Part shown: piece by piece, positions 1 through 64,000 of the stretch
Layout: each line of letters begins with the position of its first letter
Numbering within the stretch: position 1 is the first letter of the stretch
Assembly: GCA_010909165.1 (NCBI GenBank)
Contig: MU008162.1
Location: 1,488,001-1,552,000, forward strand
DNA length: 64,000 nt
Direction of reading: 5' to 3'
DNA from: Anthoceros angustus
Taxonomy: Eukaryota; Plantae; Anthocerotophyta
Notes under the pieces: model-generated
Told to the model about the DNA's origin: nothing
The model's database searches: none
Seen by the model: the letters and a program-made list of their open reading frames with translations, nothing else
Program-made: the position numbers and the translations under genes

Positions 1-1062
1 CACCATGAGTATGCAGCATCCCCTGCTCAGCCACAAACCGCCCAACATCCCCATCCGTCACCACCTCCTCGGTCTCCCTATGCTGCCACTGCCACTGCCA
101 TTGCCACTGCCACTCCCAGGCTGCCGCAGCCCCAGCCTCCTCACCATCCCACCCCCCACCATCTCCTCCTGCAGAAACGTTTCTCTCCAATCCCCTCCCT
201 TCCCTCTCCACCAGCGAGAACGGAAAATGGGCCACATCCCACCGGTTCCCCGTCACGACCCAATGCCGAAACCTGGAACCCACCTTCTGAAGAACAGGGA
301 GAAAGTCATGGAGAAAGTAGATATCCGCATTGCTGAGCACATAAATCCCGGGGGAAGCAGCCCTTGCCGCAGCCGCCTGCACCCGGGCCACCACAGAATG
401 AAACTGCGGGATTCCCAGAAAATTGTGATCAATATCAGGCTCCACGGACACCTTCCCGGGAGGAAAAAGCCGCGCAACTTCGTGGAAAGAGGGATGGTCT
501 CCCAGCAGCACCACCTCCTTCACCGGCCTGAGCCGAACCCAGGACCGCAGCGCCTGCACCTGCCGCTCCCGCGCCTCGCCCACAAACGGCTTGGCGGCTG
601 TGAAGAAGAAGATGGGCAGATCCCGATCCCCCGCCTTCCCCTGCGAGAGCCCGTCGCTGCCGCTGTCGCTGTCGCGCAACCTGCGGGCATAGGCATTTCT
701 CGATCGGCCCTCCACATGGCCCCAGGGGCTCCAGAGGCAGAGGCCGCGGTCCGCGGCTGGCCGGCCATCCGAGCTCTGCACTGCCCAGAAGAGCAGCACC
801 TGGATCCCTGCACCCACCGCAATCCGATCCCGTCACGACCCACAGAACCAAAGGCGGACGACCGGACTGGGCTCGATCGCATTCACACAGAAGGGGAGAG
901 AAGAGAAGAAACCGAAGGCGGACATTTGCAGGCACCTGCGCAGAGGAAGAGGGCGAGCGCAACCGCAACGCCCACGCCCCGGGCCGGGGGGCGGCCGGAC
1001 CGGTGCTGTTCAGCCGCCTTGGCAGCTTCGTGGATCCTTCGCGCACCGTCCCCGGCAGCCAT
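1..1062 (-). CDS. RAY1-like glycosyltransferase (beta-arabinofuranosyltransferase-like, GT77-related); 3'-partial, runs off the window start
   Basis: Not in the ORF track because there is no stop inside the window. Manual translation: ATG at 1062, exon 1062-936 (TM GVGVAVALALFLCAG), GT-AG intron 935-808 with matching phase, then FFFTAAKPFVGEARERQVQALRSWVRLRPVKEVVLLGDHPSF...VSVEPDIDHNFLGIPQFHSVVAR...YVLSNADIYFLHDF. This matches my recollection of the RAY1 N-terminal motifs (TAPxPF..RQ..A.RSW; VEPNIDFTFLGTPFFHSM). Confidence 0.75.
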
Positions 1063-1398
1063 GGGGCTCGCGCGCAGCAGCAGGATGCTGCATTTGCAAA
1101 ATGCAGCCTGTGGGCTCGGGGGTCAGGAATGTCCGGAGGCTCAACACACTGCGGTGCGTTGCCCGAGCTGCTTTGCACAAACGTCCGCTGCCATCGGCCT
1201 GGACTTCTGCTCTCGACTCCTCGAGATCCTCGCCCCTAAGCGATGGCAGGTGCCGCCTCCTGCCGACCGTACAACGGCGCTTGCATATTTTAAGCGCCGT
1301 CTAAGTTGCAGTCAAATCGACGTCCAATAGGTGTGAGGAGATCACCTACCATTTCACATGGTGAGACGTCTCGAGGCGTCCTGAGATTGGTGCGAGTC

Positions 1399-1399
1399 G

Positions 1400-1443
<44 letters not shown>
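1399..1443 (+). repeat. (GGGCTC)n hexamer microsatellite
   Basis: About 7 perfect GGGCTC units upstream of the RAY1-like gene. Confidence 0.95.
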
Positions 1444-1444
<1 letters not shown>

Positions 1445-2092
1445 GAGGTAATGGTGATGATTAAACGTGTCGGCAGCGTGCGCTACCTGCGTGTAGGAGA
1501 TCTACTTAGGATGGCGTGGTGGGTACAAAAGCGAGGGCTTTAGGACGGACTCGAGGGCCAACGTGATGCACGGATAAAGCTCACTACGTGTGCGCAGCAC
1601 AATACAAGAGGGGTTTACGACCCCAAAAGAATTATGGGAGGACTTCGGGGCACTTGCTTACAAAACGCTCCTACTCTCGGATTCTTCCACATGGCTCAAA
1701 ATGCGGCGGCGACCTGTGTGCCAGGAGGCTGCACTCCCATGGCTTCCGTCCACCCAGGGCTGGAGATGGAAGGGACCTCAATATTGGATAATAGTACATG
1801 CCTGGTCAAAGAGCGCCAGGCAAGAGACGCCAGGCCACCTTCTGCTGCGAGAGTGCTGTAGAGAAGGTGAGGCAGCCTCCGTGCATTCGTATGCCAGATT
1901 CTTGGAGTTGCAATATGGTGGGAGGGTGGTATACCCACTCCACGTCAAGTCCAGATGTTGTCTGGACGTGATGATGGTTTCCGCAGCAGGTTGATGCCTG
2001 TATAGTAGGCCTGCAAACTCCTGCACTTGATTGGGTTGAAGACTTCCCACCCGGCCAGCCTGTTGCATGTCCAAGAAGATCAAGCTCAAATG

Positions 2093-5000
2093 TTATCTGT
2101 ATGTCTCAGATGAGAATGCATCGCTGCTCTTATCTGGAGTACCACCCCTGGGAGAGGGAGCCTTGTCCTTTCCATTCTTGCTCCGGTCGGGAGATCCGAG
2201 CTTACTCCGATCAGGAGAAGCAAGTGCTAGCACCCGTCCCTTTAGTGCCTTGATCTGCTTAATGCGCGCTTCCACCCTGGCAGACAGTCCAATGGACGTG
2301 CGCTGTACAGCCTTGGTTTTCTCTCGCAACCACATCTCTGGATCCTTGTTGTGCTTGTCCAGGTAGTGAATCTCTTGAATGACATGATGATCCAGTGGCC
2401 TGAATGTCCTTTGCACAACGGCGAAGGCAAAGTAGGGGAGGAGACAAGCCACGGTGATCATCAGTGTGCTTATCCAGAAGGTCGATGATGGTGCCAGGGT
2501 CTCCGTGAACACCTTATAAGCTGTCGTGGAGATATCCGGAGAGATAAGTCCATATACCACCATGAAGGCATACCAAGCTGCAATGCTGCCCCAGATAACA
2601 ACATGCTGGATCCATGTGAAGTAACCGATGACCAGTGCAAGTTGAGCGTTGACAGTCCAGATGACCACTGTGTACATGGCAGCCCCCAGCACCTCCAAGT
2701 CTGTAGTTTGTCCGTTTGTTCTGAACGCTTGTGGCAAGAAGGTGCGGACGACAAACCAGTATACGATGAGAGAGCTGTACAGCCCATTGAACATCCATCC
2801 GAGAATGCGGGACCAGTTGAAAAACATGTTGCTAGGACCCTGCTGGTATATAGCTGGGAACTGCACAACAAGATACACATGAGAAACTGGAGAGAGCACA
2901 GCACTGAAGCAACCAATGCACGCGTGTACTGAATTCAAATGTTGGAAACCTCAAGCCAGCTTGTGCAAAAGGCGATACCTGCATGCACACTTTTGACGAT
3001 ATGTCTTGCTCAAACACACCAAGGGCAATTACTGGTAAAGAAGTGAAGATGACATTGAAGAGTGACATGAACCAGTCATTATACAATGTCTGTCCCGAGA
3101 ACATGGTGTAGGCTTCGAAGTAGAATATAGTCAGACCAAAGGTTATGTTCTTGTAGAAGAAGTAACAAATCTGTAAACCGTCCACAACAGCATTAGTACA
3201 CGACCATCATAAAGTTCTGGAGAGTTATGGAAACCAACAAAGGTAACTATGCCCCAAAATTCAATTGTGCCTCAAATGGATGTCCTTACCATCAGAGCAA
3301 TTCGCCGATAACACCAATGTCCATGGACAACCAGCAAACGTTCCAAAAATCGAAATTGGGCAATAGCGAAATCACTGGCCATAACTGCCTGAGAATTGCT
3401 CCAAAACCCAAAAAGCAAGTCAAAACACATACTGACAAAGTAACCTCACAACACCAAGGCAAGCAAGCACAGCCAGAACTCTTCTCAATCTAGCAAATAT
3501 GCTAGATTGGGCAAGATAGCTCCACAGCTAAACAGAGGAAAGATAGCACTATCCCTCACTGACCTGCATTCCTTCCACACCGCTTATGCCAATACCAATA
3601 TCGGCCTCCTGGATCATGCCTACATCATTGGCCCCATCACCAATGCCCAACGTGGTGCGACCAGTACCTTCTTTGACAAGTCGAGTCACCTGTAAATTGT
3701 AAGCAGATCCATGAGCACTCAGCTTGACACGTAAACAGCTACCAGGTCTAAGAAACCACCACATCTACTTTTTGCAACAGCAACTTGAGGGGTACAGGAG
3801 TAGGAAGCAAGCTTACCAAGGCCTTCTGTTTCGGGGACACCCGACAGCACACCACAGAGGCACATTTCACCGCTAGAGCAAGGAACTTCTTTTTCATATC
3901 ATTCTCCAATGCATAAGTGAGAGACTTGCCATCGATTATAAGGGCAAATGCTGAATCGATGTTCTCATTCTTCTCAATCAAGTCCATTCCCGTAGTAAGC
4001 TGATTTGCTACACTTTCCCTGCAGACCTGTCGATCAGTTGGATAAGTCAGTAACATCAAATGGCATGACCTCTCATAAACTGAAAACCTAAAACAAAGTC
4101 CGTACCTTTGCAATGTTATCCTTGTCCCCAAATTCTTCGGCTCTACTCACGTCTGGAGTGTCCAGGCTGATGATAATTTGCTGCATTCCCTGCCGCAACA
4201 GACTGCAGGCAAACCTGTAGATCCCAAGCACACATCTTGTTAGGGACACTTCACAGCATACCCCATGCTAAAACCAGGTGTTTCTCTTGGAGAAGGCAAC
4301 AGACCCTATATTGATGGCCGTCTCCACCTTGTCCCCAGTAAGCACCCAGATTTTGAGACCAGCTTGAGCCAATCGGTCAATACACTCGGGGACCTGAAAT
4401 GATGAGAGGATGTGAGTTCACTGCGCAAAAATCATTCCACGAGGTTGGCAGAAATCAACCAGATTGCGACACATCGGAAACATGTCTACCCACCCCTTTC
4501 TGCAACTTGTCCTCGACTGCTGTGGCTCCAACAAGTATAAGATCCCTTTCTATTAGCTCCGATGCAGCATCCACCTTCAGGTCATGGTCAGGGCCAACAG
4601 TTTGCTTGGCTTTCTGGAAGGATTGGTTCCACTCCTCGTACTCCGTAGGAGTGAGCTTCTTGTATGCTAGAGCTAAAGTTCGGAGACCTGCATCACCGTA
4701 CTGAGCTAGATGTGCCTTGGTGTCCGGAGCATACTTTTTGCCAGTTGGTGCCAGCCTCTCAAAGATGACACTGCCCACAGAGAAAGGGGATACAGATGAA
4801 TGAGTAAGTGCCCTCTACTCATCAAAATGCCTACACACGGCATATACACTGCATACACCAACCTGTCTGCTCCCTTGCAAAAAATCCAAATCTGATCATC
4901 CTCATCCTTCAGTACAACAGACATACGCTTCCGCGTGCTGTTGAACTCAAGTACGTTCAGGATCTTGTATTCCCTGTTACACCAGCAGGAGCTTTAGTCC

Positions 5001-7438
5001 AGCTACATTCCAGGAAAAGTCTTTAAAAGCACACAATAGCTTGAAACGTTGAAGGGCAAGATCCCAGTCACAGGTTTACGACCACCAGAAAGCTTGATGG
5101 CCGTCACTGGCGATAGGGCCTGAATCAACAGCTTACCGTTTCATCTTTCTCCCTGAGCTGATGTCAGGTTCCCGAAGCTCAACTGCAGATTGTGTTCGTT
5201 TGTAAAATTCAAATCCAAATTCTCTAGCAGCTACAACAAAAGCTGCTTCATCTGGAGATTCTGCCTCATAGGTTATCACACCAGTATCTTCATCCGTGTC
5301 TGGAATAGCTGTATGGCAGACAGCAAGAATACGGAAGAATAGCTGGATGTTATCCGAGTTAGGCTCCCTGACCCAGTGCCCATCCATGAGTCGAGAATCT
5401 CGAAAGCCAAAACCCTTGACATAAGGCCAAGCATCAGCACCATTGCCACTATCAGGTTCCCCAGCGGCAGCATCATCCATCTCCGAAGCTTCCTGCCCAA
5501 GCCTCTTAGCTGTGGCCCTTTCAACCTCAGTAACTCCACGCCCATACGCAATCCCTCCAACGGAGCATTTCAAAAAGTCCATCTGATTGCAAGTTAGCGT
5601 GCCTGTTTTGTCAGACAGAATGGTGTCCACCTGCCCAAGCTCCTCATTCAAATTTGAAGTGCGAGCTCGTGCAGGTGTATCTGTCTCCTCATGGTACATT
5701 TCAATGTCCTGATTGATGAACATAGCCTGCAACACCTTTACAACCTCTATGGACACATAGAGCGAAATTGGAATGAGGTAACCATAGAGAATCAGCGCCG
5801 TCACAAGATGAAGGAGGGCAGACTCGGCAGCTCGACTTGGCTTGTAATAAATGTCAGTGTTGTCCGGCCTCAAATACCACATCTTCGGCATCTCAAAGTG
5901 TGTCTTCAACCCAAACACCACAGACCCAATCACAGAGATGAGCACTAGCACACCAAACAGCATGTAGATGATGAGATCCATCTTCCGCTCAATGCGAGTC
6001 CTCTTTGAAGGTGGATCCGTGGCATTCATCATCACCTTGGTGTCATGTCCAGTAAAGACAACAACCCCGTAGATGTGGTTCGTATTGCGCAACTTGGAAT
6101 CCCTCAGCAAAATCTGCTCAGGGCCCAGAGCAAAAGTCTGGCCCTTGGTCTCCAGGTTGCCGATGAAGGTGTAGAGGCTCGGGTTGGGGTCCTCACACCT
6201 GATGACACCTTCGAACGAGTTGAACTCGGTTTGCTCATCCAGATCCATGGTCCGTTCCAAGGACCGCTTCAGCTTCAAATTTGTCTCCCCGTCCAAGTTC
6301 ATCGTCTCCACATAACATATTCCATCCGGATAGTTGGATGACAACAAGAGAAGATCTGCCGGAAAGAACTGATCCTTCTCCACCATCACCACATCCCCCA
6401 CCCGCAGCTTCTTCCACTGCGTCTGCAGGAACTCGCCGTTGCCCACATGAACCAGCACTTTCCGATTGTTCACCCCATTATCCTGAGCACCACACACATC
6501 ACCAATCATCCGTCAGCACCAGGCAGACTGAGAGGCACCACTCCTACTGCCACCAGTACCAAGCACACAAACGTGACGAAACAGGCTAAAGACACCAGAC
6601 ACAAACCTGCATGAAACGCTTCCAGTCTTCCAGAGCCTCCTTGAGCATACTAACCCCCACGACAAAGACGAGAGGAGCGATCAAACTGGCGGGCTTGAAC
6701 GGCGACACGGGAGTCAGGGACAAGGCGGCAGCGAGGAGGAAGTAGAGATTCGCCACCCTCCGGAACTGCTCGAACAGTGACTTGGGAAAAAACGTGAAGA
6801 GGTTGTACTTGGTGGTGGAGACGTAGTTGTTCCTGTACTTGTAAGGCTTCTGGCGATGTCTCTCGGAGTGGTTGGCAAACACAACCCGCGAGAAGCCGGG
6901 GCCCCCCACAGACATTGACTCCTGCCTCTCCACACCATCCGCCGGCCGCATGCAGCTGCCATAGGAGTAGAGCTTGCTGAGCCTGATATTCTTGCGAGCC
7001 TTGGCATGCTTAGCCTTCCGCTCCGTGGTCTCGTCGCTCAGATTGTCGATCGCCACCTCCATATCCCTCCTCTTCGTCTCCGACCCGAGCGCCCTCGACA
7101 CCCTGGCCTCGACAGACTTGGCCGCCCTGCCGTCGTCCAGCAGGTGCGCCTCCACCTCCTTCATCTCGCCCGCCCCCGGATCTCCCTCCCCGCCGTCTCC
7201 CTCCACCTTCAATGCCCCCTCCTCCCTCCGACAAAACTCCACCGATCCACCAAAATGAGATCCCCTCGCTAATAATACAGACGCCACGGCAGTGTCGGCA
7301 ACACTAAACCCGGCGCCTGAGCCCGCTACCGTCCACCTCGCCGTCGCAGGCCGCCTCCGCCCCGGCGTCGTCCGAGCTCAAGGCCGGGGTTGCAGGCCGG
7401 CCTGATCGCGTCCAGCAGCAGCGGCGGGCACCCGCCAT
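2093..7438 (-). CDS. ALA: P4-type ATPase / phospholipid flippase (ALA family), multi-exon
   Basis: Exonic ORFs carry [19 protein letters not shown] (phospho-Asp), [41 protein letters not shown] and C-terminal TM helices. Stop at 2093. The start is either ATG 7164 or ATG 7438 (gccATGG; exon 7438-7330 plus a 61-nt GT-AG intron that restores the frame). Confidence 0.95.
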
Positions 7439-8241
7439 GGCGCCGGGAGATCACGCCGTCCGCATGCTGCAATCCAGAGCTGAAGCCGACGCTCCCAGGG
7501 CAAGATCCGGCAGTTTGGCTTCCTGGTTTGCGTCTTCCGATCCTCTGCTTCTGCTTCTGCTGCTGCTTGTTTCTTGTGCTGCTGCTGCTGCTGCTGCTGC
7601 AGCTTCTTGTGCTGCTGTTCTCGCAGCCTCCGCTTTGGACGCTGCTGCTGGCCTCGCCTCCAGCGCAGGGAACGGGGAGGGAGGAGGAGAAGGCGGCCTC
7701 GGCAGGGCGCGAGCAGGAGCGATGGCCGGTGCCGGGAAGAAGGGAGGCGGGGGCGGAGAAGGAGCGTGGGTCGGGAGCGGACGGAGTCCGAGATGTCACG
7801 CCTGCCGCTGCGGGGGAAGCGGCTGCGGGAGCTTCCGCGACGATGCTGGCGAGCGCGACAGGAAATAATGGCGGGCAGAATCGGGCGATGGAGGAGGGCC
7901 TGGCCTGCAGAGATGACCTGGCGCCATGGCATTTTGCACTGGCAAAGCGACCAAGTTTTCCGAAACCAGCGCAAGGCGGGGTAGGCGGGGTCCAGGGGAC
8001 CTGGGGCCTGGGGCCCGCTGCGGCAAAGAAACGTCTCTGACGGGAGCGGGTCACGACCGGAGACCGGGTGGCAACGGCTAGGAGCCAGGAGGGCCGTGCA
8101 TGCAGGGCAGCTGGTGACGGCCGCCTTGCACGTTGGGCGATAGCCTAGGCTGCGATGAATGCGTTTGCGGACGTGGGCCCCACGCGTGGGATGCGGGCCT
8201 CCAGGACTCCTAATCTTGTGGATTTCCATGCAGCAGCCGGC

Positions 8242-8288
8242 AAGGCAAAGGCAAAGGCAAAGGCAAAGGCAAAGGCAAAGGCAAGGCA
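8242..8288 (+). repeat. (GCAAAG)n microsatellite
   Basis: About 6 perfect GCAAAG units upstream of ALA. Confidence 0.9.
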
Positions 8289-8384
8289 AGGCCTGGGTGT
8301 CGCCGCGTCCTAGGCGCTTCCAGGGAACGCATAAAGATGGCCGCCTTTGTTGACCCTTTCATTCCAACCTTCCTTCCCACGCGA

Positions 8385-8440
8385 TGCAAATTGCAAATTG
8401 CAACTTGCAACTTGCAAATTGCAAATTCCAAATTGCAATG
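8385..8440. repeat. Heptamer array built from the palindrome TTGCAA
   Basis: gcaaattgcaaattgcaacttgcaacttgcaaattgcaaattccaaattgcaa. Confidence 0.85.
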
Positions 8441-10433
8441 CAGCCAGATGGCAAGGTCAGGAACGGATGCTGTCTCCTAGGCGGGCGTGCTGTGTGCTGT
8501 GCGGCCGACTATTGGTCGGCCGTATGACCTTTGTCATTATTGGTATCACAAACCCATCACTTTTTTTGGTGTACTATTCTAACAGGTTCAGGTTCAATCA
8601 CAAACCCATCACTTTTTTGGTGTACTATTCAATAACAAGTTCAGGTTCAGGGAAAAGCTACCTTTGTACAAAATATTGATGAGGCCGTAAAGGAAGGCAA
8701 AAAAAAATTGGACCATCTCTCCATTTGTGCGTGTCATCCATGCCATGCGCATGTTAATTCTCAATTTGAGGATGATTCACACATACAGTACTTGCACGGT
8801 CACGGCCTCATTGCAGGTCTGTTGTGGGTGGCAAAAAATGCAATCAACCTTGACGCTTTCACATATCCAAATCCTAGGAAACTTGGAAATAATGGATTAT
8901 TCATGCTCCCATTTGATAGGTGTGTTGCAAACAACCCCAATATTATGACCATTTTTGTGATTCATTAACTTTCCAGTCTAGGCCAAGTATTTTGGTGAAA
9001 TAAAACTTGCCCAATAGTGTTTCATTTTCTTACCGCTCACATGTAAACGAGCTCAAATTCTCGATGGAGTTCGCGGCCATTATGGGATAAATTAAGAAGT
9101 AGAAAGTAATTTGATAAATTAATAATTTAGATTGGACTTCCCATCTTTGCATATTTATAAAGTCGTCTCCTCTTTCATTTTGGAATACATTTCCCATGAC
9201 CGGGCCGGGCCGAGTACCTACTTGGAAACCCCATACAAGGAGGATGACCGCCATGGGCCCACCCACCGATGCAATGATGCAATGGCGATGCGTATGTGTG
9301 TTCCAGTCCACCCTCGTGAAACACACACAAAGTAATAAGCTTTTATGTGTTGAGAGGGGTGGCTGAAGAATGGGCCACGTGTAGCTGGAAGGAGACTAGA
9401 GTGCTCATGATGGCACGTTTTCGAAGAAGTCATGCACGCAAACGTCTTTCTTTTAATTTCTTAGCGCGTTCGGATGAGCTGAAACTGGCCACAGAAAGGC
9501 GGTTGCCTAGAGACTGACTGCAATCAGAATGTTCCATCAGCACCTTCCAGACCCAGACAGAGAGACATGTCCGGCATATTCCGTGAAAGCGCCTTTCTTG
9601 ACTGACCTTACTGGCGACCAGTGGACTCGGATCCGCCTTGGAGCATGAGGTGCTTGCAAGTGGCTGTGCTTGGAGCTAGGGGAGCTCGGGAATTCCAGCT
9701 GTAATGGACGTGTCGGAATCCACGTCACGGGGCTCACTGTAGGGGTTTTGGCTGGATATGTAAGTAGATACAAGGAGCTTCATCAACCTGCAGGCTGCTG
9801 GCAGCGGTTTAGGACCAGAAAAGCAAGGCCTTGGGGTGAACCTCCCTCCTTGCCACTGGCCAGGACGTTGTGGGTTCGGTTGTCTGCAAACTAAAAACCT
9901 AGAAAGCTGTCCCATCAGCACGTGACTGACGTCTCACAACGACCTACAATTGGACCAAAGAAACCAGGATTGGGACAAGCTCGGACCTACGCTGCTGATG
10001 AGAGACTTCTGCGAAGCACCCACGAAGTTATATCCCGTCTCTTCACCCTATCCGGTGACGGCTGCATCCGTGGCCAGAAGTTAATTTGCCCTCCAAATTT
10101 CAGCTTATCCGGTGGCGGCTCCCACGGCCAGTAACAACGAAGGGCTCATGATCTTTTCCTGCAAGCGAAGAGACAAGAAACGGGCTGGTGAAAACACAAG
10201 GAGCTACTAAATCAAAAGTAGACAGGAAGAACTCTCGTTTGCAGCCAGAGCAAAAGTATGACCACAAAACCTGAGACATGACTAAAACCAGCTGCTGACA
10301 GGTGAAAGCCTGCAGCATCAGCAGCATGCAAGAGTAGGACCTGCAAGAAGAGGGGCATACTTCCTTCCAGTAGATAATCCTCAAGAAAGTGGAAAATTCC
10401 AGGTAGACAGACTGCTGGGTGGGGTGGCATTGT

Positions 10434-11654
10434 TTAGGAGAAGGCAATCTCCTGAAGAATGTCCAAGCTTTCCCGATGTATCCACTCCAGTTGCTGCACA
10501 GTCACCCCTCTCGCGTTCGTGTTGTACATGCCACCGATCACCTGGGTCACTGTGTGGACGAACATACCGGGCCGCACAGGAGGCAACTTCTTCTTTTCAG
10601 ACTTTGGCTGCGGCCTTTGGATCAGCTTCTGCTGCGGAGGTGCATCATCATCAGTCTCCGGATCTGCACCTTCATCTCTGCCTCGAAGAACCTTCGACAA
10701 CCTGTCTCTGGCTTTGGGTCCAGGTTGCAATTGAACGAGCTTGGACAGAAAGTCCACCTCGGATTCGTGCAAGCTCTTCAAGCCCCTGTTGTCGTTGCGC
10801 TCATCCAAAAGGCCACCGCCCATCATGTTGCGTGCTTCTTCCCTCACAATAACCAGCTTGGCTAGCAGCTTCCGGTCAGGAACTCTGGGTTTCTCCTCCA
10901 TCGTGGCCAGAATGTCATCTGCTTGGGCTGCTATCTCATATAGGTTGGCACCAGGGATCACAATGCTCCCGCCGGACTCGGTGGGAAAAGTTCCACCGCC
11001 TCCAGCCGAGCGTCGGAGAATGTCCTGCCTGTGGGCCTTTTTCACTGTGGTACACAACAGTCCTACAACCTGCACCTGAGGAGGAGATTTTTGAGACAAT
11101 TGCTCCAACACCGTTTCCCTCATCAGTGCCAACAGCTCTTTCTGCCGGTCGTCGTTGTCTCTCATAGCTTGTTCCAGCATATAGTCCAGCGCCAGCATGA
11201 AGGCCTCATCTAGCTTGTCCAGCCGCTGCCCTACTGCAGCTGCAGCTGCCATCTTCACTGCCACTCCCTCTTCCTCCTCGTTCATTGTGATATCCTTCAA
11301 CAGATCCACCATCTCTTTCAACATCTCCGTCACTTCTTCACCGCCTCTTGTCAAGGCCTCATAGTATTTGTGGTCCTTCACACCCTCTGCAGACGTGCCT
11401 ACTGCTCGGGTGCACCATGTTGCTCCGTATCCCCCGAGCCTGTCTGTCCTGCATGAAGTAGATAGTCCTTGCGCTCCCCGAGCTCCCGCCTGCCACCAGC
11501 GGAGAAGCATTACACCTGATCTGAGGTTCTCGCTGTTTGCCGCACATGGTGCACACGGACCTGCCAGCACAGGTTGTCTCCTACGTCTTCGATATCTGCC
11601 AGCAGTTACGCTGCTGGCCACACAAACAGAAGAAGCCAATGTCACAGACTCCAT
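10434..11654 (-). CDS. PRDA1: PEP-related development arrested 1 (plastid nucleoid protein), intronless
   Basis: Single ORF with YEALTRGGEEVTEML, FMLALDYM, PPQVQVVGLLC, IPGANLYEIAAQADD, PDRKLLAKLVIVREEARNMMGGGLLDERND, PVRPGMF and LEWIHRESLDILQEIAF, matching recalled At5g48470/PRDA1. First ATG is 11654 (the track starts at GTG 11669). Transit-peptide-like N-terminus. Confidence 0.88.
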   Translation of the reverse strand: MESVTLASSVCVASSVTAGRYRRRRRQPVLAGPCAPCAANSENLRSGVMLLRWWQAGARGAQGLSTSCRTDRLGGYGATWCTRAVGTSAEGVKDHKYYEALTRGGEEVTEMLKEMVDLLKDITMNEEEEGVAVKMAAAAAVGQRLDKLDEAFMLALDYMLEQAMRDNDDRQKELLALMRETVLEQLSQKSPPQVQVVGLLCTTVKKAHRQDILRRSAGGGGTFPTESGGSIVIPGANLYEIAAQADDILATMEEKPRVPDRKLLAKLVIVREEARNMMGGGLLDERNDNRGLKSLHESEVDFLSKLVQLQPGPKARDRLSKVLRGRDEGADPETDDDAPPQQKLIQRPQPKSEKKKLPPVRPGMFVHTVTQVIGGMYNTNARGVTVQQLEWIHRESLDILQEIAFS

Positions 11655-11736
11655 CACCAAAAACTCCACAGCACAGTCGTGATCTGACCAGCTTCAGCTA
11701 CCTAAGAGGATATACAAAACCCTAAGAGAAGAAATC
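11655..11736. promoter_or_regulatory. 82-bp divergent intergenic region with a telo-box (AAACCCTAA, ~11717-11725)
   Basis: Lies between the head-to-head ATGs of PRDA1 and tRNA-IPT. The motif is seen directly; a regulatory function is inferred. Confidence 0.55.
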
Positions 11737-13125
11737 ATGGGTGTTACGAAATTCTGCATCAGCTCAGGACGGACAGGCTGGGGGAGTAGAGCGGGCTGGA
11801 CGTGCATATCTACTGATGTGCATGCTCAGCACAGAGCGATCTTCCTCCAGAACAGCGGAGTCAGAATCTGGCGAGCCACCCACAACAGCCACCACGCGGA
11901 GAGGCAGATGGGAGGTGGGAGCCTGCACAGCAAACAGCGAGACAAAGTGATCGTTATATCAGGCCCGACAGCAGTGGGAAAAACCGCTCTGGCTTTGGCA
12001 CTGGCCGGAAAACTGGGAGGAGAGATTGTCAGTGCCGACTCAGTACAGGTCTATAGAGGTCTCGACGTCGGGAGTGCCAAGACGCCGTTGCATGAGAGAC
12101 AAGGAGTTCCCCACCACCTGCTGGATATCATCTGCCCTACACAAGAATACACAGCAGGATGCTTCCACGACAATGCCAGAGAAGCCACCGCCAAGGTACT
12201 TGCCAGCGGCAAAGTCCCCATTGCCGTGGGAGGTACCGGTATGTACCTGAGGTGGTACATCAATGGCAAACCAGGAGCTCCAAAGTCTTCACAGGAACAG
12301 GTCGCAGCAGTGGAGGAAGAGATCTCGGAGCTGGTCAAAAGGGGCGGTGGCTGGGATGAGGCCCTGGAGCTGCTGGCGGACGGAGGGGATCTGGAGACTG
12401 CTCTCACCTTGGAAAGGAATGACTGGTACCGGCTCCGACGGGCCTTGGAGATTCTTAGGGCCACAGGCAGACCTCGTACGGATTTTCCTCCAGCTGATCT
12501 TGCCTGCAGGGAGTTGGACTACGATTTCCGTTGCTTTTTCCTGTGCAAGCCTAGATTACAACTGTACCGTCAGATAGATCTCCGTTGCGAGGAGATGGTG
12601 GCAGAGCCTGATGGCTTGCTGCATGAAGCATCCTGGCTGTTAGACTTGGGTGTGCCTCCAAATTCCAGCTGTGCTTCCAGGGCCATTGGGTACAGGCAAG
12701 CTATGGAATACTTAGCAGAGTGCAGAGCAGCAGGAGGGTTGACGACAGAGGAACAGTTTTTGGAATTTCTCGCTGATTTCCAGAAAGCGTCCAGGAATTT
12801 TGCGAAAAGGCAGCTTACTTGGTTCCGCAGCGAACCTCTCTTCCAATGGGTTGATGCCTCGCAGCCTGTGGAGGAGCTGGTCCAGGTTATGGTCGAGGAG
12901 TTTCTGGGGTTGGTTCCTGGGATGGCACAGTCTCAAATCAAGGCAGCAAGCTATAACGAAGGCAAAGAATTGAAGCGGTACAGAGCAGAGCTGCAAGTGT
13001 TTCATGATCCAACCGCAAGGGCTCGCGTGAGGGATTGGATCAGAAGCACCCAGAGTGGCAAACCAACTTCAGAAATCAAGCCTCTGCCCAGCACAGCTGC
13101 AGCCAGCTGTTCAGCACCATTGTAG
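11737..13125 (+). CDS. IPT9: tRNA dimethylallyltransferase (MiaA / IPT9-like), intronless
   Basis: VISGPTAVGKT P-loop, EIVSADSVQVYRGLDVGSAK, PHHLLDI, VGGTGMYLRW, NDWYRLRRALEI, AIGYRQ, RNFAKRQLTWFR; N-terminal extension resembles a transit peptide. Confidence 0.92.
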   Translation: MGVTKFCISSGRTGWGSRAGWTCISTDVHAQHRAIFLQNSGVRIWRATHNSHHAERQMGGGSLHSKQRDKVIVISGPTAVGKTALALALAGKLGGEIVSADSVQVYRGLDVGSAKTPLHERQGVPHHLLDIICPTQEYTAGCFHDNAREATAKVLASGKVPIAVGGTGMYLRWYINGKPGAPKSSQEQVAAVEEEISELVKRGGGWDEALELLADGGDLETALTLERNDWYRLRRALEILRATGRPRTDFPPADLACRELDYDFRCFFLCKPRLQLYRQIDLRCEEMVAEPDGLLHEASWLLDLGVPPNSSCASRAIGYRQAMEYLAECRAAGGLTTEEQFLEFLADFQKASRNFAKRQLTWFRSEPLFQWVDASQPVEELVQVMVEEFLGLVPGMAQSQIKAASYNEGKELKRYRAELQVFHDPTARARVRDWIRSTQSGKPTSEIKPLPSTAAASCSAPL

Positions 13126-13525
13126 TCACATTTCTTCCAAACTTCAATTCCTACAGTTCAGAAATTTAGAAGCAAACTTGTCCAGATCTCGAAAGAGGTT
13201 GCCAACGACCTCACAGGATACTAAAAATTTGGTACTTTACAATGTCTTTGTCTTGGAAACCCTGAAGACCAGCAAACTTCGCTGTAATACTCCTCCCTAC
13301 TAACTAGTGTTACCTGTGAGACAGATTCCGCTGCACCGTTTTCAAACATTTGGCTTCCCACCGTCACCTCTTTCCTAAGGCATGTGTTCAAACTACACAA
13401 TATACAATGCCAATCTGGTCCTGCTCAAATGCTGAATATTTATTAACCCCGTAAAAGAATAGATCGGTGATGGTAGAGATGAAAGGCTTAGTTGTACAAG
13501 GTGAACCATCAAGACAGTAGAGAGC

Positions 13526-15731
13526 TCACAATCCCCCATTATCCTGCCAGCCGCCGTCAGCACCATGTGCAAAAATTGCGTTGTGTTGCTCAATAAGACA
13601 TTGCACAGCCTCCACTAATTCGAAGTCAATTGATGTTGGCTCATCGTCCAGGGGGATCTGGGCCGAAAGGTCAACCTTGTCACCTTCAACATGCCCGTTT
13701 CCATCCCCTGCACAACACCGACAACCATGTAAAGCTAGCTGCCTGAGCAAACCAAGCCACAAACATAAGTCTACAAGATGGGATTCTAGGAATTCAAAAG
13801 TTCACCTTCCCAATCATGACTAGCATCTTTGACGTTGACGAAGGTGACGGACACACTGGGAGACCTCTTTGGCGCCTGACCCTCCCCAGTTGTTCCATCT
13901 TGTGATGACCTGAGGGCGGATGTGAGTGTCTTTGATGGGCCCCGGGAACTGCCATGAGAGCGTTCTTCCCTCTTCCACAATAAGACAGGAGCCAACACAA
14001 ATGCAAGGCTTCGAGCATCCATCTACACAACGTTAAAAAATAAATCATCAGCACAGTGCAGGTCAGACTAAAGCTCTCTCGTTCTATCCAGCTGTGAGCA
14101 TCACGTTGCTGTTTCACAGCACCACCAAGCTAGATAGGTAAAGCAAAAACTGTGAGCAAATGCAAACTACGTGTTGTCACCACCTTGTTTATAGAAGACA
14201 GCTCGCTGACCCGCAGAAGCAACGATGTCAAACATTCCAAGGTTGAATAGTTCACATACGGGAGCTTGGCAACAACATCACGCCAGCGGCGCACATCTTC
14301 ACCCGCCTTGACCACGTCATCATACAGGTGAAATGTAAGAATGGGCTCCGGCAATGCCCGGAGATAAACTTTCAAAAGTGAAGACACATCAATAGGGCTA
14401 ACTCCATCCACCAAAGGAGAGTTCCAATCTGCTCCATCAGACATGAGGACATCATAGCGTCAGTTTTGTTCAACCCAGTGCTTCCTACATTGGATGCAAG
14501 ATAGTGCAGTTACGCAGTTTATCTTAAGGTCACAAGACAAACCCAGCAAGCTCTATGAGAGAATCCTGCCAACCCACCTTCGTTGTACAAGTCCACAAGA
14601 CGATCCACTACAAATGGGCTTCCTCCATCTTTAAAGAGATTCTCTGAGTGCAGGCCTGCAAAATCATTTGAACAATCACATTTTGCAAGTTCCAAGTCTG
14701 AACACAGAAGATAACGTCCACAACCACCGACCTGATAGAATCAAGAAGTCCACACATCTTGTCACGATTTGCGGAATAGGCTTGGGACCTTTCTGACGTT
14801 GAACTATCACTTCAAGGGGAACCCCAAAAACTGGCCAAAGACAAACATGCTCGTAAGAGATACTCCTGAAATGGAGGATCAGATTACACAAGGAGCGAAT
14901 ATTGTTCACCGTACAAACCAAGCTTGCCTCAAGTACTTATCCAACAGCAACTTCTGCCTAAGATACTCACCACCACGACCGCTGGAGCCCTGCCATGATC
15001 GCAAAGCAAGAACACCATCAGACCAGGGTAACTGGGAGTTGTAATTAAATGCCAGCTTCCCAATAAAAATGCCACAATCTTAAGGAGACTTAGACCCCAC
15101 CTTCTGCCACCATTCAATGCTTGCAATAATGCTCTTGCTGCGGATTGCAGCTTTTCGGGCAGCCTAGTACATCAGCAGCGGAACCAGGTTACAAAACTTC
15201 ATACATGACAGTACACCGATCACAGTCCCCCTCCCATCAAGCATACAGAAACATGCCCTCTCACATCGGGAGTACCTCCTCAACTTTCCCCTTGGTCTCA
15301 TTGAATCCCTTCTTCAAGATGGTGCTTGTTGACGCAGCAGCTGACCGAAGACGAGCTTGCACATTTGCATCTCCACTATTTTGTTGTCGTCGCTCCTCCT
15401 GCTCTCGCACCTGCTGCTGCTTTTGTTTCTGCCTCAGAAGTGTCCAACGTGAAAGAACTGCAGATCCAGCACGTTCTGCAGCATCCGCAAATCTATCTGC
15501 AGCATCAACAACCGAGGCCCCCGCAACCTTAGCCGCATCCCTAGCATCGATAGTTGCAGATCTGAGCTTAAAACCTGCAACACAAACAGATACTGCTGGT
15601 CACTTCCCCGCGCACAACATCCAACTCAAAACAAGTGAAGCTCACTCCCCTACTATGCACATGCTAACTGGTAACGTACTGGACGAAGATAGAAACCCGC
15701 CAGCCTTTTCCCGCCACTGTGCTGTTGTCAT
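13526..15731 (-). CDS. RhoGAP-domain protein (At5g61530-like), multi-exon
   Basis: Exon 1 (15731-15680) MTTAQWREKAGGFLSSS; later exons VFGVPLEVIVQRQ..PIPQIVTRCVDFLILSG, DVSSLLKVYLRALPEPILTF, LPYVNYSTLE, MDARSLAFVLAPVLLW, IPLDDEPTSIDFELVEAVQCLIEQHNAIF; stop at 13526. Confidence 0.88.
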
Positions 15732-16877
15732 GGTGAAAATGCGCTTCACTCGTCCTGGCCCTCACCGTTACTGCCTGCCAAACTGCATCAACCAGCGCAA
15801 ACTCTCAAAAATCAAACACCAAAACGAGAGCCAAAATTCCTGCAAGCCAGAAACACCGAAACTCGCCTTCGCCTTCCCCTTCCCGCAGCAAATTCCTTTT
15901 TATCCCTCCAAACACAACCCGACGCACACGCACAACAAACACCAAACACGGCGACTCGCCAACCGAATATCCAAGACGCGCCTACGACCTCAAGCCGGAT
16001 CTAAAGCAATTACCACGGATCAGCGACACGGCCGCCGTGTGAGCTAGTCCTCTACAATCAGTCCTCAAACTAAGCCGACAACACCTGGAAACACCTCTTG
16101 TCACACATATTCTCCAAAGCACGCAGATCCAGCACCTGTCACCAGGTGCAAACCTAGGCACCGATGCACAAGCCAGAATGCACAAAAACGGCGCAGCATA
16201 AACGGGCAACGAGCTCCATTCCTCCTGCTGTGCTCCTGCCATCAGACAGTCCTACCATTTCACCTTGAACGCCGTGCATCCATCCAGAATCTGTCTGGCC
16301 ACACTGGCACACACCACATCACTCTGCCAGTGCGGTCCAGACTACAAGGCACGCAGGAAATGCTTCATACCTCGACAGCGCAGCCTGCGAGGCGGGGGCG
16401 AGACGCGAGCGACGTGCAGACGAATTTGAGCTGGATCCCCGGCGAGCCCAGCGGGAAATCGCAGCGTGTCAGGAACAGGACTCGCCCATGCATACTCCTG
16501 CTGCTTCCGAGGTGCTCCGGCCTCGATGCCTTGCGCTTCGCTCGTACATAATATACATTATACCCGATGTAGGTCACATATTTATGTACATACACGCACA
16601 GTAAGACATTACGGCACATTAATTACGGCGGTCGGTTACAGTTAGGGCGCCTTTGCTGTGAGTGGTTCCACACTATGGTAAGGGGACGTGGTGGAATAGT
16701 TGCTGTTTGCGTGCTTGTCGAAGGGGAGATGTACAAAACAGAACCACTGGGAGAGTGTACGTGGCGATGGAAGGGGGAACAAATCATGGGGTACTTGGAA
16801 TATGCAAATCCGATGGCATCTTCTTCATTCACACTTTTTTTTCCACATGCTTAGGGACGAGAGACATATAGGCCGGA

Positions 16878-18980
16878 TCAGAATTCCTCATCGCCCAGGA
16901 CAGGCCGAGTCACAGGCACAGCCCAGCGGCCAAGATGGGCGGTGTAGTTGACACACCTGATGATGCCCTTGGCGGAAGGGCCATCGGGGAAGTCTACAAC
17001 GCTGACACTGCCGGTGTCCAGGTTGAAGGAGGCGACGTTGGTCTGATCCAGAGCCAGGCAGCGTGCCAGGATGGCAGCATGCATCAACTCGTGGCTGACA
17101 ACCACCACCGTCCAGTCTTGGTCTGGGGCTTGTGTTGACGCGTTCTCCAACTCCAGGAGGATGTTGTCCCAGACTGTGCCTGCTCTGCCCCAGAAGTCAG
17201 ACAGCTTCTTCCCTGCAGGGCCCTCGGCGTTGAGCAAGTCATGTGCCAGGAGACCTGTTCTCGCCTTGCCCTGCATCAACCAACAAGTTGGTGACGTTCA
17301 TGTCAACGACCTTGCTGTGGGAACAGAGGCTTTTACGGGTGACGTGATGTCCTTGCTGACCTGCCATTCACCCCAGTCCATGTCCCTCAGCTCGGGCACT
17401 TGCTTGACGTCCACATATCTGGGCTCGCATTGGACACCCAAACAGTCGGCTGCCTCTTGTACCTGGTGAGCATGGATTGGCTCAGTTGATGCACACAACT
17501 TAACCGAATGGAAGAAATGAAATCAAACATGCTAGAAACATGCCTCAGCAATTGCTGCAGCAGTCTTGAGCGCAGACGGTTGTGGGCTGCAAATCAGAGA
17601 GTTCACCCGGATGTCCAACAGCAACTCGGCTGTCTTTCGTGACTGTACAGAGGAATGAGGAAGACAACATGTCAGGTAGCTGTGCAATCGGTCACAAAGA
17701 AGGTGGCGATAAGAAAGCATTTTGAGCAAGCTACCTGAATGATCCCCAACATGTTCATCGGCTCTTCAGGCGACGCAGAGAAGCGTTTCTGCAACAACTC
17801 ACATCCACCCCATGAGAAGAACCCAAGCACAGAAAAAATGCTAATCCAGACAAGGGCATCGCCAGATGCAGCACCTGGGTGGTGCTCTCTGTAGCCCCAT
17901 GGCAAACGAGAACCAGGCGAGAAGCAGCTGCCCTTCCACCAGACAGGCCACCAGCCCCAGCAAGCGGCGGGCTCGGCGTCTGCAACCCCATCATGCCTGC
18001 ATCAATTCCCTTATCCTGTCATCCTCTCCATACACAGGAGAACCGGAGCAGGAAAGCATGCACGAGAGGAAGCAGCAGAAGAATGCCTGATTGAGGCGGT
18101 TGAGGCAAACGAACGGGGATCCCTCAGCAGCTCCAGCCGGGGGCAGGAAGTCCAGCACGCTGACTCCGCAATTACTCTGCAGCAGCTGCCTGAAGTATTG
18201 CGTCCCCAGGCCCGTGGCGGTGGCCACAAGAGCCTGGTTCACCGCATTATGCGCCACTACCAGGACGGACCGCCCGTTGCTCCCGAGAATGGTCTGCCAG
18301 CAGGTCCGGGCGCGGGCCCAGAGCTCCCGCACTGGGTAGTGCCCGTCGATCATGAAGTTTGGCGCGTCCCTCTGCCAACTGCTGAACGCCTCCCCGTAGA
18401 TCTGCTTCCCCTCGTTCTTCATCAACCCCTGCACCAAACCCCGGTTCCTCAGCCTCCAAACCCCCAAGAACGCAAGACTGCGCCACCATCGAAGACAGGA
18501 CCATTCAGGACCACGCACCTGGAACGAGTACAGATCGATCTCCCGCAGGTCGTACAGCGGGATCATGGGCTCCTGCCGCGCGCCCCAGATGATTTGCGCG
18601 GTCCTGTGCGCCCTGGCCAGCGGACTGTAGAAGCAGCAGTCGAAGGAGTCCGCGAGGAGCATCTGGCGAGATGTCTCGGCCTGGCTCTCGCCCTTGGCCG
18701 TGAGCACGGAGAAATCCGAGCTGCCTTGGATCCTCCCCGCCTCATTCCAGGTGCTCTGCCCGTGCCGCACCAGCACCACCCGCTTCGCCGCGGACACCGC
18801 CGGGAGCGCGCCCGGCTCCGAAGGCAGCGCCATCGCCGGGGGAGCTTCTGGCGAGGAAGGCACCGCGCTCACTGGAGACACCATCCTCGCGCGCCCGGCT
18901 CGACTCGGCTGGAGAAGAGCGGGCTTCGCTGCTCCTCGACTGCTCACCCACGGCGGTGACTGCAGGCTCACGGACGCCAT
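16878..18980 (-). CDS. 2-carboxy-D-arabinitol-1-phosphatase-like tandem histidine phosphatase (At5g22620-like), multi-exon
   Basis: Domain 1: RVVLVRHGQSTWN..RIQGSSDFSVLT, SPLARAHRTA, VLVVAHNAVN. Domain 2: RLVLVCHG, VVVVSHE, NYTAHLGRW. Plastid-transit-like N-terminus. Confidence 0.9.
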
Positions 18981-19049
18981 GGCCGTCCCAGCCAGACCTT
19001 AGGTTTTCCTGCTCCCGCTTCTTTCCAAACAAAGACTGGTGAGAAAGAA

Positions 19050-19410
19050 CACATAACAGGAAGAAGGAAGAAGACGACGAAAAGCAAGAAAAGTGGACGA
19101 AGAACAGGTCGAAGACGGCCAATAAGCACTGATCCAAGAAGAAGAGCAGGAGGAGGACGACGAAGAACACATCCAAGAAGACGAAGAGCAAGAAGAAGAG
19201 CAAAAAGAAGAAGAAAAAGATGAAAGCATTGGGAGAAGGGGAAGCACAGAAGGGAGAAGAAGAGGCATAAGAAGAAGAGGAAGACAAAGACAAAGAGGAA
19301 GAAGAAGAAGACGGATAAGAAGAGGAAGGCGAAGAGGAAGAAGAAGAGGAGACGCCAAGGATAAAAGGGAAGAAGCCAAGGATAAAAGAGAAGAAGCAAG
19401 AGGACGAAAC
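19050..19410 (+). repeat. Purine-rich (GAA/AGA) low-complexity tract between divergent genes
   Basis: About 360 bp almost devoid of pyrimidines; includes the direct repeat gccaaggataaaag x2. Confidence 0.85.
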
Positions 19411-19424
19411 TTGTTACCTGCTCG

Positions 19425-20044
19425 ATGCATGCAAGAGCGCTGCAAGTGTTAGTGACGTCTCCTGGGCCGATATTCCGGCCATCGGCAGCTGTAGCTCGGT
19501 TTGTTGCGGGCGCCTGTGATTGGAAGGAGCTGAAGACGCATCGGGGAGTGAAGGCGCATCGGCCGGTGAAGCTTAGGGAGCTGTTCTGCTCCGCATCGGG
19601 CGGGATGGAGGGGGGACTTGTACAGGCCGATCAGGGATCTGGTGGTGGGAGCAACGAGGACGCTGTGAAGACGGTGAGTGGAGTAGAAATCGATTCCTGG
19701 AGGTTGTGTTGCAGTGCAAGAAGAATTCAATTCCAATGCGGAGATGTTTGATTCCGCGTTGGCAACGTTTGCAGGTGCGGACTGTGATCAAAGGGAAGGT
19801 GCAGGGCGTGTTTTTCAGGAAGTGGACGGCGGAGACGGCCGAACGTCTTGGACTCCGGGGGTGGGTGAGGAATCGGCACGACGGGTGCGTGGAGGCTGTC
19901 TTCTCGGGGACGCCGCAGGTGGTCGAAGATATGGTGCGCAAGTGCTGGTCGGGTCCGCCGGAGGCCATTGTTACCGGGCTGGATGTGGAGGATTGGCCTC
20001 ACCCTGTGCCCAATCGCTTCGAGGTGAAGACGACCGCGTGGTGA
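19425..20044 (+). CDS. Acylphosphatase with N-terminal transit peptide (2 exons)
   Basis: Exon 19425-19673, intron GTGAGT...TTTGCAG 19674-19774, exon 19775-20044 [37 protein letters not shown] (acylphosphatase signature GxVQGVxFR / WVRN). Confidence 0.9.
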
Positions 20045-21639
20045 ACCGGATGTTGTCGTGCTGATGATGTGTATGTCACATGTATGTATGCTATGCGTGC
20101 GTTCGTCAGACCACATGTTTAATCTATGTATCCATCGTGATGGTCCCAGATGTTTGAAATATTGCCACGGAGTAACTCCTCAAGCACCGACTCTGGCTTC
20201 AGCCTCCTCGGATAGCGCGTTCCGTCGCCTCGCGCAGGTTACGTGCTCGATTCCGGGATCGTATTAGGAGCGGATCTCACTTGTTTGGGGATCTGTGGCC
20301 GGAGAGTCGATAATATCTGTGGTGATAAGATCGACAACGCCATGGCGCACTGTGGCGTGCCTTACCGGCGGAAGTGGGGGCAAGACGTTACTCCGCACTT
20401 TGGATTGGGCGCCAGTGGACCAGGCTTCAGAGATGATGAATTCGCAAGCGCTCGGCAGCAACAATTTTTTTGTAGTGAATCTTGATTCGTGGCTCGAATT
20501 GAGCCATCCTTTGAGAGACTTTTGGCACCGAACAATTGTTCGTTTTCGACATTGTAGGAGGCTTTTCAATCATTTGTATTGGATGTCTCGTTTATGTGAT
20601 TGTGACTACATAGGTAGTCTGTAGAAGGGAGCCAGTAATGCAAATTGCAATGCGGCTTCGTCCTGGCCCAGGCCATGGAAGGAAGGAGGATGCACCTTCG
20701 TCAATACTTGTGACTCTTACACGTTAAGCTTCGGATTGCTCATGTTCGTGCACTGAATTCTGAATCCTGAAAGAAGGTCTCGCACCTCGAGGTCGCACAA
20801 GACAGCTCTTCTCAAGCTGCAGAGGTCACAGCACTGAATTCGCCATCTCGACTACATCACAACCTCACGATCGAATTCCCCTTCTCGTTCTCTCTGCATG
20901 CAAGAATTGCTCCTACCGCGATGTGATTGAACAAGATCCGGATCGGGCATGCATCCTTGCACTCCAATCGCAGGTGCTTCTGGTGGGAGCCGAGCCCGCG
21001 ACATGGAGTGGACCGTGTCGGACCTGATCTCAAGCACCCCGACGCCATAGCTGATCCAGCCATAGAACACCGTGACGCATGATCGGAAATCCGGAAGAGG
21101 AGATTGTGGAGGATAGGAAATTGACATGGCCTACATGGAGAAGATTGTTGGAAACCGTGGTGAAGAATCCGCTTCCTGTGCGACGCTCTCCCGCAGCGAG
21201 CTGGTTACGCTTGCAGGCTCGGAGGTTACCACATTCCGCGGGACTCAGTAACCCTGGTTCAAGGTTTGGCCATGGGGAGGACAGAGGAGCTGTGGCCGGA
21301 CCCGCTGCAGTTCGCTCCTGACAGATTCTAGGGCCGACACAACACGTATGATTGTACCTCTTCTGGCCGGCGAGGCTGCCCTGGATTGCAGCTGGCAGAG
21401 GTTTTGTTGCTCGTCAATGTGGCTGGCCTGGTGCACGGGTTTGACTGGTCTTTGCACGGCAGGATCTGGACATGTCGGAGCCAGCTGGTTAGGGTTTGAT
21501 GGCCCGTGGCTGCATTCTCTGGTGGCGGTACCATCCCCTCCTTTACCCTCGCTTCTACATGATTTTCTATGTCGGTTCAGGCAGCATGCCGCCGAGAAAC
21601 AGATGATAGATGCGGCTGATGCACAGCTCGCAGTCGCTG

Positions 21640-22059
21640 AGAGTCAAGCATTGGCTGTCGAGAGCGTTGTGTTTCCAGGTCTCGGTTTCGCACAGTTCTG
21701 CATGTGAAGATGTAATGTGCGGGACCTTGCCGAGGCTAGGGTTTCACTGTGACACCTAGCCTCGGTGATGGATCGAATTGCTTGCCAAACCCTCCGCAGA
21801 CGCCTTCCTTTGCTCTTCCGTAAGATATTCGCATGTTGAACAAGGACAAGATAGACCCTACGAATCCAGATGGCCAAGGTCAGAACAAGCCAGCCCCTCG
21901 CGCTCAGGTGGGAGAAGACCAACTTTCCTTCCGAGGTCTGCCACAGTCGAGGACTGGTTGTCTGTCTTGGCCGGTACTGATCTCTGCGTTTGCAGCAGCT
22001 TAGTGAAGATGTTTGCAATGTGTGGCAGCTCGGAAGATGCTCAAAGAGGTGTTCTATAG
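21640..22059 (+). pseudogene. Degenerate PLS-PPR gene fragment
   Basis: Frameshifted and stop-containing segments ERCVSRSRFRTVL / RLGFHCDT* / LAKPSADAFLCSSVRYSHVEQGQD / DLCVCSSLVKMFAMCGSSEDAQ align in order with ECCISKTLFYTVL / KLGYQSDTF / VAKPDAFTWSAIISAHVKHGED / DLFVCNCLVDMYAKCGSLEAAR of the intact PPR at 34-37 kb. Confidence 0.65.
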
Positions 22060-22352
22060 TCATTCGGAGACGTACGCCGCCATGGCGGCGGCGTAGTCCC
22101 GAATCCCGGCTACTCTGTGTGCAGTCTACGACTGCCTTCGTGCTGGAGATTTGAATTCAACAAGCGAGTGTTGCGTTCCGAAAGTGGGAGAAGCTTCCGC
22201 ACAGAACGTTCTCATCGGCCGGCTCTCCGCGGATCAGATTTAAAACGGGGAACGTCTTCTCGGTAAGGAGAAGAGAGAGCCTAGTTATGTGAAGTTTGAG
22301 GTTAGAAGTGGAGATTGATTCGCTGCAGGTGGCCTAATAATTCTGCTTTGGA

Positions 22353-23999
22353 ATGTCGATAACACGGGTGCATGCAGGTGGGTCGGACTGGAGAATGCGC
22401 ACTGCTCGGAGATGTGAGCAACTAGCTGTGTGTCTGGGAGGGGAAGGTTGTTCAGGCATGGCTTCTGTTGCCCTGCCAAGGCACTTTTCAGGCGGAGCAG
22501 AGAGTGGCACCTGTGGTGGGTTATCGGAGCTGCCAACGGCTGCGTCGCTGGCTCCGGTAGAGGCAATGGAGGCAGCAGCATCTTCCTCCGCTCGCTTTGG
22601 TGTGGACATCGGGGGAACGTTGTGCAAGGTTGTCTACTTCGAGCCGCTGAGATCCGGCCGCAACGGTGGTGGGCTGTATGCTGATTCCAAGTGGAGCTCA
22701 AGCGCCCAGGAAGCTCTGGATCCGGAGCATGGCAGCGGAGGAGATGGAGAGCGGGTGGTGGCATCCGCGGGGCCCGCTACGGACCTCGATGGGGGAGGGG
22801 CAGGAGGAAAGGAAGGATTGAGTGAGATGGAGAGGTCCTGGAGTGAAGGAGCCAAGATTTGGGTGTCCAGTCATGATCCAGTCGTGCTGCCTGGACGGGG
22901 CACGCTCTACTTCAAGTGCTTCGAGACATGGCAGATAGAGGAGTTCTTGTGTCTCACCAAGAAGTTCTCGCTGGTAAATGGGGGAAGAGCAATTGGAGCA
23001 ACCGGAGGCGGGGCCAAGAGGTTTGGAAACCAGTTTCTGGAAATTGCGGGGTTGCAGCTGCAACGAGCTGATGAATTGAAGAGTCTTGTTCGGGGGATTG
23101 ATTTCCTTGCTCGGCATGCTCACTCCGAGGGGTTTGAGTATCCTACGGGCTGCTACGAGGGGGGTGTCATCCAGAAACCTCTACATGCTGCAGGGGTTAG
23201 CAGCGAGGATGGCGGGGGAGACGAGGATCATGCCGAAGAGTCCACTCCAGCAGCGTTTCAGCCTGAGAGAGATGCGGTGGAGAAGAGGCCATCAGCAGCA
23301 GCGAAGAAGAAGAAGATGAAGGTGAAGGCATCTGGGCTGATGGGACCAATTTTGGTGAAAACAGAATGCGGTGGCGTACTTGCTGGCAATAAGGACTTGT
23401 ACCCTTATCTTGTGGTGAACATTGGGTCGGGAGTGAGCATGTTGCGAGTGGATTCCCCGGATAGCTTTGAGCGGGTTGGCGGCACCAGTCTGGGTGGAAG
23501 CACATTTTTGGGACTCGCATTGGCCCTGACAGGCTGCACTACCTTCGAGGAGGTACTCGCACTGGCTACCGAAGGTGATTCCACTGAGATTGACATGCTT
23601 GTTGGGGACATCTACGGTGGCGACTACTCAGAGATGGGACTCGCAGCAACAACCGTGGCCAGCTCCTTCGGAAAGCTGGTGAACCCGACTAGACGGGCCG
23701 CAGCCATGCAGTCTCCAGCCAACTTGGCTAAAGCAGTTCTGCTCATGGTCACCAACAACATCGGCTCTATTGCAATGCTTCATGCTCATCCTGCTGGAGT
23801 TCGGCACGTCATGTTCACTGGCAGCTTTCTACACAACAACACCCTGTCAAGGCGGCTGCTGTCCGTGGCCATGGGCTTCTGGTCTAAAGGCAAAATGAAG
23901 GCTATCTTTCTTCGGCACGAAGGCCAAGCAGGAGCGGTGGGGGCCATGCTCAGCGCCTTAACCCATTCTGACCCTATTGACCGTCTGCTGCTGAGTTAA
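22353..23999 (+). CDS. PANK: Type II pantothenate kinase (stand-alone PanK domain), intronless
   Basis: FGVDIGGTLCKVVYF, ATGGGAKRF, YPYLVVNIGSGVS, RVGGTSLGGSTF, DMLVGDIYGG, ASSFGK, FLRHEG. The true start may be a downstream ATG. Confidence 0.9.
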   Translation: MSITRVHAGGSDWRMRTARRCEQLAVCLGGEGCSGMASVALPRHFSGGAESGTCGGLSELPTAASLAPVEAMEAAASSSARFGVDIGGTLCKVVYFEPLRSGRNGGGLYADSKWSSSAQEALDPEHGSGGDGERVVASAGPATDLDGGGAGGKEGLSEMERSWSEGAKIWVSSHDPVVLPGRGTLYFKCFETWQIEEFLCLTKKFSLVNGGRAIGATGGGAKRFGNQFLEIAGLQLQRADELKSLVRGIDFLARHAHSEGFEYPTGCYEGGVIQKPLHAAGVSSEDGGGDEDHAEESTPAAFQPERDAVEKRPSAAAKKKKMKVKASGLMGPILVKTECGGVLAGNKDLYPYLVVNIGSGVSMLRVDSPDSFERVGGTSLGGSTFLGLALALTGCTTFEEVLALATEGDSTEIDMLVGDIYGGDYSEMGLAATTVASSFGKLVNPTRRAAAMQSPANLAKAVLLMVTNNIGSIAMLHAHPAGVRHVMFTGSFLHNNTLSRRLLSVAMGFWSKGKMKAIFLRHEGQAGAVGAMLSALTHSDPIDRLLLS

Positions 24000-24248
24000 C
24001 TGCTGCGCTCATCAAAAGTGCATTGACAGAGCCGGACGTCAGATGTGAGGTTTGCAAAGTACACCTCGAACGGCCTGCCACCAGCCAGTAGCCCGAAGCG
24101 GTTTTATGTCGCCAACAGACTAACTGTAACTAGGTAGGTAGATTCTTTGCTCAGCTGAAGCTGACCAGCATTTTGCAACCCAAATGGTATTCCGAAGATG
24201 GAAGCTTCTTGAGAACATGTCGTTCTCTCAATTGAGTCAGTAAATCAT

Positions 24249-26247
24249 TTACATTTTTTGTTCAGACACTCCCTTGCAAAGAACAGGATTTCTAGCAATG
24301 ACATCCGGGCAACCGGACTGTCTCCTCCTGTTGCAGCACGAGGATTCAGGCTCATTAAGGGAGCTCATGTCGAGCAGGTAGAACGGTCTGCATCACGAAA
24401 ATGAAGACAATTACTTGGTGGTGAGATACACAACATAAATATTGCAACATAATCAAGAGGGTGAGAATCTGTTGGAGCATACCTGCTATATGCAGGGGTG
24501 ATTTGTCCTTCCTCATCTACTGTTGCCCAGCTGAAGAGGACCTTGTTATCAGTAAAATCATAGAGCGCGGTGTGCATTTCCCCGGTTTGCTGCAAGGAGA
24601 TCATCTCGATCATAGCCTTTCCATCCAGGGCACCGTAGTATTTTGTGACCAGGGAATTCATACAGCCGTCCTGAGAGGGTTGGACGTACTTGTCTACAAA
24701 CACCACTCCAGGAACATCATCTCTGGGAACTGGAGATGTCAGCTGCAGTTTTGACAACATGCCGAGCATTACGAAGCTTGCTTGAGAATCACTGGGGAGG
24801 AGAACAATGGCAGAAAAATTGTAATACTCACCATGGTGAAGTTGCTGTCGTCATAGTAGACCAAAGGGTCAGGTGAATAGCCGACAAGATAGAACCGGTT
24901 GTCTACAGCGGACCCAATGCCTACCAGGATGGGACATGTCCTAGAAGTCTGTTCCAGATACTGCTGCGCTTCAGAGATGGTCTTGGTAAGTTGAAGAACA
25001 TCTCGAAGTACAAAATGCCATGGCATTCCTGCCTTGTTGCTGGAACCACCATATCCAAGCCATACCTGAAAAAGAACGCAGCTCATTAATCTCTCTCTTT
25101 GAGCTTCGCATACAGGCCAAGGGAGGAGGAAAGAAAGATGAGATGCTCCAACCCACCTTCTCGGATATCCCTAGATTTCCTGAGTAGCATGTCACACAGC
25201 CGATGAATCCAGCCCATGTAAAGAGAGCGAATGCATTGCCGTCCACCGGGTGATACACAACAACTGCATGAGACTTCAGAATCGGAGCTTCCATGTCCCA
25301 ATCCAGTGCACGCATTTGATGCAGACTGCCTAGTACCAGACACGTCTTGGCAAGTTATTGAGGAGGGCAATTCAGACGCCCCTGCATGAAATCAACCCGA
25401 CGAACCATAGCTTGTTCTACCTTGTCTAGAAGCAGCTAGGGTGGCCGGGCCCCACGATCCCAGCATGGAGCAGGAAGCCTGCATATATTCAGGGATCATC
25501 TGAATGCGTACCACATCCCAGTAATAAACTTCTGCGCCACTCGCAAGCCCAGTCATTTCATCTATGAAACCTGAACCGCCGATCAAGAAACAGTTAGAGA
25601 CTTCTTTGCAGTTGAAAGACTGGGATCCCAGAAAACCATCATCGCTGAAGGAACAACGCACCCTTCCAGACAAGGAGAAGGGTGCAGAGGACTCGCCACA
25701 TTACGTGAGGGTATGTACATCCATGTCAGGAGATAAGTGGTATCCAGTGCAGCAATCACTGCCACCCTCGCTATTCCTCTGGCAATCACATCTGGAAGAA
25801 ACGACAAATGCAGGCTGCTGATCATCCTGTCCTCCAGGTATCTACACCATGAAGAAAACAGCAGAGCCCAAGAAGAGAACGCTGTCAGAAACGTCCTCCC
25901 CCAACTCCTAGCCACTGCTGCAAGCAACCACTCAAAGGCAGTTGCCATTACGTGAAGAACTTGGAGTACATCTCCTGAATCTCCACTTTCAACAAAGCCC
26001 CATGCGCCCGGCCCAGCTCAAAAGGCGACCCGTAAACATGAACAAGTGGCAGCGAATCCTCCAAACGCTCTATCTGATACCGCTTCCCAAAAGGATCCTC
26101 AGCCACCAGCTTGGGCTCCACCTCCACAACTTCCGCCTTGTTCACACTCCCAGGACACACATCCTCTCCCGCACTCACCCACCCAACAGAATCCAGACCC
26201 AGAACCAGACACAAAACCAGAACCCAAAAGAACACGCTCTTCCCCAT
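24249..26247 (-). CDS. Secreted Ntn-hydrolase, peptidase C45 / acid-ceramidase-like (Dictyostelium dcd1-like), multi-exon
   Basis: Signal peptide MGKSVFFWVLVLCLVLGL; LVHVYGSPFELGRAHG; QMIPE..QASCSMLGSWGPAT (autocleavage Cys); RALDW; FTWAGFIG; GISEKVW; PWHFVLRDVLQ; RTCPILVGIG; last exon PFYLLDMS, stop at 24249. Confidence 0.75.
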
Positions 26248-26698
26248 CACAAACTCCTTCTCTCCAAGAACCAAGCACCGGATCCCGACACACCAGAGCC
26301 CACCAACACAGCAGCATCTGGATCGTGGTACCAAGATAGACGCGTCCCGGAATCAGCCTGGGAAGCAATGCTGTGGAACAGCATGGAAGTTGCACCCGGA
26401 AAACCGAACCACGGGAAGACGTCGGACATATATGTTAACCACGTCGTATGCCTGCGGAAAATCGGGATCGTGTCGTCGACAGGGTGAACCCAACAACCCA
26501 ACTGTAGACTGCCGTCCTGGGTCTCGAGCGGATCGTGACGTGGGTGCCCTGCCGGGTCAAAACCAGTTCCCTCCTGTCCTGTCCTGCCCTCTCCTGCCTG
26601 CCCTGGATCGCAAGATGAATTGAGGAAGCTTAAGACTGGATGGACCAGCACAAGAGGCCTCTGTGACAGAGTCCTTTGTTGGGTTGTGTAGGGAAGCG

Positions 26699-27472
26699 AT
26701 GGCGGGTGGGCTGATTGTGGAGGACGGCAACGATGGGAAGGAAATCAGCACGGTGCTGGTGCAGATTGCCATGGAGACAGAGGCGGAGCCGCTGGTGAAG
26801 GCTCTGGGGCTGACGAAGGTGACAACCCCGCCCTTCCCCCACCCGAGCTCCTGGATCCTCCACTCAGGGGAGAGGAAGGGAGTGGCGGTCCACGTGGTGG
26901 TGCCCGGCAAGGACGCCTACCACCAGGTGGACCAGGTGGGCACTGTGGCAGCGTCTCTCCTGGCCTACGCTTCCTTGCAAGCCTTGAAGCCGGACCTGCT
27001 CATCAACGCCGGCACTGCGGGGGGGTTCAGGGCGCATGGCGCCGGGATCGGGGACGTGTTTGTGGCCTCCCAGGCGGGCTACCATGACCGCAGGATCCCG
27101 TTGTCGGGCTTCCAGGCCTACGGGGTGGGCAAGATTACGGCTCCCGGGACGGCCAATCTGGTGAAGGCCTTGGGGTTGAAGGTGGGGGTCTTGTCTACAG
27201 GGAATTCCCTGGACATGAGCTCGGAGGACTATGAGGTGATCAAGGCTCAGGGGGCTGCCATCAAGGACATGGAGGGGGCGGCTGTTGCCCATACTGCTTC
27301 CCTGTTGCAGGTGCCCTACATCCTGTTGAAGGCTGTGACGGATGTTGTGGATGGGGATAGGCCCACGACTGAGGAGTTTTTGGAGAATTTGTCTGTTGCA
27401 GCTGAGGCATTGTTGAGGGTCACTGTTAGGATCTTGGACTTTGTGTCAGGAAGGCGGGTGGCTGAGTTGTGA
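26699..27472 (+). CDS. MTN: 5'-methylthioadenosine/S-adenosylhomocysteine nucleosidase, intronless
   Basis: IAMETEAEPLV, VDQVGTVAASL, LLINAGTAGGF, HDRRIP, LSTGNSLD, IKDMEGAAVA, KAVTDVVDG; first ATG at 26699. Confidence 0.93.
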   Translation: MAGGLIVEDGNDGKEISTVLVQIAMETEAEPLVKALGLTKVTTPPFPHPSSWILHSGERKGVAVHVVVPGKDAYHQVDQVGTVAASLLAYASLQALKPDLLINAGTAGGFRAHGAGIGDVFVASQAGYHDRRIPLSGFQAYGVGKITAPGTANLVKALGLKVGVLSTGNSLDMSSEDYEVIKAQGAAIKDMEGAAVAHTASLLQVPYILLKAVTDVVDGDRPTTEEFLENLSVAAEALLRVTVRILDFVSGRRVAEL

Positions 27473-27762
27473 CATCACAAGTTCCTGGGTTTAGGGTGCT
27501 GTTGTAGGGAGGTTAGGTGAAGAAGAAGAGCCTGACATTCACTGCAATCTTGCAATACAGGGGGGGAGGGGGGAGGGGCGGCTTCCGTTGCATGCTTCCC
27601 ATTATTTTTTTGCTATTGTGTGTTACGGGGCAAATCGGCCCATGTCTTCGTGGATAGGATAGGACTCCATGTGGAGTCTCCATGTGAACCTTTATCTACA
27701 TCAAGGCTGCAAGTAGTCTTTATTTATGAATCACAAATTGTGAACATGCTAGCTTACATCCT

Positions 27763-29709
27763 TCATGAGTGGAGCCTTTCTTGGAAGGAAGATATGTCGA
27801 CTTCCTGAGGACCCACTCGGTTTCTGGGGCAGGATTTGAAGTTGGGGCTGAAGTTGTAAACCTTGGACTGCCTTGTCACACCGAAGTCTGTTGGACTGTT
27901 TTGAAACCCTGCTGAATCTGATGATACCTCGTGGTAATCTAGGTTGTTGATCTTCTGGGCGACTGGAACTGGGTCGCAGCTCAGGTACGCGGGAGTGTTT
28001 TTGTCGATGGGATCGACAAGGGTGAGCGAAACCTGGTTGTTGGTGGGAAGCCCACTGCATGCTCCCGTCCGATCTGCAGGGGCACTGCCGCTGGGGTTGC
28101 AGTAGATGCCTGACACTGCTCTTTCAGAGCACAGGCTGTTCATCCAGGGATATCTCTGCAGCCACAAACACGGTTATACATAGAATTCTTGATCAAGATC
28201 GCTCTCGTCTGGCACCATCTCTGGCAGATGAAAGCTTGAACTTGCATCGATCAAAACCTACCCGAGAGTATTCTGCAGAAGAGTAACTCTGGACCCTTTG
28301 CTGCTCCCAAAAGGATCCTGGATCCTGGTCGCAGTTGTTGATGTCATAGTTCTGGCAGCTGATCCATCCCGCCAGGCCTTGAGACTTGGAAACGATCAAG
28401 CTGGACACTGTGTTGCTGTGGCCCGTGTTGAGCTTCAGTCCGTTAACGTTGTTGTGGCACACACCTCCCTCGATAGTGATGCCCGAGCTGGCCCAGTCCA
28501 GATAAAGGCAGTGCTCGCCTCCCTCCACATAATTGCAGGACAGGTAGTTTCCTGGATTGATCCAGTGGGTGGCAAAGTAGATCCCTGTACATCTCACCCA
28601 CCGCACTTCTCAGATTCCACGCCGACAATTCGACATCTCGCAAGCCAAGAACGATGTACCCAACTTGCCTGAATTATCCCACAGTTTGTCATCTTGCGGA
28701 TCTGTGTGGATGTAGTTGTAGGACATGGTATTCAGCATGCAGTCTCCAACATTGTGCTGACCAAGCCCACACCTGATGGCAGAGAAGCCGAAGTTATGGA
28801 AGTCATTGTTGGTGATGGACACGCCAACAGCCCCCTGGTACAGCCAAACTCCCACTGGGGCCCCAGAAATCTCAGAGTTGGTGACGCTGGTCATGCATTT
28901 CCTGAGAAGGGGCCCATCTCCACACATGGCAACATTCACATTAGAAGTGTCCTTTTTGGTGGAAGTGAGCTTCATGCCATCAAGGCTGGATCGCTCAGCC
29001 TGAAACATGTCCACACGCCCATGCACAGAGCCCTGCACCAGCATCACGTTTGCCGAATTGTAAATCACAACTGCCGGGCACACACTGTCGCCATTGTCTG
29101 ATTGGTACGGCAGCCCATTGCAGTTAGGCGAGTTGTCGTTCACGCCGTTGGTGAAATCCACTCGGCTGATGAGGATGTTGGAAGCTCCCTGCAGCCCAGT
29201 CCCACACAATCAATGGACGAACTTAGCTCGCCTTCGAAAGAACAAACTTTCCATCTCCCTGACGAACTCCTTGCATGGAGACTGGCCCTTCTTTACCTGG
29301 ACCGTGAGAGCGGGGCTGCTGTCGGAGGAGGAGATCGTGTAGACAGGTCCATTGTCAGCAGATTTTAGCACAGTGCAGGAGTAAGCATCCGTGAGGAGCA
29401 GGCCTAATCCAGCCGGCTCCCGACTGGAGGAAAACCCATTGTGAAGAACCAAAGTTACAGTCTCCGTGTTGGGGTGATCTTCACGGCTCTTCACATCCTG
29501 AATGCTCCTCACCTGGATCACCACTCCCCCATGCTGGCAGCCTCCAGCTGCTCCAACGTCCAGTGACAGTCATGAGAAGGTACGAAAGTCCGCTTTCACG
29601 ATCAGGACGTTGCAACACACATGCTGCAGCACTCACCTTGCACCAATACTAGCGTTGCTGCCAGGAGCAAGCTCCTGACCACATTGGCGATGAAACTGCT
29701 TCCCCGCAT
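27763..29709 (-). CDS. Secreted right-handed parallel beta-helix (pectin-lyase-fold) protein, about 5 exons
   Basis: Exon 1 MRGSSFIANVVRSLLLAATLVLVQ G|GTGAGT (signal peptide); later exons contain repeated beta-helix turns (VTNSEISGAPVGVWL, ITNNDFHNFGFSAI, MSYNYIH, GIYFATHW..GNYLSCNYV, LYLDWASSGITIEG, LNTGHSNTV); C-terminus RYPW...FQNSPTDFGVTRQSKV..F..CP...VGP. Confidence 0.7.
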
Positions 29710-31512
29710 TTGTGACAGCCTTCTCAACGATGTCAACGAGCCCCCACAAGCTTCAGAATTTGCAGTCTCAGTATGCTAGCCTCATCGACACAGAGCTCTT
29801 CCAGACAACAGTCAAAGGTGTCACTGATAACAATCGCAGCATGCGCTTGCAAATCAGCTCCTGACAGAAGAACAGCAAATTACAGCACAGCAGAACAGAA
29901 CAGAGCAGAGCAGAATGAAGGGCAGAAGCTCGAGGAAGATGGCAAGGACCCTGGAGATGGAATTGTGTGGAAGGTGTGGAAGGTGTGGCTGTTAAATCCT
30001 CTGAGCCTTTCAGGACAGTCATGACCTCTATTGAATGCCAGAGTACCCATACGGCAGTTGACAGTTATGTGTTACCCCATCCCAGCCCCAAAACTCCACA
30101 GCGACGTCTCAGCCTCTACATTCCACATTCCGTTGTACAAAGTATGTGTATGCTCGTCTATCCATATCACAAACACATGTCAATACGTACGCCATATCTA
30201 ACAACTTCCACCAACATCATATGATCACCTAACCGGCATGTACAGCACCACAATTAAGCCATTAGGACCCACTAACACTCCTATACACTACCATTCCCTA
30301 GAATGTGAGGGCTAGATGGATGCATGCACAAAGGAGTTATTATCTTGAAGGGAAGAAGGATAGACTCTAGGATAAAAGGAAAGTGCAACCAATTGCAGTC
30401 CATGTATTCTTGAGCTCGGATAGAATCAACCATGGATTCCTCAAACTCGGATAGAATCAACCCATCAAAGGAAGGCAGAGAAACAAGCTTACATATGTAC
30501 ATCATCTGCCATCTATGTACATAAAGAAGATGATCCCAGCTGACAGAGCGCTTGAGGCCGGGCAACACATGAAGCTTGGGCAGGCCTGTTTACTGCCAGT
30601 TAGTGCCTGCAAGCTGCGAGGAAAGGGGGCGCTGGTGTCAGAGACTGTGCCCTACCAGCGGCATGTGCAGCCCACCTGCGGGTCGCCGTCCGCGGCATGT
30701 TACAGCTACCGGTACGTCACTGGTCCTGGATACGTACACAACGAGATGTATGTACATACATACGACACATCGGGCCCGGAGACTAGCCGGCCCCAGATTT
30801 ATTATCACCGTCGGGATTTATTGTCGTCACCTCGAGGCTCGCAATAACCGACATTTTTAGGTCGAGTTGAGAGGTGAGCAGAACGCGGTGGGAGAAGCCC
30901 GTACCGGGCCGGCTGCATGTACAAGACGCGCTGTCGCAGCAGCAACCGCGATGGAGGCGAGGGCGGACTGCGATGCCAAGGATGCGCGCATGGAGCGCCA
31001 AGAAACCCTACCGGGCCGTGCCGTGGCTATGGCGGGAAAGCTCTGCGCTCGCGCTCGGCTTTGATTGAGACTGGCGGTGCCGGGAGCGGGACGGAGACAG
31101 CCCAGAGCCTCTGAAGGACTGGAAGGGCCAGGACGGTGCAGGACAGGGCGGGTGGAAGTCTGGTCAGGCCATGGCACGGCTGGACGGGACGGGACTGGAG
31201 AGAGATTAGCAGATTTGGTTACAGGCGTCCATTCTGCGTGATTTCTGCTCTGTGATGCTCTGTCAGTCTGTGCCGTCTTTGCGGGGAGATGCGGAATTGG
31301 CAGTTAAGGATTGGTGTAAGGAAGGTGGAGGGATTGTGGATTTCGAGGTGTGGGAGAGCGAGAATGTGAATGTCCGGAATCGTTTTTGCTGGTTGAGTGC
31401 GAATGATGTCAGGTGGACGAGCTCAGACAAGTGTGAAGTACGTGTAGGAGCTGGAGGTAGTTTGAATTGAAGTAGGGGAGGGAGTGAGATCTGGAGTTGG
31501 AGAGTTTGGGAG

Positions 31513-32522
31513 ATGGATTCGGCACAGGCAGTGGTGCCCTCTGCCGGCTCCGGCTCCGGGGTCTCCAATCTCAGCAATGCGCATTTGCAACCGAGTTTGA
31601 TCGCGGAGGAGCATCCGACGCTGGGGCTGGGGCTGCAGCAGCAGGTGCTGGTGCAGGCTGCGCATACGCAGCACACGGCTAAGAGGAAGGCTTCGAGAGC
31701 GGATGATGTTCAGGTATTTTGTTTTGTGACGCGGAAGAGTGTGGCTTGTTTGAGACGTTGGTTGCTTGAATGTGTGTGTCCAAACTGGTTGGAGTTGGGC
31801 GAGGTTTGGTTCTCGGTGTTGACGGTGAGTTGGGGCAGTGGGGGGAGGTGGCTACGAACTTCTTCATCGATGCGTTCGAGGAGCGGTACGTGGAGATCAA
31901 CAGAGGAAATTTTAGGGGGAAGGATTGGGAGAATTTGGCTGCTCTGGTGAGCGCCAGGTTCATAGGGGAGGGGAAGAGCTTCTCCGCTTTCCAGTGTAAG
32001 CACAAGCTGGAGAATTTGAAGAAGAAGTACAGGAGGGAGAAGGCGGCGATGATGGCGGCGGGGACTGTGAGCTCGGGATGGCAGTGGTATAACAGGATGA
32101 ATCACCTGTTCGGGCACGCGCCAGCCAAGGTGTCGGGAATTGCGGGAGCTGTGGACAATGGAGATCATGAGGAGGTGGAGAGGCCCAGGAAGGATGAGCT
32201 GATGATGGACAGGTTGACGGAAGCCATGGAGATGCAGCACCCGGATGAGCCTGACGAAGGGACGAAGGTCCAGTCGCAGGGAGATGAGCCTGAGATGTGT
32301 GAGGGAACCCCTCAGGGGAGCCCCGGGGTGGCCGGGAAGAGGGCTGTCAAGAAGAAGAAGCGAAGGAGCTCCATGTTCAACCCTGCCAAGGACCTGGCTG
32401 CCAGCTTCAGGGAGTACGCGCAGGCGATGGCTGAAGTGGAAAGGGAGAAAATGCAGATTTTGAGGGCCCTCCTGGCCCATCACAACATCATCGTTCACCC
32501 CAGCACCAACTCAGAATCTTGA
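31513..32522 (+). CDS. Myb/SANT-like (trihelix) DNA-binding protein, Harbinger-type partner ORF (2 exons)
   Basis: Exon 31513-31713, intron 31714-31838 (GT..AG, phase 0), exon 31839-32522 WGEVATNFFIDAFEERY..RGKDWENLA..FQCKHKLENLKKKYRREK..WQWYNRMNHLFG; C-terminal coiled coil KDLAASFREYAQAMAEVEREKMQIL. Confidence 0.82.
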
Positions 32523-32571
32523 CAACGAGGGTGGGCAGCCAGCTGGTCCGGCTCGCGTTAACCTAGATCCT

Positions 32572-33846
32572 TCACACAGCAGCAGCTGTTCTCCGAGCCA
32601 TCCAGTCTTCCAAGAGCGCCATCCTGTTGGCGGAGCCCTGCAGCTGCTCCCCGCCATTCTCACCACCCTGGCCGCGGACCACCTCTTCGTGTAGGCTGTT
32701 GGGAAATGGATCAAGCACCTGGTCGGGGTTCACCTCCCCTGCCAGAGTGCAGTAGTTGTGTAGCACACAGCAAGACACAGCCACTCGGGGCGCATACCGG
32801 AGATCTGTGTTGCAGTTGTTCAGGATCTGCCACCTGCTCTTGAGCATTCCAAAAGCAGTTTGTATTCTATTATGCGACTTCCAAAGCTGCTTGTCGAAGG
32901 CATCCTCTGCAGGACTTCGTGCAGAGAAGGGTTTCACAAGCCAGGTTCTCACAGGATATGCAGCATCCCCTACCAGATAAGGTCTAATCTTCCGCCCCCT
33001 TACGCTCACGCTGTGCTCACTGAACAACCCTCTGTCTTCCATCTTAGTCCACAAACTGGTCACCCTCAGATTGCTTGCGTCATGCGTAGCCCCGGGCATC
33101 TTGCAAGCAACATCCCAGAACAAATGCTCCGAATCGCACACTGCTTGCAGGAGAATGGAGGGAAATCCATGCCTCGACCTATACTCCACCGGATTCCGAG
33201 ACCTACAGGGCTTCCTAAACAGCCGCACGTGGGTGCCATCTACCGCACCCGCCATTCCTGGCAGCTCCGTGAGCTGCGAAAACCTAGCCATGATCCGCAC
33301 CAGCCTCTCTCCAGCAGGCACGGATATGTATCGCGAGTAGAGCTTGTCTCGGTCCGTGAGAATAGAGATGACAATTCTGGTATACTTGGAGATGGTGGAC
33401 GCCCCGATTCCATACATCTCAGACATCTCACTAGGAGCCTTCCCCGATCCCAGCCGGTGCAGCACCACAGCCACAGCCTTGTCCTTCTCCACAGGTTGCC
33501 TCACGAACGTGGCCGCATGTTCGATAAATGGAGACAGCAAATCCACCAGCTTAGTGAAGCTCCCGAACCCCATCCTGAAATGCCTCCTCCACAAAGCATC
33601 CCGCTCTTCCTCCCCGGCATTGAAAGCCTGCCTCCTGACGGTCGCCCACCACAGATTCTTGGTGGCCGGCGACCACCAGATTCTCTCCCCCTCCTCTGAC
33701 TGGGCAATCAGAGTGTAGGCGGCCATCAGTCTCATGACCGCATCCCTGCCCGCTGGAGGCTCCAACAAAGCAAGGAGGAGCAGCAAGGGGTGCACTTGGC
33801 CATTGTGTGTCAAGGCCCACAGCACTGCACTTTCGAAGCAGTCCAT
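32572..33846 (-). CDS. PIF/Harbinger transposase-derived nuclease (HARBI1/ALP1-like) with a DDQ triad
   Basis: Intact ORF (first ATG at 33846): WRRHFRM..F..L..LL, HTH region, GAVDGTHV (D1), YLVGDAAYP (D2), RIQTAFGMLKSRW (canonical vErafG.LK.RW; CAA at 32860-32862), CCVLHNYC. Confidence 0.9.
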   Translation of the reverse strand: MDCFESAVLWALTHNGQVHPLLLLLALLEPPAGRDAVMRLMAAYTLIAQSEEGERIWWSPATKNLWWATVRRQAFNAGEEERDALWRRHFRMGFGSFTKLVDLLSPFIEHAATFVRQPVEKDKAVAVVLHRLGSGKAPSEMSEMYGIGASTISKYTRIVISILTDRDKLYSRYISVPAGERLVRIMARFSQLTELPGMAGAVDGTHVRLFRKPCRSRNPVEYRSRHGFPSILLQAVCDSEHLFWDVACKMPGATHDASNLRVTSLWTKMEDRGLFSEHSVSVRGRKIRPYLVGDAAYPVRTWLVKPFSARSPAEDAFDKQLWKSHNRIQTAFGMLKSRWQILNNCNTDLRYAPRVAVSCCVLHNYCTLAGEVNPDQVLDPFPNSLHEEVVRGQGGENGGEQLQGSANRMALLEDWMARRTAAAV

Positions 33847-34079
33847 TCCTGTCTCTTGCAAGTCTCAATACTGGAATCATGGAGGACAGAATGTAGCGCT
33901 CGTTAGCAAAGCATACAAACATCCGCCGACAGAACCACTGCCGTTACCGTCCAAACTAGTCCGCGGGCGAGGACGATTAAGTATTATAATCCTGGCACGA
34001 GAAAAATGCATTGTCTGTGGGCGGTAACGTGTTGACTGGTTGTATGTGCTCTGGCGCAGTGTGCAAAGAGGTGGATGTT

Positions 34080-37000
34080 TCACAGGGATTCTGCGGCTTG
34101 GCAGCTTCTCGCTGTGTGCAGATAGATGAACTTCCTTTCTATGTGGCACATATCCTTTTTTGTTGATGTTGGAGAGGGGAGAGTACATGTTCTAGCCTTA
34201 CTTGACTCTTGGGATGCTGCATGTCTATAGCCGACCAGAAAACTATGCACCAGTCCGTCCATGTTAGTCCACCAGCTCTGACCAGGCCGTTTCCATGCCC
34301 TCATTCCTGTTTTCTTGGCCTGCATCTTGTGTGCCTGCTCCCACATCTGGGCGCTGGCGTATATGTTAGACATCAACACATACGCTGCAGCATCGTTCTT
34401 GTCTAGCTGCACTGCTTCGTGGAAAGCACGGCATCCCACCTCGACGTTGCTCCACTTTCGACAGGCACCCAAGAGTGTGTGCCAGACTGCAGCATCAGGG
34501 AGGACAGGCATTGTGCTTATGATATCTAATGCCTCATTTAGTCGACCTGCACGGCCGAGGAGATCCACCATGCATGTGTAATGCTCCACTGTGGGAGTGA
34601 TTCCGTAGCATGTGCGCATAGCCTCGAAGTACTCTCTCCCCTTGTTCACTAGGCCCGCGTGACTGCACACTGTTAGCACACTAAGGAATGTGATCCCGAC
34701 TGGCTTTATGCCATCCCCTGTCATTCTTTGAAACAGGTCAAAGACCACTTCGCTGTCTCCTTGACTGCTGTAGCCTGCAATCAGCGCACTCCAGGCAAAA
34801 ACGTCTCTTTCATGCAACGCATCAAACACCTGCTGTGCATCAACCATGCTCCCTGACTTTCCATACATGTTTATCAAGCTGCCGGCTAGAGACGCATGAG
34901 CTTGAAGCCCCAGTTCTTGAATCTGAGCATGTAACTGCCTTCCCAGATGCAAAGCTGCCACATTTGCACATGCCTGCAGGAGGAACGCAAAAGTCACCGT
35001 ATCGGGTACAGCCATGCCTTCTCCTTGCATAGCCCTGTAGAGACCAAGGACTTCCTGGCCCATGCCTTGCTGAGAATACCCTGCTATCACAGCGGTCCAC
35101 GTCACAACATCTTTTGGTCCAAGTCCGTCAAACACTCTCTGAGCGTCTTCCAAGTTACCACACTTGGCATACATGTTCACCAAACAGCTGGCTACAAATG
35201 CATCACCTTCATGTCCTTGCTCTTGGATTTGCGCATGAAGCTGCATGCCCATCTCCAGAGCTTGGGTTCCAACACTTGCACATGCTTGCAGGAGACACAC
35301 AAATGTCACAGAATCCGGTTTAGCGATTCCTTCTTCTTGCATAGCACTGTAAAGACGAAGGGCTTCCTGGCCCATTCCCTGCTGAGAATACCCTGCTATC
35401 ATGGCATTCCATGTCCCCACATCTCTTTTTGGACCAAGTCTATCAAACACCGTTTGAGCGTCTTCCAGGCTTCCACACTTTGCATACATGTTCACCAAAC
35501 TGTTGGCTACAAACACATCAGCTTCATGTCCTTGTTTTCTAATTTGTGCGTGAAGCTGCTTCCCCTTCTCCAAAGCTGGAGTGCCGACATTCCCCAATGC
35601 CTGCAGGAGGCACACAAATGTCCAAGAATCGGGTACTGTGATGCCTTCTTCTTGCATAGAACTGTAGAGGCGAAGAGCCTCGTGCACCCTGCCCTGCTGG
35701 GCATACCCTGCTAGAATGGTAGTCCATGTCACCTCATTCTTCTCACCAAGTCCATCAAACACACTCTCAGCATCTTCCAAGCTGCCACACTTAGCATACA
35801 TGTTTACCAAACTGCTGGCTACATACACATCAGCTTGATGTCCTCCTACTTTAATCTGTGCATGCAACTGCTTCCCTTTCTCCAATGCCTGGGTGCCCAC
35901 ACTGGCGCATGCCTGCAGGAGGCACACAAATGTGACGGAATTGGGTACTGCGATGCCTTCCTCTTCCATGGCACTGTAGATACAAAGTGCTTCCTGGCCC
36001 ATGCCCTGCTGGGAGTACCCTGATATCATGGCATTCCATGTCACAACATCTCTGTGCCCAAGGCCGTCAAAAACTCTCTGCGCGTCTTGCAAGCTTCCAC
36101 ATCTGGCATACATGTTTACCAGACTGTTCGCTATAAGCACGTTATCCTCTTGTCCTCGTTCTCTAATTTGCCTATGAAGCTGCTTTCCCTTCTCCAAAGC
36201 TGGGGACCCCACACTTGCACATGCTTGGAAGAGGCACACAAATGTGATGCAGTCAGGCGCCACGCCACCATGTTGCTGCATATCACTGTAGAGACTGAGG
36301 GCTTCGTGGCCCATGCCCTGCTGGGAATAACCTGATATCATGGCATTCCACGTCACCGCATCTTTCTGGCTGAGACCATCAAACACTTCTCGAGCAGCTT
36401 CCAGGCTACCACACTTGGCATACATGTCCACCAGGCAATTACAGACAAACAAATCAGGCTCAAGCCCACTGGCCAACACATCAGCATGCAGCAGCTGCCC
36501 AGTTTTCAGGTCCGTTCCCCTTGCACAAGCCTGAAGGGCTGCCACAAAGACATGGCCATCTGGCTTCACACTCGACCTGCGCATCCGATGATAGAGTTGT
36601 ATAGCCTGCTTGTCTTCTCCGTGCTTAACATGCGCAGAGATTATGGCAGACCACGTGAAGGCATCTGGTTTTGCAACCACTGCCAAGACATCCATAGCAT
36701 CCTGCAACCTGCCATGAGAGGCATACATTCGCAAGATATGGTTACACAGGAACGTATCCGACTGGTACCCCAGTTTCACCGTGAAAGCATGGATACGGCG
36801 ACCCAGAACAAGATCCTTCTCCACCACACATCTCTTCAGCACAGTGTAAAAGAGGGTTTTAGAAATACAACACTCCTTCTGAACCAGAACTCCCAAAGCC
36901 TCCACAGCCTCAACTAGATGGCCCTGATAACACACGTTGCTCACAGTTTCAGACGACACAAGATGAAACAGATCAATACTGAGAGCGATATCCATATCCC

Positions 37001-37205
37001 TACCCATATCCACATTCAGAACAGCTGGCTGCGCAGACTGTCGCCACAAGAGATCCTGGTCGCTGGAAGATCCATCTCGAGCTAAACATCCACTTGGACG
37101 AGGTGGCTTCCTCCATGTGGCAACCCCATTGTTTGCCAAAGATGGAGAATTCCTTAAAGTCATCAGGCGAGCGGGAGCTGTTCCTATCGATCTCCAGACA
37201 CCCAT
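34080..37205 (-). CDS. PLS-class PPR RNA-editing factor with E domains and a WW-type PG box; DYW domain out of frame and degenerate
   Basis: About 6 PLS triplets (LVNMYAKCGSLEDA..VF..DVVTWNAMI.GYSQQG); E1/E2 (HYTCMVDLLGRAG, WHTLLGACR, YVLMSNIY); KRPGQSWWTNMDGLVHSF; intronless; first in-frame ATG at 37205. Confidence 0.93.
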   Translation of the reverse strand: MGVWRSIGTAPARLMTLRNSPSLANNGVATWRKPPRPSGCLARDGSSSDQDLLWRQSAQPAVLNVDMGRDMDIALSIDLFHLVSSETVSNVCYQGHLVEAVEALGVLVQKECCISKTLFYTVLKRCVVEKDLVLGRRIHAFTVKLGYQSDTFLCNHILRMYASHGRLQDAMDVLAVVAKPDAFTWSAIISAHVKHGEDKQAIQLYHRMRRSSVKPDGHVFVAALQACARGTDLKTGQLLHADVLASGLEPDLFVCNCLVDMYAKCGSLEAAREVFDGLSQKDAVTWNAMISGYSQQGMGHEALSLYSDMQQHGGVAPDCITFVCLFQACASVGSPALEKGKQLHRQIRERGQEDNVLIANSLVNMYARCGSLQDAQRVFDGLGHRDVVTWNAMISGYSQQGMGQEALCIYSAMEEEGIAVPNSVTFVCLLQACASVGTQALEKGKQLHAQIKVGGHQADVYVASSLVNMYAKCGSLEDAESVFDGLGEKNEVTWTTILAGYAQQGRVHEALRLYSSMQEEGITVPDSWTFVCLLQALGNVGTPALEKGKQLHAQIRKQGHEADVFVANSLVNMYAKCGSLEDAQTVFDRLGPKRDVGTWNAMIAGYSQQGMGQEALRLYSAMQEEGIAKPDSVTFVCLLQACASVGTQALEMGMQLHAQIQEQGHEGDAFVASCLVNMYAKCGNLEDAQRVFDGLGPKDVVTWTAVIAGYSQQGMGQEVLGLYRAMQGEGMAVPDTVTFAFLLQACANVAALHLGRQLHAQIQELGLQAHASLAGSLINMYGKSGSMVDAQQVFDALHERDVFAWSALIAGYSSQGDSEVVFDLFQRMTGDGIKPVGITFLSVLTVCSHAGLVNKGREYFEAMRTCYGITPTVEHYTCMVDLLGRAGRLNEALDIISTMPVLPDAAVWHTLLGACRKWSNVEVGCRAFHEAVQLDKNDAAAYVLMSNIYASAQMWEQAHKMQAKKTGMRAWKRPGQSWWTNMDGLVHSFLVGYRHAASQESSKARTCTLPSPTSTKKDMCHIERKFIYLHTARSCQAAESL

Positions 37206-38074
37206 GGCTCCCCGTAGCACGCACCTGGCCCATGTCAGCAATAGGCAGCGACCCGTGGAGATGAGGGTCAGGTCATCTGTGGAGCAGCAGAAGACTTGAT
37301 TCACATGACCATGTCACTGCCAAGCATGGCTCCATCTCACACTTTGCTGCTTTCTGCTGGAGGAATCATCATGGCATTTGCCGCGCTAACGTCTCCGCGC
37401 TAACTCTTCGTTGGTGTCATTTGAAACATGGTGTGTACACTTTTGCTTCAGTACAATAGTACATTTCCTGTCCTATTTTAAGTTTTATATCTTAAAGTTT
37501 TATTTTCTAAATATTATATTATTGAACTATATTTTGGTCAAGTAGTATATTTATCATTTATATTTTCTTGGTTATAAATGAATGAAAAATGATTTATAAA
37601 TGATATATAAATCATGATATCATTATAAATGATTATATATGAATATAAATGATATATAATGATTTATATATCATTTATAAAACATTTATAAATGAAAAAT
37701 CATTTATATTCTAAAAATAAGAAAACAATGCATTATAATAATTATAACTTCGTAAAGAGGTTTCTATTGGACTTTCAATGGTGTCATTTTGTAATCCACA
37801 TCTATCTTAACAACTGGAAAGTCGGTACTGGAAGAAACCATTTTGTGTTCTACAGGGAGACCAATATGACGAGCATACATACTATGATAAAACAACCATA
37901 TGTGTTAGAATCGATATGGACATTTCAATTCAATATTAGGACAGAGAACCACATTCTGAATCACTATATAAGTATGTGGTTAAAAATACAAAAATATTAT
38001 TAAATAGTATATAAAAATAATGGTAAATAATCAAAATAAGGAATTCTAAAATCAAAATACCTGTATTGTGTTTT

Positions 38075-38650
38075 ATCAAGGGAAAAAACGATGGGGGAAA
38101 ACCCATCCAGCATAAGACAATGAAGGTGGACCTCGGGGGTCAAGGTGAAAAAGAGCGACTAAGCTCCTTACCTAAAGTTACTTACTGCACCTAGAACATC
38201 ATATGTAGAAGGAACAAATGGCTTGCAAATGATGGAGGAAGAGGAAGAAGCGTCACCTCCCGTCGCCATCTTGTGAAGGATTGCTGTCGAGAGGGCCATT
38301 TGAAGGGCAATGGAGACTCGCTATATGAAGTAAGCTGTGAAATAAGAAAGGGACAATCCCACACCATGCCTGCGGGCGTGGTAGGATTTGGCACATAAGA
38401 AAGGAACAATCCCACACCATGCCTGCGGGCGTGGTAGGATTTGGCACATAAGAAAGGAACAATCCCACACCATGCCTGCGGGCGTGGTAGGATTTGGCAC
38501 AGGATTTGAGAAATTGATCGAAGTCCGCAGCCATTGCCCCATACGTTTCGAGTGCGAGCGGAATAAAGAAGTGGCCCGCTTGCATCCGGCTATACTTTCT
38601 AACCTTGAAAGCCACAGCACCAGAGGCAGCCCAACCAGGACGGTTGGTTT
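38075..38650 (-). mobile_element. 5'-truncated RLE-type (CRE/MoTeR-like) non-LTR retrotransposon fragment
   Basis: PGWAAS..FKVRKYS..FIPLALETYGAMAADFDQFLKSCAKSYH..RQQSF; internal 53-bp x3 tandem repeat (38355-38500); 3' hairpin at 38090-38107 shared with the other two copies. Confidence 0.75.
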
Positions 38651-39462
38651 AGGGTTGTCCGGAAAGTTTTGTGATAATTAAGATGTAGTTTAGGATTTAA
38701 GGAAGTTAGGCCATTACTTAGTGAAGAAGCAAGTGTCCTTATATACGGGATGAGACGGCCCTCATCAATAGAGAATGATGGGATAGACCTGGTGGATCGA
38801 TCGGTGATAGAGTCCTTATACTCTACATCACTAAGTACTTGTGCGGAAGCCCAATTTCGTGACCATGAGTGTTGTGAGAGGAAAGCTTCTTGTTTGCATA
38901 CTTATTGTTTTTAGTTATTAAATAAGTAAAAAGAGGAAACCATGCATACCAGACAAGAATTACTATGAATTAAGTTACTAAGTTAAGAGTTTAGTGATAT
39001 ATAAGATGAGGTTTAGGGTTTAAGGAAGTTTTTATACTTTAGGTAGTTACTTAATGATCAAGGTTACTTAATGATGAAGCAAGCCTCCCTATATAAGGGA
39101 CGAGGCTGGCCCTTATCGAACTGAGCTGGAAGACTCACTATGAGATACAAGTTGTACAATTGAAAAGTGGAAGAAACAGTATGCACATACGTATATACAA
39201 TTGTTGTTCTTGGGGGGCGCGAGATCAGAGTTAGATTCTCGCAATGGCCCTACCATTACAGTAGGCATGTCCAAATTCTAATTTTGAGATAAATATGAAT
39301 ATGAGAGCTCTACATAAAATAATAAAATATTGACATAATTAATTAAAATATTTAAATTTTAAGTTTTATTAATAAATATGTGGGCTACGTACAAAATAAA
39401 ACAAAAGTAGAGTATATATTATTTAAGACTCAGTGGTTGAAGTGGAATTTTATCTTATTTCT

Positions 39463-40937
39463 ATGGGAAATTTTGTAATGGGAAACCTCTATACATGTGC
39501 CAATACTCTTCCAAGGGAGAGGACCCCTTCCAACCATGTTTGGGATCATTCAAAAAATATTATGTTGGAAACCTTCCGAAGAAATGAGGGTCTAAGAAGG
39601 TTTGGATCCACTTCAAATGAGGTTCGAAGGAGGTTTTGGTCCACTTTAGGTAGCATATTATTGTGGACCATGCGTGGCATTATGTGCATATGTGATCCAA
39701 TGTGTAATTATCCATATATGAATGATATCTATGACAATTCTCCTCCTCAAGGGGAGATAAGCCTTTGTAATGATCTATCCACGAATAATATATGTGACGA
39801 TACTTTTCCCCATGGGGAGATGACCTTTTGTGACGATCTATCCATGAACAATATTTATGACGGTACTTCTCCCCATAGGGAGATGAACTTCTATGACGAT
39901 CTCTCCATGAACAATATCTATGACAATAGTCTTCCTCCGCAGGGAGAGATGACCCTTTGTGAAGATCTATCCATGATTAATATCTATGACAGTACTCCTC
40001 CGCAAGAAGAGATGACCCTGTGTGAATATCTATTCCTAAACAATATCTATGATATGGATGATACTGCTCCTCAAGGGGATGTGCTTTATGACGATCTATC
40101 CATAAATAATATCAATGACCATACTCCTCCTCAAGAAGAGATACCTTTTGGGTTCAATCAAATATCGATTGGGGGAATTTAGTTACTAGATTCCTCCAAA
40201 AATACAACACTACTCCTCAAGTGGACATGACTCCTAGTGACTATGTTTGGGATTGGAGAAAGATGAACATTTTACCTTCAGTTAGTGACCAGGGAAATTG
40301 TGGCACATGCTTTCTCTTTTCAACCCTCACTACTGTTGGTGCAAGAATCGCAATTACATTTGATACTCCTCCATTAGACCTTTCAGTGCAAGATTACATC
40401 GACAATTGGCAGCTTTGGACCTCCATCTCCAAATATATGAGAGAAACTTTCATTAAGGAGCTCCCTGAAAATATGAATATGATATGCAAATATGGTGGAA
40501 GTGGCATAGATGTAATGAATTATGTGAAGAAACATGGAGTAACTTTGGCAGAGAGTAATCCATACCATTTGGGTTGGTGTCGAAAACATCCTCCTAGCCA
40601 GCGCAATGTCTTACGATATAGTGTGGATCATGAGTTCTTGAAAGAATTGAACTTCGAAATGATGAAAGACCTTGTAAGATGCACACCGATCGTTGTATCT
40701 CTTAAATGTGAAGCTTATGAGTTTGAGGACCATCCTGACCACAAAGCTCAAAAACCTTATTCTGGTATGTGGGATACAGTTCATAACCATAGTGTGTTAA
40801 TAGTAGGGTTCAATAAAGAGGCGTGGATATTGCGCAACTGTAGAGCTGAAGAGTGGGGTGATAATGGATATTTTAGGGTCAACTTTGGCGATATTGCACC
40901 TGGAATCTATGATGAGGCTTGCATACCTATTCTTTAG
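39463..40937 (+). pseudogene. Divergent papain-like (C1A) cysteine protease with N-terminal ~21-aa repeats, split by a single frameshift at ~40142 (true lesion or sequencing error)
   Basis: WDWRK..DQGNCGTCF (Q, C), NHSVLIVG (H), ILRNC..WGDNGYFR (N). The upstream repeat ORF joins in frame if GAGAT-ACC is restored to the repeat consensus GAG ATG ACC. Confidence 0.75.
39715..40145 (+). repeat. About 7 x 63-bp coding tandem repeat (consensus MNNIYDxxPPQGEMTLCDDLS)
   Basis: Visible in the 39433-40182 translation. Confidence 0.9.
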
Positions 40938-41057
40938 AATCATGCTTACAACAAATATGAAATTTACCTAACTATGGAAACACTCAAGGTCTATGAATCA
41001 CCCAAAGGTTTTAATTTAGCTTTATACATGAGTTCACATAATTCTTATTATATCCTG

Positions 41058-41340
41058 TGACCATTTGGTGAAACAAGGACAAATGTTACCCATTCTTGAT
41101 GACCATTTCGTGAGCCAAGGACAAATGTTTCCCATTCTTGATGACAATTTCGTGACCCAAGGACAAATGATTCCTGGTCTTGATGACCATTCTTTGATCC
41201 AAGGACAAATTTTTGCCATTCTTCATGACCATTTCGTGACCCAAGGACAAATGTTTCCCATTCTTGATGACCATTCCTTGATCTAAGGACAAATTTTTGC
41301 CATTCTTCATGACCATTTCGTGACCCAAAGACAAGTGTTT
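41058..41340 (+). repeat. 42-bp tandem array (gaccatttcgtgacccaaggacaaatgtttcccattcttgat), about 7 units
   Basis: Units start at 41059, 41101 and onward; the reverse complement of this array occurs at 48462-48850. Confidence 0.92.
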
Positions 41341-41710
41341 GCAATGCGATTTCGGAATGACTGATGACCAAGGATGTGGCATGCCATGACAAGGGCATGG
41401 TCAGCTTAGAACCTGCCATGAACCAAGGACCATGCATATGTTAATTTACCATATTTATGCATTTCCGCGTTCTCGCATACCATACTCCCTAACGTTCCAC
41501 ACCGCGAATTGACGATGTTCGCAACGACATCAAAATCTTTAGCCCATGAGCTTGCCGATTCAAGATCATGTTGCAATTTTCTTATGATAACATCCTGACT
41601 ATTAAATCTCTTATCTATAAGATCATCTATTACGGAATTGAATTCATCCTCCTTGTCCTCCTGGCCCTCCTCATCCCCTCATCCTCCGAGTCCCATGCCA
41701 AAGATTGGTG

Positions 41711-41863
41711 CTAAGCCAAAAGAGACTCATATTTTTCCCTTAAGAAAATATTCTCCGCCTCGATATTACGTATTCTAGTCTCCAATAAAGATATCCTGTT
41801 GTCTTCATATTTATCCTCAATACTACGCAATCTAGTCTCCAATACTGATACCCTATTGCCCAT
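41711..41863 (-). CDS. Putative 50-aa coiled-coil micro-ORF
   Basis: MGNRVSVLETRLRSIEDKYEDNRISLLETRIRNIEAENIFLREKYESLLA: internal duplication and heptad pattern; no homology recognised. Confidence 0.3.
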   Translation of the reverse strand: MGNRVSVLETRLRSIEDKYEDNRISLLETRIRNIEAENIFLREKYESLLA

Positions 41864-41959
41864 AACCTCAAAAAATAACAAAAATAAAAATAACTGCAAC
41901 CTCCTCCACACCACCCCCCATAGCCGCCACATCAAAAACCATGAATCATGTCCTCACCG

Positions 41960-42068
41960 TGACCTCCGCACAATAATCCTAAACGATGTGCTCGCCGCGA
42001 CCTCCGCACCACAAACCCTAAATCATGTCCTCATCGCGACCTCCGCACCAAAAACCCTAAATCATGTC
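41960..42068 (+). repeat. 3 x ~39-bp repeat, two units containing AAACCCTAAA
   Basis: gacctccgcaccacaaaccctaaatcatgtc... at 41961, 41999 and 42038. Confidence 0.8.
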
Positions 42069-42079
42069 GTACTTTTGCT

Positions 42080-45000
42080 TGAGGCGGCGGGCGTGAGGGA
42101 GGCGGCGGGCGGTGAGGAGGGAGGAGGGAGGGAGGGAGGCGAGGGCGGGCGGGCGGTGAGGCGGCGGCGGTGAGGAGGCGGCGGGCGGTGAGGAGGAGGC
42201 GGGCGGCGAGGAGGAGGCGGGCGGCGAGGAGGAGGAGGCGGGCGGGCGTGAGGAGGAGGCAGGCAGGCGGCCTTGGCCTTGGCGCGGCGCGGCGCGGCGG
42301 CGGCGGCCTTGAGGCGGCGGCCTTGAGGCGGCGGCAGGCGGCGGCGGCCTTGGCGCGGCGGGCGGTGAGGCGGCGCGGCGCGGGGCAGGCGGCGAGGCGG
42401 TGAGGCGGCGGCGGCGCGGCGGCAGCGCGGGCGGCGCGGCGCGGCGGCAGCGCGGGCGAGGCGGCGGCCTTGGCGCGGCGCGGAGGCGGGCGCGGGAGGC
42501 GGTGCGGGGCGGCGAGGCAGGCAGGCGGGCAGGCGCGGCGCGGGCGGCGAGGCGGCGTTGTGCGAGTGGAGTGCAGTGGGCGCCGTGCAGTGAGGCGGCG
42601 GCAGGCGGTGCGGGGCGCGGCGCGGCGCGGTGCGGGGCGGGCGGTGAGGAGGCGGCGGCGAGGAGGCGGGCGGGCGCGGCGCGGCGGCGGCCTTGGCGCG
42701 GCGGCGAGGCGGGCGCGGCGGCAGCGCGGGGCAGGCGGCGGGAGGCGGCGGCGGCGGGAGGCAAGGCCGGCCTGCGGAGGTAGGTGTGCCTCCGGAGGTA
42801 GGGTGGGCAGGTTGGCCGGAGTCGGGCAGACGGTGCAGGTAGCCCCGGTTGCCTACGGCTCCAGGGGTGGGGCCCGGCTGGGGTTCACGCCGCTAGTGTG
42901 CCACCGGAGTTGCGGCCAGTGCGTGTGTTGCTGCGGTGGCGGTGGGAATTTATTTTTTCCCGATTTTGTTCAGTTCCTTTTCGGTAGCTGGTGGATTTCC
43001 TACCCCCAGCTTTTGGTTGCGAGTTGCAGGTGCGGGCGCTAGTTTGGTGGGTCGGCAGTGGTTCTGTGGGTTGCAGTCCCTCTAGGCAGAGCTCTTTGGC
43101 GGCCTTTTGGGGTTCGCCATACAGAGCTCACACTCCGTATGTCCGGTAAAGGCTGGGGTCGTTTTGTCCCCGGTCCCCGGTACCTCCTCGGCCCTGTCGC
43201 CCTCCGACTGGCGTTTGCGGGTTCTTTTAGTACCTTCCCAATGGGGCGGTCTACACCTCCTGGCCAGTGGGACACGGAGTGTCTGCATGCTCAACTCTCT
43301 GCGGTGTCGAGGGGTGAAAACCCACATTGGGCACATGCATAAAGATTTCGACCGGACTACTTGGGCTGCCCAAGTGCACATTCGACCTCCTCCGTTCCAT
43401 GGTCACGAGGCTCGGCGTCGATGTCGTCCATCGTGGGGTGCCTCTCTCTTCACAGGAATGGTTGCGGGTCGGTGGATCACATACTTGGGATGTTTGAAAC
43501 CCGCTTTCCATGCCCGCGCATCTTCCATGAGCTTCCCGCCACCTTCATGATGATGCCCGTTTGGCGTTAGTCTTCCTTGGATCGCCTTGCGCTCGATCCC
43601 AGGGCGAGTTAGCTTGGTGCCTTCTCACCTTCTCCCGGTGGTGCCTTGGTGTTCTAGGGGTGGGGCTTATGGGCATCGGGAAGTTGCTAGCCGTCTTGGC
43701 GCTTTGGTGGTGGGCATCCCTCCGGAGGAGGCTTTGCGTCTTTGCCAAGGCTCGGGCGGAATCCATGGCCGGTTGGAGCAGGTCCGGGTAATGCAACAAA
43801 CTGCGTCGTTGCAAGGCTTGAGGCGGTGGTATGCTCATGTTGCCAGGCTCTTGACCCCTCCCTAGCCCCGCTTGAGGAGACCATTGTTGCCCTCGTGCCC
43901 TCCATCCGGCTCCCAAGGATGCCATCCCCGGACATATCGACTCGTCCGGAGGATCCCTTCTCTGGATCGGGCGGCTTTTGCTCTCTCTCGACCCCGTCTT
44001 TCATCTGCGGGTTGTCGGGAATGGTGTTTGAACACCTCGGGGACCTTTTCTCCCGAAGATCCATCTAGCGGCTTCCCAGCTCTTTTCTCTGGCTGCGGTG
44101 GCTCGGGGTGAGCCTCACGGTTCCCATGTTCTTGCGGTGGCGGTGGGAATTTATTTTTCCCGATTTTGTTGATTCCTTTTGGTGGTGGATTTCCTGACTT
44201 TTGGTTGCGAGTTGCAGGTGCGGGCGCTAGTTTGGTGGGTCGGCAGTGGTTCTGTGGGTTGCAGTCCCTCTAGGCAGAGCTCTTTGGCCGGCCTTTTGGG
44301 GTTCGCCATACGGAGCTCACACTCCGTATGTCCGGTAAAGGCTGGGGTCGTTTTGTCCCCGGTCCCCGGTACCTCCTCGGCCCTGTCGCCCTCCGACTGG
44401 CGTTTGCGGGTTCTTTTAGTACCCTTCCCAATGGGGCGGTCTACACCTCACAGCAGTAAGGACCTGTCTGTGCATGCTCAACTCTCTGCGGTGTCAAGGG
44501 GTGAAAACCCACATTGGGCACATGCATAAAGATTTCGACCAGACTACTTGGGCTGCCCAAGTGCACATTGCGACCTCCTCCGATTCCGGTCACGAGGCTC
44601 GGCGTCGATGTCGTCCATCGTGGGGTGCCTCTCTCTTCCTGGGAATGGTTGCGGGGTCAACTGGATCACATACTTGGGATGTTTGAAACCCGCTTTCCAT
44701 GCCCGCGCATCTTCGCGAGCTTCCCGCCACCTTCATGATGATGCCCGTTTGGCGTTAGTCTTCCTTGGATCGCCTTGCGCTCGATCCCAGGGCGAGTTAG
44801 CTTGGTGCCTTCTCACCTTCTCCCGGTGGTGCCTTGGTGTTCTAGGGGTGGGGCTTGGGCATCGGGAAGTTGCTAGCCGTCTTGGCGCTTTGGTGGTGGG
44901 CATCCCTCCGGAGGAGGCTTTGCGTCTTTGCCAAGGCTCGGCGGAATCCATGGCCGGTTGGAGCAGGTCCGGGTAATGCAACAAACTGCGTCGTTGCAAG

Positions 45001-48000
45001 GCGAGGCGGTGGTATGCTCATGTTGCCAGGCTCTTGACCCCTCCCTAGCCCCGCTTGAGGAGACCATTGTTGCCCTCGTGCCCTCCATCCGGCTCCCAAG
45101 GATGCCATCCCCGGACATATCGACTACGTCCGGAGGATCCCTTCTCTGGATCGGGCGGCTTTTGCTCGCACTCTCGACCCCGTCTTTCATCTGCGGGTTG
45201 TCGGGAATGGTGTTTGAACACCTCGGGGACCTTTTCTCCCGAAGATCCATCTAGCGGCTTCCCAGCTCTTTTCTGGCGGCTGCGGTGGCTCGGGGTGAGC
45301 GCCTCACCGGATTTCCCATGTTCTTGCGGCTAGCGGCTTGTCGCTATGGACAAGCTGCGTCAGGCGTCGCCCACTCGCGGTCGGGAAGCCTTCATGCGAC
45401 TACTCGGCCGCACTATTGCCCTTGATCGCTCTCTTCTTGACACCTCAACCCCTTCAATTTGGCATTGCCACTCAGGTGAGTGCATGGTGCTTGGAGTGAA
45501 GGCATGCCTTGATACCCACCGGGTGGGTGGTCTTCTGAGTTGATGTCGAGCCTTCAATACCATTTCTAGGGCGTCATCTTGAGGAGCTTAGGGATCTTGG
45601 CGTTGGGGCCTTATACCTTTTGTCCGGTGCTTCTACGGAGGTCCTCCAACCTCTACTACCGGCCTGAGCGTCTCTTGAGTTCTTGTCTACTGTCTTGGAA
45701 TCGGCCACGGTACAGGCAAGGCGACCCCTAGGCGGTGCTCTCTTCGCCATTGCTCACTATAGGGCCCTATCTAGGGCCGCCTTCTCAGCCTGTGTGTCTT
45801 CCCTTGGCAGCGACTCTCACATCCTCGGGCACAGGGACAAAGTTAAGGAGGCCTTTGAGCTCTTCTCTCATGAGCTTTCTGGTGGGCTTGAAGGTCAAGG
45901 TCCAAGTGCAGCGTCTGGTCTCGTCGGGATTCTACCTACTTTGCAATTTCCAGGGAGATTGCTCGGCTCTGGGGCTGCAGTTCTAGGGGTCCCCTTGGTT
46001 CCCACGACTTCATCGGGAGCTTCTGGACGGGCTCTCATGAGGACCTCTCCATGTCGAGGACCTCCCTTTCTTTGGAGGATGCAGGTGGCCTTTGGAATTC
46101 TTTCCTCTGTTTTGCTAGGCGCCACTGGTTACCTCATCCGTCTGTTGCCTCCATCCCACACTTTTGTCCGGCGGCGGTTTGATAGGAAGATTATGGATAC
46201 TCGGGGACATCACAGGCTCGGGGCTTTTGAGTGCCCTATGGGCGTCGGCCGGGCAAGCGTCCTACATGCAATTTGGAGGCACAGTGCTCTCTGGAGGTCT
46301 CTTCCGGCGGCTTTCACAGGCGGTTGGGCCCTCTACGCCCTGCTTTGGCTTCTCGGTTCATCCTCCATGAGGCCTTTACGGAGGATCTCGTATCAGTGTG
46401 GAGGAGGGAACCTTCTCTCTCAAGCGTCCTTGAGGCAAGCTAGGGACATGTTATCGGTGGATGCTCGGAAGGACTTCCCTCCTTTCTCGACATTTATTCT
46501 TGATGGTTTCGGGGTTGCGAGCATCTGCTCGAGCGGCTCGGCGGCTTTCGATCGCCCTCGGGGACCCCTCCATCCCGACACTTTTGTCCATTGCGGCGGT
46601 TTGATAGGAAGATTATGGATACTCGGGGACATCCAGGCTCGGGGCTTTTGAGTGCCCTATGGGCGTCGGCCCGGCAGCGTCCCTACATGCAATTTGGAGC
46701 CGCAGTGCACTCTCTGGAGGTCTCTTCCGGCGGCTTTCACAGGCGATTGGGCCCTCTGCCTGCTTTGGCTTCTCGGTTCATCCTCCATGGCAGGCCCTTT
46801 ACGGAGGATCTCGTATCAGTGTGGAGGAGGGAACCTTCTCTCTCCAAAGCGTCCTTGAGGCAAGCTAGGGACATGTTATCGGTGGATGCTCGGAAGGACT
46901 TCCCTCCTTTCTCGACATTTATTCTTGATGGTTTCGGGGTTGCGAGCATCTGCTCGAGCGGCTCGGCGGCTTTCGATCGCCCTCGGGACCCCTCCATCCC
47001 GACACTTTTGTCCATTGCGGCGGTTTGATAGGAAGATTATGGATACTCGGGGACATCCAGGCTCGGGGCTTTTGAGTGCCCTATGGGCGTCGGCCCGGCA
47101 GCGTCCCTACATGCAATTTGGAGCCGCAGTGCACTCTCTGGAGGTCTCTTCCGGCGGCTTTCACAGGCGATTGGGCCCTCTGCCTGCTTTGGCTTCTCGG
47201 TTCATCCTCCATGGCAGGCCCTTTACGGAGGATCTCGTATCAGTGTGGAGGAGGGAACCTTCTCTCTCCAAAGCGTCCTTGAGGCAAGCTAGGGACATGT
47301 TATCGGTGGATGCTCGGAAGGACTTCCCTCCTTTCTCGACATTTATTCTTGATGGTTTGAGGGGTTGCGAGCATCTACGCTCGAGCGGCTCGGCGGCTTT
47401 CGATCGCCCTCGGGACCCCTCCATCCCAGGTCCACAAGGCGCGGCTCGCTCTTGTTGCAGGAAGGCGCAGTGCTTGGCTGTTGGCCGCCCATGCATACGG
47501 GTTTCACATCGCACCAACCACCTTCACTCTGCGATGCGATTAGTCTTGCTGCTCCGGCTGTGGCTTCTTCGCTCCTTACTTGCGAGTGCGGCTCGCCTCG
47601 ATGATTACAGGGTACACCTTGCTCGTTGTCCCTGTCATCGCATTGCCACTCACGGCGCCATCCAGCGATGTCATGTTCGCCATCGCTCATGGCGGCTACA
47701 TGGCATGGAGGGAGCGGATGTATACTCTCCGTCTGGTCGTTCAATCGGTGACTGTACCTTGTCGTGGCGACCGGGTTTGATGGCGGATGTGGTGGTTACC
47801 GATCCTACGAGACACCATCTCGCTCGGTCATCACTAGCTAGTCGAGTTGCGAGCATCTGCTCGAGCGGCTCTCAAGGTCATAAATATAGCGGGATGCAAG
47901 CGGGCCACCTCTTTATTCGCTTGCACTAAAGCGTATGGGGCAATGGTGAGGACTTTGACAAATTTGTCAAGTCTGTGCCAAAGCTTACCATGCTGCGTAG

Positions 48001-48273
48001 AACCGCAGTCTTGTGTCCTCTCGTACTTCACGGCATACTTCCGACAGCGGGTTTCAATTGCCCTTCAGCGGCGCTCTCAGCGATCCTCCACAAGGCGGCG
48101 GTGGCGCATCTTCCTCTACCTCCGTGGTTTGCAGGCCGTTTATTCTTCCTGCATATGACATTGTGGGTGCAGTAGGTGACTTTTTTGCTCCTCTTCACCT
48201 CGACCCCTGGTCCCCTTTGGTTGTCCCCTCCTAGATGGGCTTTTCCCATCGTTTTTTCACCTCAATAAAATCT
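42080..48273 (+). mobile_element. Near-full-length, frameshifted RLE-type (CRE/MoTeR-like) non-LTR retrotransposon with a 10-bp TSD
   Basis: TSD TACTTTTGCT at 42070-42079 and 48274-48283. GC-rich 5' repeat at 42080-42780; C2H2-like KTHIGHMH; RT segments GEAFMRLLGRTI, ECMVLGVKACLDTH, AFNTIS, RQGDPLGGALFAIAH-like, SDSHILG (45.35-45.85 kb); RLE tail DVVVTDP..RQRVSIALQR; 3' hairpin and AATAAA. Internal tandem duplications of 1.2 kb x2 and ~423 bp x3. Confidence 0.85.
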
Positions 48274-48461
48274 TACTTTTGCTGTTCATTTTGAACATTC
48301 ATAGAGTCACTCATATTTATGAAACATATTTTTGAGTTAGAATATGATCAAATGAATAATTTTTAATTTACAATCACAGTAATAAGAAGATTTTTGGAAA
48401 CTCCGGCACAGAGGAGTATAGTCGATGATCGCCATGAGACTCAAATAAGACTCTATATCTA

Positions 48462-48850
48462 GAATGGGAAACATTTGTCCTTGGGTCACAAAATGGCCAT
48501 CCAGAATGGCAAAATTCTGTCCTTGGACCACGAAATGGTCATCAACAATGGGAAACAATTGTCCTTGTTTCCAGAAATGGTCATCAACAATGGGAAACAT
48601 TTGTCCTTGGGTCACGAAATGGTCATGAAGAATGGCAAAAAATTGTCCTTCGACCACGATATGGTCATGATGAATAGAAAACATTTGTCCTTGGGTCACG
48701 AAATGGCCTTCCAGAATGGCAAAATTCTGTCCTTGGGCCATGAAATGGTCATCAACAATGGGAAACAATTGGCCTTGGGTCACAAAATGGTTTATAATGG
48801 GAAAAATTTGTCCATAATGGGAAAAATTTGTCCTTGGCTCACGAAAATGT
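48462..48850 (-). repeat. 42-bp tandem array, inverted relative to 41058-41340, about 9 units
   Basis: aatgggaaacatttgtccttgggtcacgaaatggtcatc repeated. Confidence 0.92.
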
Positions 48851-49040
48851 CTTCAAAACGGGGGGACTATATATGGCATTCATGCAGATATGCCATACCT
48901 GGACAAATAGGTTTTGTGGACAAACTCTGAAGTTGCGTGCAGGAAAAACGACATGTGAAGGCCATGAGGCAGCTGACATGCCCTAGGACTTACGGGCATC
49001 ATCACTTCGCAGTTCCTCCTCCCTTTGTCGCGGTTAGCGA

Positions 49041-51042
49041 TTGTTCAGGCGACTCGGTTGGCTTGGTTCGACCATGGTTTGGGACGTTGACTTCGAAGAT
49101 TTGGCTGAGGCTCGCTTAAGCCTGCAACAAATCCCGAGCGTCCGTGACTTGGATGTTGGTGCCCAAAAGGTGGCTGGCTCGGAAGCAGGAGAGGAGGGAG
49201 GCCCATCGACAGCTGTTTGTGCCACGGTCACTAGTGAGAGTCTTTGGAAGCTGAAATGGCCGAGAACACGAGACTGCTACTGACGAGCGGCTGGCAACGC
49301 TTGGATGGAAGCACGGCAAAGGATGGTCCTAGAGCAGCAAGTGAGGTGGGCGCACCTGTGGAGAATGCAGATTCGACTGAAGTGGAGAGGGAGGATGATC
49401 ATCGCGTGGAGCAGGAGGTGGCAAGAGAGGTATCCGGTGCTAGAGGGGAGCTACTTCCTACAACAGTGGAGTCTGCTGCCGAAGTGGAGGAGGATGCCGA
49501 GAGAAAGCGTCCTCAAGGGGACTGGGTGTCTCCAATAGGCGGGGAGCTAACGGTGGAGCTGTTTGCTGCAGGGGAGAATCCAAAACTTTCAGAGGAGGAA
49601 TCTGCCAGGGCCGTGACATCTGGAGGGGAGGAGGAATTTGGCGTGAGTCCGGAGAAGGAGGATTGTGGTAATCGGGAGGAGCATGATGGTGCTGCCCAAG
49701 AGGCTGACCGTGTGGCTGGCGAGAGAGAGGCCATTGGTTTTGTGGACCTTTTGTTCCATGGCGATGGACAACCCCCAACAACGTGGGAGGAGGGTGCCTA
49801 TGGAGGGGAGGAAATTGCTGCCCTAAGAGTGGGCCCAGTGCATTGGAGGAGGCGGTTGGAGGGGCCAAGGAATGCACATATGATGGTCGGGAGGACGGTG
49901 GTGAGGAGAAGAACACCGGTAGCGATGATGGGGAATGCGCGAGTGAGGAGGCGGATGTGGAGATGGCGAGATGATGAGGTGGAGACGGACATCACAGTAC
50001 ATTGCCACTACAGAAATTGGAGGAGGCGGTTGGCGGTAAGCCACTAGACGACGTCATTGCCGTGTTGTGCAGGCTGCATGGGCGTGGTGGAGTGTACATG
50101 GCTGTGAGCCGGTTATGCGATGGAGGTTGGGTGGAGAATGAGGAGGAGGAGGAAGAGTCGTCCGATGAGGAAGGACGGTTGAGGAAGGCCTTCCACCAGC
50201 GTGTGTTGGAGCTAGTGTGCGCGAAAATGGAGTTGATGGTGCCATGGTCGAGCCACGGCGGCGGTTTGAGGACGGTGGTGAGGAAGGTAGAGTATGAGTT
50301 CCCAAGTATAGATCGTGAGGATATTGTGGCGAGAGAGGCCATTGGTTTTGTGGACCTTTTGTTCCATGGCGATGGACAACCCCCAACAACGTGGGAGGAG
50401 GGTGCCTATGGAGGGGAGGAAATTGCTGCCCTAAGAGTGGAGACTGGTCTGTTGGAGGAGGCGGTTGCGGAGGGGGGCCAAGGAATGCCTGCATATGATG
50501 GTCAGGAGGACGGTAAGGAGAAGAACACCAGCGGCAGCGATGATGGGGAATGCGCGAGTGAGGAGGCAGATGTGGAGATGGCAGATGATGAGGTGGAGAC
50601 GGACATACCGAGTACATTGCCACTACCTGAAATTGGAGAACTGACGGAGCAGTTGGCCGGTAAGCCACTAAACAACGTCATTGCCGTGTTGTGCAGGCTG
50701 CATGGGCGTGGTGGAGTGTACATGGCTGTGAGTCGGTTATGCGATGGAGGTTGGGTGGAGAATGAGGAGGAGGAGGAAGAGTCGTCCGATGAGGAAGGAC
50801 GACTGAGGAAGGCCTTCCACCAGCGTGTGTTGGAGCTAGTGTGTGCAAAAATGGAGTTGATGGTGCCATGGTCGAGCCACGACGACAGTTTGAGGGACAG
50901 ACTGGTGAGGAAGGTAGAGTATGAGTTCCCAAGTATAGATCGTGAGGATATTGTGGCCAGGTTTGCAGGTGCAAAAACAATGTTGGGTACCCAGTATTGT
51001 TTTTGCAGCCATCAAGTTCGTGCTGTGCACACCCTGCTGTGA
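49041..51042 (+). other. Degraded Glu-rich ORF of unknown origin with a ~610-bp tandem duplication (about 49720-50960)
   Basis: Consecutive overlapping acidic ORFs (49041-49283, 49244-50047, 50002-51042). Blocks REAIGFVDLLFHGDGQPP and DDVIAVLCRLHGRGG each occur twice. Confidence 0.5.
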
Positions 51043-52675
51043 GTCCTTAAGCCCCATACCACCAATCGCTGCGTCGACAGCAGCAGCAGATTCTCCACAT
51101 GTGAGGGCTGTTGTTGCCAAGTGTCTAATGTCTGTATCTGCCTCCGCATGAAATATCGGCTTCTTGTGTTTGGGCATATGGACGGACAACAGGTTGTGAG
51201 TAACAGGGGCTATGCAGCATACAAAACAAGATATACAGCCATGCCTGAGAAGCAAGCAAGAAGCAAACAGACAAAGGTGGAGTATTGTGTTGTAGTTCCA
51301 GCTCCGTGTACCTTGACCTAGTCTTGCACTGTACAGTGTCGCCACTATCCGCGCTGCAAAACCCGGATCAGATGCACTCCTTACGATGAAGTGGCTGCTG
51401 TAAACCTAAAGGCAAAGACGTGTCGTTGAGGAAGGCAGGTAGCTGCCAGCCCGCGAGGGAATGCAACCGAGGTACTAGACCCCGCTCAAAGCTTTGGTGG
51501 GAAAGGACGGGTTCGGAATGCACTTAGGTTTTAGTTGTCGGTTTTGTACAATGGTGGCAGCTAGAGAACTCTCGTGAAAAGAATGGTTGCTAGCATATAC
51601 GGTACAAAGTATGCGAAGCCTTCAATCTCTTGCTTGCAGGAATGCCAACACTGACAACACAATTTTGTTTCTCCGTCTCAGCAAATCTTGCCACGTATCT
51701 GTGACGTGTGCAAGGTGTGAGTATCGTAGTCCAGAGACACTGTTGCCCATGATCGGGTAATATGGATGGAGCACGGAGTAGGACCAGTGAGCAGGCAGGA
51801 GTGGTACCAAATACTCCAACAGCTAAGATCAGTTGGCCCACGTTGGAAATGCAACATAACCCGCGTACCTCTTTCAACCATCATCCGACTCGGGAGGAAG
51901 GCGGAAAAGCCGCAGGACAACGTATACAGTCTAATGATGAAACTGTCCCGAAACTTATGAGACTTCCTTGCAGTATCTTTGACTGTTTGTTTCCATCTGA
52001 ACCCATAGAGAACAGTAAACACGTGCAAACCGTAACGGCTAAGTATCCTCACCAAGTTAAGTAAATGAGTCACAAGTAGACCAAATGAAACCGCACCATT
52101 GATGGTGATGTGCTGTACTTTTTTAGGATTTCGCAATCTTAGCCAGTGCTCCAAGAACACAAAGTACAAGTCTGCAAGGCATAATTCCAGCAAATCAAGC
52201 CTTAAGGCATAACTTTGATAAAATTGCGGAAGAATGGAGTGCAAGTCGTTTGATTAAGATCCTCCACACTCCAGATAGAGGAATCACCACGCCTCCTAGT
52301 GAGAGCTCCAAGTTGGAATCTGATGTCGCGCGGACGGCGAGGCATGTACTACTAGATTATTTCTCCTAATTTCTTCGTATAGAGATGCATGTAGTGTGGT
52401 GGATAAGGTCGAGCACTATATGATGGTGGTCTCGGGTCCGAATCTAACATTGCGCGGACATCGAGGCATGTACCAAAATATTATTTTTCCTAATCAAATG
52501 GTCCCGAGATGCATAGCTAGTGTGGTGGATACGGTCAGGCACTGTATATTGGTGATCACGGGCTCTGGTGGATAAGGTCAGGCACTGTATATTGATGATC
52601 ATAAGCTCGAATCTGAGAGACGTGTAAGTATAGAATATTATTTTCAATTAAATACGTTATTTCGCAAAGATGGTA

Positions 52676-53201
52676 CAGTCGGCCCCCCCTAATTGGGAAC
52701 TCTATAAATGGGATTCCTCTCTAAATGGGACCTCCCATCCTACTCCCTTTAGTTTACAATGTAATAAATGGGACTTTTCCCTAAATGATAATTGGGACCT
52801 TTTGAAACATACATTCATGTTAGTTTCACCTCCCTACATGGGATTTTTATTGTTTTTACTAAAAAAAATAAAAAAGAATTGATTATTTCAGAGCACAATA
52901 TACTTTTAGTTGTGATTGAAGACTCTTAAGCTAAGCTTTTTCTTTTATGATAGGTAGAGGTTTTTTGATGTTGCTTTGAGAGAGTGCTAGTTTTCAAACA
53001 ACTATATAGAGAAGTGGTAAAAGTTATTTTTTGGGAAACCTATCAATCAAAATTTAAAATTCTCTTTTTTTGGGTATTTTTTATTTTTAGAGTTTATAAT
53101 ATTTTTATTATTTTTAAATAGAAAAAATATAATCGGGACACCTCCCTTAATGGAACCTCTAAAGGCACTCCGAACCAATCCCAATTAGGGAGGGTGGACT
53201 G
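52676..53201. mobile_element. Tc1/mariner-type MITE (526 bp) with TA target duplication
   Basis: TA|CAGTCGGCCCCCCCTAATTGGGA ... TCCCAATTAGGGAGGGTGGACTG|TA; TIRs match at 20/23; AT-rich non-coding interior. Confidence 0.85.
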
Positions 53202-53574
53202 TATAAGTCTTGTGTGTCCAAATGGCCTAGGCCAAATGGACACACATTTATAAGAACGTCGTGATTAAGCATCCTGAGCTTGGATCGGTACTTAGATGGG
53301 GTGGCTAAAGGGAGTGGATGCCCTTGGTGCAAGTAGCTTAGGCACACCATGGTACAAGTTGTTAAGTACCAAGTCCCATGATGGAAATCCGTCCTTAGTG
53401 AACTTAAATAAAATTCTTCTTCTTCTTCTTGTAGATAAGATTATGCACTGTATATTGGTGATCACGGGCTCGAATATGAGAGACGTGTAAGTATAGAATA
53501 TTATTTCCAATTAAATACGTTATTTCGCAAAGATAGTATTAGTCTGGTGGATAAGATCATGCACTGTAAATTAG

Positions 53575-54325
53575 CGTTTTACAACAGAACTTTTACAACA
53601 ACCAATACATTTTTTACAACCGAGTCTCTTTTACAATGATAACTTCAATTTGACAACAATGCTTTTACAATACATAAATCCAAATTTATAACACATATTA
53701 TCTATTTTACAATTATCTTTGATTTACTATTGTAACTCATGTTGTAAAGGGCCATGACCATTTCCCTCGTTGGTTGTCAACGTTATGTTAAATTACCCTA
53801 AGATTTTTTGTTGTAATTGGGGTTGTAAAATATAATTGTTGTAATCGCGTGTACATAGGACATAACACTAAGCACAACACTAATTTCATTACTGTAGAAT
53901 AATTCATAAAATTAAAGGTAATACTGTACTATTGGAGATACCCAAGTAGCATACATTGGTACCAAGTACTATTCATAGGGTTTCGAGCCATAACATGCAT
54001 ATGGTTAATTGCATCATAACGTTGTAAAAAGACACAGCGTTATAAATAGAGTAGACGGTGGTGCAAACCCCATGTTGTAAAATACTGGCATCATTGTAAA
54101 CCAATACCATGTTGTAAATATAGGAGATTGTAAACGCCAATGTCCAAAACTAAAGTTTGTTGTAATCTTTCAAACCTCCATTGTAAAAAGCCCTAAACAG
54201 TGCCACCTCGATAAAATATATAGTACAAAAATACCATCAGTTGTAAAAAGTCAAACACATGTTGTAAAGTGTTAAGTTCTATATGAAAATCATACATGGC
54301 TTGAAAACCCCCGTTGTAAAACAAA
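53575..54325. mobile_element. Foldback-like non-coding element with polarised TTTTACAA(C) / (G)TTGTAAA motifs
   Basis: About 7 TTTTACAA motifs at the left end and more than 10 TTGTAA motifs toward the right; typical of DNA-transposon subterminal repeats. Confidence 0.5.
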
Positions 54326-56817
54326 CGGACGGCCTAAAAACCCCTCTCTCTAGGATTGAAGGGGTAGTAAAGTGATGGTTTTCCTAGTAGTGTTAGCTGC
54401 TAAGGTCACGTCGTCCAACGTGCAGTATGTTTGGCTTCAGGTAGGTTTTGGCGCACTTGTTTGAGCCCATGCCTCTCTCCCAAATAAGGTGCACACTCAT
54501 CCTTGTGAAACCTGGCCTCTTCGTCGTAGTCTTCGTCCTTCTCCGAACATGGGGCGGCTGATGCCCTAGCCAACCAGGCTCGGATTTTGGTCTTCCCCCG
54601 CGCTTGGGCAGAGACGTTCCACGCCGTTGTCTCTCGGCGACATCCTGGCCCTCCCACCCATAGGTAATCTTACCCCTACCATGCTTGCCCCTCCCTCTTG
54701 TTCCATGGCCGCGCCCTGAAGCCGTGAGATGCAAAATGTTGTCGTCGTCCTCCTTTTTCTCGACATCTTCAGCAAGCTGAGAGTTTGTCCTAGCTCTTTT
54801 CACTTGTCATCACTTGCCCTTTAGGCTCTCTGGTGACGCATCGAGCAATTTTGCAGCCGCTTACAAGTTCTCATGAATTTCAACCAGATTTCCAAGAGTC
54901 TAGCCTAGTCCTTTCGTCCACCGTAGCCTCCATAGCTACATCTCCAGCTAAAGGCCGCTGTTGCCACGCGCCAAGTTGCCTGTCGCCAGGCGCCAAGCCT
55001 CCGCTTACAGTTGAATCTTCTTCGCCATTCTAGACATCTACGACCTAAGGCTGGTTGTGATTCACGGGAGCTTTGGAAAGATTAGCTTGTAGAATGGGTG
55101 GTCGAAAAAATAAGGAGAACATACCTCGACCTTAGCTAGATTCAGATGCTTGCTAATGTGTCCTTCAGTCTGGCGCCTGCACTGTGTAGTAAGAATTTCA
55201 AAGTAGTGACGACGCGGTTAGGGTGTGAAATCCTGCGACTAAGATGTGGTAAAGAACAAGGAAGAAGAGAGGATAGATAGAGCCACATGGACTTTGTCTC
55301 AATAGCTCTGGTGGGAACGCAATACATGTTACATTTCGCGGGTTGTAACATGGCGGGAAAACAATTCAAACTAAACATGGTTTATTATCCATGATTTAGG
55401 GTCCATTTATAGGCATAAGTGTCCTTGGATTTTGGTACCCAAATTCCCCCTCCGACCCGACCACGTGTGGCTCCTAGAGCCCAAAGAAATGTACTATGAT
55501 TGTCGAAGTCCAAGGAAATCTATAGTGATTTTCATGAACCAGGAAACCCATTTTCTTGCGAGCCTATATATACATTTTCGTGTAATTCCGATTAATTCCC
55601 CAGTTATTTCACGCTGTGGTTAGGGTCTTCGGGTTTCGTTAACCATGGTTCATCAAACCATGGTTACAAGAACTCAAAGCCCAATGAACCTTGGTTGACC
55701 AGAGTGTGTTGTCTTTGACCACTCGAGAGCACCTTGATACACGCGCCTGATTCTCCGACTTCAGATCCAAGTTCAGGCTTGCGACGGCAATGTGGCAGTG
55801 TACGTAACGCCTGTTTGCATGTAGCTGCATGTGGCGTTTAGCCATTGGTCACACTTGGCCATAAGAAGGGGCCACCGCTGCCCATCCTCCTCGATGGTGC
55901 CGAGCCCGATTCCACTTGCCTTCTCCTACTGCTACAGCATCGTGACGACTTTGCTTGCTCTTGCTTCTGGTCAATATGGGATTTCCGCATTTTTGGACTG
56001 GTGCCTCTGCTTGCTTGGCTTCTGCGCTGGGGCCTATGTGCCTGACACCTTAATCGTGACCCCTATTGAAGCGCGTCTGTGCCCCCATGCCTCCGCACCC
56101 CCATGCCCCTGACGTCGACCCTTCTTAGAGTCATTAAGTGTGACATTTTTGAGTTCGTTGATGCAGGTTCTGGTTGTGATTCACAGGATTTGAAATGGCT
56201 GGAGCGTCCGGATATGGGTGGGCAGAGTGTGGTGCCGAGTGCGAGGCGAACATGTGCCAGACCTTTACTGATGCGTGGGAGATACGACAACACCCCCCAC
56301 TCGACCCAGAGATACGACAACACCCCCCACTCGACCCACCCATGTGGGGAGGTGCCTTTCTCAAATTGACACCATGATTGTAATGATGGCAGTGCCGTGG
56401 ACACCCGGTTTCTTAGATTGGGTAGAAGCTCAATGGCATACAATGAGGCTTTTGTGGGATGCCATAAAGACACAGTTTGGCCCAAACCCCGCTTAGCGCA
56501 CATTCTAAACCTTGTAACTCCTTCCTAATAAACCCTAGGCTTTAGATGTATGTGGGATTAGGGTTGAAACCATACACAAAGACCTTATTGTAAACCAGTA
56601 CAATCCCTACTAGAAAAGGCAGCCGTATCATTTAGGGTGACATATACGGTATCATTAATACGAAGAACGTATTGATACGGGCATTTATGTGTGGTGGTAT
56701 TATGGACATATTAGTAGTAATTACTATGTAAAACTTGGTATTCTATAGGGCAAAAGTAAAAAGAGAATGGTAGATGAGGAGGAGGTTCGGTACTAAGCCT
56801 AGAAAAGTGTTACAAGA

Positions 56818-57085
56818 CTTTTCTTGTAACACTTTATATGTTGCAATCTTGAGAGAGGACAAAAGCACCTCTCACTTCATCTCAACATAATTGCAATACC
56901 CTTGCAACATGATTGCAACAAAAGTGTTGGTTTGGTTTCCAAGCCAAAGTGTTTTCTTGTAACACTTTATATCTTGCAATCTTGAGAGAGGACAAAAGCA
57001 CCTCTCAATTCATCTCAACATAATTGCAATACCCTTGCAACATGATTGCAACAAAAGCGCTGGTTTGCTTTCCAAGCCAAAGTGT
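56818..57085 (+). repeat. 133-bp direct tandem duplication
   Basis: ttcttgtaacactttatat... starts at 56821 and 56954. Confidence 0.9.
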
Positions 57086-57382
57086 AACAAGGGGCCCAAA
57101 AAGTGTTATATAGCCCCAAAATTGCAACATGAGTGTTACATGCAGTGGTCCAAATCTTAACATAAAGTGTAACATAAGCAAGCATTTATAGTACGGAATT
57201 CATGATAAAAGCCAACTCATTATAAGTGTCATATTCACACGTAGCAAACCCTTCAAAAGTATAGCGCCTTATTGTAAATAGTTTCGTTGTAAAAGTCAAA
57301 CCCCTGTTGTAAAACACCCCTGTAATGAAGCAGGTGTGTTCCATTGTAAACCATCACGCAGTAAAACATAAAAATTTGCAGT

Positions 57383-57555
57383 TAAGTCTCCCGCCGTATT
57401 GTAAAGTGAAAGGATCGTCGTAGTAAAGTCTCCCGCCCTGTTGTAAAGTGAAAGGATCGTTGTAGTAAAGTCTCCCACCCTGTTGTAATGTGAAAGGATC
57501 GTCGTAGTAAAGTCTCTTGCTCTGCTATAAACTGAAAGGACCGTCGTAGTAAACT
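57383..57555 (+). repeat. 4 x 42-bp tandem repeat (tagtaaagtctcccgccctgttgtaaagtgaaaggatcgtcg)
   Basis: aagtc anchors at 57384, 57426 and 57468; unrelated in sequence to the 41 kb and 48 kb 42-mers. Confidence 0.88.
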
Positions 57556-60328
57556 TCATTCCCCGCACCTATGTTATAATTATAAGCCATAGCGAAAACG
57601 CCTATGTTGTAAAACACCCCAACCCCCGTGATAAAGTCCCAGGCTATACTGAAAAATAATACATGGGACCAAGACTCCTGTAGTAAAATGAAAACGTGCA
57701 ACGATATCCCCTCTCTCTTCAAATTTGCGATTAGTAAAGGTGCAGTTTTCCTGGTAGTGAGACATTCGAGAACACACCAAACATGGAGCATATATCTCAG
57801 AACCCATCTTGGAAGAACCCTCCAAGATGGGATGCGCAGACACCCTCTTAAATAAGACCTCCACAATTAAGCAGGCTGCAGGCAGATCAATAATGGGATG
57901 AGGTGCTATCCCCTTCATTACGTTTGTAAATCATCTCAATTTCTAGGCACACCAGCCTCCCTCATGTGAGGTCTAAAGCACGAGATCACCTTGTGAATAA
58001 TAATGATGATGATTTAGAGTTGAGCTAAGGTCTAGAAAATGTTGAGATTTATTTTTTGCCGTTTATTTAATATTGTGGCCAGGATTCAGTACAGGAGGCT
58101 TGAAGCCTAAATTGAGAGAACTCTTTAGCGCGAGACAGTTCATAATAAACCTGTAATTACTAGCATATTGGGTTAACACAGGGGAAGGGCTAATGGAACT
58201 CTTTCTATCTACTACAATCCATGCAAAGAACACAAAATCAAGGATTACTGAGTCCAGGGTCCAAAAATTCACCAACAAAATGATATCTTAGCTTTAGCCT
58301 TCCTTCATGCGTGGTCTCCGGCGCAAGATTACCAGCTAACAAAGTAAAGCTTCATGAGCAGTGTACGTTACAATAGCATGCTAATGCTCTTTGTGTCCAT
58401 TGACAAGCCCATACAAGTGAATGTAAATCACGGAGCCGATTTTGTCATCCTCACAAAGCTAAAATTATCTAGCTAGATAATTTTAGCTTTCTATAGAAAA
58501 CAATAATTGATACATATTGCGGGTTATCATCGCACCGGTAATCACAATGGTACCATCCATTTCTCTTTGGTTTGCACTTTGCTACTGATCCTGACGTTGA
58601 ACGACACACCACACGCCTGATGCACGAAGAAACGGAAAAGACCGTATGTAAAGTTTTTTACACAATATACTGTACATCCCAACGAGTGAGCTACAATGAG
58701 TTGCTAATGATACAAGCTGCAATTAGTAGGAGAAGCTTGAAGGGAAATTATGGATGGCCAAGTACATTAGCTAATACACAAGTTTGATACTATGATCATA
58801 AGCTCGAGGGCTCCGGCGACCTCAGATACCCTGCCGGTATAGCATGCTCATAGTCCCAACCGCTACGACGACCATAAACGATCATGTATGCCTACAATTT
58901 TGGTTAACTCCTCCCCATTCTCGTTAAGTTATGGCAATATCTTGGGTTTTTGTGCTCCAAATCAAACAAAAAAAGCAAACATTTGTATCACATGAAGTGC
59001 ACGGCTTTCTACAAAGATATGCGACATGCACTTTGGTGTAGAATGGAGGAAGTGACTACTAGCTAGAAAACGGACGAATATAACCATACTCACTGCAATT
59101 CTATTTTTGATGATATCTGAGGCGTGATATGAAATCCAATTCCTGTGAAACAAAATGCTTTAAGTATGCCTAAAAATGTGCTTCCAAATGACGTATGTTT
59201 GAATTCATAGTTTTCTGTTACGACTATGAAAATATTCTTAATAATTTGAGAAGGTCAGGAAGGTCTGAATTGCGAAGTGTTGACCTGGATTCCATAGCTA
59301 TGGGTTAGATATGAGGCTCTTGTTGCGTGTATCCTAAGGGCCTATGCTGGGAGTCTGATCACTTAACAGTCCTCGTGACATCTTGCTTTTACATACCTGC
59401 TTGGCCAACTTCAACTTCCAACTCACCTTTTACCTTAGTCTCACAACGGTACCCATCCTTCCCCATGTGAACATATACTGAGCAGATGGCCCACACACTG
59501 TTCCGCTAATCTATCACCACGTACTTGCACCTACTTTACCTATTACCACACCCGGGCAAAGAACCCCACACTCACCATAAATGATGTGGCCATCGCTAAG
59601 TACCACAATCAAACCAAAAGAATTAAACGACAAAAAAATGAATGGTGGTGGAAATTATTGTGGGAAAAAAGTAAAAGAAAATTTGGTAGGAAATGAAGTA
59701 ATATAGGGTTTTTTTAGAATGGTTACAAATCTCGCCCTAGTTTTTGGGCGCGATGGACTCGTGTGTGTGAGTTCTAAGACAAGAGAGTACTTGCTCATGA
59801 ACGAACGAATCCTCTGGAATTGGGACATGTACGTCTTGCATTCATGCAAGTATACCACCTTCACGTCTGAGCCGGTACTTTCAGTTATTTTCTTATCGAA
59901 GCTGCTTGGGGACATGTTGCACATAGTCCATTCTTTAATTTATCATAAAATATGGTCTACCTAACTGTCCATGGACCTTAGACACAAGACTCCGTTGGAT
60001 TTGGAAAGGGACCACAATGTTCAATACCTACACTCTACCGTCACATATATGGTCTCATAATATCATATATGAGATGAGATTGCTTCACATATTCATGTGG
60101 TGCCTAAATACATCCATATTATACATATCAGGCAACAACTATGCACCGAGTTTTGAAAAAGCCTTGTTCTCATAATTTGCTATGCCTCGACGTTTTTGCA
60201 TCGAAATATTAACGAAGGAAACTATATTCAAATATAAAATAAATTATTTTTTTATTATTTTTTAATCTCTTGCATTTCCGGTCTTGTGCGAGAAACAAAT
60301 TTTTTTCACACCATGGTCCATGCCTAGG

Positions 60329-61154
60329 GGAAAGAAGACTTTACTATAAAAAAGAGATGGGAAAAAACCCATCCACCTAAAAAAAAGGGGGGAAAAACCC
60401 AACGAAAGGCACCATGCCAGGAGGACTAGTCCCCACGATCACGCATTTCAAAACTACCAACCGCCCAAAGAACTTCGTGATCAGGGATGTGAAAAGGCCT
60501 ACTTACCACCGGTGTCGAAGAAGTTGCGTCTCCTGCGCTCGCTATCATTCTATATACTGCGTTAGCCGACGCCCTCTGCAGAGCGATGGAAACCCTCTGC
60601 CGGAAGAAAGCAACAATACAAGAAAGGGGGAGGCCAACCCCATTCCTGCGGCTATGATAAGCCTTGGCGCATGCCTTGACGAACCTAGAGAAATCCTTGC
60701 CCATGGCTCCGTGAGTCTCAATGGCAAGGGGGACGAAGGCATGGCCGTCTCGCATAGAGTACTTGTGGACCTTAGCCGTCGCGCATCCCTCCGCCGCCCA
60801 ACCTGGAGGGTTAAGAATAACATGTTCGCAGACACTCTCTCGGGTGGGATCGGTTACAACCACATGAATCAAACACGATCCCCGGGTCAAAATAGGTCGC
60901 CTAAGCGAAACCCCGTTGAGCAAGGTGTAGGGGCGCTCCCTAAATGGAAGGAACCCGCCTTCCCTAGCAATAGAGAACATGACGTCCTGGACGGCGTCAT
61001 GTGTAGCGATACGCTGCCCACCCGCGGGATAGCGAGCCAAGTGTGTCCCAGAGTCATCGAGAGGAGCCCCGCAGCTACAAGTAGAAAGAGAGCAAGCCAG
61101 AGGATGGACCAAGCCAAGGCGAAAACGCATCGCGGTGGAAAAAGTTGCTAGGTA
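60329..61154 (-). mobile_element. 5'-truncated RLE-type (CRE/MoTeR-like) retrotransposon copy with an 11-bp TSD
   Basis: ORF 61130-60426: MRFRLG..CSCG..SGTHLAR(Y) zinc knuckle, THDAVQD, VVVTDP, AKVHKY, FVPLAIETHG, RQRVSIALQRA. TSD CCATGCCTAGG at 60318-60328 and 61155-61165. Confidence 0.85.
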
Positions 61155-61391
61155 CCATGCCTAGGTACCATAACCTCTAAGAAGAAAGCTGGTGGCTTTT
61201 ACATTTGTTTTTAAATTTAAGAGCATCAACCCTTTCACGCTTTGTTTCTGGAAAAACCGTAAAAAAAATGTTTCAAGTTTTTAAACATTGTTAAATTTGT
61301 TGGTTTTTTGGCGTCTCCAAAACGTGGAGAATGTCTCTACTTCATTTAAGATCTTATTCATTTTCCCATAAAGAATCTCACATTTAAGACC

Positions 61392-61871
61392 TTATACATT
61401 TATCAATAAAGAATTCGACATTCTACATATTCTGAGCATTCCCAAGGTTACCAATGATAAGAACAATGTAAATAAAAGAAATACAATAATATGAGGTTGA
61501 TAATAATAACACGATAAGAACGCAATAAGAGCCAATAATAATGAAATAAAATTTATTAATAATTCTATCAACTCATTATCACGATAAGGGATCTCATAAG
61601 CATTAAGGATGTCGTCATCATCATCATCAGGGATTTGAATGTTATCAACCTTCAATATTAATCCTCTGCAATTGGGACATCCTCCATGTTGAGTATTCAA
61701 CCATGGATCAAGACACCACTTGTGAAAGTAATGTGAGCATGCATCCACTTGCATGATCTCTTGGCTTTTTTGTATTTCATTTAAACAAATGGTGCATTCC
61801 ATGACCTCATCACCACTATATATCCTTGTTGTCACATTGAATGTTTGTATGCTGGGATTGTTAGGAACCAT
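61392..61871 (-). CDS. RING-H2 protein with two C-terminal hydrophobic helices (putative membrane E3 ligase), intronless
   Basis: CTIC-x14-CSHYFHKWC-x11-CPNC (C3H2C3), acidic linker, then LLINFISLLLALIAFLSCYYY and IIVFLLFTLFLSLVTLGML. Confidence 0.7.
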   Translation of the reverse strand: MVPNNPSIQTFNVTTRIYSGDEVMECTICLNEIQKSQEIMQVDACSHYFHKWCLDPWLNTQHGGCPNCRGLILKVDNIQIPDDDDDDILNAYEIPYRDNELIELLINFISLLLALIAFLSCYYYQPHIIVFLLFTLFLSLVTLGMLRICRMSNSLLINV

Positions 61872-62879
61872 CTTTCCTTAAAAAGATCTTCCCTTAAGTC
61901 AAGTATCCTTGAGATAGTTCATGATATGATATTCTTGACACTTTGATATATCATATATATCCTAGGATTAGCATATATAGTTGTTAGGTTGATGCCAAAG
62001 CACGTTTTTCTCCATAGTTGACTAGCCAAAAGGTGTTTTTCTTAGTAGTTCGAAGCTCAACGAATATTTTTAATGGTGCTCCTTAGCCAATTTATGGAAG
62101 AATTTTTTCTTAGAACCCCCTTGAACTAAGCATAACTTTTTTTCTCAACGACGAACGAATAGCATAATTGACACAACACTTTGTTCGGTCCATTTTCAAA
62201 AACCATGATCCTAACACTGCCAAGTATACTATGTTCAAATAATGTCTCTTAACCCTACAAGGACAAGTCTACTTTTATGGTTATGACTAATATGTACCTC
62301 AGTTTCTCATCTGTGTTATGGACCAAAAATTATGTTCTAATGGATAAAGATAACGAGTGGCAGCTAACGAAGCAATTTTTTTAATTTCATCCAGAAAACT
62401 ACACTCCATGGCTTCATCACCATTATACATCCTTCTGGTTGTGTGCTACATGACTTCATCACCATGATACATCCTTGTAGTCGTGTTGAATCTTCTTCTA
62501 GTGGAATTCTTCTAATCCTTCCCGTGCTATAGCTATGATGCATCCATCTAGTCCTTTCCTTGTTAGTTACTTAAGTTTCCGTACGATAATGACACTTTTC
62601 ATTTATACTATATGTAGGATGGTTAGGTCAGGTAAACACTTCCAAGTCAAATATACTTCACTTGGGGTACATAGGTACTCACTTAGGATACTCACTTTGA
62701 AATGTGAAAGCCGACGTCGGCTTTCGTGGCTCGTACTTTGTCATAGAGAGGCATCTGGCTTAGGCTTCACAGGGCTGTGGGAGGTGCGCGTGTGATGAGC
62801 GTGTTGTTGGCAAGGACAGCTTTGTGTTTTACGGTGTGCTGTGGGAGGCGGTATGGTGTGGCATGTGGTGTGGCTACAG

Positions 62880-63255
62880 GTTTCCAGCCGAGACCTGATG
62901 CACCAGTAAACAGTGCTGTTGGGACAAGATTGTCTTTGTGAGGTTTGCTGATTTGAACCATGCGGAAAACCATGTGATTTTCCAGCCGAGAGATGCACCA
63001 GTAGACAGTGCTATTGGGACAAGATTGTCCTTGTGAGGTTTGCTGATTTAAACCATCTAGAAAACCATGTGATTCCGCAATACTTCTTGTTCTTGTGAGT
63101 TTGTTGATTGGAAACCGTATGATTCCACAACATATGTCTTCTTTTTTGGATTTGGTATTTGGAAACCATGTGTAAAACCGTGTGATTCCACAACATATGT
63201 CTTCTTTTTTGGATTTGGTAATTGGAAACCATGTGTAAAACCATGTGATTTCGCA
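62880..63255 (+). repeat. Adjacent tandem duplications (about 73 bp x2 and 63 bp x2)
   Basis: gtgct(g/a)ttgggacaagattgtc..aaccat x2; gattccacaacatatgtcttcttttttggatttgg..aaaccatgtgtaaaacc x2. Confidence 0.85.
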
Positions 63256-64000
63256 ATGTTCATGTGCATGTCATTCCGCAACATGTGTACCGTGAATTCT
63301 CCATCTCCATGGCCGAAATTGCAAGCCTCGAGCTCACTCGAGGTTTTGCCGGTTTTGTTCGCTCCACATTGCCCATGTTGACATTGCATACCAGCTAGTA
63401 TTAGATGAACAAGGTGCCGCAGTGGTTGCGCAAACTACCATGGAGAAAATGTTCGGTTCATGGTGCTTAGAAGAGTATAGAAGTAACCGGCTGAGGTTGT
63501 CGCTAACTTAGGTGTTGGTGATCTATATAGCTTCCATTATTTCATGCAAATGGTAATTAACTAAGACATAGACTTTTAGGTGGCATGAATAAATGTATGA
63601 CCCTCATTGACCACATAGGAGGGGCATTCAAGTTTATCATGTCAAATAAATAAATATTTTAGAAATTAATGTGCTCTTATTATTTTATTATTTTAAAATT
63701 TCTAATAAATTTATATGATTATGATTATTTATATTGAAATAAACATTCAAAATCACCTATAATATCTATGATGTATGATATCGTAGTTTTTAGTGAATTC
63801 GACTAGGTATGTACATTTCACGATTAGAGTACCTGAAGGGCCTTACATCATACATTATGTATTAGGCGGCACAGAAGGGCTATAGAACCTTACGGCAACA
63901 AAGCTTTTTGAGGGCGTGACAACAAAGATCATACATCGGGCGGCCCTGAAGGCCCTCAGAACCTTACAATAGCAGCCCTTTTTGCGGGCAAAATAGTAGA

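What the first reader, a model, noticed from the sequence alone, without database searches (positions are those of the whole stretch)
31513..33846. Candidate domesticated Harbinger two-gene module: intact Myb/trihelix gene and a nuclease with catalytic Glu replaced by Gln, tail-to-tail, no TIRs
Seen: both ORFs are uninterrupted and convergent, with only 49 bp between stop codons, and they sit in the gene-dense half between host genes. The nuclease keeps D1 (GAVDGTH) and D2 (VGDAAYP), but the third residue is Q (RIQTAFG; CAA at 32860-32862, one base from GAA). I found no TIR/TAA-TSD pair, and the nuclease start is only about 230 bp from the PPR stop. Known: PIF/Harbinger elements need a DDE nuclease plus a Myb/SANT partner. 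Domesticated pairs with altered or lost catalytic activity (ALP1/ALP2, HDP1/HDP2, PANDA) act as chromatin regulators with PRC2 or IDM complexes. Inference: this may be a separate, physically linked domesticated pair in a seed-free plant, with overlapping antisense 3' UTRs.
Basis: partly seen in the sequence, partly recalled or inferred. Interest (0 to 1): 0.78.

Follow-up and report, generated by a model that had tools for sequence, protein, structure and literature searches.

The report
Immobile, nuclease-dead Harbinger gene pair
Two intact neighbouring genes in this probable hornwort are the enzyme and DNA-binding partner of a Harbinger transposon from the plant branch that gave rise to ALP1; they lack transposon ends and a catalytic residue, so they may be host-retained, but this is unproven.

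Summary
A Myb/trihelix ORF (31770-32522, +) and a DDE_Tnp_4 nuclease ORF (32572-33846, -) converge with 49 bp between their stops. The nuclease keeps D1 and D2 but has Gln (CAA, 32860-32862) where relatives have the catalytic Glu. I found no TIR/TSD above chance and no second copy in the window.

- The nuclease is not from a separate lineage. It falls in the land-plant clade that holds angiosperm ALP1, gymnosperm, Selaginella and Riccia genes.
- Its position inside that clade is unresolved (AU p 0.46).
- Its nearest relative by tree path is a TIR-bounded, evidently mobile element with the same convergent nuclease-Myb layout (L004).
- That layout is the family norm, seen in about 20 metagenome loci.
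- Triad changes occur in 22% of the 150 best homologues.
- Apart from Glu to Gln, the nuclease is about as conserved as DDE-intact relatives.

My estimates: a host-retained, nuclease-dead pair 0.45; a dead transposon copy 0.35. Copy number, synteny, selection and expression could not be tested.

The scan has unchecked notes of similar ALP1-like nuclease/Myb pairs elsewhere in this genome (s1-680416, s1-278095, s1-324706).

The parts
31513..31713 (+). Putative exon 1 of the Myb gene (67 codons, ends in a basic AKRKASR stretch)
   Evidence: Frame and splice scan. There is no Pfam hit on this frame. The TIR-bounded relative's Myb has a comparable basic stretch just before its first Trp. This is a model, not a demonstrated exon.
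31714..31838 (+). Putative 125-nt GT..AG intron. The alternative start ATG at 31770 lies inside it.
   Evidence: Donor CAG|GTATTT at 31714 and acceptor CAG|TGG at 31838 keep the frame. The tblastn alignment of the L004 Myb to the window begins exactly at 31839.
31839..32522 (+). Myb/trihelix coding exon with stop. The uninterrupted ORF reaches back to the ATG at 31770.
   Evidence: ORF list and Pfam Myb_DNA-bind_4 at E 8.6e-13. It is homologous to the Myb partners of L004 and Adiantum.
31836..32108 (+). Myb_DNA-bind_4 domain, with Trp, Trp and Leu at the three hallmark positions, followed by a conserved GIAGAVD motif
   Evidence: Pfam residues 23-113 of the ORF. Seed sequences show that the mobile L004 and Adiantum partners also have I/L at the third position and the same post-domain motif.
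32523..32571 (.). 49-bp spacer between the two stop codons
   Evidence: There is no AATAAA in it, so the 3' ends must overlap the partner gene (inference).
32572..33846 (-). Intronless Harbinger-type nuclease ORF (424 aa plus stop)
   Evidence: ORF list. Pfam DDE_Tnp_4 at 7.9e-18 and Plant_tran at 7.1e-12. It is colinear over residues 1-420 with Riccia fluitans KAL2622327.1.
33337..33579 (-). N-terminal helix-turn-helix-like block conserved in the family (about residues 90-170)
   Evidence: Conserved columns F97, R116, A126, L132, G146 and T151 are all retained. Relatives carry a weak PF26138 hit.
32755..33243 (-). DDE_Tnp_4 catalytic domain
   Evidence: Pfam residues 207-369 of the 429-aa translation.
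33238..33240 (-). First catalytic Asp (GAT, in GAVDGTH)
32965..32967 (-). Second catalytic Asp (GAT, in VGDAAYP)
32860..32862 (-). Gln codon CAA in the column of the catalytic Glu
33847..34079 (.). 233-bp gap between the nuclease ATG and the stop of the upstream same-strand PPR gene. It holds no transposon end.

Best explanation
The locus is a complete two-gene PIF/Harbinger coding unit: a nuclease and its Myb/trihelix partner in the family's usual convergent layout. It comes from the land-plant Harbinger lineage that also produced ALP1. It has no recognisable terminal inverted repeats or target duplication. Its nuclease has Asp-Asp-Gln instead of Asp-Asp-Glu, so it should not be able to cut and paste itself. 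That loss of activity is inferred from the DDE mutants of rice Ping cited in PMC4671723. Everything else is intact: both reading frames, the N-terminal helix-turn-helix block, 40 of 46 family-conserved nuclease positions, the Myb hallmark residues, the post-Myb motif and the C-terminal helix. The reading I commit to is that the host retains the pair as a nuclease-dead DNA-binding/adaptor complex. The Myb protein would bind DNA and hold the inactive nuclease through its C-terminus, as Harbinger proteins and ALP1-ALP2 or HDP1-HDP2 do. The two convergent transcripts would overlap at their 3' ends. Shown here: the anatomy, the family, the clade, the absence of ends, and the Gln. Inferred: loss of activity, protein-protein and DNA binding, host retention, and any chromatin role.
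For: Both ORFs are intact and no ends are found. An old neutral relic that had lost both ends by decay should also have lost its frames; several relatives do carry in-frame stops (L010 has 5, L018 and L027 one each). Gln sits at the Glu column. Within the same clade, solitary intronless genes lie among host genes and have lost catalytic residues independently: Selaginella G-D-A between SPT16 and a P450, the P0021 group D-R-E, and Curcuma 'ALP1' A-D-E. Two Riccia species keep closely similar, solitary copies. The lineage is therefore prone to host retention. GC3 of both ORFs (0.67 and 0.77) lies in the range of the neighbouring host genes. No copy exists elsewhere in the 64 kb. No protein above 44% identity was found among 1.84 billion representatives.
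Against: The nearest relative by tree path (L004) is TIR-bounded, DDE-intact and evidently mobile, with the same layout. The window nuclease differs from family consensus at only three positions that are not clade-wide (S263T, R325H, E329Q). That fits a recent inactivation as well as it fits constraint. A triad change is common in the family, at 22%. Other unchecked notes report several ALP1-like nuclease/Myb loci and many Harbinger copies in this genome. Short or degenerate ends could escape my scan. Copy number, orthologues, dN/dS and expression are all untested.
Confidence: 0.45

Rival explanations
1. This is a dead transposon copy with no host function. A fairly young Harbinger copy lost its ends by deletion or rearrangement (for example when the neighbouring intronless PPR gene arrived) and took a single Glu-to-Gln hit. 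Its frames are still open only because little time has passed.
For: Closest relative by tree path is a mobile TIR-bounded element. The nuclease is about as conserved as DDE-intact relatives apart from one codon that is one base from GAA. The convergent layout is the family norm. Triad changes are frequent. The genome is reported to hold many Harbinger copies (unchecked).
Against: It needs three coincidences: loss of both ends, two open frames totalling about 2 kb, and a hit on one of three catalytic codons out of 424. No partial end or TSD is visible. There is no second copy in the window.
Confidence: 0.35
2. The pair is the hornwort representative of the ALP1 lineage itself, still joined to the Myb partner from which ALP2 descends. 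Linkage would then be ancestral and was lost in liverworts, lycophytes and seed plants.
For: A tree that holds the window with the solitary ALP1-containing clade is only 0.89 log-likelihood units worse (AU p 0.46). The N-terminus is colinear with the Riccia protein from residue 1. R325H is shared with Riccia. PMC4671723 reports ALP1 homologues in all land-plant groups, including a hornwort.
Against: The free tree puts the window with the mobile L004 element (support 70) outside the solitary clade (support 89-94). With more rows this becomes a four-way polytomy. The Myb keeps its Trp residues, whereas ALP2 has lost them (PMC7282668). No named ALP2 sequence was available for comparison.
Confidence: 0.12
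3. The element is still mobilisable. It would have short or atypical ends that I missed and be moved in trans by a DDE-intact relative. Alternatively the CAA is an assembly error and the nuclease is active.
For: All non-catalytic motifs are intact. L004's TIR is itself imperfect, at 83% over 29 nt. Another ALP1-clade pair with an intact triad is noted in this genome (unchecked).
Against: Nothing above chance brackets the unit. The L004 terminal motif is absent from the window. Only 233 bp separate the nuclease ATG from a host gene's stop.
Confidence: 0.08

Closest known systems
ALP1 / ALP2 (Arabidopsis PRC2-associated domesticated Harbinger nuclease and Myb; PMC4671723, PMC7282668)
   Same: The nuclease lies in the same land-plant clade as a monocot protein that NCBI names ALP1, and as gymnosperm, Selaginella and Riccia genes. 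It has lost a catalytic-triad residue and has no TIRs. A Myb-derived partner is expected to bind it through its C-terminus.
   Different: Here only Glu is changed (D-D-Q); Arabidopsis ALP1 is D-G-A. The rest of the nuclease is far more conserved: 87% of family-conserved positions against 59% in an angiosperm ALP1-clade protein. The partner is physically linked and keeps its Trp residues, whereas ALP2 has lost them. Orthology is unresolved. No PRC2 link was tested.
Active PIF/Harbinger transposons (rice Ping/Pong type; here the TIR-bounded element in L004)
   Same: Two genes, a DDE_Tnp_4 nuclease and a Myb_DNA-bind_4 partner, in convergent orientation. L004 is the nearest relative by tree path, at 41% identity for the nuclease and 29% for the Myb domain.
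   Different: The window unit has no TIRs, no subterminal repeats, no TSD, and Gln at the catalytic Glu.
Linked co-domesticated PIF pairs of insects (DPLG7-DPM7, APLG-APM, LPLG2-LPM2; PMC9710019)
   Same: An adjacent nuclease-derived gene and Myb/MADF-derived gene, intact coding regions, and no TIR/TSD.
   Different: In the insect pairs, single copy, conserved synteny and low dN/dS (about 0.04-0.18) were shown. None of that could be shown here. The lineages are unrelated.
HDP1 / HDP2 (Arabidopsis IDM histone acetyltransferase complex; PMC5339849)
   Same: A Harbinger-derived nuclease with an incomplete triad, paired with a Myb partner that still binds DNA. In terms of which activities survive, this is the closest functional analogy.
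   Different: HDP1/HDP2 are reported as orthologous clades restricted to the angiosperm species sampled, from a separate domestication. Adjacency of HDP1 and HDP2 is not mentioned in the paper's text (zero occurrences of 'adjacent'). No HDP1 sequence was available to place on my tree.

Membership tests
PIF/Harbinger superfamily (as a transposon) | DDE_Tnp_4-type nuclease gene | tested here: met
   Pfam PF13359 at E 7.9e-18 and PF04827 at 7.1e-12.
PIF/Harbinger superfamily (as a transposon) | Intact D-D-E catalytic triad | tested here: not met
   The triad is D-D-Q, with CAA at 32860-32862.
PIF/Harbinger superfamily (as a transposon) | Second gene encoding a Myb/SANT/trihelix protein | tested here: met
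   PF13837 at E 8.6e-13. It is homologous to the Myb partners of L004 and Adiantum.
PIF/Harbinger superfamily (as a transposon) | Terminal inverted repeats | tested here: not met
   Nothing above chance was found. The L004 terminal motif is absent.
PIF/Harbinger superfamily (as a transposon) | 3-bp (TWA) target-site duplication | tested here: not met
   No TAA/TTA-flanked candidate was found.
Domesticated transposase gene | Intact coding region without transposon ends | tested here: met
Domesticated transposase gene | Single or low copy and immobile; orthologues at syntenic positions | not testable with these tools
   Only this window is readable. Its proteins are not in the protein collection. 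The single-protein metagenome scan was blank. The look-up of encoding contigs closed.
Domesticated transposase gene | Purifying selection (dN/dS well below 1) after immobilisation | not testable with these tools
   The nearest relative is 44% identical, so synonymous sites are saturated.
Domesticated transposase gene | Expression as a host gene | not testable with these tools
   No transcript data are available.
ALP1 orthologous group | Placement inside the clade of solitary land-plant ALP1 homologues | tested here: inconclusive
   The window is inside the wider clade (support 87-92). Its place relative to the solitary subclade is unresolved: the free tree puts it outside with L004, and the constrained tree gives AU p 0.46.
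ALP1 orthologous group | No adjacent Myb gene (stated for ALP1 in PMC4671723) | tested here: not met
   A Myb gene lies 49 bp from the nuclease stop. The Riccia, Selaginella, L003 and L008 loci have none within 6-8 kb.
ALP1 orthologous group | Association with PRC2 | not testable with these tools
   This needs biochemistry.
ALP2-type Myb derivative | Loss of the three DNA-binding Trp residues (PMC7282668) | tested here: not met
   The window Myb has Trp, Trp and Leu, the same pattern as the mobile L004 partner, which has Trp, Trp and Ile.

The most novel reading that the evidence does not exclude
The pair is the hornwort member of the ALP1-ALP2 lineage, caught with the nuclease-derived and Myb-derived genes still side by side in the original transposon layout. 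It would be a living intermediate showing that ALP1 and ALP2 came from one Harbinger insertion, and that catalytic loss happened independently in several land-plant lines.
Probability: 0.12. Interest if true: 0.8.

Novelty: new member of a known kind. Interest (0 to 1): 0.42.

Why it matters
Harbinger transposons have repeatedly given hosts pairs of chromatin regulators: ALP1/ALP2, HDP1/HDP2, HARBI1/NAIF1 and the insect pairs. In none of the plant papers read here are the two genes described as adjacent, so co-domestication from one insertion is inferred rather than seen.

A linked, end-less, nuclease-dead pair in an early-diverging land plant, inside the ALP1-related clade, would be a direct view of that step. 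It would also be a tractable system for asking what the proteins do before they diverge.

The survey made here also bears on a statement in PMC4671723, that the DDE triad is conserved in all land-plant groups below the angiosperms. Selaginella (G-D-A), a 59-member group of unidentified origin (D-R-E) and this locus (D-D-Q) are exceptions. If the locus is only a dead copy, it is ordinary.

Tried and rejected
- **Ends.** A general inverted-repeat search, a targeted TIR+TSD scan with shuffled controls, a direct-repeat search and a search for the L004 terminal motif found nothing above chance. The only inverted repeat that brackets the unit is 31520-31544 / 33925-33949, with 18 of 25 matches. It is at chance level, has flanks ATT and TCC, and its left arm lies inside the putative first exon.
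- **Protein word searches.** The word-index search found only relatives of about 31% identity for the nuclease and none for the Myb.
- **Exact look-up.** Six window proteins are not in the collection, so organism and annotation could not be read from it.
- **Metagenome scan.** The scan with the single protein found nothing. The profile scan gave 80 loci, none close.
- **Solved structures.** None are detectable by sequence or profile.
- **Protein atlas.** For the Myb it returned only generic Myb_DNA-bind_4 clusters, mostly animal.
- **The name 'ALP1-like'.** It is not evidence, because NCBI also gives it to fish proteins.
- **Truncated PPR gene.** I considered whether the insertion had cut the PPR gene, but no DYW-like remainder lies left of the unit.
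- **GC3 comparison.** It does not discriminate between the readings.
- **AU tests.** They could not place the window.
- The look-up of encoding contigs closed, so the loci of P0025, P0034 and Riccia sorocarpa could not be read.
- **Spliced Myb protein.** The joined two-exon protein was not searched. The exons were searched separately by reference.
Full report
**1. What is there**

The + strand carries an uninterrupted 250-codon ORF (31770-32522). The - strand carries a 429-codon ORF (32572-33861) whose first ATG is at 33846, giving 424 aa. The stop codons are 49 bp apart.

Pfam assigns the first ORF to Myb_DNA-bind_4 (E 8.6e-13, residues 23-113). It assigns the second to DDE_Tnp_4 (E 7.9e-18) and Plant_tran.

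In three independent alignments this Gln falls in the column of the catalytic Glu, while both Asp residues are kept. Among the 150 best representative homologues that column is Glu in 119 and Gln in one other.

The neighbours are ordinary host genes:
- IPP transferase
- a histidine phosphatase
- pantothenate kinase
- a PNP_UDP_1 phosphorylase
- on the same strand as the nuclease, an intronless 1074-codon ORF encoding an E-type PPR protein, which ends 233 bp upstream of the nuclease ATG

A gene starting there needs an intron. The best model uses a donor CAG|GTATTT at 31714 and an acceptor at 31838, a 125-nt intron. Two observations support it:
- The Myb partner of the closest relative aligns to the window from exactly 31839.
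- That protein, like the putative exon 1, has a basic stretch just before the first Trp.

I searched the exons separately by reference. The joined protein was not searched.

**2. No transposon ends, no second copy**

A general inverted-repeat search found nothing convincing around the unit. A targeted scan looked for a 14-nt terminal inverted repeat with at least 11 matches plus an identical 3-nt flank. The left end was allowed in 30200-31840 and the right end in 33847-34300. It gave two hits at 11/14, neither with a TAA/TTA flank. Shuffled flanks gave a mean of 0.6 hits, with matches of up to 13/14. The terminal motif of the closest mobile relative is absent. Neither protein has another copy in the 64 kb.

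**3. Relatives**

The word-index search saw only relatives of about 31% identity for the nuclease and none for the Myb. I therefore ran the full HMMER scan of 1.84 billion representatives. It shows a clear step. About ten proteins score 230-345 bits at 37-44% identity, against about 150 bits for generic Harbinger nucleases.

The named proteins in that top group are:
- Riccia fluitans and R. sorocarpa hypothetical proteins, colinear with the window protein from residue 1
- Selaginella XP_024520164.1
- Adiantum proteins
- Picea D5AAT3, Ginkgo and Cryptomeria proteins
- Cuscuta proteins
- more distantly, a Curcuma protein that NCBI names ALP1

The window's own proteins are not in the collection. 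The best identity anywhere is 44%.

**4. Genomic context of the relatives**

| Locus | Context |
|---|---|
| Riccia (L001) | Solitary, intronless; no Myb within 8 kb |
| Selaginella (L002) | Solitary, intronless, between SPT16 and a P450; no Myb within 8 kb |
| L003, L008, L009 and the closest metagenome loci | Solitary |
| L004 (closest relative by tree path) | Same convergent nuclease-Myb layout |
| Adiantum (L006, L007) | Myb directly upstream on the same strand; two dispersed copies 98.5% identical over a 2.7-kb core, with related but more diverged sequence over about 4 kb in all |

L004 is evidently mobile. Its unit is bracketed by a 29-nt inverted repeat (2052-2080 / 5258-5286, 83%) with nested subterminal repeats. 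An independent assembly from another run (L005) begins and ends 7 nt inside the two arms. That is what a repeat boundary looks like.

An HMM of the Myb domain found a Myb ORF on the opposite strand downstream of the nuclease in about 20 of 80 metagenome loci. The tail-to-tail layout is therefore the norm for this lineage, not a peculiarity of the window.

**5. Trees**

Three quick trees were finished, one of 69 rows under LG+C20 and two of 43 rows under LG+G4. A careful search on 36 rows did not finish, and its quick tree was used instead. All four agree on the following:
- A plant clade (support 97-99) is separated from an outgroup that includes named coral and fish proteins and many unnamed ones.
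- Inside it is a clade (support 87-92) that holds the window, L004, a seed-plant subclade (support 100) containing the Curcuma ALP1 protein, and the Riccia, Selaginella, L003 and P0021 genes.
- Adiantum and P0025 fall inside this clade in the first two trees and just outside it in the last two.

The free tree pairs the window with L004 (support 70), outside the solitary subclade (support 89-94). Forcing the window into that subclade costs only 0.89 log-likelihood units (AU p 0.46). With more partial rows the node becomes a four-way polytomy.

The nuclease therefore belongs to the ALP1-related lineage that PMC4671723 traced through all land plants. Whether it is the orthologue of ALP1 or a sister transposon line is open.

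**6. State of the proteins**

| Sequence | Catalytic triad |
|---|---|
| Window | D-D-Q |
| Selaginella | G-D-A |
| P0021 group | D-R-E |
| L009 | first Asp replaced by Gly; other two positions not covered |
| Curcuma ALP1 | A-D-E |
| P0062 | A-D-D |
| All other clade members, including L004 and Adiantum | D-D-E |

Across the 150 best homologues, 22% have at least one triad change.

I also scored 46 positions that are at least 80% conserved in 94 DDE-intact relatives:

| Sequence | Positions kept |
|---|---|
| Window | 40 of 46 (87%) |
| L004 | 91% |
| Selaginella | 80% |
| P0021 | 72% |
| P0062 (angiosperm ALP1-clade protein) | 59% |

Three of the window's six differences are shared by most or all clade members tested (P212K and N318D by all, F145Y by most). 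Only S263T, R325H (shared with Riccia) and E329Q are not.

The Myb protein keeps Trp, Trp and Leu at the hallmark positions. The mobile L004 and Adiantum partners also have Ile or Leu at the third position. It also keeps the conserved post-domain motif and a C-terminal helix. GC3 of both genes lies in the host range.

**7. Reading**

Shown here:
- a complete Harbinger coding unit of the ALP1-related plant lineage
- no recognisable ends
- Gln at the catalytic Glu
- otherwise as well conserved as DDE-intact family members

Inferred:
- It cannot move itself. Single triad mutations drastically reduce Ping transposition, as cited in PMC4671723.
- The two proteins probably still bind each other and DNA.

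I weigh a host-retained, nuclease-dead pair at 0.45. Loss of both ends, two open frames and a catalytic hit together are more easily explained by selection on the proteins than by chance, and solitary relatives in the same clade show repeated retention with catalytic loss.

I weigh a dead copy at 0.35, for these reasons:
- The nearest relative by tree path is mobile.
- The change is one base.
- The rest of the enzyme looks untouched.
- Other notes of this scan, which I could not check, report several ALP1-like nuclease/Myb loci and many Harbinger copies in this genome.

The ancestral-linkage reading, in which this is ALP1/ALP2 itself, gets 0.12. A still-mobilisable element gets 0.08.

**8. Comparison with what is known**

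Linked, end-less, co-domesticated PIF pairs are described in insects, with synteny and dN/dS evidence (PMC9710019). In plants, ALP1/ALP2 and HDP1/HDP2 are known. I found no paper on hornwort Harbinger domestication.

This locus is therefore at most a new member of a known kind. Its value would lie in its phylogenetic position and the retained linkage.

**9. Limits**

- Copy number, synteny, selection, expression and read support could not be tested.
- The look-up of encoding contigs closed.
- No named Arabidopsis ALP1, ALP2 or HDP1 sequence was available from the tools.
- The organism is called a probable hornwort only on earlier notes of this scan.

Noticed in passing
L004:2052-5286 (Logan ERR10900182 contig; same element in L005 from SRR23617307): A complete TIR-bounded Harbinger element. 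It has a 29-nt imperfect TIR and nested subterminal CCGTCGG-like repeats, a DDE-intact nuclease (P0018) and a convergent 365-aa Myb partner (P0202). The organism is unknown. The second assembly's contig ends 7 nt inside both arms.
   Followed up: partly
L002:8001-9335 (Selaginella moellendorffii GL377675.1): XP_024520164.1 is a solitary intronless ALP1-clade gene between SPT16 and a P450, with triad G-D-A. A 59-member group (P0021, L008) has D-R-E. These are exceptions to the statement in PMC4671723 that the DDE triad is conserved in all land plants below the angiosperms.
   Followed up: partly
L006:5830-10060 and L007 (Adiantum nelumboides): Two dispersed copies of a Myb-then-nuclease tandem unit on the same strand, 98.5% identical over a 2.7-kb core, with no clear TIRs found. 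L007 has an insertion of about 1.6 kb upstream of the Myb.
   Followed up: partly
window:34080-37304 (-): A 1074-codon ORF encoding an intronless PLS-type PPR protein with an E motif. It ends shortly after the E2-like stretch without a DYW domain, and lies in tandem on the same strand 233 bp upstream of the nuclease ATG.
   Followed up: no
window:31710-32498 (-) and 32860-33699 (+): Long antisense ORFs (262 and 279 codons) lie over the Myb and nuclease genes. They have no family match and are probably a by-product of GC-rich third positions.
   Followed up: no
L010, L018, L027 (moss-associated metagenome contigs): Solitary relatives of the same clade carry in-frame stops in the nuclease match (5, 1 and 1). 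Not every solitary member of the clade is therefore an intact gene.
   Followed up: no
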